Assembly (NCBI GenBank): GCA_001179505.1
Contig: CDMY01000309.1
Location: forward strand, 62,001 to 126,000
Origin: Vitrella brassicaformis CCMP3155
Taxonomy: Eukaryota; Protista; Chromerida
Length of the DNA: 64,000 bases
Direction of reading: 5' to 3'
In this document: piece after piece, positions 1 through 64,000 of the stretch
Layout: every line of letters begins with the position of its first letter
Numbering within the stretch: the first letter of the stretch is position 1
The notes under the pieces: model-generated
Seen by the model: only the letters and a program-made list of their open reading frames with translations
Told to the model about the DNA's origin: nothing
Databases searched by the model: none
Translations under genes and position numbers: made by a program

Positions 1-72
1 CGCCCGTCGGTCTGGGGCCGCCGTCAGCCGTGCGTAAGACCAGGGAAGGGGCGAGATGCGCAAACGACCGCA

Positions 73-1077
73 GTGGGGGAGCTGAAAGCGCTGCCGATGG
101 GTCAGAGAGGGAGGAGCCCCATAAGGCCGGGGGCGATGAATGAATGGACACGGACAAGGAGGCGGCCGACAAGACAGGAAAGGCCCCCATGGCCGCGATG
201 CAAACGAGTAAGAAACACAGATGCAGAGGAAAGGCACATGAGTGCTCCTCGTTATTGCTGTGATGCAGGCCGTTGTCGTCCGTCGAGCGCATCGCGACAG
301 CGACACCACCCCCCGCCAGGCTGTGCAGACCGCTCCATTCAGCCAGATCCAGTCTCTCCGTCGACACCCGCCCGCCCCTTCTCGCCCAGTGGCCCATTCA
401 ATCCATCAGAGTCGCCACCCAGCTCCCTTGCCGGCCGCAGCTTAAGGCCCTGTCCACTCGCGACCTACCGCATCAGTCATGAGCTGCGGCGGAAGGAAAG
501 GGATAGGGACGAGGAGAGTGAGGACGACGACTGGCATGGCGACCTTGATGTGGAGGCAATGCGGTCTACGATGTTCCCGGTGCCGCCCTTTGGTGTGTTG
601 AGGACCGCCAATGTCGGTGTGGGCGGACTGGGTGGTCTGCCAAGCGGTTCGTTGAGCCTTCTGTTGTGGAACGAGAAGGAGGAGAGAGAACAGCGAGACG
701 CCATCGGCCGCAGGAGTGCAGCAGCAGCAGCAGCAGCATCGTTCCCGACGCCCTGCTCATCTCCGCTGCCGACGGGCCGTTTCCCATCGCCATCGCCACC
801 CTGTGGTGACTCATCTGACACGGTCAGAGTCGGCCAGTGGGATGTGGTGTTCGGACCGGACGGCGTTGCGCTGATACGGGACAGCGAGACCTACGGTATC
901 ACTCTGCACAAGGGCATCCTTCTCCGTCTGTGGCTCGGCAACAAACACAGCAGCAGCGACGACAGAAGAGGGCGAGGGAGAAGAGGCGAGGTGGGCGTCG
1001 AAGGTGAGACATGCCACAGCAGGTTCCGCCGCCCCCCGGCCTGTGGGTATTCATTGGCTTGCCGGTCAGAGCGGTGA
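73..1077 (+). CDS. Possible hypothetical protein exon(s), low complexity (acidic stretch, poly-Ala)
   Basis: 334-codon open frame. The 441-1003 part (HELRRKERDRDEESEDDDW...VRVGQWDVVFGPDGVALIRD) looks coding; no recognisable domain. Confidence 0.3.
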   Translation: MGELKALPMGQRGRSPIRPGAMNEWTRTRRRPTRQERPPWPRCKRVRNTDAEERHMSAPRYCCDAGRCRPSSASRQRHHPPPGCADRSIQPDPVSPSTPARPFSPSGPFNPSESPPSSLAGRSLRPCPLATYRISHELRRKERDRDEESEDDDWHGDLDVEAMRSTMFPVPPFGVLRTANVGVGGLGGLPSGSLSLLLWNEKEEREQRDAIGRRSAAAAAAASFPTPCSSPLPTGRFPSPSPPCGDSSDTVRVGQWDVVFGPDGVALIRDSETYGITLHKGILLRLWLGNKHSSSDDRRGRGRRGEVGVEGETCHSRFRRPPACGYSLACRSER

Positions 1078-1858
1078 TCGAGCTCAATCACCTTCTTGGG
1101 GGATGGGTGGGATGGGCCGCCCGGTCACTTCCTGTACACTAAGGCAGTTGGGGGGAGGGGGGCGGGGGAGGAGGTCTCTTGCTGGGCGTGGGAATGTCTG
1201 GGCGACTACGGCTCACTGGGACGTGAGGGCTTTTTTGGGCTGTCGGTGTATGCAGTGTGTGGTTTGTCTTTGCTGCATCCGTCCATCCATCGTCTTAATG
1301 TATTCCTTTTGGTTGCCACACACGAATCACTCCCTGTGCAGTACATATGCAGTTCGATTGGTCTTAGGGAATGAGGGCATCTGTGAAGTGTCTGAGAACA
1401 TCTGCGGCCATGGCTCTTTTTCGGTGTCTTTAGCTTTGCTGGATGCGTCCTGCTGGAGGGAAATCCCTTTCGGTCCCTTCTGCTCTTTTTCGGGTCTTTC
1501 CCTCAGGGATTTCCTGCATACGCGCCATTGGTGTGTTCTTCTCAGTTGCCCACACAAAATGGTCACGCCGTGACGATTGGCGAACGACCGATTTGTCGGT
1601 GTCTGTGTGGGCGTCGGTATCGTGTGTGACCGGGTGAAATGGACGGTGGTTAACTTATGTGTGTGACGCGTGTGATGCGTAAGTAGGTGGCTAAGTTAAA
1701 ACGGACACGTCAGATGGACGAAATTGAGTATTACTCACCAAGTAATGCTGCTTACACACACAAAGAACCAGCCAATACATCATCAATCAAGAGTTACCCA
1801 CCCACACAAACCAAACACACAGACGTCCGACCACCGACACACTCCTAAACACATCTAT

Positions 1859-4376
1859 CTAGCCGCGGAACAGGGTGCCGATAATCTTCTCCCCGACGCG
1901 TTTGGCCTTCTCCCACGTGGGCCGCCTCTCCAGATTGCGTGGATACTGCTGTCGTCTGTCGTGCCGCTCCCTGCGGGCCACAATGTCGTCCGACCTGATC
2001 TGCGTGGCCTCGCTGAGGATCTGCTGAATGTCGTGCATCGGGAAGTGCTGAATCGTCTGCACACACACAGACAGACAGGCAGGCAGGCAGACGGTACACC
2101 GGGAGCTTGTGTGTGTGTGTGTGTGTGTGTGTGTTAGAGCTTTACCCTGAGCACCTCCTCTGCCGCACACAGAGAGAGGCACACCACACACAGACGAGAC
2201 AAATGAGGGGTGACCGGCTCGCTGGTAGTTTGTCATTTTGGCCCGTTCCCTTCACCTCTGTCATGGAGACTCAGCAGCTGGGACCGCAGCTCAGGCACAC
2301 GCAACACAGCCACCTGCACACACACACATGCACACACACACACACACACACACACATCACGCACCATTATCACGTGCAGTGGAGCGGTCTGTATTATGTC
2401 ATGTGTTTCGTTCTCTCTCTGTGTCTCTTTCTCACGGCGATGTAGAAAGCCGTAGGCAGTGTCTGGAGTGATGTGTCGATGTCTGGGATGGCTATGGGGT
2501 TGTCGGCCAGGATGGTGTCCCATATCCTTATCACATTCGGGAGCTCCATGTCCTGTGAGAAACCCAACAGCAGCCAACGCAGCCTACAATGTACCACACA
2601 CACATACGCACAGATGGCCTGTAGGGGCCCCCCGTCCATCTGTGTGCTCACACACGTACTTACATGTACAGGTGCGGCTCGATGTGCATGTGGTCGAGGT
2701 GCTGTGCGAGCTGCGGGTCCCGCTGGTGCAGCAGGCCGGCATACTGCTCCAGCGTGTCGTCGAGGGTGGCCGAGGAGCGACCGTCGAGAGCCAGAAAGAA
2801 ATCCTGTATGTGTGCCGATATATCGACACATACACACGCACAGCAGTCAGTCGCCATGGTGGCCAACTGGTGTGCTAGCTTGTGTTGTTTGCTTGTGCTT
2901 ATTCACCCGTTGGTGCACCATGAGTGTGACGAAGAGGAAGAAGGCCTCGGCCTCCAGCAGCAGGGGGTCCTCATCGTGGGCCTGACAAACACACACACAC
3001 ACACAGACACAACACACACAGATACACGCAATGATAAATGGATGCGTGGCGTTGGTTGGTGTCAGTCACGTCACAAGTATTGCAATGCATACCGACCGAC
3101 CAGGGGGTCAGAGTGCACCACGAAGTAGAGGACGGCCAGCAACTCTGCACACACAGACAGACTGCCTGTGTCTACGACTCAATCCTGCAAGCCGTATCGG
3201 TTTCCGCCACGGAATCGCAATCAATCGTACCTACCATTCATCCCCTGTATGTAGCCGAGAGCAGGGTTCAGCCTGTCAGTCAGACCACACACAGCACAGG
3301 GCAACCAGGACTGTTGGTGTGCGGTGCGCCAGGCAACCCCCCACCCACCTGGCATAGACGAAGAGAATCCTACTCATCCTATCCACATGGCTGCTGGGGC
3401 GGGTCAGCCGCTCCACGAAACTCACTGGACCTGGCCCCGACGCCGCACCATTGCTCGTCGCTGCTGCTGATGTTCCTGCAGCGGTGTGCCCATCAGCAGC
3501 AGCGTCAGATCCACCGTTGGCCGACCCCTGGGAGTCAGGCAGTGACCATGACTCGCTTCGAAAGAATGCCAGATCCGTGCTGCAGACACAAAAGAATGCA
3601 TGTCATCATCCAGGTCATGGGATGCGGTGTGGTGTGGTGTGGCAGCCAGGCCTCACCGTGTCCTTGACACATCCTTGACAATGGTGCCGAACAGCTCGCT
3701 GCCCTCAAACAGCCGATGCCACGCTCCCTGGCGGTCACGGTTGAGCGGATGGTCGCTCGCTGGCCGGGACTCGGACAGCGATGCCCTGCCCTCCCTGATG
3801 CTGTGGGCTGAGGCGGCGTTGGCATCTCTGGGCCCGCCGACTTGTGCCTTCTGCATGATGTTTGGGTCTATGCAGTCGTTGATGTAGCCCTCGTACTTGT
3901 CACGAGTGGACCTGAGCTCGTCAGGCCACCTCTCGGTGTGCTTCCGCACAAACACACACAGACGAATTACAGGCAGGCAAAGTGAGGCGGTTAGCTTCTT
4001 GTGTTGGGCTTACTGGTGAGAGCACACCCAGTAGAACTGAAGGGACAGAGTGATACATACATGAATGCTATCAATCCGTGCGTGCGTTTGCCTGTGTGTT
4101 CTGCCCTGCTGTGAGTGATGTTCACTTACTCATCCAGTAAATCTTGCGCAGCGGCGTGACGTCGGGAAGGCCATAGAAGCACACAGATCTCACTTGTTCG
4201 AGGGAGAGCGTCCCTGGCATGGTCAGCAGGGACACTGCCACCTCAAGCTTCTCCGCCGCAGCGCTGCTCACCGCATTCCTCCCCGCCTGCAAACTCTCGA
4301 CGAATGCTTGCAGCCTGGCCAGCGAATGGGATGCTGGGAAGGCCTGCTGGCCTCCAGCTCTGCCGGAAAATGCCAT
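1859..4376 (-). CDS. TBC-domain Rab GTPase-activating protein (TBC1D13-like), multi-exon
   Basis: Exons encode VCFYGLPDVTPLRKIYW, TIVKDVSRT, RLNPALGYIQGMN (YxQG motif, about 3222-3265), LHQRDPQLAQHL and FSQDMELPNVIRIWDTIL. ATG at 4376 (an upstream ATG exists at 4496); stop at 1859. Confidence 0.88.
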
Positions 4377-5581
4377 CAGAAGGGCGGGTACATGGGTCGT
4401 CAGCAAGAGAGGCGCATCGTCCGATCTGTGTGCACGTCTAAGCTCGCAGGGCTTGAAACCCTGCGACCGCGGAGCTGAGGTTTTTTCCCATTGCACGTGC
4501 CCATGAAGGCTGCTGCCGTGCTCATCTGAGTCCTAGTGAGACGGGAGGGGAAGCTCCCAGCGCAAATACTACAGAGTGCTGCCCCACCGCCCTCATGAAT
4601 ACGCTCCCCGGAGAGCACACGAGGCTGCGACCCCTGTAGGCAAGAGGACGGACGACGCAAGGATGCATGCCCTTCACGCTGTTTGTGATGCAGAAAGGAA
4701 AGAGAGCGCGGCCGTCGCAGCCGCGCTGCCAACATCGCCTCTCCCCACGTGCACCGCCAAAGACGCCCGATGTCCACTCCGGCCGGCCTCACACGGCAGC
4801 GAGCCACCGACAGGGTAAGGAGCATCACTAGGAAACGTGCTGTGTCATTGTGCTGTCTGTCTGCTTTGGCACAATGCAGAGGCTGCCAGCCACAGGAGGG
4901 GTACCGCTGACTTGGGAAGGGGTAAGATACGAGCTGCTCCGCATCGAGAAACAGCAGCATCAGCAGACGGGAGGACCGAACACCCAACAGGGAGGTAGGC
5001 AACGTAGCACCAACACACACGAGAGACGAGGGGAGGGGAGGCAGAGCAACGACAGATTGAGCACACCCCCTGTTGGTCTTTCAGGCGGTATGAAGCTCCA
5101 GCCGGCTGGCCGTTCTCCTCGTGCTCGTAGCGGCGGCAATGGGCGCGGCAGCCGTCGTGGCGGCGGAGGGTCCAAGAGCCCTCGTGGCCCAGGCGGCCGA
5201 CCTAGTGTCGCACGCAAGCCGTCCAAGCAACTGCCACAGCGACAGCAGCAGAGACAACAGAAATGGTCGCTTCCGCCGACACAAGCTGGGTAGGACCGGG
5301 AGAGAAGCAGGGGACACGTGTACATGTCTGTGTTCCTCTCCTTCCCGTCTGAAGGCCAAGGGCAAGAAGACAAGGCGATTGATTGTGGTCCTCGAGACCA
5401 TAAACGAAGAGACGGGCAACAGACATTTGCCTGCTTGGTTGGGATGGCTTGCTGGGCGTCCAAGAGAGTCCGAAGACTGAAGGCGAGTGCCGTGATGTGG
5501 TTTCATGTGTGGTGCCAAAGTGGTGTCGGTGTGTTTTTGTGTGTGGGCTTTGAGCCTATTCCTTAAGACCCTCGGCAGTGC

Positions 5582-7450
5582 TCAATGTTCCTTGCGGACA
5601 AACTTGAATGTATGCAACTCAGCACCGAAGAGGCACATCGGTCTGATACACGACTTGACGATATAAAATGCAGCCAGCAATTGTTCGCCAGACATCGATT
5701 GCCACACACAGACACGCACCTGCAGCGGTGAGTACTCTCTCTCTACTGTCATCACTGCCTCACCAGTCGCTTGAGCGGTATCAGCAATGAAGTTGCTCAC
5801 TTCTGGTCCCACTGGAGGAGGCAGGAGGGCGATTGGAGGCAGGAGAGGAGGGGGTGGCGTCATGTGGTCGGCCGAGGGGGGTGGGGGGTGGGGGGAATGG
5901 TCGGTCAGGGGCCAGCGCGTGTGAAATCTGCTGAACAAACAAACAAAAGAAGGGAGATGAATCCAGCAGATGGAGAGACCATCAAGATTCCTGCCTGTCT
6001 GACCTTAATGTTTCTCGAGGGCATCTCGTTCGCTCTGGCAGCCGCCTCGTTGGGTCATCGACAGAGGCCAGAGAGGCCGTGGATTGCCGACAGCATCACG
6101 CACCACACCATGCCACTGCCGCAGCACACGCCTGGCGAGCATTGTCCTCCACACCTCCGGATCCCCGATGGCAAACCCGCCCTGAACGAGGCACTCGGCC
6201 GCCTGAGAAAACAACCAAAAGTGTACCACTCGGGCACTTGCCGGCAGATCTCTTCCCCCTTTTTGTGGCGTACCTGAGTGTACCAGTCACTCGCGCCGGG
6301 CTGTCGGCTACGTTCGTACATGGCGCCAAAGAAAGGGAGGTACTCCTGCGGCTTGAGACCCTGTGGCACCAAGATTTCGTCCCGGGTCCGGCGAGCCAAT
6401 GCCACCGGCGCAGACACCAGCCGCCACGGCAGGACCTATAGAAACAAACATGGATTCATACGATACTACGCATTGCCTTGCTCCCTTATATCCACCACTC
6501 GCGCTTACCGCGTGGTGTGTTGTAGTGGTCTTGTAGCCAGGCTAGCACCTTGGGCGGATACGAGACACGCAGGAGGTTGATTGTGGGAGACCACTTGTGC
6601 ACAATCTGTACAGTACAGATGACTTGTGCACACATCCAGGAATCGACGCCATGCAAATCATCTGTTGCCGCCCTTGCGTACCGTCACTGACTGCTGTGCT
6701 GCGGGGGTCACCAGCAAACACCACCCACCAGTCCTGCTCCTTCATCTCTGGCAGCTTGTCCACCAGCGGCCGCAATATGTCATGATCAGCCTCGCCGGGC
6801 ACCTCGGGTGGTGCGACCACAATATTATGGCGGCCGCGGAACCACTACACGCAACGCACACACACACACACACACACTGACAGGAGAGACATACAGATGC
6901 CTCTCCGTCCGTCCATCTGCATGTCTCTCCTGTCAGTCTGGGCGACTTACTTGACGAGTTCATTGCTGCCCCTGTCGACCCGTGATGAAAGACACGGATG
7001 GAATCTGTATACCGACAAGACAAACATCATGATGCACAGGTAGATACGCAGGTCTCCGTGTGTGTGTTTGTGTCGTCAATCCACCCACCCACCTGCTGGC
7101 GAGCCGGTAAAGAGCGAGAACGGCGTCCGCCGGCCGAGCGTCGCCTTCTGTCCAAACAGCCAGACCTCGAATAATCCCGGCTTGAAAAAGATCAGAGAGA
7201 TCGATAGCAGCTACCGTCGGTAGGCACATGAAACGCAGGCAACGCCCCCCCTCCCGCTCCTGAAGGCTCAGCCTGATGATCTTGAACAGCTCGTCTGGGG
7301 GTGCCGGCAGCGCGAGGTTATCACTGATACGTGCACAGCGAGATCGATGTAGTCCACGATCCGATGGATATAAAATGCAGACAGCGATCGTAACCACACA
7401 TACAGCCGGACCCGCAGCTCGGGGCAGGGCTGCGGGCCCCATATCGTCAC
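5582..7450 (-). CDS. Hypothetical multi-exon protein or decayed gene
   Basis: Several open minus-strand segments bounded by GT/AG (EADHDILRPLVDKLPEMKEQDWWVVF; QEYLPFFGAMYERSRQPGASDWYTQ; QAAECLVQGGFAIGDPEVWRTML). I could not build a fully consistent model. Confidence 0.4.
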
Positions 7451-7809
7451 CAACCGCGTATGAATATCCATCTGCAGACAGGCAGGAAGGTAAAACACAC
7501 CAGACACACCCATCATGCATTCACACACGTATGGATCTGTGGAGGCATCTGCTCACTCGTAGTTGTAGTCGGCGCGTGTGTGGATGACGTCACCCGTGAA
7601 GTTAAGATAGTCTATGATATGCGGCAGGTAGTAGTCCAGACGGAGGGTCTGCAGGGACCAAGAGACACAACAAACACATCCATTACGCGTCGATGGCTGC
7701 ACGTACTCGTCTGTGCATATTGGATGGATGGATGCACTGCTATCTGCTCATTCACAACTTACCACGTGTGTGTTGCTGTAATGGTGGCGGGCCGAGAAGT
7801 GAATGACCC

Positions 7810-9486
7810 ACCTATAGCAATCCCTATGGTCCCGGAATGACAGCCCCGCCACCGTATAGCCCGTCCTCACAATGATGGCGTTTGTGGGGACGGGCGTGGT
7901 GGCAGGGTTGGTGCCGCAAACTCCATCCTGTTGGCTATTCGGAAGCCATCTGAGGGCGGCATGGCGCCTCAGTACTCCTGCCGGCGGCTCCGGACCGGCG
8001 GATGTTTTTTTTTCTTTTGTGAGGGGGAGGGGCGGGGGGGACGGAGCGGGCGCAGACTCGTCAAATCAGGCGGAGATTAGCTGATTCTGACGATGCCGGC
8101 GAATGCGGCGCGCGATCCACTCGACCTGATCACGCAAACACGGCGATTGGGCAGCCGGACACCGCAATTGGGCCACCGTATAGCCCGTCCTCACAGCGAT
8201 GAAACGCTTCTCTGGTGGCAAAGGTGGTTCTCTCAGTCAGGACGTGTCAGTGGGAGGGAAATCCACTCATCAGAATATAAAATGTAGGCAGCAATCGACA
8301 TGTCTACATCGACAAGGACAACAGGGAGACATAACATAGCGAGAACCTTTTCTAGAATTCGGCTGTCGTTACTGTTCTTTTGCCTCGAAATCTGCCTGCA
8401 TCTGCCGGAACTTGAGATGTCATAATGTGCCGCACCTGCTCCCGTGAGCGTCCCATCGAGCAGCTCTCTTCGAAGAGCGAGCTCTTGTTATGGAGAATGC
8501 GGTGCGCGCAGTCGATCTGTACACACATATATACACATCGATCCCACCCCATTAAAATGTTCAATCAATAGATAGGTGTCGCGTCGTGTTGCACTTGCCC
8601 GGAAGTAGAGTCTCCCCTGCGAAGGCTCAGCATGGATGTGATAAGCATGACGACCAATGGACTGAAGCTGCACATGACATACACCAGCCAATTTTGTGTC
8701 AGAGAGGGGGAGTGCCTACATTGCACTGCTTACGTCTAGCTGACATGGCACGGCACACACCGCACGCATTCCATGTGCACTTACTTCGGCTCAGTGATTG
8801 TTTTCGTTTTCGTGTGAACGTGATCGTTTGCTGCTGCGGGCTGGTCCTTTCCTCAGGCAGTGGTGAGACGGCAACGGTGATGGGCGCGTCGATCGACGGA
8901 TTGCTCTCCTTGCTTCTGCTTGCACCTTCGATCAGGACACTTTGCGCTTCTTGCTCCGCGTGTGGTACCGATGCGTCGGCTCAGCAGCAGCAGGCAGGGT
9001 GGTCTGCTGGCCGGTGGGGATGTGGGGCGCCGCACACACCACGGCAACAACAATAAGGCATCCGTATAGCCATCTGTCCATGTGTGTGTGGTGTGGCGTA
9101 CCGTGTTTTGGCTCGCCCGCCACATCCTTCACGTCGAAGGCGTTGCTGTTGGCCTTGCGCGTGGTCGTCACGGCCGCACCGGCCCCCGCAGCTGCGTTGC
9201 ACACATCACACACACACACAGACACACGTGAGAGAGAGGCGCAAGCACCGTGTGTCTGTTGTGTGTGTGGCGGCTGACCCTTTGAGGCGTCGGCATCGAT
9301 CTCCTCATCCTCCGCATCCGCCGTGAGCTTCAACCCCCCCACACGCTCCCCGGGCGGCAGGAATTGCCACTTAGGGGTCGCCCGGTGCTCGAGCTTCACA
9401 CCAGACACATTCTGGCCAGGACCCGTGTGGCCACAAGTGGTTGTTGCTGCTTCCAATCCTGGAAGGACTGTTCGCCCCGCCGCTCC
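7810..9486. repeat. Diverged segmental duplication, copy A (partner 9787-10975)
   Basis: 7821-8150 matches 9800-10150 and 8750-9486 matches 10215-10975, with substitutions and indels. About 600 bp (8150-8750) is unique to copy A. Confidence 0.9.
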
Positions 9487-9786
9487 NNNNNNNNNNNNNN
9501 NNNNNNNNNNNNNNNNNNNNNNNNNNNNNNNNNNNNNNNNNNNNNNNNNNNNNNNNNNNNNNNNNNNNNNNNNNNNNNNNNNNNNNNNNNNNNNNNNNNN
9601 NNNNNNNNNNNNNNNNNNNNNNNNNNNNNNNNNNNNNNNNNNNNNNNNNNNNNNNNNNNNNNNNNNNNNNNNNNNNNNNNNNNNNNNNNNNNNNNNNNNN
9701 NNNNNNNNNNNNNNNNNNNNNNNNNNNNNNNNNNNNNNNNNNNNNNNNNNNNNNNNNNNNNNNNNNNNNNNNNNNNNNNNNNNNNN
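9487..9786. other. Assembly gap (300 N)
   Basis: Run of exactly 300 N. Confidence 1.
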
Positions 9787-10975
9787 CCACCCATAATACT
9801 CCCTATGGTCCCGGAATGACAGCCCCGCCACCCTATAGCCCGTCCTCACAATGATGGCGTTTGTGGGGACGGGCATGGTGCCAGGGTGGAGTTGGTGCCG
9901 CAACTCCACCCTGTTGGCTATTCGGAAGCCATCTGAGGGCGGCATGGCGCCTCAGCACTCCTGCCGGCGGCTTCGGACCGGCGGATGTTGATTTTCTGTG
10001 AGGGAGGGGCGAGGGGGACGGGGGATTGAGGAAGGGGGATGCGGGCGTCGCACAACTGGACGCGAACTCGTCAAACAGGCGAGAATTTAGCTCTTTTGAC
10101 GATGGCGGCCGAAGCGGGGCGCGATCCACTCGACCTGATCACGCAAACACAAACATTCATTCGAGTCGTGACTTATCGTACCTCTCTGACGCCATTGCAT
10201 CGATGCCGAACATTCCGGCAGACACCACACGCATACCAAGAGCTCTGTAGTCGCTATGTGCACTTGCTTCAGTTGAGTGATTGTTTTCGTGTGAACTTGA
10301 TCGTTTGCTGTTGCGGGCTGGTGCTTTCCTCAGGCAGTGGTGGGACGGCGACGGTGATGGGCGCGGCGTCGATCGACGGATTGCTCTCCTTGCTTCTGCT
10401 TGCACCTTCGATCAGGACACTTTGCGCGTCTTGCTCCGCGTGTGGTACCGGTGCGTCGGCAGCAGGCAGGGTGGTCTGCTGGCCGGTGGGGATGTGGGGC
10501 GCCGCACACACCACGGCAACAACAATAAGGCATCCGTATAGCCATCTGTCCATGTGTGTGTGGTGTGGATGTGGCATACTTGAGCCACTTGTCGAGGACC
10601 ACGCCCGCCACATCCTTCACGTCGAAGGCGTTGCTGTTGGCCTTGCGCGTGGTCGTCACGGCCGCACCGGCCCCCGCAGCTGCGTTGCACACATCACACA
10701 CACACACAGACACACGTGAGAGAGAGGCGCAAGCACCGTGTGTCTGTTGTGTGTGTGGCGGCTGACCCTTTGAGGCGTCGGCATCGATCTCCTCATCCTC
10801 CGCATCCGCCGTGAGCTTCAACCCCCCCACACGCTCCCCGGGCGGCAGGAATTGCCACTTAGGGGTCGCCCGGTGCTCGAGCTTCACACCAGACACATTC
10901 TGGCCAGGACCCGTGTGGCCACAAGTGGTTGTTGCTGCTTCCAATCCTGGAAGGACTGTTCGCCCCGCCGCTCCT
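9787..10975. repeat. Diverged segmental duplication, copy B
   Basis: See copy A. Includes the hairpin-rich block at 9800-10110. Confidence 0.9.
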
Positions 10976-11868
10976 CAGCCTGATGAAGGCAAGTCACCAC
11001 ACATGGACAGCGGCAAACACAAAAGGGTGGATGCGGTGCCCTTGTGTGTCAATGGTGTGTGGTCGGTAGCTTACCTCGACAGCTGCCGTCACCCTCGGCC
11101 GCTTCTTGCCGGCGCCCGCCTGGTAGTTCTTCTTTCGCGCCTTTCCTCGTCGGGCTCAGTGTCCGCCGCCCTCTTGTTGTTGCTGGCGGCCTTGCCACGA
11201 CCAACACCAAGTCACCTGCACGACACAAAGAGAGAGAAGGCGGACAAAGCGATCAACACACACATGTGGATGTGTGTGTGCCAACCAGCATTCGAGTCGC
11301 CCACCCGCCCGCCTTGCTGCTGATGCTCGAGGCGGGGGAGAGACCGCGCCGGGGGAGGGTGAGAGGGCTGAGTTCGCCCAGCTGCCGCTGCACCTGTCCC
11401 AGCGGTGTGACAGGGGTGCCTGTCTGCGAGTGGAGGGACGGGGTCGAGGATGCTCGGGGGTGGAGGGGCGGAGGGAGCCGGATGACGAGGGAAGGAGACT
11501 GGCAGGGCGACGGCACCAGCGACGGCGGCACCGGCAGCAGCTCAGGCGTCGTGAAGCCTGCAGTAGAGCCAAAGGAACACAGAATGCATGCATGCATGAG
11601 TTGATGCTTCGAAAGGAAGGGGGTGCAGTCCTTGAATGAATTGTCGGGGTGTCCCGTCTTATCTGCCTTGGCCTACCTGTGGCCTCGCGAGCAGGGCATT
11701 AGTCGACAACGCCATCCAGACGCGGCTGCATTGCCCTCGAGGGCGGCGGTGGCTGTGTGAGGCGAGGGATGAGGGCGAACATAGGCAGCCTCTTGAAAGG
11801 GGAGCATCCCCAGGTCGACGTAGAAGCGGCTCACCATCACGGTTTTGTAGTGCTTCGGAAAACTGCAA
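10269..11868 (-). CDS. Hypothetical Pro/Ser-rich multi-exon protein whose 3' part is duplicated at 8790-9486
   Basis: Open segments TPELLPVPPSLVPSP..., NVSGVKLEHRATPKWQFLPPGERVGGLKL, KANSNAFDVKDVAGVVLDKWLK and a terminal PTGQQTTLPAADAPVPHAEQD...KQSLN*. The start is uncertain. Confidence 0.4.
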
Positions 11869-11916
11869 AAAAAAAAAGCTCGCCGTCTCCTCGTCTCCAT
11901 ATCTCGACGCAAAAAA

Positions 11917-13615
11917 ATGGCCCTTCCCTCCCCCTCTTCTCTTCTCCTTTTTGCTCTGCTCGCATCAGCGACGGCACGTCTTCCCCTGAAGCACCTCCAT
12001 CGGCATAACCTGTCCTTCCACGAGCTGGTACCAACACGATACGTTCAACACTTCCCCCAAACAACCGAGCCCTCTAATGCGCCGCCTCTCGCCACGGTGC
12101 TGAACGATGTGTATGCCAGAGTGTATGGCAGGGCTCTTATTCCGCCCCGGCCCAGATACTCGCCAGAGCGCATCGATTTCCTGCCGTATTTGAAAACGCC
12201 GTCTGGAGTGCTGCCCATCAGTGATTTTGGGGGCGACCCGACAGGCAAGAACGACAGCAGTGCTGCGTTTGAGAGAGCCATCGATGCGGCGCTGCCACTG
12301 TGGAACGGCCGTCACTTGGCAGAGGGCATTAAAGACCTTGGTGGCGCGACACTGACGCTCGACGGTGGAATCTATCTCATCTCCCGGCCGCTATATATCC
12401 CGGGTGGCTATGGCAACATGGTGCGCAAGAGGAGTGGACCACACACATAGATACATGCTGAATGATGGCATACAAGCAAAGGGAGTGCGTGTGTTTGCTT
12501 TCAGCACTGGAGGGATGGCAGCATCGTGGCGTCCGAGAGCTTCCCTGCCGACGGCTTCATCATCACTGTAGGCGCCTCGCCTGCGCCACACTTCGACACC
12601 GAGACTGCGACGCAGGCGAGGCGCCTACAGATTGGCGACCGCAATCAGTTCATGTCATTCTCGGACCTCTATGTCGACGGAAGGGATACAGCGAGCGGCG
12701 TGCTGCGGTTCACGCACACAATTGGGGCAGTGGTTGGCCCTGCCAACCTCTTCATCGGCTTTCACGATGCGGGAGTTCTGATTGAGGGCGGTCACGAGGT
12801 AGGCGACACCGCATACAGACGGACACACAGGATATTCAGCTCGTGTCTCATGTGTTCAGATCAACATCTTTGAGTCATAGCTGGGTCAGTTCTTCTTCGG
12901 CGATCCGCGGAAGCCATCACAGCAGACGGCCGCCGCGATTCGGCTGCTCGGCAACGACCACGTGTTGAGAGATGTGGTGATCTTCAGCGCTAAAATTGGC
13001 GTGGAAGACCGCGCAGGCGCCAACACCCATACAGGCGTACACAGTTGGAATGGCAGCGGGACGGCCATGTTGGTCACGGGCTACTCGACACGCATCCTGG
13101 ACTCATACCCCGACTTCAACAGTATTATCGTGCAGAATCCGAATGCAGTGACCATCACTGGCGGCTTCTTCCTGGGCGGCGCCCAGATCATCCTCAGAGC
13201 CCACGGCAGCGAGCCGACATGCAAGGGCCTGCTCGTGAGGGACAACCAGTTCTCATACACCGATAGAGACACGGTGCGAGTTGAGGGCAACTTCACGAAA
13301 GTCGTCGACACATTCGTCGGCGCGTCCACCATCGGCCGCTCGGCTAAGCTGAAAACCACAAGAGCAGTGCGGCAGCTGCACAAAGAGAATGCGACCGAAT
13401 GGCTCTTCGATTTCAGTGATGTGCTGGTATCCCCGTCGATTGCTCGTGTCATGTATTCGATGGAGATTGAGGGGGACGGTGTTTTTGTGCGTCATGCATC
13501 GAGGCCTGCCGACGGGAACAGGGTGCGTGTGGAGACGGATGTGGCCGTGACGGCGACAGTGATTATGGAAGTCGACCAAAGCGAACTGTTGCAGGGAGGG
13601 GTCATGAATGTGTGA
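11917..13615 (+). CDS. QRT3: Secreted QRT3 (QUARTET3)-like polygalacturonase, pectate-lyase-like beta-helix; in-frame TAG at 12878-12880
   Basis: Signal peptide MALPSPSSLLLFALLASATA. Motifs DFGGDPTGKNDS, GIKDLGGATLTLDGGIYLISRPL, GGHE, AIRLLGNDHVLRDVVIFSAKIGV, FFLGGA and a C-terminal WLFDFSDVL...RVRVETDVAVTATV are colinear with plant QRT3 as I recall it. Exons 11917-12420, 12505-12798, 12860-13615. Confidence 0.88.
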
Positions 13616-13833
13616 ACACTGTACTGGATTGTTGATGGTGTCTCTGTGTGCGTGTGGTGTGTGGCGTGACCTTGGACTAATGACATGGCTGCTCGGTGCC
13701 ATTTGTCAAGCAACTGAACACAGTTCAATAAGAGTAGAATTCTGTCTGTCGTTGTCTCACGATCAGAGACGGCCCCATCCACACACACACACACACACAT
13801 CCCTCCCTTCCTTTGTACACCTACTGCACTGCA

Positions 13834-15430
13834 CTACATATCGATCTGCTGTCTGCGCATGACGTCTCTGTGCCCCCCACTCACAACCGCCTTCCTCAGC
13901 CCCGCATTCGGCAAGACATCCGGCAGCCGGCCGAACTTCATGTAGAACACCTTTGGCCCTTCTTCCTGCATGGCCTCCTCCTCGTCGATGTCGCACTCGA
14001 TGCGCGCCTGCAGCCGCTTGGCCACTTCCTCGACAGACGGCAGTGCGAGATCCCTCTTGGCGCCATCCACTCGCTCCATCTCGTGCGCTCGGACCACCTT
14101 GAGCGAGTCGAAGATAGAGGGCGGCGGGCCAGCGGCAAAGCCGTCATGGTAGGAGCCGTAGTAGCGCATGAACTGGTGCTGGTGCAAGAGAATGCGCGAC
14201 GAGTCGTTGGGGAGGGGCGGGGCGGCGATAAGCTGCGGCAGATAGAAACCCTTCTCCTTGCTGTCAGTGGTGGTGCCGTCTCTGTTGGCGGCTGCCTCGT
14301 CTTCTTGTTCCTTCAATCTCTTCTGTTTGGCGGCCTCCTTGGCCTTGAGCTCCTCCTCAGTGTAGTCCCACATGGTGACCCTCCTTAGCCTCGCCAGCTC
14401 AGCCGCCTCCTCGTCAGTCAGATTCAGCTCCTGCAGTCGATCCCCATCGGCGATCCGCTCGTCGGCCTCACGCACCTTCTCGTCAGCCGACCGGTCCGTC
14501 TCGTGGATGGCAATGCGGCGGTCTCGGTACCTGAAGGTGTTGGCGTTGAAGAACTGCTTTGTGTCGCGGCCCTTGATGGGCAGCCCGTAGGAGGGGTCCA
14601 GCTGGGTGGCGTAGTGGGGGTAGGGGAGGCAGCTGTAGAACAGGGGGGGCGACTGCCGCCGGATGGTCGACAGGACGTCGTAGGTGAGGAACTCGCTGTC
14701 CGTCACGATGTGCAGCTCGGCGTTGTCCATCATGGTGGCCGCCAGCGACTTGAGGAACTTGGTGCGGATCAGGCGAGACTGCAGGGTGCGCAGCGGGTGG
14801 CGCGTCCGCTCCGTCTCCTTGTCGGTGGAGGGGTAGTTGACGTACGCAGCCCTCACGAGCTTCTCGGGGATCAGCCTGTGCAGGCAGAAGGCATCTGCAC
14901 AGAGGATCCGCACATTGGGGAACCGCACAAGGGCGTCGGGGTGCACCTGGAACGCCCTGACCAGACCGATGGAGCGACCGAACACACACATGTGTGCACG
15001 CCAATATCCCGCTGGCTGCGTGTGTCTACCTGCAGCATTTGTGCAGTGCATTGAAGACTCTCCTGTAGTCGTTGTCGATGGCAATCCAGTTCTGGTCGGG
15101 GTTGTGCAGGGCGTGGTGCAGCGCGAACTCGGCGTCCCCACACCCGATGTCCAGATAGCACTCCTCGCCCTCGCGGAAATACCACTGCTCAAGTGCCGGA
15201 GCCATCCCAGATCTGAACCAAACACACACAGAGCCACATTTGCCAGTGCAGTGCAATGCAGAACATCCCACCATCCATCAGTGTGCGTACCCGTCTCTTC
15301 CAAACAGGAGCCCAGGAGGGTCCCACAGGTAGAACTGGGTCATCTCTGCCCGGTGCAGGTACCACTGCCTCAGCTGTTGGTTGAAGAGCCGCTGCAGGGC
15401 GGTGAACGCATTGGCCGAGTGAACACTCAT
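13834..15430 (-). CDS. TrmB/Trm8-like SAM-dependent methyltransferase (tRNA m7G46 family) with a long C-terminal extension
   Basis: YLDIGCGDAEFALHHALHNPDQNWIAID (motif I), NVRILCAD and LHIVTD. ATG at 15430 (MSVHSANAF); three short introns; stop at 13834. Confidence 0.75.
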
Positions 15431-15651
15431 CGCAGCTGCACAAGACGGATTCGGCAGATCAACAGCAAAAGGACATAGAGCAGGCAATGGAGAAGACGGG
15501 AAGCTCAACAGAGAACGACGGAGGGATGTGAAGAGGACGCACCTTTTCGGCAGCAGCGATTTCAGGGAGCACCCTAGGCGGCCTTTTAGAAGGCGCAAGT
15601 GGGGTCTGCCGAGCGGGAGTATTTGGCACTCGTTATCAGTATCAGTACCGA

Positions 15652-16404
15652 ATGGCGATGCCAGATGCAGTCGATGAGTTTTGGCCGTCAGAGCCGGAGC
15701 ACGGCGCACCGGCTGCCGACCAGCCTCACGTCGCCATCGAGGGAGAGGAGGTGTCGGGCGACGGCAAGACCATCCCGCTGGACCGGCTGTACTTCCTCCT
15801 GGCTGCCGCTGCCACCATCCTCGTCGCTGCCGCTGTGCTATCGCTGTGGTAAGAAGCAACACTCCGCTGCTGCTGCTGATGCTGATGCTGATGCTCACTC
15901 TCTTACTGCACTGCTCTGCCCTTATATGTGTTTTCAGGTATCGGTTCAAGCAGTCCCGTCAGAGGAAGCGGGACGAACAGCTGGACCGGAAGAGGGAACA
16001 AGCACGGTACAACAGATGAAGAGCATCCATCCATCCATGCAGCCCTCATTCGTGTGTGACGTCATGTTCTCCCCTGCTGCAGGCTTCGCCAGTTGGCTCG
16101 TCTGGAGGAGGAGGCCGACCACTTCAAACACACGGTGGAATACGAGGTAGGTGGGTGACCCAGGCAGCCAGCAGCCCGCCTCTAGGGTCTATCTACCGTG
16201 CATCTTCCCTTTTCTCTCTTTCAGCGCATGGAGCAGGAGGCCAAGGAGCGTGACAAGGGCATCACGGCTGAGCACCGGCACACGATGGACAAGGCGGAAC
16301 ACTACGGCCCTGGCCTGGACAGCCCCTTCTTCGACAAGTCTATGCCAGGTTACCGGCCGCAGCGCAAGGGACCTGGCATGAGGGGTGGTGGATGACGGCG
16401 GTAG
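15652..16404 (+). CDS. SELENOS: Selenoprotein S (SELENOS/VIMP)-like; TGA at 16393-16395 read as Sec, true stop TAG at 16402-16404
   Basis: Exons 15652-15848, 15938-16006, 16083-16146 and 16225-16404 are phase-consistent. They encode one N-terminal TM helix, a charged coiled coil and a Gly-rich tail ending YRPQRKGPGMRGGG(U)RR*. A SECIS lies downstream. Confidence 0.85.
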
Positions 16405-16605
16405 ACGCGGAGGCAGCCATGTGTCAGTCGCACACATGGGCCTTCGGCGACCGATGTCCGTGCATACGTACGGACATCCGTCCGCTCTGACTTGTGTTTT
16501 TCCGTGTACAATTCAACCAAGGGGCATCGGGGGAGATGTTGATATGTATCCGGGCAATTCAATTGCGGGGGAGTGTCATCGCAATATGCATGACCGCAAG
16601 TTGAT

Positions 16606-16701
16606 GAGTGAGTGCATGAGTGCTGTTCGAGTGACGGCTGGGGGGCAGAAGGCCCGTTGCGGTCCGCTCACAGCCCGAAGGAAACGGCGCTCTGCTCACT
16701 C
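16606..16701 (+). promoter_or_regulatory. SECIS element, type II, GUGA core
   Basis: Helix I gagtgctgtt/aacggcgctc extended by gagtgag/ctcactc; core GTGAC (16631-16635) opposite CGAA; helix II ggctgggggg c/gctcacagcc; unpaired AGAA; apical ministem ggcc/ggtc. Confidence 0.85.
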
Positions 16702-17210
16702 GCCAACTCGCTGCATGCGTGCATGGCTTGGCTGGCTGGCTGCATTTATGAGGGTGGCAGACGATGATAGCTGTCTGTCTGTCTGTGCAGATGTGTGGAG
16801 TGACGTACGCCTGTGAGCGCGGATTCATGAATCTATTGCTGTGTTCATTGTGTTCACGAAACGTCATCGGTCGAAGAAACGGATCACATCGAGGTATAGC
16901 TGACGCGTTTTGATGCTTTTCTCGTTCCCTGATCTGTACAAGTCCAGCAGGCAGGCAGTCACGAAACACTACACTAACGCATGATTGGGTCAGTCCACCC
17001 CGGCCAGCCAGCCATGAGAGCATCCCTCCGTCACGACAGCCCTCTGCCATCCCCTAGGCCTGCACAATCCTACACTCCACGCATCCTCCCTTGGCAAGAG
17101 TGGGGCGACCGACCTGACAGACAAGAATGGGACCCCACACACAGCATACATGCAGCACCGGTGGACAAGCCCATCGACGGAGGAGACACAAACCGTACCT
17201 GTCCTCCTTG

Positions 17211-19470
17211 TTAGGTGTCGAGTGCTTTGAGAGTGAGCGTATTCGGACGCCGCCCGGGAAGTCCCCCCCAACTGATGCGAAACCGGCCGTCAACGCCTTC
17301 AATGGCGTCGCCGTGGGTCCGCTCCTCCACCAGCCGCCTAAAGCTCTGACCTCCAACTGGCCGCAACAGCGAGAAGTGGAGCTCCTTGATGCCTCGGATC
17401 GTGAGCAGCGACCTGACGCAGGCGATGCCGAACTCGCCAGGGCATCGCCATCGCCCAAATCCCGAGGAACTGCAGACAGACAGACAGACATAACATCCAA
17501 TGGGTTGGCGAGCGAGAGCTGCCGATTGGTTGTCTGTGAGGAGGCGATTGTCTGCAGCTCACCCTCTACACTACTATCCAGTACTGTGATGGTCGGCAGC
17601 TGATCCGCCATGTCCCCCCACGTCAGCCCCCCCTCACCCACATCCGTCACGCTTGTGGCCTCGAAACACTCCAACTCCCTCTCCCCACCAACCGCCTGCA
17701 ACACCCCCACTGCTTGCTCCTCTGTCGAGTGCCACAGCTCAATGCGTTTGACAGCCGGCATCTTGGTCAGCAGCTTGCGAGCAATCACGTGCCCGTTGCT
17801 GTCGTGGATGGAGAGGGACGACGCGGCGGGGAATGCGTTGTTTGGCATGCTGTCGATCACAAGTGGGTCAGCATCCAGACCCACTTGTGATCGCATGACC
17901 TCCACCCTCTCCGCTTTGAGGAATGTCAGGGACTGAGCGAGGGCGATGGCAGCGGGGCTGGGCGTGTCCAGAGGGTTGGTGGTGTGGTTGGGGAGGATGG
18001 CTGGGGACACTGTGTGGGCTTTGGCTGCCAGCTGCTGGATGTGTTTCTGCACGAAGGGGGAGGGCTCCGGGCGCGTGGGGACCCCACACAGAAGGGAAAG
18101 GTCGAAGGCGTTACTCGTGTCGAAGATACTGATGTCGACGGGGATGTCGGGCCTCACAGAGACGGCACGGGCGAAGGTCTCGATGGCCGAGAGGGTCGCG
18201 AAGATGTGGCTGTCGATAAAGGAGTCCTTGAGCTTCATGCTGAGCTTCTTGATGGAGCGGCAGCCACGGTCGACAAGAACGGCCTGCACAAAGACACACG
18301 TACATCGCAAACAGACTCTCACCCACTCTCTCTGATTTTGTGTATCTTGTGTAATCCGTCGCACACCTGAAGGCGCTCTAGACCCCTAGCGCTCGCGCTC
18401 GACATTCTGAGTGTGCCGACATCCTCCAGCTGCGACAGCGACCCCGGCTGGCCGGCCGCTGCCACCGGGATCTGCGCCAGCGAGTTGGCCGTGACGTCAG
18501 GATGGCATTCCACGTGCAGCTCCTTGAGGCACCGCGACATCCCCACCAGCCCCTCCAACACCTCCAACACCCCATCGCCACACACGATCCCTCCCAACTG
18601 GACTGCCTCCAGTGACGGCAGCTGCCAGTGGCGCCCGCGGCCGGGATAGGAGAGCTCATATCCCTGCACCGTGATGGAAGTGAGGGATGTAAGGGTGGGG
18701 GGCGGGTCGAGGCGCGAGAGGAGAGCCACCGACGGCTCCGTCGCAGCTCGGATATCGCGATACTCGTCCTCGTCGACGATGACGGTCGATCCGCCGCTCT
18801 CGCCGTACTCGATCGACTCAAGCGTCCCCCGGCCTAGTTGGCCGGCTGCTGTGGCCGCCTCGGCTCTCCGCCCCTCACTGTGGCCCTCCACCGATGCCGT
18901 GACGACCTTGTGGATAACCGGCGACAGAGGGATGTAGTCAATAAAAGCGGGCGGCCCTCTTGAGATGAAGAGGTTACGGGGATGCTTGACGACGATTGAC
19001 TTGAGCCGTGTGAGCTGCCGGCCCCACTCGAAGGCGTCAGCGAATGAGAGGCCGCACCAGAAGCGCCGCTCGGCGGTGTCGTAGGTGTCCATGACCAGCT
19101 GGGTGATCTGGCAGCCGACGTGGCGCCACAGCCGCTGGGGCAGCGCCGCCACCAAATGAAGCGACACGAACGAGAAGACGTAGGCAACAACAACCGGCTG
19201 AGTGTTTCTCTGACAACACACACCACACAGACACAGAGAGAGGAGACAATGAGGATGTGTGTGTTTGCCAGTGGTTTGGTTTGGTGCATCTCAGCTTACG
19301 ATGTGGCTGAAGTGTTGAGCAAAGGCCTGCAGACCTATGCTGTGGGTGGCGTGCGATGCCGTCGCCTGCTGCTGGTGCTGCGGGCCGTCGGTGTCCATCA
19401 TGGCCTCCTCGTGTGCATCGTCCTCCTCTCGCTCTGCCCGCCTCTGTCGCTTCGACGCCGACTCACTCAT
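17211..19470 (-). pseudogene. Expanded lineage-specific family (F-box-like N-terminus plus LRR-like solenoid), copy 1, 1-nt deletion in last exon
   Basis: MSESASKRQR...FSHI|PVVVAYVFSFVSLHLVAALPQRLWRHVG... is homologous to 39613-43871 and 46076-48223. The coding strand reads gatgccctggcgag here against gatgccgctggcgag in the paralogues (about 17441). Ancestral stop at 17211. Confidence 0.75.
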
Positions 19471-20583
19471 CGCCTGACCACGTCAATCATCTACCAAACA
19501 AGCGGACCGGCGCCGCCCCAACACCATCTATGGCTGCACAGATGGACATGGATGACGACAAATGCATTCACTGTCCATGCTGTATCTACACATCTCGCTC
19601 ATCTGAGTGTCCTGGCTGTTTCCTCCCTCTTGGCTCACCTGTGTGCCTCAAGGATATCCGCCGCAAAGGGTTTGAATAACGGCTGCAGCTCGCACTGTAC
19701 TCTGTGATTCGTCTCTGCTTCCCCGGGATGCTGTCGGCTGTGTTGTTGGCCTTTCTGTCGATAGGCGTAAGTGGCGCCCGTCCGAAAGCCCACCCCAGTG
19801 TGGTGCTGAGGCAGCTGGAGAGCCATGACAGGCAGCAGCAGATGAGAGCTCTTCACTCGATCTGGCATGCGCAGACACGCCAAACAACCAGCTGCAGAGA
19901 CACACAGACGGGAAGGGAATGAGTGGTCGTTTCCTTGAATTGTCTGTCTGTCTGTCTGCATGTCGGTTGCTGACTCGACGGCTTACGTCATATGGTACAG
20001 CATCTGTGTCCGTCCTCGACCTCGTCCACGGGATCTATGAGAAGATGAATCAGTTGGGTGTGCTATCAGAGGCGAGATTCATCTGCCTCAAATGCTCACA
20101 GAGCCCTGTGAGGTCTTATGTAAGTATATGTGGGCTCTGTGATGATGTATTCACCTGCCTGCCGGCACGTCTCTGCCTGTCATATGCATGAAGGAGCGCG
20201 TCAGATCTGTCCGGCTGCCTGTCTGTGGCATCGTGCCAGCACCCGTCAATGTCAATGCAGCCAGTAAGCACTGACTAAGATCTTGATGCACATAACCTAC
20301 ACGACGTCAATCAAGGAAGCACAGCACATCTACTATCCCAACAAAATTCATCCCACCTTATGGAATCAGCCAAAAACGTGTGTGTGGAAAACTGTTGTGG
20401 AGCTGACTAACCTCCTTCCTTCCCATCCATGTGTGCCCGCAGGTGGATATCAGACAAACAGACAGACAGCCTGGCCCGCCAGAGTGCACCCTCTCACGCA
20501 GCACTGCCCAACGTTGCCTAATGCCTAACCAAAAGCCTCCTAGAAAAGAGCAACGTGTGTGTGCGTCGACACACGCTGCTCAG

Positions 20584-23334
20584 TCACTCGTTGGTGGGCA
20601 CAGCCATGAAGCGGTCGCTATCTCGTTGGGCGTCATGTGTGGTGGCCATGCTCGGACGCTCGCCGCCGCCTATGCCTGCAGCAGCCACATCTCCAGCTGC
20701 CGCGGCGTGCTTGTCGCTCTCTGGTGCAGCAGCTGCATCCTGGACGACTACGTTGACCGCATCTGGCTGAATTCCCAGTGACACGGAGCTGGCATGATGG
20801 AAAAATTCACCTTCACCGCGACCAGCTGCAAGCGGGCAAAGACAGAGGGCAAGCTTCTCTCTGTGTCTCTCTCTTGTGTCTCATGATCGATGCTAGCCGA
20901 TGCTCACTGAAGTCCTCTTCGAACTGGTTCTGTTCGGTCTTGCTGAGTTCCGACGAGAGCTTGGCGATCAGCCTGACGCGATGCAACGTCAGACACAAAG
21001 GAAGAGAACGCAGGACATGGTTGGCAATCATAACACGGTGTTGTTGCGTATCTCCCTCCCTGGCTCACTTGTTTTGCTTCTTGCGCAGCTGCTCTGCGTA
21101 TTGGGCGATGACCTTGTCTCCGTTCAAAAGCTTCAGCCACACGACGAAGAAGATGATGGCCAATCCGATGATGGCCACAATGATGCTGCCACCAATCGTG
21201 AGGCCAGGCTGTCCGTTCTCCTCCTCGAACATTTGGCACAGCCCGAAAAGGGCGAATGGAATCAGGAAGAAAACCTGCATACAACGCGTGCATGCATCTA
21301 TACACATGTCGTCTCTTGTATGTATCCTGACTCGCTTACAGTGACTATGTAGGCGATTGGGAACCAGCGGAAGTCAGCCGTGATTTGGCCGAGGGCAGTG
21401 GCCATGCGGAGCGGCACACGGCGCATCATGGGTATGGGGTACCAAATGAGGATGCCGAATATGTTAAAGAAGAGGTGGCACATGGCGATCTGCATGCCCT
21501 CGGGCTTGTCTGACACTAACGCCGCCATCACAGAGGTCACCGTCGTCCCAATCTGCACGTAAGGAGTGATAGGGAAATGAACGTGTGACGGCCTTCGTGT
21601 GTGAGGAACTCGGCTCGCTCACGTTTGCGCCGAGTGTGAGGGGGTACATGTGGTGGAGGTCGATCCCACCCAGGCCCACAAGCGGCGTCAAGACAGATGT
21701 CGTGATCGAGCTTGACTGCACGAGAATCGTCAAACCGCAGCCGATCAACATGGCCACATAACCTACACACACGTACACAAAGGGACAGATGGCAGATGGA
21801 GAGTGGCTGGGCTGGAGCCTCACCCACCGTGTCCCGGATAGGTCTGATAGACCACGCGCTCAAACGTCTCCTTAATGGTGCCGATCAGGAGGTAGCGAAG
21901 CACCTTCACCTGCAGGCCAGTGACAGGGAGTTCATCGACTTTTGCTCACATGTATAGTCACCATCACTGTGAGAGCCACGAGCAACAGCACCAGACTGAC
22001 GACGGCGTGAATACCCCGTATCGGAACTCGCCATCCGCCCAGTGGTCGCCGGTCTCAGTGGGGCCCAGCTCCCCGTCAATCTCAGGCGTATGCACTTTCT
22101 GAGCACATGAAGGGAGGGGGTGAGGTGTGCAGCAAGTGTATGTTGTGTGTCTGTCGTATGCGTCTCCCTGCCTGCCAGGCCAGGCCCTCGAGTATGAGGT
22201 GGTCGACATAGGCCGGGCTAGTGACGTTGCGCGTGGAGCAGCCCAAGGTGCCGCTGGCCACACCCTTGATCACTTTCTTGTCGGCCACCAGAATGTGCTT
22301 CGTCACCATTTTGACGATCTTGTCAAACGGACCTTCCCACTTTTCGCCCTGATGTTGTGGAGCGGAACGACCAGACACACACAGAGACATCCACTTCTCG
22401 CCTGCTCCATGCATAAATTGACCAATGCATCCATACCGATGTGAGCTCCATGCTATCCTTAATTGCATCACTGAGGTGTTCCAAGACTCCTGAGACTATC
22501 TCCACCGGTAGCAAGACCGCCACAGAAAGCAAATTAAAACAGTCATGTACCTACAATCATGCATGCGCGTGCAGTGAGCGAGACACGCTCATGACACATT
22601 CTCTCTCTCTCTCTCTGTGTGTATCTGTGTGACATACCGTGGCCCCCGCGAAGGCCCGCTTAAACTCCCCAAGCTGATGTATCTGCCCTAGACTCACAAT
22701 GGTGTTCGTCACCGACGTACCGATGCTGCATGAGAGGGCGTCACGTGCAGAGAGACAGAGGATTGAATGTGTACCCGTCTTAGTGTGCTTACTTGGCTCC
22801 CATGATGACGGGGATTGCGATGTGGACGCTCAGAAGCCCGGAGCCGACCAGCGACACGACGATGGATGTTGTCGTGCTGCTGCTCTGCAGGGTCACCGTG
22901 GCCAGTATTCCTGATGCATCCATGAAGAGTCAGGCGGAAAGGAGAGGGGTTCAACCCTAGTAGTTCATTCCAAGAGATGCGTACCAGCTGTGAGGCCAGA
23001 GATTGGGTTCTGAAGTTCGCTGAAGAATTGGCCCATCCCACAGCTGCCAATGGTCTTGAAGCTGCAGCCGGGAGGGACAGAACCATATGCAGAAATCCAT
23101 GCCTCGACATGACGGGGCGTCACAGACGGACCTCTCTCCCATCAGTTTGAGCGCGATGAGGAAGAGATATAGGGCCCCCACGAGTACGACCAGCAGAAGG
23201 GACACCTTGAGCCACTCAAGCCACTTCTTCGTCGGCGAGGCCTCACCACCCTCAGCCTCGGCATCATCCGGCCGACGAACAACCTCAGAGTCCGGGGCGA
23301 CGTCAGGGGCGCCTGCCTGGGGAGACTGGGCCAT
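20584..23334 (-). CDS. SLC34: Sodium-dependent phosphate cotransporter, SLC34/NptA family
   Basis: Two inverted repeats with the family signature: [15 protein letters not shown]...[17 protein letters not shown] and [16 protein letters not shown]...LTLGANIGTTVT. Also FAGATV and [16 protein letters not shown]. Multi-exon. Confidence 0.93.
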
Positions 23335-23570
23335 TGCGGGAAGAGGAAAATGTCAAAATTGGGTGAGGGGGAAGAGAAAGAAGCCCAAGTCGAGAACCCT
23401 GCAACCCGAACCCTGACCAAACGATTTTTTGTTGTTGGACTTCCCATGATACTTGCTGTTGGACTTCCCATGATATACATTTGGCGGCAGTCATTCTCCC
23501 GCGCATCATTGAACCGCAGCCACGCACTTTGAACCGCAGCAGGCACCAAATAGGTCACTAAGGCAGAGCC

Positions 23571-24076
23571 ATGATTGCATCACCGTACCGCTCAGCGATG
23601 ACGTCAGCTACATCACTCGGCTGTTGGGCATTGTTCGTGGCAGAGATGACCGCAGCCATTCCCCGCTCAGCTGATCCGTTGGTACAAGACGACGCGCTGC
23701 AGCTGGCGAACGAAATCCGTGACCGGTCCCCAGAGAGCTGGAGCCAGTGGATGCTGGGTGCTCACTATTCGAGGAAGCTGCAGAGCAACGACATGGACCA
23801 GCAGCTTGACGCGTTGTGGGCGATATCTGTCATGCTCGCCAGCAGCGTTGACCCTGCAAGTGACGCTGCTGGATTGGTTGAGCTCTTCCGGCCGGCCCTT
23901 TTCGCCCTCATGAGAGACTTTCGGGTGGACCGATCTGTTCAACTTGAGGCGGCGACAGTCTTGCAGCAGATGGCAGAGACCGGCGACCAGGCCACCGATG
24001 CTCTCGCGGGGTGAGTGAGTGAGTGAGTGAGTGGCTGATTGACATGAAGCTGGAGGCTCACTCACATCAATTGTCG

Positions 24077-24107
<31 letters not shown>

Positions 24108-26883
24108 AGAGCTGGTGCCCTTCCGTCCCTCATTGAAACCCTCAGGCGCACTAAGGGACTGCCAGAAATCGACATCCGAGACATCGCGAGCCGCTTGGCT
24201 GTCGTCGTGGATCATCTGCAGTGGGTGGAAGGAGCAGTGCTCGAGACATCTAACGTCTTACCGACGGTCATTCAGCTGCTGGATCATGACCATGAGAGCA
24301 TCAAGATGACCGCAATGTCGATGCTCGCCTTCTCCGGTATTTGGATGCACCAGTCCCGGCATCGCCACTGTCCAGATGTGCAACTCGGTGTGGCCGAAGT
24401 TTTAGTCAAGCATGAGGTGGTGACGAAGCTCTCGCCCTCCCTGTTGTCAACGAACCCGGATCTCAGGAGGACAGCCGCCTCCACGATCCTTATTGTCCTT
24501 CTCACGGTGCTGCCAGGTGTATGCGGGAGCGAGAGGAAGCAGGAAGGGGGCACCGTCAGTCTTCAGGAGATAGTTGACACTAATGTGTTGCCCAACGCTT
24601 TCAACGCCCTCAAACGTGCCGAAGTTGATGGCTCCTTGGTTTATGCTGAGGGTCTTATTGATGTGTCTTACTCGATCCTGATTTGGGCCACGTGCAGCTC
24701 GCTTCTATCAGAGGGAAACGAGCAACAGGTATGCCGGACATTTCAGCCAGGTTAACAAGGGTATTTTGTTGGTTCCTGGATCCTCTTGTTTGTGCAGCGT
24801 AGATATGCGGTGGACAATTTATGCCCTGACCAAGTATGTGGACTTTGCCCCCGGCGCGATGCGCACGATCCTGTTGTTCTCACGATGCTCACGTCGCTTA
24901 ATGAGATACTCCGGTATGCAGCAGAGCGCTGGTTCTCACTGTCACTGTCATTATGATTGGTGGCATGGTGTGTCGATCAGGAACGATGCTGTCTTGGGCG
25001 AAGAAATTGCCGATATCATATTCAGCAGGGTGAGGGCTCATTCGCTCGCCCATGCACTCATGGAGCAGAGAGCTTCTTTTGTCTGTTCTGCTTGCGACTG
25101 TAGGAAGGATGCCATCGGACGATCGAGAGCCTTACCAAGAGCTCCGGACCTCGTTTTGCTGCTGCGGCCAAGGAGCTTATGCGTGCACTGTCCAACCACG
25201 CGACGAGGCTACATCCCCTGCCAAGAGACGACGGAAGGGTACGACACATACGCGCTGTGAAGCGTCTCCATGAATGTCTCCATGAATGTCTCTCCCTTTC
25301 TCTCTTGCCTGCAGCCGTCCTCTCTCTCGACGTCACCACCCTGGGTTGGAGGCGGCATGTTCCTTTTTGTGGTGGCCCTGTCAGGGCTGTGGTGCTTCGT
25401 TGCCCATCCCTGGCTGCAGCGTCGCCAGCTGCGCCAGGACGAACGGCAAGCGGATCAAGCAGCAGCGGAGCTTCCTCGTCAAAGAAAACAGGCGAAGGGA
25501 AACAGCGACCACCAGGGCCAGGCACAGGCGGCCAACAGACAGCCGGGGACTCACCACACGGCAGCCAACCAGCCCCTGTCAGCAGCCCCTGTCCCAGCGA
25601 GACAGCAAAGCAAGAGGAAGAAACCCAAAGAGAAAGGAGCCAGCCGTCAAGACGAGGTCAAAGGAGCACCAGCGTCTGCTGCAGCTGATGTCGATGGGAG
25701 TACTTCTTCCACTGTCACACCCAGCGGCAGCAGCGACTGCCTGACGCCCACCAGCCCTGCAGATGAAGTGGGCGCATCGGCTGGTTCTCATCAGCAGGAC
25801 CAGGAGCGTCAGCAGCGGGAGGTGGCGACAGCAGATGGTGGCGGCCAGTGGACTCAGGCGGGGGCGAGACACCGAAAGAAGAAGGCCACAGGAACGGGGT
25901 CGAGCAGGGAGGACGCATCTTCACGACAAAAGGCTGGCCAGGAGACCCCCGAGGCATCTCGGCAGACGGTGCCCGCACATCAGATGCCCCACCCCTTGAA
26001 GCCGCCCAGCAGCTCTGCAGCAATGAGGAAAGGTGGCGGAAACCACGCGCGTGGCGGTATCAGCAGTGCCACCTTGACGGCCGACCAGGCGCCACGCCAT
26101 ACCACGCCGGCAGTGACCAATGGTACGACAACAAGGAGGAGGGCCGCTGGGAGGGGCCTGGGGCTGCCAGCAACTATACCACCACCACCAGGCGCGTTCC
26201 CTCCCAATCCCTTGCTGTCGTGGACGGAGGAGGTGGTCAGCAGCTCGACAGCTCAGCGGCCACCCACACCCACACCCACACCCCCGCCCCCTCCGCCCGT
26301 CCCGCGTCAGGTCTCGTGTGATGCTCGTCAGGCGTCCTCACCGGTGAGCTCCCCGCCACTCGTGTCTTCGGTGTGCAGCGAGACGACACCATCTGCACCG
26401 CACCGCCGCCCACGGTACGCACTAGCCAGACAGGCAGACAGACAGACAGAGACTGTTGGATGTCGTTATGTTGTTTGTCTATCGCTGTGCTGATTCAGGG
26501 ACGGGCGGTCTCATGCCGTGCAGCTCGAGAGAAGTGCTGCCAGCAGAAGCAGTGTGGCTGCGGGAACGGTAGACTGTCTCATTTGTTTCGGCGAGCACGG
26601 CCCTGCGTCCGTCATGTACATCCCCTGCAGACACATGCACACCTGCACCAAGTGCTACGCTGACCGCAAGAATGCATGGCAGCAGAGCCTCCCCCGCATC
26701 AAGGCCGAGAATGCCCGGCGGGCTGAGGAGAACAAGGAGCGCATCAAGCGAGACGAGGAGCCGCTGCCATTGCGACCCGAGGGATACCAGTGCGAGCAGT
26801 GCAACACCGAGGTGGTGTTTACGGGGTCGGTGGATGCGGTGGCCCGCTGGGCCACCAGCCCATTCATGTCACAGCCGACCTGA
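23571..26883 (+). CDS. ARM/HEAT-repeat, TM helix, disordered linker and C-terminal C3HC4 RING protein (putative E3 ligase)
   Basis: Phase-consistent splicing joins ARM-like exons (QLDALWAISVMLAS, AGALPSLIETL, NVLPTVIQLLDHDHESIKMTA) to GMFLFVVALSGLWCFVAHPW (TM) and to CLICFGEHGPASVMYIPCRHMHTCTKC...CEQC. Confidence 0.75.
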
Positions 26884-27718
26884 CTGAGTGGAAGTTTCAT
26901 AGCACAAAGGGGTGGGTGGGATGGGATGGGTGCATGGCATGGCTGTCGGAAAGACAGGAGCATGTTGCCTGCCTGCCTTGTGTGGGTATGCATGTGTTTA
27001 CGTGTGCATTGAAGGTGACTGACTGGACTGACTATGAGCATCCTCGATGCAGGTGCAGGCAGGTACAACACAAATAGGTGTCATATATGTCGAGAACGAA
27101 GTAGGTCGTGTGTGTCTTGCTGCGCATCTGACCCTTGCATGCGCCTCGTTGCGAAAGTTTGAGAAGCGTGTGCCCTGTACGAACTGGTGGCAATGTGGCA
27201 TCAATTGCATGGTAGACGCTTCAGGGGATTCTGAGCATGTTGAGTTGAATGAGAGACGCTTTTTATCTCGCACGCACCAGATCTGACCGTACGTCCCTGC
27301 TTCGAATTTGTGACCGTCATGCAATTCGAATTATGGATGAGTCACGGGATGACACGCACCCTCACACACACACACACGGCACACACACGCACGCACACTG
27401 CACATACAGGCCTTCCCCCCCTCCCTCTCTGCGCGTGGACCCCTGTGGACGTGAGCCTGTGTGTGAGTGTGTCTGTCTGTCTGCCACGCACTGCTGCACA
27501 CGCGCATCCACCAATTTCGCAAACCCTACGCATAATTAGGGATTAGCTGGGCACGTCAGCCGCCGCCCGGCCCCCTTGCAATGGAGAAAGCCTCCCGCGC
27601 AGCGATCGGCAAAATGCGAGCTTAGACGTTTCACCCCCTCCTCTCCCCCCCACGGAATCTATCGTCAGTTGTCCACGTGGTGGTCATTGCACGTCGAGGA
27701 AGATGTTTTGATTCTTTG

Positions 27719-29179
27719 ATGGCTTTCACATCGACACATGGTGCTGCGCATTCATTCTTTGTGGCGTCTATGTGCTGCTTTCTGGGTGCGCGTCTGTCAC
27801 TGGCTGCCGAGCAAAAGCTGAGACCACTGCTTGGCTTCTGCAACGGGCCACAGAGGCGGCGGCGAGGGCCGACGTGCTTCGCTGCCGCTGCTCCCGAATA
27901 CAAGGTACGTACCGCATCACGGGAAGGAGGCACCTGTGCACTGTCCTCTGTGTCATGGCTTTGCCAGCTTCTGGATTTGGTGAAGATCTTCGGCCGACTG
28001 GTGAGTACTGAACAAGAGGCAAGTTTGGCCTGCCCTCCGTTGCTTCTCGTCTGTCCATCCATCCCTCAGGCCGAGCATGAGCACCGCATCTCCACCCAAG
28101 CGCTGCTGACGGCCCGATACGCACCTGAAGACCTCCAGGGTAGATTCGAACCATACAGCACCGGCATCGGTAAGAAGCAAGCAAGAGAGAGCAGACAGAC
28201 GGACGACAGGATTGTCTGCGCAGCTCCTATGGTGGACTGGCCTGATGGCAAGAGACCGCACTCACGGTGGCATCTGCTCTATCGAGTGGGCGATGAGGGC
28301 ATCACCCGACAGAACTTCTTCGCGAGGCTCCCGCCACTTGCATGTAGGCGAGTCGAGCCACTTGTGCTCGATAGATATCTTTTCCGTCATTCCTTTGTGG
28401 TGTGTGTCACTTGTCAGTCAAATGGCCAGTTGACATTGATGGCGACATCATCGCACCGGACGCCGTCCTGCAGCTGGCATCGAGGCGGCGCAATCTGCAG
28501 CAGGCGATGGCGAAAGGCACACACGCCCAGGAAACCGAGCAAAGCCAGTGGGCCGAGGAGATGGGCGGCATCCTCGACAGCCCGGAGGAGGAAAAGCGGC
28601 GGCAGCAGCTGCTCGAGACCTCCGAGATGGACGCAAAGACGAAGGACAGGGGGCCGTTGTTCCCCTTCTTGTGGCCGTTCTGGGAGGATGACGGTGGGGA
28701 GTCCCAGACGGATGCGACGGCGGAGGGAAGGTCGGTGCCGTCCACATCGCCCTTCAGACGGCTGCTGAATGCTGAGGTGTCGAGAATGCCCATCTCTGCC
28801 AACGCCATGGCTGCCGTCTGGACGACGTAGGCGCAAAAGACAAGGAAGACCAGGATGCTTGGTGCGTGACATGGATGAGTCTGGGTGTCCATGGATGTGT
28901 GCAGGCTGAGCCGCGGTGAAGTGTACCTAAGCCGCGAGCAGGTCGCGAGACGGCTCAGGCGCATCAGCAGAGGTACTTCTGTTAGTGCGGATGTGTTTCG
29001 TTGCGGAACCATTATGGATCTCTCGTCTTTGTGATGCAGGTGCCCCTTTGCTGGGGTTGGACCAGTTTGTGCAGACGGTCTTGGAGGAGACGTTCATTCC
29101 TCCGTCATTCGGGTTGGCTGACCTGAGGCGGGCCAAGGACGCAGAGGGTGTGGATGACCCGAGGCTTGGTCTGTTGTAG
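27719..29179 (+). CDS. Hypothetical protein with a possible bipartite plastid-targeting leader
   Basis: Hydrophobic N-terminus (SFFVASMCCFLGARLSLA) followed by an Arg-rich stretch. GT-AG exons continue through KWPVDIDGDIIAPDAVLQLA to ...GVDDPRLGLL* at 29179. Confidence 0.55.
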
Positions 29180-29584
29180 ACTATGAGGATGTGGCTAACA
29201 AAGGACAAAGGATACTAGCTTTTTGTCGTCGTGTCTGTGTACAGTTGTCATGTGTGTTTGACTGTGTGAATACTCATATGCTTTTTGGACGGCAACTGCC
29301 GTGGCTTAGACGACACCGACCTCTCTCTCTCCTTTTCTTTCGTCGCCTGTGTCGGTTGAGTGAGTGAGTGAGTGAGTGTGAAATGGACGACACAGACGGA
29401 TTTCTGGTATCACTCCATCGTTGAATCGATCGTCGGTTCACACACTGTGCGAGCGAGTCTTCTCAGTCAATGACATTCATTCGCCTACCCTCCATAATCG
29501 CGTCATACACAGACAACACACCAACCAGAAAGACAGACAGGCAGACCTCTCACCCCCACCCTCTCCCACCTCCCAATCATATAA

Positions 29585-32500
29585 CTACTCGAAGGTCAGT
29601 GCGAGCAGGTTGTTGTCCATCGAGTCAGCCACAGTCTGCAGCCACCCACCCCTGGCAGGCATCGAGCCCCTCCTCCCATCACGAGACTGAAGCCTCTGAA
29701 TCCGCCCTTCAAAGGCCGTCAGGTACGCACCACCACCAGCAGCGGGGGGCAGAAGGTAGTCGTTCCTGCCCCGTCCCACTCGCTCATTCGCCGTTGTGTA
29801 GGAGGTGCGGTAGAGGGGGCTCGGCGATGGGGCGGTGGCCGCAGCAGCGGCGCCAGCAGACGAGGGGCGCTCTTCCTCCTGTCTCGCGGTCCTCTTGGCT
29901 GCTGATATCCTGGATGACGACATGAATCGTGAGAAGAAGCCTCCCTGCCGCTGCTGTGTGGATGCGGACGAGGGGGAGGATGGGGCGGGAGAGGACGGCA
30001 CGTACCTGGCGGAAAGGTCGGCTGTGTGCTTGTCAAAAAGTGTGTTTCTCGTGTGTACATGTTGGTGTCTCTTCGTGTGTTGCGGCTGTTGATGTCATTG
30101 ACGAGGTTCTTGAGGTCCAGGTTGGCGATCTCCAACGAGGTCGCCCGGACCTCTGACTGGGCTCGGACCTCCTCTGCCTCCAGCAACCTGCGAGAGCACA
30201 GAAGGCACACTTGTGGCCCTTGTTGGGTCGGTATGAGTGTGTTGTGGCATACTTGGCCTCGAGCTGGTGCATCTGTGCGCTGAACCGCTCGGCACGCTGC
30301 TGCGCCTCGGCGCGGTCGTCACTGAAACGACCGATCCAGCCAGGCAACCAAGTTTACACTCCGCATACGGCCATGGTGGACGTTCGCGAGTTTGAGGCCT
30401 TGTGGGCTTCCGGTGCTTACGCGCATTTTCTGTTTGCTTCGGCCAGTCGTGTCTCGAGTTGGTGCTTGGTCTCCTGCAGACGGCTCACCTCCATCTACAC
30501 GCAGAGAGACACAGAGAGACAGAGACAAAGACGTTGACCATAGGCATGACCAGGGCAATGATCGCTGCCTACCTCCAGCTCCTGAGCTCGCCTCTGCACC
30601 TCGTTGAGGCTGCCCCTCGCCCGACGCTGCTCAGCATCCAGCTGCCGGCCCTACACAGCACACACACCCATCTCATCATTGGGCCGTGTGTGCCTTCATA
30701 CGTACGGCCTCGTCGCGGGTCTTCTGCAGCTCCTCCTGCACCCTGCATTTGTTCACACACACATACAAACATGCGACAAGACAAGACAGACATGCTCCCA
30801 TGTACGTGTCATGAAGGGCCTTGAGCTGCTGATGCGCGACTTTCTCAGACATATACTGTTGCCGAACCACCTCAAGCTGATTGAGACATACACCAAGACA
30901 CACAGACGAGCCCTCAGTTCATATATTGTGAAGAGATCTTCCACACTGAGACACTCATACACACACACACACACACACCTCCTGCAGTTGTTCCTGGCTG
31001 GCGTCCAGCTGTCTGCGGAGGGAATCGTTCTCGCGCTGCAGCTCCTGCACGAGGCTCTCAGCCGCCCTCAGCTGGCTGTGCACCCCAGCTGTGTCACGTG
31101 CGTCCATGTGCACGCCGTTGATCTGTCTGCCGCCCTGGCGCAGCTCATGCTGCATATCCTCGAGACGCTGCTACGGTAGTAGTAGGAGACACATTGACAC
31201 CGATTGCAGGGGGATGTGTGGTGAGATGCGCTGTTACCTTGAGGGTGCTGTTTTCTTCTTTGAGAAAGGTGTTGTCCCGTTCGGCCTTGTTGAGCCGCTG
31301 GCGCCACAACCGGCCTTCCTCTTCCGCATAGTTCTGCATACACACACACAGACAGATATGTACAAGCATCTGTACGCCTGCTGCCTGCCTAATATTTGTT
31401 TTTGCCTTTTCCTGGAGAACGGCCCTGAGCCGGTCGGCCTGCCCCTGCAGGCGCCTCTCAAAGGTTTCCTCGGCTGTACGAGCCTTCTTCTCGTCCTGCA
31501 TACAGGTGATGTGTGCCCATAGATGACCGTACGAACCAGCAGATGACCATTCTGGGCTGGCCCACCTGCATCTTCTTGGCATTGATGGCATCGACGCGGC
31601 GCCGCAACTCACCCAGATGCTCCTGGAGGTCCTCAGCCGAACTGACATGACGTGGACGCACCGCCCCTCATCCATCCATTCTCGTATTGTTGTGACACCC
31701 ACCCACCCATACACACATACATGTATACCTTAGCGGCGTTTGAGTGCCATCCATCCTGTCTTCAGGATTGGTATGGGCCCTGTTGTAAGCATTGGGAAGA
31801 GGAGAAGGAGACGCGAAGGGGTTGGGGGGATCGACCGTAGCGGAACGATACACAGACTGAGCAGAAGGAGTAGCAGCAGCGGCAGGGGCGGCAGCGGCGG
31901 CAGGGGCACCCCCATCCTCGAACCGCAACTGAACAACACCAAAGAGCGAACAACGAATGCGCCACATGCTTCCCTGCTGTTTCTTCATCGCCTCACGTAC
32001 GCATCGAGTGGTGGTTCTGGCGATGTCCTGTCTGTGTCTCCCCTGGCCCGGCTCCATCTCCACCTCTGCCCAGCTTGTCGCCCTCTGTGCCCTCCCCCTC
32101 GGGCGGACGTCCTCACTTGACCGACCTGGCTTCACACCACCAGACCTCCGCTGACGCTCACCGGGCCCCCTCGGCGACGAACAGGCCGAGAAGGACGAGC
32201 AGTGCATCCTTGCCGAAAGCAGTGGCGGGTGGGGATCGACGTGGGCTGCTCCCGGCTGCTGCGGGATGACCAGTGGCTCCTCCTCCCTAATGGCCGACAG
32301 GTCTGGCAGCGGCGGCACGATCCGAGTGGCGGGTTCGTGACTGAAGGAGGGAGACCTGGGCAGCAGCGAGGCAGCAGCTGCCGATGGGCTGACACGGGGC
32401 GAAAGCACACCGGGGTAGAGCAGCGGCGGACACACCGCTGGCTTCACGCAGGTGTCGAACAGGGCGCACCTTGAGGAGCTATGCTGGCTGAGCCTCGTCT

Positions 32501-33062
32501 CTGGCGACAGCTGAATCTGAGGCTGATGCCGACGGGCAGCCGAATATGACGGCCGCGGGCTCAGAAAACAGAAAGGGTTGCTCCGCGGCCTCGTCCGCGG
32601 CTTGCTGTGGAACACCAGGTGCTGTGAGTCGGTGCTGTCCGTCTTGGCGTCACTAGGATGCCTCTTTGCAGTGGTGCAGGGGAGCCGCAGAACGATCGGC
32701 GGCCGACAGGTGACTCGCGCCACACTCTCAGCAGCGCAGTTTGTGGGATAACTGAGGAGGGGAGCTGGGCATGGCGAGGGAGGCACCGGCAAGTGGGGGA
32801 CGGAGGCGCTGGGCGGGATGGAGACGTACGGCAGGAGGGGCGAGGAGGGGCCGCTGCAGGACGGCGCGGGATCCCCTGCTGCCGACGATGTGGCTGTTGC
32901 TGTCAGTGCAGAAGCGCTCATTCCTTCTCTTGGGGGCTGAGACTGCTCCGAGCTCGCACACGACGATTTGCATCTCGCATCGCCTCGCCCATCCGCGCCT
33001 GCAATCCCCCGCTGCCAGACAGTCAGGCAGGGGAAGACGACGAGCTGCTGTACGAACAGCAT
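29585..33062 (-). CDS. Large coiled-coil protein with Pro/Ser-rich N-terminus, multi-exon; 5' end uncertain near the gap
   Basis: Heptad-rich exons (LQRENDSLRRQLDASQEQLQ, MEVSRLQETKHQLETRLAEANRK, LEAEEVRAQSEVRATSLEIANLDLKNLVND). Last exon ends ...NNLLALTFE* at 29585. Confidence 0.6.
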
Positions 33063-33192
33063 GTCTTAGATCAGTGGCCGCTCGACGTCGAGCTCTCTGA
33101 CTAGCCTCTGGGTGTCTTGCCTATGTCTGGCTGTCATTCTCATATACCTGCAACCGTTGTCGACAGCGATTTTCTGACCATCATAGGGTGGC

Positions 33193-33492
33193 NNNNNNNN
33201 NNNNNNNNNNNNNNNNNNNNNNNNNNNNNNNNNNNNNNNNNNNNNNNNNNNNNNNNNNNNNNNNNNNNNNNNNNNNNNNNNNNNNNNNNNNNNNNNNNNN
33301 NNNNNNNNNNNNNNNNNNNNNNNNNNNNNNNNNNNNNNNNNNNNNNNNNNNNNNNNNNNNNNNNNNNNNNNNNNNNNNNNNNNNNNNNNNNNNNNNNNNN
33401 NNNNNNNNNNNNNNNNNNNNNNNNNNNNNNNNNNNNNNNNNNNNNNNNNNNNNNNNNNNNNNNNNNNNNNNNNNNNNNNNNNNNNNNNNNNN
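33193..33492. other. Assembly gap (300 N)
   Basis: 300 N; both flanks carry the same 10-mer, atagggtggc. Confidence 1.
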
Positions 33493-33704
33493 ATAGGGTG
33501 GCACGTGCGTGTCGAGTGGGTGGGTGGGTGGGATGGGGAGACAGGCCGTGTGCATGCTTCTATGCATGTGCATGCTGCTAGTTTAGTGCGTGACCTGGAC
33601 AGGATCCCCTCGGGGTTACAGACACGAGTCTCGTTAAACACAATAACCAACCAACCAACCGCTGACGCTCCTCGTTTCTCAGAAGCGGGATCTGAAGTGC
33701 AATC

Positions 33705-36526
33705 ATGCCGATTTCAGAAGAGCGGCTGTTGGTGAAGCCAGCAGAGCAGGACTCAACAGCCGTCAAGAACGCGGCCGTCGCGCGCAAGCTGGTCGTCGCA
33801 TCACTCATATGCGTCAGCCAAAGACACAGCACTGACAGCAAAGACAGCTAGACGATCTGCGCCCATTATCATTTGGCAATGTGTGTGTGCCTGTGTTGGC
33901 GCAGCTGCTGTTCATGATTGTGGAGGTCGTGGGCGGCTTCCTGGCCCGCTCGCTGGCCCTCATGACCGACGCTACGCACCTGCTGTCAGATCTGGCATCA
34001 AACCTTATCGGGTCCACCACACATAAGCAGAAACACGCATCTCTCTAGTTTTGCACCCGTCTGTGTTTGTGTTGGTTTGTTTGTTTCTCTGTGCAGGTTG
34101 TTTGCCATATGGTTGGCGAGCAAGCAGGGGACGACCAGCCTGTCGTTCGGCTATCACCGAGCTGAGATCCTGGGTGCCCTCGTCAGCGTGTTCATCATTT
34201 GGGGCGTTACAGGTCGGTAGGGGGACGCACAGACAGGGATCGATGCACTCATGTTGGTCGGAATGGTGGATAGATGGATGAATGGATGGATGCACTTATT
34301 GCCGCCTGCATCGTTGTCAGCGTGGCTGCTGTGGGAGGCTGTGGATCGAGCCATCAACCCAACGGCGGTCGACGGCAAGATCATGTCAATCACGGTAGGT
34401 ATTGCGGACCGATCCCATCACGTTGTGTGCCCTATCATGATGTTGGTTTGTGGTTTGGTCAGGCGCTCATCGGCCTGGTGGTCAATCTCATTCTCACACA
34501 AGTGCTGCAGACACACAGGTGCGCATTTGCTGGCCTGCAGACAACATTCTAAAGATGGACACCCACCCCTCTCTGTCTGCTTGTGTCTGCTCAGTCACGG
34601 TATCGGACACCAGTGCCACGGCCACTCCCATGACCACGGCCACACACACACCCACACACACACCCACACACACACCGACCACCTCAAGCACCACGAGGAT
34701 GGCACCCACGCCCATCACCCACCACACACAGCAGCAGGCCACCCCGACCGGAGCGGCAAGGTCGGCATCACCCCCACCTTCCCCGTGCACCCTCATGCCG
34801 GCGACAGCCTCCACAGCAGCAGCCAGCAGGTCAACGGCCACCCCTCGTCGGGCGTCAACGACAGCTCACACAACAGCAGCAGCGGCGGGGGCCAGAGCAG
34901 CGGACAGAGTGGGCAGAGTGTTCTGGGCGGGAGAGGTGGGCGTGTGCCGCCATCAGCACGGTCGGCGCCCTCGCCGTCTCGGCCGGGGATGCCCCTCTCT
35001 GCTGATGATACATCGCACTGGTGAGCGAGAATATATGGCACGAGAGGGGGGCGAAGTGCACGGCACCACTGTTGGTGGTGGGCGGTGCGGTGAGATGTGT
35101 GTGGATGTGATGTGTTTGTGCGCAGGCGGTCGACAGTGAGTGAGGAGGTGTGGGACGGCGGGGGGACCTCGCCACACATGCCATCACCCAACTCGGGCCC
35201 ATCGGCCATCCCTGAGGTCTGAATGAACCACACCACACACACACACACACACACACATACGGGGACTCATATGCTCTCTCTGTGTCTGTGTGGTGCACAC
35301 TTGTTTGCAGTCCAACATGTCTCAGCGGTCGTCGCCGATTCTGGAGAACGGTCAGGGCGTCGGCAAGAGGGCAGGCGGACATGTCTGTGGCGGCCACGGG
35401 CAGCACGATGGCCACCACCACAGCAGGGGTCGCGGTGGCGGTGGGAAACAGAAAGACCAGCAGCACAGGAGCATGAACCTTCAAGTAAGCGACCGACAGG
35501 AGAACAGCAGGCAATCCATAGCCAGCTGGTGAGGGGGCTGGTCAGTTAATGTCTGTCTGTGTGTGTGTTGGTAAATGAATGGTCAGGCTGCGTACATCCA
35601 TGCCTTGGGCGACCTCCTGCAGAGCTTGGGAGTGCTTATCGCCGCATTGTGCATATGGTAGGTCACCCACCGCACTGCACTGCACTGCACTGCACCTTAC
35701 CTACACACACAAACAGATGGATGCGCGAGGCGTCAATCCATCAGGTACAACCCCGGCTGGCACTTGGCCGATCCCCTGTGCACTTTCATTTTCTCGATAT
35801 TCGTCATGTGGACCACATTCGGGATCATCAAGGAGGCCACCAACGTGCTCATGGAGGGCACGCCAGAAGGGATCGACCTCGAGGACCTCCAAAGCGACCT
35901 CAGCGCCATACCGGGAGTCGTGTAAGCCACATCACATTCAACCGTCCATACTCTCTCTGTGTGTGTGTGGGTGGGTGGGTGGGTGTGTCAGTGAGGTGCA
36001 TGATCTGCACGTGTGGTCTCTCTCGATCGGCCACCCAGCCCTCGCCGTGCACATCGTCACTGGTGAGATGAGAGAGACGCACACCTGCCCTGCAGTCAGT
36101 GCCACATACATCAGTTAGTTCTATGTGTTCGTGTCTTCCGAATGGTTTGAACAGCCGAGGAGCCGCTGGCCCGTGAGATTCTGACGACGGCCACGGAGAT
36201 CTGCCAATCGAGCTACAACATCCTGCACACAACCATACAGGCAGGCACAGCCCCTGTCAGGCAGGCACCTCATAACGAAATGGCACGCCCACGCCCGCGC
36301 CCTTCTGTCTCCCTGTATTTCCTTTCGTCAGGTGGACTTTTCGATGGGCAAATCAGAGTGCGGGACGTCAGCGCACCGCAAGTGCCACGACCTCCTCAAC
36401 GGCTCAGCGGCGACAGCGACCCCGCCCGTCGACCCCCCACTGCCCCGGTCACACAGCGACTCGAGAGCCACTGTCCCCCACTGCTGCTCACACAACCACA
36501 AACATGGCGCCGACCACAAGGTCTAA
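33705..36526 (+). CDS. ZnT: CDF/SLC30 (ZnT2-like) zinc transporter with a very long His-rich loop
   Basis: EVVGGFLARSLALMTDATHLLSD (TM2 HxxxD), SFGYHRAEILGAL, NLQAAYIHALGDLLQSLGV (TM5 HxxxD), ADPLCT, VLMEGTP, VHDLHVWSL and HTTIQ. Confidence 0.95.
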
Positions 36527-37008
36527 AGCACTGGGGGGTGCGTTGAGGTGCTGCGGACAGCTGCATGTGTGTGTGTGTGCGTGAGGATTGTATGTGCGTA
36601 TCGCACTCTCGGCAACTCACTCAAGTGATTCTCCAGCTGTCGTGTATCCCACATGCATGGCATGCCTGAAGCCAGACAGGGGTCATGTCATCATGGACAG
36701 ACATGGACATGATTGATGCAGCAAAACTGCCAAACACATTCACCCATGACCATAAAAAGCACTTCTGCACACACTGCCTGCCTGCGTGCCGCCCGTCGAG
36801 GACATAGAGGCAATTGAGGGAAAATGATTGCAGGCAGGCAGGCAGTCAGGCAGGCAGGCATGACCCCTTCGGCTGTACACACAAAGAGGAGGCGTGGATG
36901 CGTCCATCCATCAATAGAACATACTGCACTCACTGCTCATGTATCGATACTAGGTGGATGGATGGATGGAATGCGATGGATGTCATCTACACAACATCAT
37001 CTCATTGG

Positions 37009-39366
37009 TCAGCCCTTGACCACCGCCACAGGCCGCAGCTTGACACACATCTGGGAGATGCCCGCATCATGACAAGTCTGGCACACCACACACAAGACAC
37101 GCAAACGCAAAGAGACAGACACTTCGCCGCTGCCAGTGACCACCCATTCCTTCATGGGCAGCTGGCTGGGTGTTTCAGCTGACCTGCACGACTTGTGTGA
37201 CGTCCTTGTACGAGTCGGGGGCCTCCTCCATTATCAGCTTGGGAGACGCCACACGCACCTGCAGGTCAACCAGAGCGTCCGCACACACATGTACACAACC
37301 AGTGAGTGCGTCAGTCAGGTCGTTCATTTAATGCAATGCGTCCGTGTGTGGGCAGGGCACAGCACAAGATACTCACCGATATGCCCCTGTCGTAGAGGTT
37401 TTGCAGCACGGTCTCGTAGCTCAACTCGTTGCGGCTCTTGTTGCGGCTCAGCGCACGACCTACACAAAACACCCCCGGAGACCAACAATCCCATGCATGC
37501 ATCAGCCCTTCCTTCCCCATGATCGAACGTTCATTGGTACCAGCGCCATGGCACGTGCTGCCGAAGGTCTCCCTCATGCCCTTTTCGGTGCCTGTGAGTA
37601 CGTAGCTGCAGGTGCCCATGGTGCCGCCGATGAGCACCGGCTGCCCCGTCATCTGGTAGTCCACCGGGATCAACGGGTGGTGCGGCGGGAAGGCCCGGGT
37701 CGAACCCTTCCGATGCACCAGCAACTGACGCAACTGACCGTCAACCAAGTGCTCCTGACACACACACACACACACATAGGCCGTTAGTGTCTCATCAGGT
37801 GGCCGGTGGTCGCTGCTAGAGTGTGCAGCCACCCACACACACCTCAATCTTGGCTATGTTGTGTGAGACGTCGTAGATGACGTGCATGTCGAGGTCATCA
37901 GGGGAGGCGCCAAACACCTTCGAAAACGCCTGCCGCGTCAAGAACGTCATGCTCGACCTGACACCACACACACAGACCACACAGACACACACACATAGAC
38001 GGCAGGTAAATGTATGTGACGGATAGCTGGAAGCCATTGTGCGGGCCCACGAGACGTCATGCCACGCACCTGTTGACCCATGCGTAGTTGGCTGCTGCGC
38101 TCATGGCCTTGAGGTAGTTCTGCCCCTCGGTGGACTGAATGCGGGCGCATGCCAGCTGCCGGTCGTTGGTCTGGATGCCGTCGCGGCCCATCGCACGCTC
38201 CATCTCGACCAACGCATCGGTCGCTACCTGACACACAGACGAACAAATGAACACGCAGAGAGGGAAGATGTCATGTCGTTGTGTGGGTGTGGTGTCTGGA
38301 GTGGTTTTGTGTGTCTCTCTGTGTGTGTGTGTGCGTGTACCTACCTGGTGTCCGAGTCCCCTTGATCCCGAGTGGATCATGACGCACACCTGACCCTTGC
38401 GATCCAAACCCATCTTCTTGGCCGCCATCTTGTCGTAGATCTCGTCTACAACCTGACACCACACAAACACCACACAACACACGTGTTCGTTTCGTTCCCT
38501 CCCTGCCTGCCTCCCCCCTTCGATCCATCCATCCATTCATTCGCCCATCCCTCTCTTCCCCACCCCAGGCCACCGCCCCACCCACCTGTATCTCAGCGTA
38601 GTGGTTGCCTGCCCCGAGTGTGCCCATCTGCGGCAGGCCCCTCTTCTTGGCGCGGCTGGACACCTTGGTGGGGTCGGCCACCAGCATCCGCCCGTACTCC
38701 TCGCAGTGCTCCTTGTCCTCCGGCCAGGCGTACCCTTCCCGCATCGACCAGTCCACCCCCAGCTGCAGCGCCTCCTCCAGGTCGTTGGGCTTGCACGGGA
38801 TGATGCCCTCGCTACCGACTCCCACAGGGATGTGGTCGAACAGCGCCTGGGTCAGCCGCTCCTTCCGGTCCGCCAGGTCCTTCTCGGTGACGTTGGTGCG
38901 GATGAGCCGCACCCCGCAGTTGATGTCGAAGCCCACGCCGCCCGGCGAGACGACGGCCTCCGGCTTGCTCATGTCGAAGGCCGCGATGTTGCCGATGGCG
39001 AAGCCGTAGCCGCTGTGCACGTCCGGCAGACCGATGGACCGACAAACGATGCCCGGCAGACTCGCCACATTGCCTGCAGGGAGGGAGGCAGGGAGAACGA
39101 ACGAACGAATGCATGTGCGTGTGAGCTTGTGCGTGTGCGTGTGCGGCTGGCTGACCGATCTGCTTGACAGCGGGCAGGAATCCGCCTCTGTCGGAGGGGG
39201 CGCGGCAGTAGTTGCGGAGCTCGTCGAGGATGAGTTTCTCGAGTTTGTCGTTGACGTAGAAGAGTCCCTCGACGTTCATGTTTGGCACGAAGCCCTTCTT
39301 GATGCGGTAGGACGTCCCATCTACTCGCTCCAGGTAGCCGCGCTCCTGCTCGAAGTTGCGCTTCAT
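37009..39366 (-). CDS. RTCB: RtcB RNA-splicing ligase
   Basis: [88 protein letters not shown] and terminal [10 protein letters not shown]. Confidence 0.97.
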
Positions 39367-39612
39367 CTCACACACAAAGTGACGACAGAAATCCTGCAGC
39401 ACACACGTACACGAGATTCAAGGAATGGCACATCAGAAAGGAAGCAGCCACACGCGCTTTCTCACCTGAGTTAATTCTGATTTTTTCTTGCTGTTTTGGC
39501 AGGGTCTGCGGGGTCAAGGGGTTTCTGCGGGGTCACGGGTTTTGGCAGGGTCTGCGGGAACTCGAACCCCGAATAGATTTCCCGTAGATCTGGACAGATC
39601 TCGTCGCCGTCG

Positions 39613-42600
39613 ATGAGTGAGGGGTCGAAGAGGCAGCGGGTGGCAGAGGAAGCCGAGGACGCACACCGCGAGGACGAGATGGACGCTGATGGCCAACAAC
39701 AGCAGCAGCACAGCAGCAGCAGGCGGCGCACGCCACACACAGCATAGACATGGGGGACTTTGCGCAGCGCTTCATCCAGATCGTAAGATGAGATGCACAA
39801 TCCAGTGCCGACGACCAACACCGGAATCCGCACCGTCCCTTGTTTGCGTGGCGTGGGTGTGTCGGTGCAGCCAGCTGTGATCGGTTGCGTCTTCTCGTTT
39901 CTGTCCATCCACCTCGCGGCAGAGTTGCCCCGGCGGCTGTGGAAACACGTCGGCTCCCACATCCTGAACCTGGTGGTCGACACCTACGACACGGCCGAGC
40001 GACGCTTCTGGTGCGGCCTGACAGGGCTGGCATTCGCTGATGCCTTGGCTTTGGGTCGGCTGCTCACACAGCTCCGGTCCATAGTCTTCATTTACCCGAG
40101 GAACAGCCGCGTCAACCCGCGCAAACCCTTCCCAGACTTCCCAGACCGCAGACGGGGCTACTGGGCGACCAGGGGAAACTGGTGGGGCTTCATCTCGCCG
40201 CTGAGCCACGCGCATGACGAACCATTTCACAAGGCTGTGCTGAGTGCGGGGACCGACATCATCGCCGTCTTGGTGGAGGGGCACTGCGAGGAGCAGAGAG
40301 CCGCGGCGGTGGCTCCAGGGCCGCCGGCACGCGGCACGCTGGAGTCGATCGAATTCATCAAGGGCGGAAGGACACTTGTCATCGAGGAAGATGAGTACGA
40401 CGAGCTCACCTCCATCCGACGGCAGGCTGCAGCCGACGGCCTCCCCGCCCCCCTCGACCCTCCTCCCAGCCTCGATGCCCTCTCGACCATCAAGGGCATC
40501 GGCCACCACGACTTTTATCGCCACGACCGACATTGGCAGCTGCCGTCCCTCCGCTGCCTGAAGGACCTCCGATGCACTCCCAACAGCCTGGCTGGTTCCC
40601 TCGCGCGGATCTCCGTCGCAGAGGCGGGCCAGGCGGGCCCCCTGGCGCAGCTCGAGGACATCGGCGTGCTGGACATGCGGGACCCGCGTAATGGAGACGA
40701 CGGTATTCTTGCGTACGGCAAGTGGAAGGAGGGGTTGGATGGTCTGAAAGTACAGAGGCAGAGGGAGGAGGGAGGGAGGGAAGCAATGGCGATGTTGCCA
40801 TGAGGTGTGTCCATGTCTCGACATGCAGACCGTTCTCGACGACCGAGGCTGCCACTCCCTCAAGAATGTGAGCGTGCGCTTCGAGAGCATGTCATTCGAT
40901 ACCGACTTTTTGGCGGCTCTGTCGGCCATCGAGACCTTCAAACAAACCGTATGTGTGTGCGCCGCCGACATCCCCGTCCACATCAAGATACCCGTCTTCG
41001 ACCTTTCTGTCCTCTGCGACGTCGGACTCTCCACCCGCCCCGAGCCCGAGCCCTCCCCCGCCGTCGAGAGGCGAATCCAGCAGATGGCAGCCGACACACC
41101 GTGGGCGGCCTTCTTCGTCGCCCCCCACCACCTCACCACCCCTCTTGACACACCGAGCCCCGCTGCAAGCACCAGGTGTGTCTCTGCTACCAGCGTGGAT
41201 TCAATTGATGGGTTTGGCTGGCACCAGGTTTTTCTACTATTCGCGCCTCGGCGAGCCATGGGCCCACGCCATAGCGACTCTCGACTTCTCAGGCAGACAA
41301 GCCGCAGAAGACAACACGGCATCCATGTATGACCTCGTATGTTGGGCACCTTGTTTGTGTTGTCAGGGTTGAGCAAATGCGCGCAGAAAGATGCGGCGCG
41401 TGGTATCGTCCCGTTGATCGGTGCGGCAGCCGGTAGTCAACTTCGTGCGTACTTCGACGCCATACATCTGACGGGGCCGCCTGGAACATTGGCCAGGGCC
41501 TGTGGCCACGTGCTCTGGCAGGAGTTCAAAGGGTGGTCCGACATAGAAGCAGGTCAGCAGGAGCCGATGACAGTGCCGGTGGTGTGTCAGCCCGTCGCCT
41601 GCCCGTTTTTCTGTCTGTGTCCAGGCGGCAAGGTGTTCCCGATCGCAGGTGCTTACTACGACACGCCTCTGGATCCGTGTATGACGCCCGCACGATCCCC
41701 TGGTGACTTGACGGGAGAGCGGCACACCACAGACACGGTGTACCTTTATCTGCAGCTGGCCTCGACCCACGCATGCCCATGGGCCTGTTGCAGCACATCC
41801 TGAGACACCCAACAATGTCGGCCAAGCAGCATTTCTGGCTGTCGTGGTTCTCTCAGAGGAGCTGGCTGTGGAAGTCCTTCGATCGCGACGAAGCACTGGC
41901 GGCCTCGCTGGATTACGTCGACATGCCCTACAGAGAAGTGAGATGTCTCCCGTGACACGAGGCCGATGTGACTGGGTTCTGTGCTCGGCTGTGTCAGTGG
42001 AAGTATGGCATCAAGACTTACGACATTGAGACCAAGGAGAGCATGGCACCCCGCATCAGCTCGATGCCTTTCCTTTGGCCTTCATTCGACCCAAAAAAAC
42101 AGGTGTCCCTTAGCAACGATAACACGCACATCCAGTAGCATTTTTCTGTCGTTGCGTGTGCACGATCAGCGGTTGATCTTCCAGCGCAAGACCTTGCTGC
42201 CAACGCCCTCTACGGCAAATATGGCATTACCAAGGAGGGCAAATTCAGGCTGTACGTGAGTGTGGCGGCGCACGGGCCGGAGGACGCTATCTGGATCATG
42301 GACAATCTAGCTTTTGAGATGGCTCGTGGCGGAATAGTCGATTCACACGGGGTGAGGTGGTGCAGCATGGGAGTGAGTACGTGTTCCACCGCCATGCTTC
42401 TGTCTCTTCTGTCTCTGTCAGGGCACCGCCAATGCGCAAAAGAACAAGGCACTTGCCCGTGCTCACGAGCGGGGAGGGCTGGCCATGTGGAACGGCATTG
42501 GCTACTAGTACCCTCATGCAACACACACTCGATGGGTGGATGGGCGATTTCTCTGTGTGTGTGTGCAGTGAAAAGAACTTCGGCCAGAAAGAAAAGCAGG

Positions 42601-43871
42601 GCGGGTACCTCTATCTTATCCGCTGTCAGCCCAGCGCCATGTCTGACAACAAGGAGGTGCAGCGACAGATCGTGCGAGTGCTGGATCCATCCTTTTCTGG
42701 AGACAAGATTCCGGCCAGGAAGTTTCTCTATCCGAAGGGTCTGCTCGACCGCTTTGGCCCCAAGAAAAGTGTGCGTGGTGCCAGCGAGCTGGACAGGGTC
42801 CGCGCCGCCTGGAAAAACGTGAAGCTCGCTATCCTGCGTGTCAAGAAAGGTAAGACACAGACACAAGCAGCATTTGCTGATGCCGGAGAGGCCACTCGGG
42901 TGCGTGTCTCTTCAGATGGCAGCTTGTTGGTCTCGACCAACCCCACGGCGTTCAGGGAGAAAGACGCCCTCATGAAAGAATTGCGGGGAGACCAATGTGA
43001 CGGCTCGTGCCAAGCCGACAGCTTCTGACACACTTTTCACTTCTTTGGTTGGTGGCTCATGGGTCGGCGAGACACTTCTTTCGAATGTCGGCAAAGGCGA
43101 CACTTTTCACTTGCAAACAGATAGGGGGAGTGAACTGGCCTTGTGTTGGGCTGTGTGTGTGCCAAGGCAGTCGAGGTCAGGGAGGAGGAGCGTTCCGTCC
43201 AGGTGGGTTTCCCCAATGCCGCCGACGGAGCGGAGCCCCAGGACCCCGACCCGCTTGTGATCGACCTGATGCCCCTCGACGCGTTCCCTAACGCGTATCG
43301 CTTTGAAGTCAACCACGAGAAGGGCTCTGTGATCGGAAGCAAGCTGGTCACCAGAATGCCCGCCGTGAGAGAGATGGCGCTGGGTAAGATGAATAAGGGC
43401 AGCGCAGTGAGGCTGCTGGAGGCGCTGGGGGGGACAAGGCATTGGAATATTTCGAGGCCAAGTGCGTGACTGGTGTGTGTGAGGGCGGACTTGCGTGGGG
43501 CGACCGTGCCGAGCAGCTGCCGACCATCACACGGCTAGATGTCAGCGTACTGGGTGAGTCATAGGTTCTGTCTCTCATCTGAACTGCCCATCCCATGCTG
43601 CCTCTCTTCGTGTGCCATTGCCTGTGTCACTGCTGCAGTGCCTCGGGATTTGGGTGATGGCGATGCCGCTGGCGAGTTCGGCATTGCCTGCGTCAAGTCG
43701 CTGCTCAAGATCCGAGGCATCAAAGTGCTCAAGCTCTGTGTGCAATCTGGCGCCTTCAAGCGGCTGGTGGAGGAACGAACCAATGGCGACACCGTTGAGG
43801 GGCTGGAGGGGCGATTCGAGTACATTGCTTGGAACGTACACAACACTCTCATGGTCAAGCCACACGAATGA
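39613..43871 (+). pseudogene. Expanded family copy 2: frameshifted and split by an insertion of about 2 kb
   Basis: A frameshift in the CAG tract (about 39710) gives TAG at 39745. Homology stops at PSPAA (about 41168) and resumes at about 43165. A 7-G run at 43427-43433 is one G short of the frame seen in the paralogues. Confidence 0.75.
41175..43028 (+). CDS. Unrelated intron-containing hypothetical gene (fragment) nested in copy 2
   Basis: GT-AG-bounded open segments (GLSKCAQKDAARGIVPLIG..., FWLSWFSQRSWLWKSFDRDEALAASLDYVDMPYRE, WKYGIKTYDIE, GGYLYLIRCQPS...). Stop at 43028. No homology to the host family. Confidence 0.4.
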
Positions 43872-44435
43872 CACCTAGGAAAGACCGACTAGAACAGTCA
43901 GTGAGTAAGATCATCCTGCAGTGCTGCTGGTTGTGTGAGATATTTTGTGGGTCATCCATCCATTCATTGATCTGTCAGGTCGCCGTGTGTCGGCCGATCA
44001 GTAGTAGTTGATTTGTGCGACTGTAGGAATGGGGATACCGTCATGCAGACTTGGTGTGGTGAGTGTGTATGTTCAATGGGCTTCGCTGCGATGTGCGGCC
44101 TCTGCACCAATGGCGTGCCATGCCACGTGCCATGTATTATACGCTCATTTTATGTGGATTTTGCCGTGAGTTTGTCCTGGTTGCGTGTGGGTCCTGGTAC
44201 GTGTCCGCGTTATGCGCGTTCATCGGGACGATGTGTGGACAAGTGGACGAGTGCTGGATGCGATCGGTTGATTATCTCTCTCACGCGGCCGCCCGCCCTG
44301 AGGCTAGGCTGGAGAATGTCAGTGTGTGCGCCTTTCATTCATTGGGGGGAGAACTGTCATTAACCGTAACACTCGTCTGTGTGTCCGTGATACTCATACA
44401 AATACAGTCCCATCAGCACGCAGACTCAAACAGGC

Positions 44436-45770
44436 TCAAGGGGAGGAGGGATCAATCCCCGCCCCATCAGCACACCCCAGTCCCGCAAACCCTCCCCTCC
44501 CTCCCCCACGCAGACAGAAGCTAGTCGCACGCGCGAGGGCGATAGACAAGCGAGAGCGAATCCATCCAGACACATGACTGAACCCCCGACCCTTCCACCC
44601 CTCCTTCTCCAACAGCGCATGAGCCATGTGGGCGATGAACACGTTGGCATCGTGTCCCCACACACCGTCACACGTCACCACCAGAGGGCAGAAGGTCACG
44701 CGGGAGTCGCAGACGGCCGAGCGGTNNNNNNNNNNNNNNNNNNNNNNNNNNNNNNNNNNNNNNNNNNNNNNNNNNNNNNNNNNNNNNNNNNNNNNNNNNN
44801 NNNNNNNNNNNNNNNNNNNNNNNNNNNNNNNNNNNNNNNNNNNNNNNNNNNNNNNNNNNNNNNNNNNNNNNNNNNNNNNNNNNNNNNNNNNNNNNNNNNN
44901 NNNNNNNNNNNNNNNNNNNNNNNNNNNNNNNNNNNNNNNNNNNNNNNNNNNNNNNNNNNNNNNNNNNNNNNNNNNNNNNNNNNNNNNNNNNNNNNNNNNN
45001 NNNNNNNNNNNNNNNNNNNNNNNNNGCTACCACCCGGCGGTCGATGTGCGGCAGGGCGGCCTCCCTCTTGGTCTTGTGGGCGACGTCCTGCTGCTGCTTG
45101 CTCCGGGTGAGGGCGTGGCGGATGGTGGCACGATGGTCGCCAGGGTGGAACGGAGCCTTGCCTTGGACGGACTTGGAGACCACCTTGGTGCTCGCGCGGG
45201 AAGCGGGGTAGGCGGCTGCGGCACGGTCGAGAGGGTCACGTATGCCGGTGCCGCCATGCCGGGCAGGCAGCAGCATCAGGTCGACCTCGGACGGCGTCAC
45301 AGGGCCGCCGAGGAGGGCCGGCAGCAGCTCCTTGGCGATGGCCTCGCGGAGGGGGCTGAGAGCGCACTCGTCGGTGAGCACGACGCGAAAGACGTAGTCC
45401 CACTCCATCTGCAGAGACCTCGTCATTGCCGCGTGGGCCGTGTGTGGGAAGTTGCGGGCAGCAGACGTGAGCGCGCGCACGCCGCGCACCCACCCCTCGA
45501 CCTTCTCGCAGAGGAACGCCGCCCTTCCCCCCTCATCGCCCACGTAGCCGCCCAGGAACCTCTTGCCCGTGACGATCTGCACCCCCTCGGGCTCGAAGAG
45601 TTCCCTTGCGATCTGCTCGAGCTCGGGTTTGACGACGAGGAAGGACTTGGCGGTCTCTGGGTGATAGCCGTATGAGGGACCGATGCGACGCAGGGCTCGA
45701 AACCACACGAGGATGCCGTGAAGTTTGCCGAGCGCCGACGAGTCATCCGCATACCAGCACTGCCGCAGCG
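44436..45770 (-). mobile_element. 5'-truncated non-LTR retrotransposon, CRE-like (RT C-terminal half plus restriction-like endonuclease)
   Basis: WYADD at 45742-45756, followed by YGYHPETAKS, RFLGGYVG and LPARHGGTGI. After the gap, FCPLVVTCDGVWGHDANVF...WIRSRLSIALARATSFCLRG is the C-terminal REL signature. Confidence 0.88.
44726..45025. other. Assembly gap (300 N) inside the retrotransposon
   Basis: 300 N. Confidence 1.
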
Positions 45771-46075
45771 GAGCGCTAGATGAAGAGGCCGACGGGGCCG
45801 ACGAGGCCGACAAACTCTCTTCCTCACCAACTCCAACACCTTCTACATCAGAACACACACATACACCCGCACCATCCCCCTCTGCTTCTGGTGGCGTGTC
45901 ACTGGCTTCTTCTGGCCTCTCTTTCATTCATTTTATTCAAACGCTTTCGTTTAGTGTCACTTGAGAATGTCGAAGAAGACGTCCGAGAGCGTCGAACACG
46001 CCATCGTTTGTTTCATGGATGCCATGTGCCAGGGTTGAAACCCACACCCTAATTGTCGCCTGGTGGACAATCGGG

Positions 46076-48223
46076 ATGAGTGAGTCGGCATCGAAGCGGC
46101 AGAGGCAGACGGTCGAGGGAGAGGAGCATGGCTTGGATGACGGACACCACGAGGCCGTGATGGACACCGACGGCCGGCAGCAGCAGCAGCAGCAGGAGGC
46201 CACGGCATCGCACACCACACACACCATAGATCTGGAGGCCTTTGCACAGCGCTTTAGCCAAATCGTAAGCTGAGATGCACCAAACGAACCACTGGCAAAC
46301 ACACACATCCTCATTGTCTCCTCTCTCTGTGTCTGTGTGGTGTGTGTTGTGCACTCAGCCTGTTGTTGTCGCCTACGTCTTCTCGTTCGTGTCGCTTCAT
46401 TTGGTGGCGGCGCTGCCCCAGCGGCTGTGGCGCCACGTCGGCTGCCAGATCACCCAGCTGGTCATGGACACCTACGACACCGCCGAGCGGCGCTTCTGGT
46501 GCGGCCTCTCCTTCGCTGACGCCTTCGAGTGGGGCCGGCGACTCACACAGCTCAGATCCATTGTCGTCATGTACCCGAGTAACCTCCGCGCGGACAGAGA
46601 GCCGCAGCGGCCACAGCAGCCGGGCGGCAGGCGCCAACCACCTTGGAGTCCATCGACATAATCAAGGGCGAATCGGCCATAGTCGTCGACGAGGCCGAGG
46701 GCCGCGATATCCGAGCTGCTAGAGAGCGGTTGGCGGCTCTCCCCCCTGCCCTCGACCCGCCACTCACCCTCACATCCCTCAGGTCCATCACAGGTGTCCC
46801 GGGGGGATATGAGCCCTCCTACCCGGGCCGCGGGCGGCACTGGCAGCTGCCCTCGCTCGAGAAGGTGCAGGTGCGGGGGATGCTGTATCGCGGTGAGATG
46901 TTGGGAGAGCTAGTGGGGACGTCACGGCGCCTCAAGGAGCTGCACGTGGAATGCCACCCTGACGTCATGGCCAACTCGCTGGCGCAGATCCCGGTGGCAG
47001 CGGCCGGCCAGCCGGGGTTGCTGTCGCAGCTGGAGGATGTCGGCACGCTCAGAATGTCGAGCGCGAGCGCTAGGGGTCTGGAGCGCCTTCAGGTATGCGA
47101 CGAACCACACAAGCTACACAAAACCAGAGAGAGTGGGCGAGAGCTTCCTTGTGATGTGCGTGTGTCTTTGTGCAGGCCGTCCTTGTCAACCGCGGCTGCC
47201 GCTCCATCAAGAAGCTCAAGGTCACGTTCGAGGAGCTCTGGACCGACAGCAGCATCTTTGCACCCCTGTCGGCCATCGAGGCCTTCAGACGTGCCGTCTG
47301 TGTGAGCCTTGATATTTCCGTCGCCATCAACAGCAACCGAGGCTTTGACCTGTCCCTCCTCTGCGACACCCCCATCCGCCCGGAGCCCTCCCCCTTCGTG
47401 CAGAAGCACATCCAGCAGCTGGCGGCCAACGCCACCACGGCGTCCTTCTTTTTCGGCCCCGAGCACTTCGCCACCCCCGGGCCTCTCGACACGCCCAGCC
47501 CCGCTGCCATCGCCCTCGCACAATCCCTGACCTTCCCCGAGGCGAAGGAAGTGGTCGTCGGCATTAACGTCGAAGAGCTCGACGTTGATGCTGACCAGCC
47601 TGACCCACTTGTGATCGACAGCATGCCACACAGCGCATTCCCCGCCGCATCGCGTCTGTCGATTCAAACGAGCGAGGTGCATGCGGGTGGCCGCAGGCTG
47701 CTGACCAAAATGTCCGTCGTCAAGAGCATCGATCTGGATGAGCCCACAGAGGCGGATGCGGCGGGTGTGCTGGAGGCGGTGGGGGGGGAGAGGGAGTTGG
47801 AGTGTTTCAACGCCAAGTGGGTGACGGGTGTGGGTGAGGGGGGGCTGACGTGGGGCGACCATGCCGACCAGCTGCCGACCATCACACGGCTAGAGGCCAG
47901 CGTAGAAGGTGAGCCATGAGATCTGTCTCCTCCCATGATGTCTCTCGTTGTGTGTCCTTCCCCATGTCTCTGCAGTGCCTGAGGATTTGGGCGATGGCGA
48001 TGCCGCTGGCGAGTTCGGCATTGCGTGTGTCAGGTCGCTGCTCAAGATCCGAGGCGTCAAGAAGCTTCGGTTCGCGCTGTGCCGAGGTGGAGGGCAGAGC
48101 TTCAGGCGGCTGGTGGGCGAACGGACGCATCGCGATACCATTGGGGGGCTGGAGGGGCGGTAGGACATCGAGTGGTGGGGATATCGGGGAGATTCCCTCA
48201 CTCTCAAACGGCTTGACACCTGA
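46076..48223 (+). pseudogene. Expanded family copy 3 with an internal deletion/frameshift and a premature TAG
   Basis: Exons 1 and 2 are nearly identical to copy 1. The frame changes at about 46590, where roughly 100 nt present in copy 1 is missing. TAG at 48161-48163 precedes the ancestral ...LTLKRLDT* stop at 48221. Confidence 0.75.
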
Positions 48224-48776
48224 CGAAAGACGACAGGTGCGTGCGGTTTGGCTACCTTGGATCGATGCGCGCGCTTGTCCACTGCCGGGGGTGTGTGTTC
48301 GGCTGTCTGTTTACCTGTCAGGCCGGCCCGTCAGTAGCTCATGTGTAGAATGGGTTGCAGAGGGAAGGTGGTTGAGGTGCTGCCACGATGGAGGGATCCT
48401 CTCGTGCGTGGCTGCTGGACTAATTGAGCCGCAGACATCCAGCTGCAGACTAATAATATGATCACGGATGTCTGCGTGCTGGACAAAGCATCGAAGGCTG
48501 AAAGTTCATCGGCCGCATTTTCTCTGATTGCTGCAGTGGCATGGCCATGGACAAAGATAGCCACATTCACATGCTTCCACTACCAGTACCTACCAGTACT
48601 ATGTCCCTGCCCGTAGCTCTTAAGTTTTGAGCGGCCATCCATGCATTCATCGATCAGCATCCATCCATTCATTCATCGCTGCAGCTTCCCTTCCGTGGAT
48701 GCCTCTCTCTGTCTCTATCTCTGTCTCTGTGTCTGTCGTTCCTGCCTTCCCTGGCCTGGTCCTTCTTTCCTTCACG

Positions 48777-49826
48777 TCAGCGCATGGCGTGTACGAAGCC
48801 TGTGTGCCGCGCGACCGCAGTCGAGTACAGACTCGCAGTGTTGAGAACGGCTCCCTGACCAACACAACACATCACGTCACGAGACACATTGATGGATGTT
48901 GTCTTATGTGTGTGTTAGGCAGGTGTGCTGGTTCGCTGTGAGTGGGTGGATGATATCATGAGTCACGTCTTTTCCCAGACTGACGAGATAGTTGTGAAGC
49001 GTCAAGTAGTCGGTGTGCTCGGCCGGCAAGTTGATGTGGTCGGTCGACAAGGCAAAGACTCTTATTACGATGCTGTCGAAAGAACAGACAGAAAGCGGAG
49101 ACAGACAGAGCAGAGAGTGTCCGTCCATTGTGTGATAGAGAGAGTGTGGTTTCTTCCCTCCCACCCACCAGTTGAAGGGTCGGGTAGATGAGACGTGCGG
49201 ACAGGGTCCTGTGTACGGTAGAGCCACCTTCGCCCCTGATTGCATCGCATCGCATCGCATCAATCAATGGATGCCATTGATGCGATGTGTGGCACATTCA
49301 TGTCATTCATGTGGACTGACTGCGATTGACTGATTGATCGTACCAACCAAGTGCATTGAGGTCTGTCGAGTCTGATATTGCTGTGACGGTCTTGGGGAGG
49401 TCGTAGACAAGCATCAGGGGCTGAGGGGCGTGTTGGTCATACTGTGCCTCACACACATCACATACATACATATATATCACACCCATCATCATGTCTCTCT
49501 TTTTTTCTGCTCTTACGGCGATGAGAACGAACGACTTGGTGCCGCTCGGTGCATCCTCCCAATACAGCTGAGGCGTCTCGTTCTTGTCTCCACACTCCAA
49601 GCCGTAGTATCTATCAGGCAGTGCCAGAGACTTGTCGTCAGGCAGCTCACAGAAGGAGCTGCCGAATTCCCGGCAGTCGAGTACACGGAGAAGGCCTACA
49701 CAGTCGACTGTGACAATGAGAGTGACAGTTTTGTTTGTTTGTTTGACCGACCAGGGCATGGTGGTGGTGTGAGACGAAGCAGCAGACGAGCGACACGACG
49801 AGGCACTGCCAGCGAAGCAGCATCAT
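48777..49826 (-). CDS. Secreted YbhB/YbcL-type PEBP (Raf kinase inhibitor-like) protein
   Basis: Signal peptide MMLLRWQCLVVSLVCCFV; NETPQLYWEDAPSGTKSFVLIAYDQHAP, YTGPCP, IRVFALSTDHINL. Multi-exon; stop at 48777. Confidence 0.8.
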
Positions 49827-49836
49827 GGTGCTCGAT

Positions 49837-50363
49837 GATTGATTGATTGATCGATTGTATCCACAGCTTGATGCGATGCAGCAAATTGCCTTCACACACG
49901 CGCACGCCAACGCGACAGTCAGAACAATCAATCACGTACAGACGCATACGAATAAACGACAAACAGACACACCAACAAACAGACAGACCTACAGTGTCCC
50001 ACAACTCGACGACATACACACATACGTACGGCAAATCAATTGCAGTCAGTCATCAGTGCACTCTCTGCATGACTGACTGACTACGGCAGCTGCAGAGCCA
50101 TCGATCATTGATTGATTCATTCCTCAGTCTATGGAATGCATCCATGCATCCCATCCCATCCCATCCCATCCATCACTCCTCCCCCACACGGGACTTGTGC
50201 ACCACCTCCGCACGAATCGCACCGCCAGGCTTCACCTGCACAGCACACGGACAAAGAGAGGTGGATGTGGTCTATGAAGGTGAAGGCGTGTGTGAAGGCC
50301 ATTTGCTGAATCAATCGCATCAAGTCAAGCTGTGCGCGCATACAAGCGATCAATCAATCAATC
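49837..50363. repeat. Imperfect inverted repeat; arms 49837-49901 and 50286-50363
   Basis: gattgattgattgatcgattgtatccacagcttgatgcg..gcaaattgccttcacacacgc matches the reverse complement of 50286-50363 with a few indels. Confidence 0.75.
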
Positions 50364-50435
50364 AACGTCGTCTGGTTGGGTGCCATGCCCCATCACACTA
50401 TCCATCCCATCACAGCCTTCCACCAGTACGGACCA

Positions 50436-51432
50436 CTACCCGCGCGCCCACCCACCCACCTTTGGGTCCACGGGTTTGATTTGCTCCCTCGATATCGAGG
50501 TTGCCGGTTGCTTGGGCATCATGGCGGGCGAGTCGGCTATGACGGAAGGCAGCCGGAAGTTCTTGAGCTGATCGGGAGTGGCCGGCCAGAACTGCAGGAT
50601 CGTCCTGGGGTTTTCGAAGCGAGAGGCCCTAATGGGCAGATTGACGGGCTTGGCCAGGTCCTTGAGCTCGGAGCAGATGCGCTGCGTGCGCTCGATGGCC
50701 TGCTGCGCCGTGCCCCTCTTGCCCCTGAGCAGCTCTATCTCGAGGCGGTGGCCCTTCTTGAGGAAGTCCCGGCACTGGCGCACCTTTCTCTCGTAGTCCT
50801 GCTCGGCGGCCACGCCGCTGATGCGCACCATCTTGACCTTGAGTCCTGGGTCGAATGAGTACTGCCCCTCGAGCGTCTTCTGCTGCCTCTCCTCCTTGCT
50901 GACGATCTTTCTGGCCTTGGTGCGGACCTCCTCCCGGTAGGTCTCGATAGGCACAAGTCGGCAGAGCGGCAGCGGGTCGGCCGAGGCCTTGAAGAGGATA
51001 AGATCGGTGGAGCGGGAGCGGGCCAGCTGGACGCCCACGGTGGACGACATGTCGCCCACGAAGCCCTTGTCGTCGATGACACGGATGTGGTCGTACACCG
51101 GGGGGATCTGCTCATTCATTATCACGTCCGCAGACGCCTGAATCAGCCGACCAGTCAGCCATCACACAGGGCTGCAGTGACATGCACAACTCTGTGTGAC
51201 CCACCTCTGTGTCATCTTCAGCAGTCAACGTTTCTTCAGCTGCACGAGGTCCTGCTGCAATCGAAAACGGCTGGCACTTTATCAAGCAGGGACTCGCTGG
51301 ACGAGCTGGAAGGGACAGATGGAAGTGCCCAGTTCGCTCAGGCGCAGCGGTGCTTCCAGGCGTCGGCGCATGACAACAGAGTGATGCCGCCAGGCGACCT
51401 CGTCGCACCAATGCGCGGAAATGGCTCCACAT
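50436..51432 (-). CDS. Organellar (probably mitochondrial) translation initiation factor IF-3
   Basis: Transit-like MWSHFRALVRRGRLAASL; MNEQIP..HIRVIDDKGFVGDM...DLIL..PLPLCRL (IF3-N) and KVKMVRISGVAAEQDYERKVRQCRDFLKKGHRLEI (IF3-C). One intron. Confidence 0.85.
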
Positions 51433-51764
51433 CAAAAAAGAATGCGAGCCGAAAAAAGCGATCGGTGGACGATATAATGACTCACAGCTGATTTTTCAGG
51501 TATCTATTCCTTCAGCTGCAGGCACGTACACGCGAAGGCTTCGCAGTGGACAACAGGGGAATTGAATACTGCCGAGGCTTGATCCGTGTCTTGCAATGTC
51601 AGACTTGTCGGCAGGAGGTGCACCGGTGCATGGGCAAAATCAGTAAAGGCAGCAACTGGCGGCCATCCACCTACCTCTTGAGCCACTTGACCCTCCATAT
51701 GAACTGCATGTGGGAGTCAAGACAGAGGCCATTCAGGCAAAGAGGCCAACAGCAGCCAAACAAA

Positions 51765-57897
<6,133 letters not shown>

Positions 57898-58008
57898 CAC
57901 GGATGAATGGACCAACCAGATTCGCTACGCGTTCAGACGGGCGGGGAGAGAGGGCCGGGGCGATCGGGGGGCACATCAGGCGCGGCCGCCAGCCCCCCGT
58001 CAGTCGTC

Positions 58009-61000
58009 ATGTCGACGCCATCCACCATCACAGTTCGCCCTCCCGATGTCCGAGGGACTGCTCAACAGTTCAGTGCCGTCCAAGGATCATTCGAGCCGCC
58101 AGGTCAGCTCTTTATCATGCTTTCCGGAAGTGGATCTTGTTTGCCTCATTGCTCGTTGTTTGCTTCGACCAGATGTGCCTGCATCTACCTCAGGTGGGGC
58201 GCACGATTCATGTGAGGCCACATCGGACTCAGCCTCTTTCTCTCACTCTCTCCCCCTCAGGTGCACACACACCCGTCACTCCCAACTTCTTCGAGCAGCC
58301 CGACGCAGAGGTCATTTCGAGAGCCATCGCCACGAGGTCACTACCGGTACTCAACCACGAGCAGCTGCATGACTCTCCCTTTGTTCGCAGGGTATCCTTC
58401 AACCGTCATGGGTTCGTCCATCAGAATGCCGGCAGCGTTTTTCATTACTATGATATCGACAAGGATGCGAAGCTGGGGTGATGGAACATACAGTTCACAG
58501 CATGAGACATGGCCATCCTTCTTTTTGTGTGTGGCAGATCGGGATCGTTTGGTGAGGTCTACATTGCTCGGTCTCGCTTCTCTGATGACCGGATAGCGAT
58601 GAAGAAGATACCGCGGTCGATTGTCACCAATTTGGACAGATTCAACAAGGAAATGAGGATACTCAAAGTGAGCACGAGATCCATCGCGCTGCCGTGAGGA
58701 AGGACCTGTCTGCGCCATGTCTCTGCTTCTTTCCAGGAGCTGGATCATCCCCACATCATTCGTCTGTTTGAGATCTTTTATGATGCGAGACACGTACGTA
58801 AGAATGATGTATGTCTCTGCATGTCTTTGTGTTTGGTCTCATTCGCACTCTGGTCTCTCCCACCGGCTGATTCGTCGCTTCTTTGCAGTATTATCTGTGT
58901 CAGGAGCTGTGTGAGGGCGGAGAGCTCCACTCATGGCTGCACAAAAGTAAGACAAAAAAGCCGAGTCCCATTCAGTCGACACCTAATTCATCGATGGTGC
59001 AGGTGGCGGGTGTGTGAGTGAGGCCCAGTGGGGCCGGTTGCTGCCTCAATTCCTCTCAGCGATCACATACATGCACACAAAAGGTCAGCACCATTCATCA
59101 AAGGCACATGGCCTGACGCCACTCCGCAACAGGGATTTGTCATCGGGATCTCAAGTTCGACAATGTGCTGTTCGTGGCACCTGAACAAGACAATTTCATC
59201 ATCAAAGTCAGTATTGGTCGCATAGAGATCACGAGACGCGTAGGAGAATAATCCCCTGTCTTCTTCAGCTGGTGGATTTCGGTTTTGCCAGTGAGTCTGT
59301 CGACCGGGATGAGGGAAGGAAACTGTCAGCCAAGAGCCGAGACCCGAGCATGCTCCAACTGGTACGCACACATGTAGCTCTCCCAAGCCCACTCGCTTTT
59401 CCGTTCGCTCGCTTGTCTTCGTTGTTGGGCATGCTAGATCACTCCGCTTACAAGCGGACCTGTGAGTCGCTATGCTGCCAAGCCCGATACACTGCCTCTA
59501 CCCCTCAACTTCTACGCAAAGACGTCGGCGCAGCAGCATCAAGACGACACAACAGGCAATCTGAAGAGACTCATGCAAAGGTAAAGCGAGAGCGCCGCAC
59601 AATCGATCGGCACTCGTTTGTGTGGGTCTGTCCAGTCGTGGTCGCGCCGTGACATTCGGCGAGGGGATTGAGTCGGAGCAGGATGAGGCGGACGCTAAGG
59701 AACAGGAGCAGGGTGGGCGGACTATAATGAACACAAGAGCAGAGTCATGGCTAGACAAAATGATGCACTGGCACTTATACAGAGGAGTACTTCGGTCGCT
59801 CCCAGCGCTTCCGTGCGTCGTTGCGCAGCCAGGCGCCCATCACGGGTGGAACATACACGGACATCGAACATCCGGCTCACAGCTGCGCCGCCCCCGAGTA
59901 CCAATTCACGATACAATTCACCGATCGCTGCGACATGTGGAGCCTCGTGAGCCGGCCAAGAAGCAAATGACTACAAGCGGAATGTAGGGGTGTGTGTTTG
60001 CAGGGAGTAATGACGTATGTCGCTCTCAGCGGTCACTATCCATGGGGAAAGGACTTTGATCAGTCGGAGGTCTCCAGGTAAATGAGTGAATGAGTGAGTG
60101 TGTGTGCGTGTCTGCTCATTGTCTCTGCTTTCAGTACGAAGATTCATTGGGATGACTTCCAGCTGACATTCGATGACGACAAGTGGAGCAAGGTGTCCAA
60201 GGAGGCCAAAGACTTCATTCGAGTACATAGAAAGGCACAACACGACAAGAATTGCGCTTTGCTGGTTGCGGGTACGGTACCCAATTGCCTCAGCGCCTCG
60301 TGCAAGTGGATCCCTCACAGCGTCTGTCTGCCCGCGACGCCCTGGACCACCCATACGTGAAGAAATACAAACCAAAACATGACATCAATGCGTATGTGAT
60401 GCAGCCAACAAGAAATTGCTACTACTGTATGCCTGTCTCTTCAGCTTGACCGATGAGATCGTTGCCAGCATCCTGGAATGGCCCTTTCACTCGCAGCTCA
60501 AGAAGGCGGCACTCACCGCCGCAGCCTGCTTCTTAAAGGAGCAAAAGCTGGAGGTGCCAGGAACAGCTTGGCGCCTGTCTGTCTCACAGCAGTGCCTTTC
60601 CTCTGCACCTGTTTATCTCTTGAGTGCAGAAACTCCGTTTGGCATTTCAATCAATCGATCTGGACAACGATGGCTTCATCGAGTTCAAGGAGTTCGAAAA
60701 AGTCAGGCAATAAATCACCAAAACGAAAGCGTCACGTCGATCCATGCCAGCTCGCTTTCAGGTTTTCCGCAAGCGTCTCGACGCCCTGCTGGCTCTTCCT
60801 TCTCGCAAAGGCACCCTCGGAAACCACCTGGAGATATTCGCCGAGGACGTGCAGCAGAACAGCGAGGAGATGAAGGTGAGGCCACACAAACGCCTTCTTA
60901 CTCGTGTATCAGTTCTGATTCCCAATCAGGTGATTTTCCACAGCATTGACACGAATGTGGCGTCGCACATCGAGTTTAAGGTCATCATGACCGAGACACA

Positions 61001-64000
61001 GTGCAATGTTTTCTCGTTAGCGTGCTGCTGCTGTCTTCCAGGAGTTTTCGGCCGCTGCAATGGGCAGCGACCTGGCCACCAATGTCGAGCTGTGCAAGGC
61101 TGCTTTCAGGTGCTTCGACCAGGTAAGGAAGAAGGCGGCGGTGGCGACACGGAAAAGGCGTGTGTCTTTTGTCTCTGACAAGGATGGCGACGGTGTGGTC
61201 AGCCTCGAAGAGCTGAAAGAAGTCACAGAGGGACCAAGACGGTACAACTCCCTTCACCCACGAAACCCGCTCACATTCGTCTTGTGTCTCATCTAATTCC
61301 AGCCGCATTCGCATCAACGCATCCTCCTCACCGTCCAGCCCGCACCACGAGCCGAGCTCACCAGCAGCAAAAAATGTCATGTCACCCCTCAGCAGAACTA
61401 GAAGCTTCATGTCTGCCCCGGGGTCGCCTGAGGCGGAACAACAGCTCCCCTCGTTCCCACCAATGCATCGCGAAAAGCTTAATTTCATGCCTGCGGGACT
61501 GCGGTCGATCCAGAGACACATTGGACCGACCCTGCACGCGGAGACACTCGTCAAAATCGTGAGACCCGGGCAGGCATAGGTGGATTGCTGGTTGGTATTT
61601 TGTGTGGCTGTGCGTGTGCACGCGTACGTGAATGCAGGCTTTGGGAGATGATGATGACGAGCTTGAGTATGAGGATTTTGTCAATCTGATATCGGAGAAG
61701 GTCATGCTGCGGTGTTACTATGAGGTGGGGCACGGACGGGCCTCGTACCTCTTTGCACACGAAGGTAAGCAAACAAATCGCACGAGCCGGCTGCATAGCC
61801 TCTATTACACTGTCAGGCAACGCTTATGTTTTAGACCCCGAATGGAACATCTGGCAATACGTCAGAGACCTTCAGGTCAGGCACACTAAGCGAGATGGGG
61901 CAATGAGCCTTCCACAGGAGATAAGCCTTATACGATCTCACTGGTTCTCTTCTCACGTTAGCATTTCAACCTGTCCCTGAAGGGCATTCTGCTGACACAC
62001 ATGCCCCTCGACAGTCTATCAGGTGCGTGAGTGATTCGGCAGCAACCCTTCCTGTGTGAATGACTATCCTCGTCCCTCTATTCAGGGCACTACGAGTTGA
62101 GCCACGTGACGGGCTGTCCAGTGTATTTCAGCAGAGAGGAGGAACTCCTCCAGGGAACGGCGCCACCAAAAAGGGAGACTTGTGTCTCAAACAATGCCAT
62201 ATACAAGTGAGCAGCAGACGATACACGACAGGTCTCTGTTCAATGCAGGTGTCCCCTTCTTTCAGGATATCTAGTCGGTTTGTGTGGCGGGTTCTCGAGA
62301 CGCCCGGCCACACACCGGGGGCACTCACGTGGCTGCTTTGCAGGAACAAGGGGAAGGAGGTAAGCAGAGGGGAGGAGGCATCACTTCTGTCATTCGTGTG
62401 CCTGTGCATGATAGGCCGGCACTCCATTAATCGGCTTCACGGGAGCCACTCTACTCAACGGAGCCGTCGGTCGCACTGACGTCGGCGAATCGCTCCTCAA
62501 CAAGTGGGCTTGAGACACACAGGGAGAAGCGCGGTAATGAACACTGTGCTTCTGCTCTCAGGCCTTCCAGCAAGAAGGGGAAGCGTAGCCTGGTTGAGAG
62601 CCTGTTTGAGTCCCTGCAGCAGCTCGATACTCTCTTGCCCGCGTCAATCGATATTTACCCCGCCTATGGCCCAGGCAGCCCCGTCGCCATACCCGAAAGC
62701 TTCTGCCTTGATCTCAGGACAACGGTGTGTGAGCACACGCACATACAGGTCCCGCGACCAAGCAGCCTCTCGCCTCGCGTGCTCCTTGTGTGTGCTTAGC
62801 TGGCAGAGCAGCGTCAGCAGAATGAGTTCTTCAGGGCAAAGAACAAGGAAGCCTTCACTGAGCTGATGGACAGGCTGCTAAAGCAGGAGATATCTGTCGG
62901 GCGTACACGACTCTGCTGGGATGAGGTGAACGCACAACAGACCACAGGAGAGGAACGGAGAGACACCTGTGGGCGGTGGCTGCTTTTCTCAGGTGGTTCG
63001 CGAGAACAGCATCAAGTGGGATGAGCGCAAGAAGATCCTCCCAGCGCCACCAGCCTCAATCGAGGAGTACCACCCAGCAGTTCTCACACAGCGTTTTGGC
63101 GGCGCCTTGCCCTTCAAGGCTTTTCTCCAAAGGCTGATCAGCCTTGAAAGCAAACATGGCCGGGACTCCCTGATCATCATCGACGGCAGAGACTGCGACA
63201 AATTCGCACAGTAAGGGTTGCTTGTACGTCATCGCGTCGTTTTTTCCACAACAAGTGCCTGTATGTCGATGCCTTACTGGTTTCAGGTGCCATCTGCAAG
63301 GTTCTTTGAATGTCCCTGTGCACACCTCAAGTCCGGTCGAGGACTTTTGGGGCATCTGGATCGTCTCCATGATCAAGACCCTCAACGCGCCGCCGCCCAC
63401 ACGGGACAGCAGCTCCCAGAAGGCACCCAAATCGGGCACGTCGTCTGCTCGCGGCAGTTCGACGCCATCTCCATCGCTGAGCAAGACGCCTTTTCCGTCT
63501 GTGAGCAACACGTCACTACCAAGTGATGGGGCGGGGGCCACGCGAGACAAGGAAAAGCTGTTGGTGGTCGCGCCGTCAGAGCAACTAGAGGAAATGCTCA
63601 TGTGAGAAGACGATGGACAGGGTAGCATCACACCAATGGTGCGAACTCCTTCATGTCCGGCCTTTTGCAGGCGCCTGGCTCAGATGGGATTGGGGGATAG
63701 GATAGTCGCTGCCACGGGATGCGACCTGGAGATCGCCGCGGACAATAAAATGTACCCGCGAAGGTAGCCAAGACGCAGAGGCAAAGCTGTCGATTCACGA
63801 TTCTCACTGCCCTTTGTTTAGTTCGTACGACTTGTTGGAGATTCCAACTGAGTCGACATTTTTCCCGTCAGGCAGCGAAGACGGGGACGATCAGGCGGAC
63901 GGAGGAGGTATGGCACTACGACTTGGGTTGTGGTGGAAGCCTTGTCCACAGGAGTGGCGTGTCTGTGTGGCAGAGGCGCCATGGCTGTACCAGAAGGACA
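58009..64000 (+). CDS. CDPK (kinase plus EF hands) fused to a degenerate MBL-fold/persulfide-dioxygenase-like domain and rhodanese; continues past the window
   Basis: LGSGSFGEVY, IAMKK, HRDLKFDN, DFG, APE, DMWSLG; EF hands DLDNDGFIEFKE and DQDGDGVVSLEE. Then in frame ASYLF..GNAYVLDP, LLTHMPLDSLSG, TPGHT, FTGATLLNGAVGRTD, IYPAYGPGS and IIDGRDCDKFAQCHLQGSLNVP. Every junction I checked is phase-consistent. Confidence 0.85.

What the first reader, a model, noticed from the sequence alone, without database searches (positions are those of the whole stretch)
15652..16404. Hidden selenoprotein: SELENOS-like gene with UGA recoded as selenocysteine
Seen: the spliced frame ends GPGMRGGG-TGA-CGG-CGG-TAG, so the TGA lies three codons before a second stop. 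The protein has one N-terminal TM helix, a coiled coil and a Gly/Pro/Arg-rich tail. Known: SELENOS/SELENOK carry Sec at the C-terminal second or third last position after Gly residues (human SELENOS ends RPGRRGPSSGGUG) and act in ERAD/redox at the ER. Standard gene callers would stop the protein at the TGA, as the supplied ORF track does.
Basis: partly seen in the sequence, partly recalled or inferred. Interest (0 to 1): 0.78.

Follow-up and report, generated by a model that had tools for sequence, protein, structure and literature searches.

The report
SelS-like selenoprotein gene in Vitrella
A small membrane-protein gene of the alga Vitrella brassicaformis almost certainly reads its apparent stop codon UGA as selenocysteine, so the public protein model is three residues short; it is an ordinary new member of the widespread selenoprotein S/K type.

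Summary
Four GT-AG exons (15652-16392) give 166 codons ending GPGMRGGG, then TGA, CGG, CGG, TAG. The public model of this gene (P0001, Vitrella brassicaformis CCMP3155, named "Selenoprotein S" in UniRef) has the same splicing and stops at the TGA.

The second stop alone means little: 8.8% of all TGAs in the window have one within three codons. The 3' UTR carries the weight. A type II SECIS hairpin lies at 16601-16706, with core AGUGA at 16630-34, AA at 16649-50 and GA at 16677-78, 238 nt after the UGA. A covariance model built only from other SECIS elements of this genome makes it the single significant hit in the window on both strands (20.4 bits, E 0.003; next best 11.5 bits). It shares CGAGUGACGGCUG and CAGCCCGA exactly with three deiodinase SECIS elements.

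The genome has tRNA-Sec, SepSecS, SelD and Sec-containing GPx, SelT and deiodinase genes.

The protein has a disordered N-terminus, one helix spanning the membrane segment and a long charged stretch, and a Gly/Pro/basic tail with Sec third from the end. That meets the SelK/SelS family definition. It fails Pfam Selenoprotein_S, has no cysteine, and no sequence relatives were found.

Verdict: new member of a known kind. This scan has read the same stretch once before.

The parts
15652..15848 (+). Exon 1: start codon, acidic and disordered N-terminus, and the transmembrane segment (…LYFLLAAAATILVAAAVLSL).
   Evidence: It matches P0001.
15938..16006 (+). Exon 2: basic, charged helix that follows the membrane segment.
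   Evidence: The junction codon TG|G = W is as in P0001.
16083..16146 (+). Exon 3: continuation of the long charged helix (LRQLARLEEEADHFKHTVEYE).
   Evidence: The junction codon CG|G = R is as in P0001.
16225..16392 (+). Exon 4, coding part: end of the helix and the Gly/Pro/basic tail ending GYRPQRKGPGMRGGG.
   Evidence: (100% identity to P0001 residues 109-164).
16393..16395 (+). UGA, proposed selenocysteine codon, third codon from the end. It is followed by C.
   Evidence: The recoding is inferred from the SECIS and the Sec machinery.
16396..16404 (+). CGG CGG TAG: Arg-Arg and the true stop codon.
16409..16486 (+). Two strong hairpins (16409-16445 and 16446-16486) starting 14 nt after the UGA. 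They are a possible Sec-redefinition element, like SL1 of human SELENOS.
   Evidence: MFE -49.9 kcal/mol, z = -3.52. The SL1 parallel comes from PMC3628699. Function is inferred only.
16601..16706 (+). Type II SECIS element. Helix I is 16601-16627 paired with 16683-16706. The internal loop and core are CGA-GUGA-C (16628-16635) opposite C-GA-AGGA (16676-16682). Helix II is GGCUG..GGGC paired with GCUC.CAGCC. AGAA lies at 16647-16650. Helix III with its apical loop spans 16651-16665.
   Evidence: constrained fold -45.5 against MFE -47.7 kcal/mol; R2: 20.4 bits, E 0.0028, top hit of the window; core shared with deiodinase SECIS elements; z = -2.18.

Best explanation
This is a nuclear gene of Vitrella brassicaformis for a single-pass membrane selenoprotein of the SelK/SelS type, with the overall layout of selenoprotein S. 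That layout is a short disordered N-terminus, a transmembrane helix running into a long charged cytosolic helix, and a flexible Gly/Pro/basic tail. The UGA at 16393-95 is decoded as selenocysteine, directed by the type II SECIS hairpin at 16601-16706 in the 3' UTR. The mature protein therefore ends ...GGG-Sec-Arg-Arg (169 codons from the first ATG), not ...GGG. Shown here: the gene model, the UGA context, the SECIS-like element and its statistical distinctness, the Sec machinery, and other selenoprotein genes in the genome. Inferred: that Sec is actually inserted; that the protein sits in the ER membrane with its tail in the cytosol; and that the lone Sec on a flexible tail acts as a redox or nucleophilic centre in ER protein quality control, as in SELENOS/SELENOK. 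Because the protein has no cysteine, any chemistry must be intermolecular (SelK-like), not the Cys174-Sec188 selenylsulfide of human SELENOS. The two hairpins just after the UGA may slow the ribosome and favour recoding.
For: 1. Gene model and terminus.
2. Sec machinery: tRNA-Sec, SepSecS, SelD.
3. Bona fide Sec genes in the same genome, each with a SECIS downstream: GPx x2 (Rfam SECIS_1 gives 25.8 bits on one of them), SelT and deiodinase-like genes.
4. The candidate folds as helix I, internal loop, GUGA/GA core, helix II, AGAA, helix III.
5. Model R2 was built from three deiodinase and two GPx SECIS elements, without the candidate. It ranks the candidate first in 128 kb of searched sequence: 20.4 bits, E 0.0028, next best 11.5 bits. 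Scaled to the 1 kb downstream of the UGA on one strand, that is roughly 2e-5. At genome scale 18.9 bits corresponds to E about 7.
6. The 13-mer CGAGUGACGGCUG and the 8-mer CAGCCCGA are identical to those of the deiodinase SECIS elements, while the rest of the hairpin and the flanks differ. The pattern has 9 genome hits against 1 for the reversed control.
7. Protein features: TM segment, no Cys, tail composition; a single helix over residues 41-134.
8. Nearest ESM Atlas clusters are all Selenoprotein S (0.92, 206/256 shared features), and nothing usable remains when PF06936 clusters are excluded. UniRef names the record Selenoprotein S.
9. The SelK/SelS family definition is in PMC10650576. SelS is a selenoprotein in the alga Ostreococcus (PMC2375036). 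SelS SECIS elements are type II in all species surveyed (PMC2647825).
Against: 1. No direct evidence of Sec insertion or of an mRNA that includes the SECIS; a transcript look-up found nothing on record.
2. Rfam SECIS models do not report the element, even in a 191-nt search. However, Rfam also misses the SelT element and scores the GPx element below its gathering threshold.
3. The unconstrained MFE fold pairs part of the core differently and is 2.2 kcal/mol more stable.
4. The base 5' of the 3' GA is C, not the consensus K. Two deiodinase elements have the same C.
5. Pfam PF06936 and PF10961 do not match.
6. No homologue was found, so conservation of the UGA or a Cys replacement could not be examined.
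7. Model R2 E-values come from a shortened calibration and are rough.
Confidence: 0.8

Rival explanations
1. The TGA is an ordinary stop codon. The protein ends ...GGG as annotated, and the downstream hairpin only resembles a SECIS by chance.
For: A second in-frame stop within three codons follows 8.8% of TGAs. Rfam SECIS models are silent. The simple descriptor scan gives roughly one hit per 3-4 kb in control loci. There is no transcript or protein evidence.
Against: A model trained without the candidate places it alone at the top of 128 kb of searched sequence, 9 bits above the background. The core and lower helix II are identical to those of SECIS elements behind deiodinase genes with active-site TGA. 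It lies on the correct strand, 238 nt after a UGA, in the exact sequence context (Gly run, Sec third from the end) that defines SelK/SelS proteins.
Confidence: 0.1
2. It is a real selenoprotein but not an orthologue of SELENOS. It would be a lineage-specific or convergent member of the loose SelK/SelS class that arrived independently at a membrane anchor, long helix and Sec tail.
For: No Pfam Selenoprotein_S match at E<=10 and no PDB SelS match. No homologue at all by phmmer against 1.84 billion representatives with exon 4, or by word search with the whole protein. No cysteine, whereas human SELENOS uses Cys174-Sec188. SELENOK and SELENOS themselves share no significant sequence similarity (PMC10650576).
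Against: Language-model features place it with Selenoprotein S clusters only. The layout (N-terminus, TM, about 70-residue charged helix, tail) and a stem-loop next to the UGA match SELENOS rather than SELENOK. The tail motif YRPxR(K/R)GP...GG-U resembles my recollection of the vertebrate SELENOS terminus; this comes from memory and was not tested.
Confidence: 0.35
3. The SECIS is a decaying relic. An ancestor used Sec, but the present gene terminates at UGA and works, or is degraded, as the truncated form.
For: Human SELENOS also produces a truncated, Sec-less isoform (PMC3628699). Only three codons are at stake.
Against: All defining SECIS parts are intact and the core is identical to active-looking elements elsewhere in the genome. 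The protein has no other redox residue, so the truncated form would lack its only candidate active site.
Confidence: 0.05

Closest known systems
Selenoprotein S (SELENOS/VIMP; Pfam PF06936)
   Same: Size is about 170-190 aa. It has a single N-terminal TM helix running into a long charged cytosolic helix, then a disordered Gly/Pro/basic tail with Sec next to a Gly run near the C-terminus. It has a type II SECIS and a stem-loop close to the UGA. Premature termination leaves a Gly-Gly end. Language-model features point to this family.
   Different: No PF06936 match. Sec is third from the end (U-R-R) rather than penultimate (U-G). There is no cysteine at all, so no intramolecular selenylsulfide. 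A p97-binding VIM is not recognisable with confidence.
Selenoprotein K (SELENOK; Pfam PF10961)
   Same: Single TM helix, Gly/Pro/basic tail, Sec third from the C-terminus, and no resolving Cys.
   Different: SELENOK is about 94 aa and lacks the roughly 70-residue charged helix. There is no PF10961 match.
Algal and protist SelS selenoproteins (for example Ostreococcus; PMC2375036)
   Same: Sec-containing SelS in unicellular marine algae with large selenoproteomes.
   Different: No paper in the searchable library treats chromerid selenoproteins.
Eukaryotic type II SECIS (Rfam RF00031 and consensus of PMC2647825)
   Same: UGA/GA quartet, purine 5' of UGA preceded by an unpaired A, helix II, As in internal loop 2, helix III, long helix I.
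   Different: The core is GUGA rather than AUGA. The base before the 3' GA is C instead of G/U. Rfam scores it below its reporting level. In this genome GUGA is the commoner form: SelT and four deiodinase elements.

Membership tests
SelK/SelS-type membrane selenoproteins (definition in PMC10650576) | Single transmembrane domain in the N-terminal region. | tested here: met
   One hydrophobic stretch, P0001 residues 46-64, Kyte-Doolittle mean 2.36, inside the predicted helix 41-134.
SelK/SelS-type membrane selenoproteins (definition in PMC10650576) | C-terminal region rich in Gly, Pro and positively charged residues, and unstructured. | tested here: met
   The last 45 residues hold 14 G+P and 10 K/R/H. 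There is no secondary structure and pLDDT is about 56-61 after residue 134.
SelK/SelS-type membrane selenoproteins (definition in PMC10650576) | Sec at the second or third position from the C-terminus. | tested here: met
   The UGA is the third codon before TAG. That it is read as Sec is inferred.
Selenoprotein S (PF06936) | Match to the Pfam Selenoprotein_S profile above the gathering score. | tested here: not met
   No PF06936 hit at E<=10 for P0001 or for single exons. The six-frame genome scan did not hit this locus.
Selenoprotein S (PF06936) | Long cytosolic helix (coiled coil) directly after the TM segment. | tested here: met
   A continuous helix reaches residue 134; 58% of residues 64-120 are charged. 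Oligomeric coiled-coil formation was not tested.
Selenoprotein S (PF06936) | Cysteine upstream of Sec forming a selenylsulfide (human Cys174-Sec188). | tested here: not met
   P0001 contains no cysteine. The human feature is described in PMC3628699.
Selenoprotein S (PF06936) | VCP/p97-interacting motif (Arg-flanked, Ala-centred helix). | tested here: inconclusive
   Read by eye only. The segment KREQARLRQLARLEEE is Arg-rich with Ala but lacks the paired Ala. No motif tool was available (definition).
Selenoprotein K (PF10961) | Match to the SelK_SelG profile, and a protein of about 90-100 aa without a long helix. | tested here: not met
   No PF10961 hit. The protein has 166+3 codons and a roughly 90-residue helix.
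Eukaryotic SECIS element, type II | UGA...GA non-Watson-Crick quartet with a purine 5' of UGA. | tested here: met
   A-GUGA at 16630-34 and GA at 16677-78, facing each other across an internal loop.
Eukaryotic SECIS element, type II | Helix II of about 11-14 pairs/positions, then unpaired As, then helix III and an apical loop; helix I below. | tested here: met
   Helix II has 5+4 bp with a 2x1 internal loop. AGAA lies at 16647-50 and helix III at 16651-65. Helix I has about 20 bp. The spacing is like the GPx, SelT and deiodinase elements.
Eukaryotic SECIS element, type II | Recognised by an independent covariance model. | tested here: met
   Genome-specific model R2, built without the candidate: 20.4 bits, E 0.0028, rank 1 of the window. 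Rfam RF00031 gives no hit, but its sensitivity in this genome is poor.
Sec-decoding trait of the organism | tRNA-Sec, SepSecS and SelD/SPS present. | tested here: met
Sec-decoding trait of the organism | eEFSec, SBP2 and PSTK present. | not tested
No family-specific profiles were at hand that would separate these from EF-Tu, L7Ae and KTI12 relatives.

The most novel reading that the evidence does not exclude
The protein may be a natural intermediate between the two ER-membrane selenoproteins. It has the SELENOS body (membrane anchor plus long cytosolic helix, UGA-proximal stem-loop) but the SELENOK chemistry (a lone Sec third from the end, no cysteine anywhere). If it is homologous to both, it would support a common origin of SelK and SelS. 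It would also show that the SELENOS scaffold works without an intramolecular selenylsulfide, in the free-living sister lineage of apicomplexan parasites.
Probability: 0.2. Interest if true: 0.45.

Novelty: new member of a known kind. Interest (0 to 1): 0.3.

Why it matters
It corrects a public protein model that lacks its only likely catalytic residue, and adds one entry to the selenoproteome of a chromerid alga, the photosynthetic relatives of apicomplexans. No selenoprotein survey of chromerids turned up in the searchable literature. The set of SECIS elements collected here shows that Vitrella mostly uses a GUGA core with a strongly conserved lower helix II (CGAGUGACGGCUG...CAGCCCGA). Generic models such as Rfam SECIS_1 miss this form, which is useful to know for anyone annotating selenoproteins in alveolates. 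The absence of any cysteine makes the protein a simple natural test case for what a lone tail Sec does on a SELENOS-like scaffold.

Tried and rejected
- Rfam scan of 14000-19000 and of 16560-16750 found no SECIS hit. Rfam SECIS_1 over the genome found nothing, and its controls were also silent.
- Pfam on single exons found nothing.
- phmmer of exon 4 against 1.84 billion representatives returned only the gene's own record. The word search with P0001 returned only itself. The PDB sequence search gave only chance helical matches.
- My first SECIS guess used the AUGA at 16616 as the core, taken from an unconstrained fold. I dropped it because its AA lay about 29 nt from the core; the GUGA at 16631 gives canonical geometry.
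- Model R1, built from the two near-identical GPx elements, was too narrow. It found neither the SelT element nor the candidate.
- MAFFT alignments of diverse SECIS elements (A1, A3) were structurally out of register, so they were not used for models.
- The six-frame SelK (PF10961) and Sep15/SelM (PF08806) scans of the genome gave nothing usable.
- The Rdx hit on C104 is a CxxC (Cys) form, not a selenoprotein.
- The core-pattern hit on contig C189 appears to lie inside long open reading frames on its own strand. The hits on C227, C586 and C729 have no gene context checked. None of the four is counted as a SECIS.
- The genome-wide R2 search scored only 150 of about 20,650 first-look candidates and did not re-list the candidate, so it serves only to calibrate scores.
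- The look-up of encoding contigs found no record for P0001, so no transcript contig was available.
Whole-protein analyses used the database record P0001, which the exon-4 search returned. The joined and read-through steps were left out.

Full report
**What is there**

The window is eukaryotic DNA, about 58% G+C with short GT-AG introns. It belongs to a 72.7 Mb assembly of 1064 contigs.

Reading the sequence and translating each exon by reference gives a four-exon gene on the + strand:
- exon 1: 15652-15848
- exon 2: 15938-16006
- exon 3: 16083-16146
- exon 4: 16225-16392

That is 166 codons ending ...MPGYRPQRKGPGMRGGG. They are followed by TGA (16393-95), CGG, CGG and TAG (16402-04).

A phmmer search with exon 4 alone against 1.84 billion representative proteins returned a single record, P0001. 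Its 164 residues reproduce my splice junctions exactly, start at the second Met and stop at the TGA. The word search identifies P0001 as an unnamed product of Vitrella brassicaformis CCMP3155, which UniRef calls "Selenoprotein S".

Whole-protein work used P0001.

**Is the terminus more than chance?**

On its own it is not: 8.8% of all TGAs in the window are followed by another stop within three codons. The case rests on the Sec machinery and on the 3' UTR.

**Machinery and other selenoprotein genes**

The genome holds:
- a tRNA-Sec (Rfam 71.6 bits; ARAGORN tRNA-SeC, anticodon tca)
- SepSecS exons
- SelD exons

Genes with an in-frame TGA at the known Sec position are:
- two GPx genes, NVASK-U-GLT
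- SelT, CQS-U-QY
- three deiodinase-like genes

One Rdx-family gene is a Cys form. eEFSec, SBP2 and PSTK were not tested.

**The SECIS element**

A simple descriptor scan ([AG]UGA, about 9-14 nt, AA... GA, with helix II pairing) found exactly one site in the 1 kb after the UGA. Its parts are:
- core A-GUGA at 16630-34
- AA at 16649-50
- GA at 16677-78

With the core kept unpaired, the region 16601-16706 folds as follows:
- a roughly 20-bp helix I
- an internal loop, CGAGUGAC opposite CGAAGGA
- helix II, GGCUG / GGGC paired with GCUC / CAGCC
- unpaired AGAA
- a short helix III with its apical loop

This fold has -45.5 kcal/mol, against -47.7 kcal/mol for the unconstrained MFE. The 108-nt hairpin has z = -2.18.

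The same scan, and a fold-based scan, found one clear element downstream of each control gene:

| Gene | Core |
|---|---|
| GPx (two genes) | AUGA |
| SelT | GUGA |
| Deiodinase-like, contig C386 (two elements in tandem) | GUGA |
| Deiodinase-like, contig C638 | GUGA |
| Deiodinase-like, contig C768 | GUGA |
| Deiodinase-like, contig C255 | AUGA |

All are type II, with the As 13-16 nt after the core. The three C386/C638 deiodinase elements read CGAGUGACGGCUG ... CAGCC(C/U)GA. The candidate shares this 13-mer and CAGCCCGA exactly, whereas the upper helix II, helix III, helix I and the flanks differ. It is therefore not a recent copy of a deiodinase 3' UTR; the identity is confined to the functional core. 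The pattern RTGACGGCTG-N20-45-CAGCCNGA occurs 9 times in the genome, against once for the reversed control.

**A non-circular test**

Model R1, built from the two GPx elements only, was too narrow. Model R2 was built from three deiodinase and two GPx elements, without the candidate. I searched it over the whole window on both strands with filters off.
- Its best hit is 16621-16684 (+): 20.4 bits, E 0.0028.
- The next best hit scores 11.5 bits.
- On the other loci it also picks up the SelT element (14.7 bits) and an unexplored site on contig C376 (22.7 bits).
- At genome scale 18.9 bits corresponds to E about 7. So about three chance hits of the candidate's score are expected per genome, or roughly 2e-5 for the 1 kb behind this UGA. 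These E-values come from a shortened calibration and are rough.

Rfam's SECIS models do not report the candidate. They also miss the SelT element, and they give the clearest GPx element only 25.8 bits, below the gathering score of 35. That negative result therefore carries little weight.

The published consensus (PMC2647825) asks for:
- the UGA/GA quartet
- a purine 5' of UGA
- As in internal loop 2
- helix 3 in type II elements

All of these are present. The paper also notes that SelS SECIS elements are type II in every species surveyed.

**The protein**

P0001 has one hydrophobic segment (residues 46-64) and no cysteine. AlphaFold, run on the single sequence, gives one continuous helix over residues 41-134, confident to about residue 120, and unstructured ends. 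The tail is Gly/Pro/basic.

This meets the three criteria that define the SelK/SelS family (PMC10650576):
- a single N-terminal TM domain
- a G-rich, positively charged, disordered C-terminus
- Sec second or third from the end

By layout it is SELENOS-like rather than SELENOK-like, because of the long helix and a size of about 170 aa. ESM Atlas features give only Selenoprotein S clusters as neighbours (0.92), and nothing usable remains once those clusters are excluded.

Strict membership is not shown:
- Pfam PF06936 and PF10961 do not match.
- There is no PDB relative.
- There is no detectable homologue.
- There is no Cys equivalent to human Cys174.
- A p97-binding VIM cannot be called.

**Further parallels**

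Directly after the UGA, two strong hairpins form at 16409-16486 (z = -3.52). Human SELENOS has a conserved stem-loop at the start of its 3' UTR that promotes Sec insertion (PMC3628699). If translation stops at the UGA, the product ends in Gly-Gly; in animals this marks truncated SelK and SelS for degradation (PMC10767929). Both are analogies, not tests.

**Context**

The gene sits between two others:
- Upstream is a divergent Methyltransf_4 (TrmB-like) gene.
- Downstream is a convergent gene on the minus strand, whose coding sequence I read as ending near 17215.

The SECIS therefore lies in the first 300 nt of an intergenic stretch of about 810 nt. It can only serve this + strand gene.

**Known or new**

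Sec-containing SelS is documented in unicellular algae such as Ostreococcus (PMC2375036). From my own knowledge, not checked here, it is also reported in Toxoplasma and Neospora. No paper in the searchable library covers chromerid selenoproteins.

Earlier notes of this scan report other Vitrella selenoproteins and say the GUGA core is usual in this organism; my own collection of elements agrees. One note (s1-231220) is the same stretch read in another window.

**Verdict**

This is a correctly spotted, mis-annotated selenoprotein, a new member of a known kind. Its modest points of interest are the lack of any cysteine, the lack of detectable sequence relatives, and the genome-specific SECIS core.

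Noticed in passing
window:16409-16486: Two very stable hairpins (8-11 bp stems) start 14 nt after the UGA. MFE is -49.9 kcal/mol and z = -3.52. They sit where a Sec-redefinition element, like SL1 of human SELENOS, would be.
   Followed up: partly
L028:545-593(-) and L028:146-194(-) (G000:C386): A deiodinase-like gene with an in-frame TGA carries two near-identical GUGA-type SECIS hairpins in tandem, 399 nt apart.
   Followed up: partly
L033:1495-1560(-) (G000:C376:168785-168836): A SECIS-like element scores 22.7 bits with model R2 and matches the shared core pattern. The upstream gene was not identified, so this may be a further selenoprotein.
   Followed up: no
G000:C624:249586-249629(-) and 251445-251488(-): Two equally scoring (18.9 bits) R2 matches lie 1.86 kb apart on one contig. 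They could be duplicated SECIS-like elements or a repeat.
   Followed up: no
L018:1575-1624(+) and L019:1551-1600(+): Two GPx genes on different contigs (C488, C249) have the same NVASK-U-GLT exon and almost identical AUGA-type SECIS elements that differ only in the apical loop. They look like recent paralogues.
   Followed up: partly
L012:1501-1875(-) (G000:C104): An Rdx-family (SelW/SelT-like) gene has a CVGC motif, so it is a cysteine form rather than a selenoprotein. The TGAs reported in the match lie in introns.
   Followed up: partly
window:13834-15440(-): The divergent upstream neighbour is a Methyltransf_4 (TrmB-like) methyltransferase gene (PF02390, 26-27 bits on two exons). Its 5' end lies about 200 nt from the ATG of the selenoprotein gene.
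   Followed up: partly
window:17054-19221(-): The convergent downstream gene has long open frames with no Pfam match. Its coding sequence ends near 17215, so the two genes share an intergenic stretch of about 810 nt at their 3' ends.
   Followed up: no

What the first reader, a model, noticed from the sequence alone, without database searches (positions are those of the whole stretch)
58009..64000. Calcium-dependent protein kinase fused to an MBL-fold persulfide-dioxygenase-like domain and rhodanese
Seen: the last EF-hand-like segment (ALGDDDDELEYEDFVNLISEK) and the start of an MBL fold (VMLRCYYEVGHGRASYLFAHE) sit in one exon, 61638-61764, with no stop. Phase-consistent GT-AG exons follow (61817-61875, 61962-62022, 62086-62206, 62266-62359 and onward), giving NAYVLDP / THMPLDSLSG / TPGHT / FTGA..GRTD / PAYGPGS, then a rhodanese fold (IIDGRD..CHLQGSLNVP). 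Known: this motif order matches bacterial MBL-rhodanese fusions (CstB/Blh-type persulfide dioxygenase-sulfurtransferases), and canonical CDPKs end after the EF hands. Inference: one polypeptide could couple Ca2+ signalling to sulfur/persulfide or redox sensing. I do not know this architecture from any characterised protein.
Basis: partly seen in the sequence, partly recalled or inferred. Interest (0 to 1): 0.92.

Follow-up and report, generated by a model that had tools for sequence, protein, structure and literature searches.

The report
Calcium kinase fused to sulfur-enzyme module
In the alga Vitrella brassicaformis one gene joins a calcium-dependent protein kinase to a complete bacterial-type persulfide-detoxifying module whose iron site is broken but whose sulfur-carrying end is intact, a combination found in no other organism searched and a possible link between calcium and sulfur signalling.

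Summary
A 5,296-nt spliced contig (run X6) crosses every junction from the kinase into the MBL-rhodanese part, and exon 61638-61764 carries both the EF-hand-4-like segment and the MBL start in one frame. The gene is Vitrella brassicaformis CEM01770.1 (1343 aa), publicly named only "Ser/Thr protein kinase". That model skips an 81-nt kinase exon, so the protein is about 1370 aa.

The last ~600 residues match bacterial CstB-type proteins (PDO-like MBL, pseudo-rhodanese, catalytic rhodanese) along their full length: 3tp9 E 4e-24, fold TM 0.81. The match starts at the position of the bacterial Met1.

The MBL domain has lost four residues that are 97-100% conserved in 114 relatives: Fe-ligand Asp145 to Ala, His58 to Pro, His196 to Tyr, and the essential Cys201 to Val. 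Pfam Lactamase_B scores below its cut-off. The C-terminal rhodanese, just beyond the window, keeps Cys408, Arg413 and Arg370.

No other kinase-fused relative was found. The nearest relatives are 25-33% identical bacterial proteins, and the Vitrella branch is about 30 times the median length.

Verdict: a real and seemingly unique fusion, probably a dead dioxygenase with a live sulfur-accepting domain. Its function is untested.

Other first-stage notes on this same stretch (s1-231045, s1-231168, s1-218654) had flagged the fusion and the dead MBL site.

The parts
57907..64000 (+). One gene of 36 GT-AG exons inside the window, running off its right end. It is Vitrella brassicaformis CEM01770.1. 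The corrected protein is about 1370 aa, of which 1279 are encoded in the window.
   Evidence: The offsets and depth bins of spliced contig X6 fit every exon.
57907..58102 (+). Exon 1. The first in-frame ATG is at 57907.
58391..60391 (+). Ser/Thr kinase domain spread over 12 exons, with all catalytic motifs: GSGSFGEVY, AMKK, HRDLKFDN, DFG, APE. A lineage-specific insert of about 113 aa sits between DFG and APE (about 59290-59880).
   Evidence: Pfam Pkinase E 2.8e-44. Alignment with CDPKs.
59003..59083 (+). An 81-nt exon that the public gene model omits. It encodes the conserved kinase segment before HRD (GGCVSEAQWGRLLPQFLSAITYMHTK).
   Evidence: X6 record offsets (1200 to 1564 needs 363 nt of exon) and a depth bin of 149 nt. 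Alignment. Gap in P0004.
60445..60553 (+). CDPK junction (autoinhibitory) segment (…FHSQLKKAALTAAACFLKEQKLE).
   Evidence: Aligned with the junction region of canonical CDPKs.
60630..61241 (+). Calmodulin-like domain. EF1 (DLDNDGFIEFKE) is canonical, EF2 (DTNVASHIEFKE) is degenerate, and EF3 (DQDGDGVVSLEE) is canonical.
   Evidence: Pfam EF-hand_7, EF-hand_1, EF-hand_5 and EF-hand_6..
61303..61558 (+). A Ser/Pro-rich insert of 85 aa between EF3 and the EF4-like segment. Other CDPKs lack it. It holds a basophilic site, LSRTRS.
61638..61764 (+). The fusion exon. The EF4-like helix-loop-helix (61638-61700) lacks loop positions 1 and 12. It runs straight into the MBL domain (from 61701, VMLRCYY), which aligns with residues 1-7 of the bacterial proteins.
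   Evidence: Joint 61558>61638, and the whole exon lies in one X6 contig. L001 also covers it. Alignments.
61701..62925 (+). CstB-type PDO-like MBL domain in 8 exons. Kept: His56 (61998), His119 (62309), Arg154 (62472). Lost: His58 to Pro (62004), Asp145 to Ala (62445), His196 to Tyr (62665), Cys201 to Val (62683).
   Evidence: Residue roles come from PMC12934615.
62993..63907 (+). Middle pseudo-rhodanese domain (RHD; IIDGRD…CHLQGSLNVP) with a low-complexity insert of about 55 aa.
   Evidence: Aligned with domain 2 of 3tp9 and with the family. Pfam Rhodanese 17 bits, below cut-off. The insert has low pLDDT.
63974..64000 (+). First codons of the C-terminal catalytic rhodanese domain. The rest (…ILDVR…LLCKCGFRSS…, 86 more residues, then the stop) lies beyond the window.
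   Evidence: P0001, P0004 and L001. Pfam Rhodanese E 5e-6, 27.3 bits. Cys408, Arg413 and Arg370 equivalents kept.

Best explanation
One mRNA encodes one polypeptide of about 1370 aa. Its parts, in order, are: a catalytically competent CDPK (kinase, junction segment, calmodulin-like domain with two canonical and two degenerate EF hands), then, with no linker and starting at the position of the ancestral bacterial Met1, a complete CstB-type module (PDO-like MBL domain, pseudo-rhodanese, catalytic rhodanese).

The module belongs to a bacterial-type family. It has been in the eukaryotic genome long enough to gain 12 introns and host-like codon composition, and it has diverged extremely.

What is shown: the fusion, the homology, the loss of one Fe(II) ligand (Asp145 to Ala) and of the essential Cys201-Gly202 loop, His58 and His196, and the selective retention of the rhodanese catalytic Cys and its two-arginine wall.

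What is inferred: the MBL domain no longer oxidises persulfides and serves as a structural or oligomerising pseudo-enzyme, since CstB forms dimers and tetramers through these domains. The terminal rhodanese still accepts sulfane sulfur on its Cys. The kinase, switched on by Ca2+ in the usual CDPK way, is thereby tethered to a persulfide-accepting or persulfide-sensing domain, which either modulates the kinase or positions it at sites of sulfur trafficking.
For: Fusion:
- The spliced 5,296-nt X6 contig runs from the kinase exons through all MBL and RHD exons with explicit joints.
- A second spliced assembly, L001, covers 59183 to the stop.
- The public gene model has the same architecture.
- Contig depths are similar over both halves in runs X1 and X7.
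- The EF4-to-MBL boundary lies inside one exon with no stop.

Homology:
- 3tp9 E 4.2e-24 with all three domains aligned, and 3r2u E 1.2e-18.
- AF2 model pTM 0.73; Foldseek 3tp9 E 2e-32, TM 0.81 by target.
- At least 582 bacterial loci encode relatives.

Dead PDO site:
- In 114 relatives His58 is His in 113, Asp145 is Asp in 111, His196 is His in 113 and Cys201 is Cys in 114. Vitrella has Pro, Ala, Tyr and Val.
- In CstB, H56/H119/D145 are the Fe ligands, and the C201A and C408A variants are inactive (PMC12934615).

Live rhodanese:
- 15 of 17 columns that are at least 90% conserved are kept in the Rhod domain, against 61% in PDO and 53% in RHD.
- The Cys408, Arg413 and Arg370 equivalents are kept.
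- The loop CKCGFR has the six-residue sulfurtransferase length.

Long residence in the genome:
- GC3 is 0.69 against 0.65, and intron density is 7.9 against 9.9 per kb in the two halves.
Against: - No protein-level evidence exists for the full-length product.
- Only one contig (X6) crosses the EF4/MBL boundary without a gap. L001 has a 10-N scaffold gap there, and the X1 and X7 contigs break nearby.
- An in-frame Met sits exactly at the ancestral start (…EKVMLR…), so separate translation of the module is conceivable.
- 3 of 114 bacterial relatives also lack Asp145 (they have Gly), so that ligand is not absolutely required for family membership.
- Nothing here measures sulfur transfer, metal binding, oligomerisation or any effect on the kinase.
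- With no orthologue available, purifying selection on the module cannot be tested.
Confidence: 0.6

Rival explanations
1. There are two products rather than one. The CDPK and the MBL-rhodanese module are expressed separately, through an internal promoter, alternative processing or internal initiation at the Met of …EKVMLR…, and the single contig merely joins overlapping transcripts.
For: The same X6 contig also runs about 690 nt upstream of the start codon into the neighbouring divergent gene, so it can merge transcripts. Several assemblies break near 61680-61830. A Met aligns with the bacterial Met1.
Against: The boundary is in the middle of an exon, with no stop, no UTR space and no splice alternative. 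The upstream joint 61558>61638 and the downstream joint 61764>61817 lie in the same contig. Paired-end scaffolding joins the two sides in L001. No loose ends, poly(A) or leader sequences were seen at the boundary. Depth is similar on both sides.
Confidence: 0.1
2. The MBL domain is still an enzyme. It uses a 2-His or otherwise rearranged metal site, either as a weakened persulfide dioxygenase or with a new hydrolytic chemistry, so the protein is a Ca2+-regulated kinase joined to an active sulfur-oxidising enzyme.
For: His56, His119, Asp60, Arg154 and Asp156 are kept. The MBL core is modelled with high confidence. Three bacterial relatives naturally have Gly at the Asp145 position.
Against: Four near-invariant active-site residues are lost together, including Cys201, which is 114/114 conserved and whose substitution inactivates CstB. 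26 of 66 highly conserved PDO columns have changed. Pfam Lactamase_B scores below its threshold.
Confidence: 0.15
3. The C-terminal 600 residues are a functionless, decaying appendage from a chance fusion, tolerated but not used.
For: The terminal branch is 8.07 substitutions per site against a median of 0.24. The fusion occurs in a single species. Low-complexity inserts are present.
Against: About 600 codons over 14 or more exons remain open and correctly spliced. The fold is still predicted as CstB-like. The rhodanese catalytic residues and 88% of its conserved columns are kept, which is non-random compared with the PDO site.
Confidence: 0.15

Closest known systems
CstB of Staphylococcus aureus (PDB 3r2u) and the Alicyclobacillus acidocaldarius MBL-rhodanese protein (PDB 3tp9): bacterial PDO-RHD-Rhod persulfide dioxygenase-sulfurtransferases
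   Same: The three domains come in the same order and align over the full length from residue 1. The fold matches at TM 0.81. His56, His119, Arg154, the catalytic Rhod Cys408 and Arg370/Arg413 are kept.
   Different: The module is fused behind a eukaryotic kinase and is interrupted by 12 or more spliceosomal introns. It is only 25-33% identical to any relative. It lacks Asp145, His58, His196 and the Cys201-Gly202 loop that CstB needs for turnover. It carries a 55-aa insert in the RHD.
Canonical calcium-dependent protein kinases (CDPKs) of alveolates and plants, for example Chromera velia P0136 (538 aa)
   Same: The kinase motifs, the junction segment and the four-EF-hand calmodulin-like layout align throughout. 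Pfam finds Pkinase plus EF-hand families.
   Different: Identity to any other CDPK is only about 31%. There are three large inserts: about 113 aa in the activation loop, about 23 aa between EF1 and EF2, and about 75-85 aa before EF4. EF2 and EF4 are degenerate. The protein continues for 600 residues where CDPKs stop.
ETHE1 / type I persulfide dioxygenases and the BpPRF PDO-rhodanese fusion (PDB 4chl, 5ve3)
   Same: Same MBL fold, and a GRTD-like motif.
   Different: These are more distant than the CstB type (E 0.28 for 4chl). They have a single rhodanese or none. Their glutathione-binding features were not examined here.
Bacterial sulfite-oxidase-like + MBL + rhodanese fusions (P0005, P0006)
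   Same: These were the only other long proteins (852-862 aa) found to carry a related MBL-rhodanese module.
   Different: Their fusion partner is a molybdopterin oxidoreductase rather than a kinase, and they are prokaryotic.

Membership tests
CDPK (calcium-dependent protein kinase) | Ser/Thr kinase domain with intact catalytic motifs | tested here: met
   Pfam Pkinase E 2.8e-44. G-loop, Lys, HRDLK..N, DFG and APE are visible in the alignment. This holds only once the exon 59003-59083 skipped by the public model is restored.
CDPK (calcium-dependent protein kinase) | Junction/autoinhibitory segment followed by a calmodulin-like domain with four EF hands | tested here: inconclusive
   The junction and all four helix-loop-helix units align with CDPKs. 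Pfam detects EF1-EF2 and EF3. EF2 and EF4 lack canonical loop ligands, and EF4 is separated from EF3 by an 85-aa insert. Ca2+ regulation was not tested.
CDPK (calcium-dependent protein kinase) | Protein ends shortly after EF hand 4 | tested here: not met
   About 600 further residues follow with no linker.
CstB-type PDO-RHD-Rhod persulfide dioxygenase-sulfurtransferase | MBL, pseudo-rhodanese and rhodanese in this order, homologous over the full length | tested here: met
   3tp9 E 4.2e-24 with three aligned stretches. 35-sequence alignment. Foldseek E 2e-32, TM 0.81.
CstB-type PDO-RHD-Rhod persulfide dioxygenase-sulfurtransferase | His2Asp facial triad for Fe(II) (H56, H119, D145 in CstB) | tested here: not met
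   His56 and His119 are kept. Asp145 is Ala, against Asp in 111 of 114 relatives. Ligand identities come from PMC12934615.
CstB-type PDO-RHD-Rhod persulfide dioxygenase-sulfurtransferase | Cys201-Gly202 substrate-mimic loop, required for O2 consumption | tested here: not met
   Val-Ala in Vitrella. Cys in 114 of 114 and Gly in 111 of 114 relatives. C201A is inactive.
CstB-type PDO-RHD-Rhod persulfide dioxygenase-sulfurtransferase | Catalytic Cys408 in the C-terminal rhodanese, behind an Arg370/Arg413 wall | tested here: met
   CKCGFRS and DVR are kept. Pfam Rhodanese 27.3 bits against a cut-off of 22.2. This domain lies beyond the window and was read from P0004/L001.
CstB-type PDO-RHD-Rhod persulfide dioxygenase-sulfurtransferase | Persulfide-to-thiosulfate enzymatic activity | not testable with these tools
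   Needs the purified protein.
Pfam Lactamase_B (PF00753) | Score at or above the gathering threshold (22.7 bits) | tested here: not met
   12.7 bits, E 0.12. There was no hit at E<=0.1 on the full protein. The fold is nevertheless MBL.

The most novel reading that the evidence does not exclude
The protein is a coincidence detector for Ca2+ and reactive sulfur species. Persulfidation of the C-terminal rhodanese Cys, relayed through the catalytically dead CstB-like scaffold, gates or retargets the CDPK. This would be a direct, covalently wired link between calcium signalling and sulfide/persulfide signalling in a photosynthetic relative of apicomplexan parasites.
Probability: 0.15. Interest if true: 0.8.

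Novelty: new variant of a known kind. Interest (0 to 1): 0.58.

Why it matters
CDPKs are central calcium effectors in plants and alveolates, and in apicomplexan parasites they are drug targets. Their domain layout is regarded as fixed: kinase, junction, four EF hands. This gene shows a CDPK that has captured an entire bacterial-type persulfide-handling module. It then disabled the module's oxygenase site while preserving its sulfur-accepting cysteine. That is the pattern expected when an enzyme is converted into a regulatory or sensing domain.

If the link is functional, it would be a tractable example of crosstalk between Ca2+ and reactive sulfur species, and of a pseudo-enzyme arising after gene fusion.

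The work also corrects the public gene model, which skips one kinase exon. It explains why databases list the protein only as a kinase: the MBL domain falls below Pfam's threshold.

The limits are that the fusion is known from a single species, there is no functional data, and the sequence is already public.

Tried and rejected
1. My first 5' model (58009-58102 joined to 58261-58477) did not fit the X6 depth bins (117 and 92 nt). The public model's mini-exon 58173-58193 plus intron 58337-58390 fits once 6 nt of alignment ambiguity is allowed.

2. The split gene calls on JGI scaffold L001 (553 aa and 542 aa) first looked like a stop between the CDPK and the MBL part. Alignment showed a 10-N scaffold gap with a 4-nt duplicate, which is an assembly artefact.

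3. The exhaustive HMMER search with one 72-aa exon found only the protein itself and two repeat-made chance hits.

4. The search for other long proteins carrying the module found no kinase fusions.

5. The search with the CDPK half found no close orthologue, the best being about 31-39% identical over parts.

6. The phylogeny could not name a donor lineage. The Vitrella branch is too long (8.07) and is roughly equidistant (25-29%) from all relatives.

7. Literature searches for this architecture, or for Vitrella CDPK fusions, found nothing relevant.

9. Spliced multi-exon protein strings could not be submitted to the search tools. The public protein P0004 was used instead, and it lacks the 27 residues of exon 59003-59083.

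Full report
**Gene structure and transcript support**

The region is an intron-rich eukaryotic gene on the + strand. I rebuilt it from GT-AG sites and the reading frame and checked it against public runs. Four runs hold the stretch. X2, X3 and X4 hold it unspliced in contigs of several kb, so they are genomic.

X6 holds one 5,296-nt contig that skips every predicted intron. The joints 61240>61302, 61558>61638, 61762>61815, 61873>61960, 62018>62082 and 62206>62266 are listed explicitly. A further nine joints from 59360 to 63972 appear. For the joints not listed, the contig's own coordinates add up exactly. One example: 61558 = 2949 and 62562 = 3501, which needs 551 nt, and the exons sum to 127+59+61+121+94+89. 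Another: 58667 = 1200 and 59438 = 1564, which needs 363 nt, and the exons sum to 57+58+81+74+93.

A second spliced assembly is JGI scaffold L001 (3,773 nt). It matches exons from 59183 to the stop codon. Its gene caller split it into a 553-aa and a 542-aa product. This happened only because the scaffold has ten Ns and a 4-nt duplicate inside exon 61638-61764. That is an assembly gap, not a stop.

Low-depth runs X1 and X7 give short spliced contigs with similar depth over both halves of the gene. From record lengths I infer that an X7 contig also crosses 61558>61638, but that joint was not printed.

**Identity**

The 542-aa product (P0001) clusters with CEM01770.1 / A0A0G4EU28 of Vitrella brassicaformis CCMP3155. 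That protein is 1343 aa and is named only 'non-specific serine/threonine protein kinase'. The public model has the same fusion.

It differs from the transcript in one place. It skips the 81-nt exon 59003-59083, which the X6 offsets and depth support. That exon restores the conserved kinase segment before HRD. With it the protein is 1370 aa.

At the 5' end the public model fits the X6 depth bins better than my first attempt. It has an ATG at 57907, a mini-exon at 58173-58193 and an intron at 58337-58390.

**The CDPK half**

Pfam finds Pkinase (E 2.8e-44) and several EF-hand families. Aligned with the Chromera, Babesia and other CDPKs, the kinase has all its catalytic motifs. It is followed by a typical junction segment and four helix-loop-helix units.

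EF1 and EF3 have canonical loops. EF2 and the EF4-like unit do not: EF4 reads L-G-D-D-D-D-E-L-E-Y-E-D, with no Asp at position 1, no Gly at 6 and Asp at 12.

Three inserts are peculiar to this protein: about 113 aa in the activation loop, about 23 aa between EF1 and EF2, and an 85-aa Ser/Pro-rich exon before EF4. No close orthologue exists in the databases. The best CDPK hit is a 538-aa Chromera protein at 31% identity.

**The C-terminal half**

Canonical CDPKs end a few residues after EF4. Here …FVNLISEK is followed at once by VMLRCYYEVGHGRASYLF. This aligns with residues 1-20 of bacterial MBL-rhodanese proteins, with the Met at the position of their initiator.

By phmmer the last 604 residues match 3tp9 (E 4.2e-24, all three domains) and 3r2u, which is CstB of S. 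aureus (E 1.2e-18). An AlphaFold model built with 34 relatives has pTM 0.73, and its low-confidence parts are confined to the inserts. Its best fold match is 3tp9 over the full length (E 2e-32, TM 0.81 by target), followed by CstB, BpPRF and ETHE1.

The predicted second, Cys-bearing rhodanese exists just beyond the window.

**State of the active sites**

According to PMC12934615, CstB binds Fe(II) through H56, H119 and D145. H58 holds the axial water. The C201-G202 loop is the persulfide-carrying substrate mimic. C408 in the rhodanese, behind R370 and R413, completes the reaction. C201A and C408A are both inactive.

I compared these positions across 114 bacterial-type relatives:

| CstB position | Conservation in 114 relatives | Vitrella |
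|---|---|---|
| H56 | 114 | kept |
| H119 | 114 | kept |
| R154 | 114 | kept |
| R370 | 114 | kept |
| C408 | 113 | kept |
| R413 | 113 | kept |
| H58 | 113 | Pro |
| D145 | 111 | Ala |
| H196 | 113 | Tyr |
| C201 | 114 | Val |
| G202 | 111 | Ala |

Of the columns conserved in at least 90% of relatives, Vitrella keeps 61% in the PDO domain and 53% in the middle domain. It keeps 88% in the terminal rhodanese, where the two changes are Tyr to Phe and Trp to Leu. Pfam Lactamase_B scores 12.7 bits against a cut-off of 22.7, which explains why the public name mentions only the kinase.

The pattern is a dioxygenase site taken apart while the sulfur-accepting site is preserved.

**Origin and distribution**

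Relatives are abundant in Actinomycetota, Acidobacteriota, Planctomycetota, Bacteroidota and others. At least 582 loci were found in one scan, and the nearest Atlas clusters are all prokaryotic. None exceeds 33% identity to the Vitrella module.

In a quick maximum-likelihood tree the Vitrella branch is 8.07 substitutions per site against a median of 0.24, so no donor lineage can be named.

The module has 12 introns in the window and a GC3 of 0.69, like the CDPK half (0.65). It is therefore neither contamination nor a recent arrival.

Among proteins of 739-2350 aa, the only others carrying a related module are two bacterial sulfite-oxidase fusions. No second kinase fusion was found. The searches were word-seeded and capped at 8,000 candidates, so absence is not proven. 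Five literature searches found no description of this architecture.

**Interpretation**

Shown:
- one gene, one spliced transcript and one open frame
- a competent-looking CDPK
- a full CstB-type module with a broken Fe site and substrate loop and an intact rhodanese site

Inferred:
- The MBL domain now acts as a structural or oligomerising pseudo-enzyme, since CstB assembles through these domains.
- The rhodanese can still take up sulfane sulfur.
- This either modulates the kinase or places it where sulfur is trafficked.

The rivals are separate expression of the two halves, residual or new catalysis in the MBL domain, and a functionless appendage. Each is less likely but none is excluded. 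The tests are listed under next steps.

**Verdict**

The sequence is already public, while the architecture appears undescribed and is so far confined to one species. I rate it a new variant of known kinds, of moderate to high interest.

Other first-stage notes on this same stretch had also flagged the fusion and the dead MBL site, and I tested both here. Two further notes in this genome, an SQR-persulfide reductase pair and a P450-rhodanese fusion, are unchecked leads.

Noticed in passing
window 57097-57846 (- strand): A pyrophosphate-dependent phosphofructokinase-like gene starts at ATG ~57846 on the minus strand (…[21 protein letters not shown]… further left). That is only about 60 bp from the CDPK gene's first ATG at 57907, so the two genes lie head to head. 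The spliced X6 contig carries about 690 nt upstream of 57907, so the two 5' ends probably overlap.
   Followed up: partly
window 59003-59083: The public gene model CEM01770.1 omits this 81-nt exon. The omission removes 27 residues of the kinase core before HRD.
   Followed up: yes
L001:1595-1610: The JGI transcript scaffold has a 10-N gap plus a 4-nt duplicate inside the fusion exon. This made the gene caller split the ORF into 553-aa and 542-aa products.
   Followed up: yes
P0005, P0006: These are bacterial proteins of 852-862 aa that join a sulfite-oxidase-like molybdopterin domain (PF00174, PF03404) to an MBL-rhodanese module.
   Followed up: no
P0095, P0124: Three of 114 bacterial relatives carry Gly instead of the Fe-ligand Asp145, together with a GAVGRTDL motif like Vitrella's. 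They keep His196 and Cys201.
   Followed up: partly
P0002, P0003: Two weak hits to the 72-aa query are ORFs built from repeated units (FNGAMPFQAWI, MGPCPFRHGY, LQWGHALSGMDT). They look like translated DNA repeats and are unrelated to this gene.
   Followed up: no
window 61303-61558 and 63380-63560: Two Ser/Pro-rich low-complexity inserts are absent from all relatives, one in the calmodulin-like domain and one in the pseudo-rhodanese. The first holds a basophilic kinase-type site (LSRTRS). They could be autophosphorylation targets.
   Followed up: no
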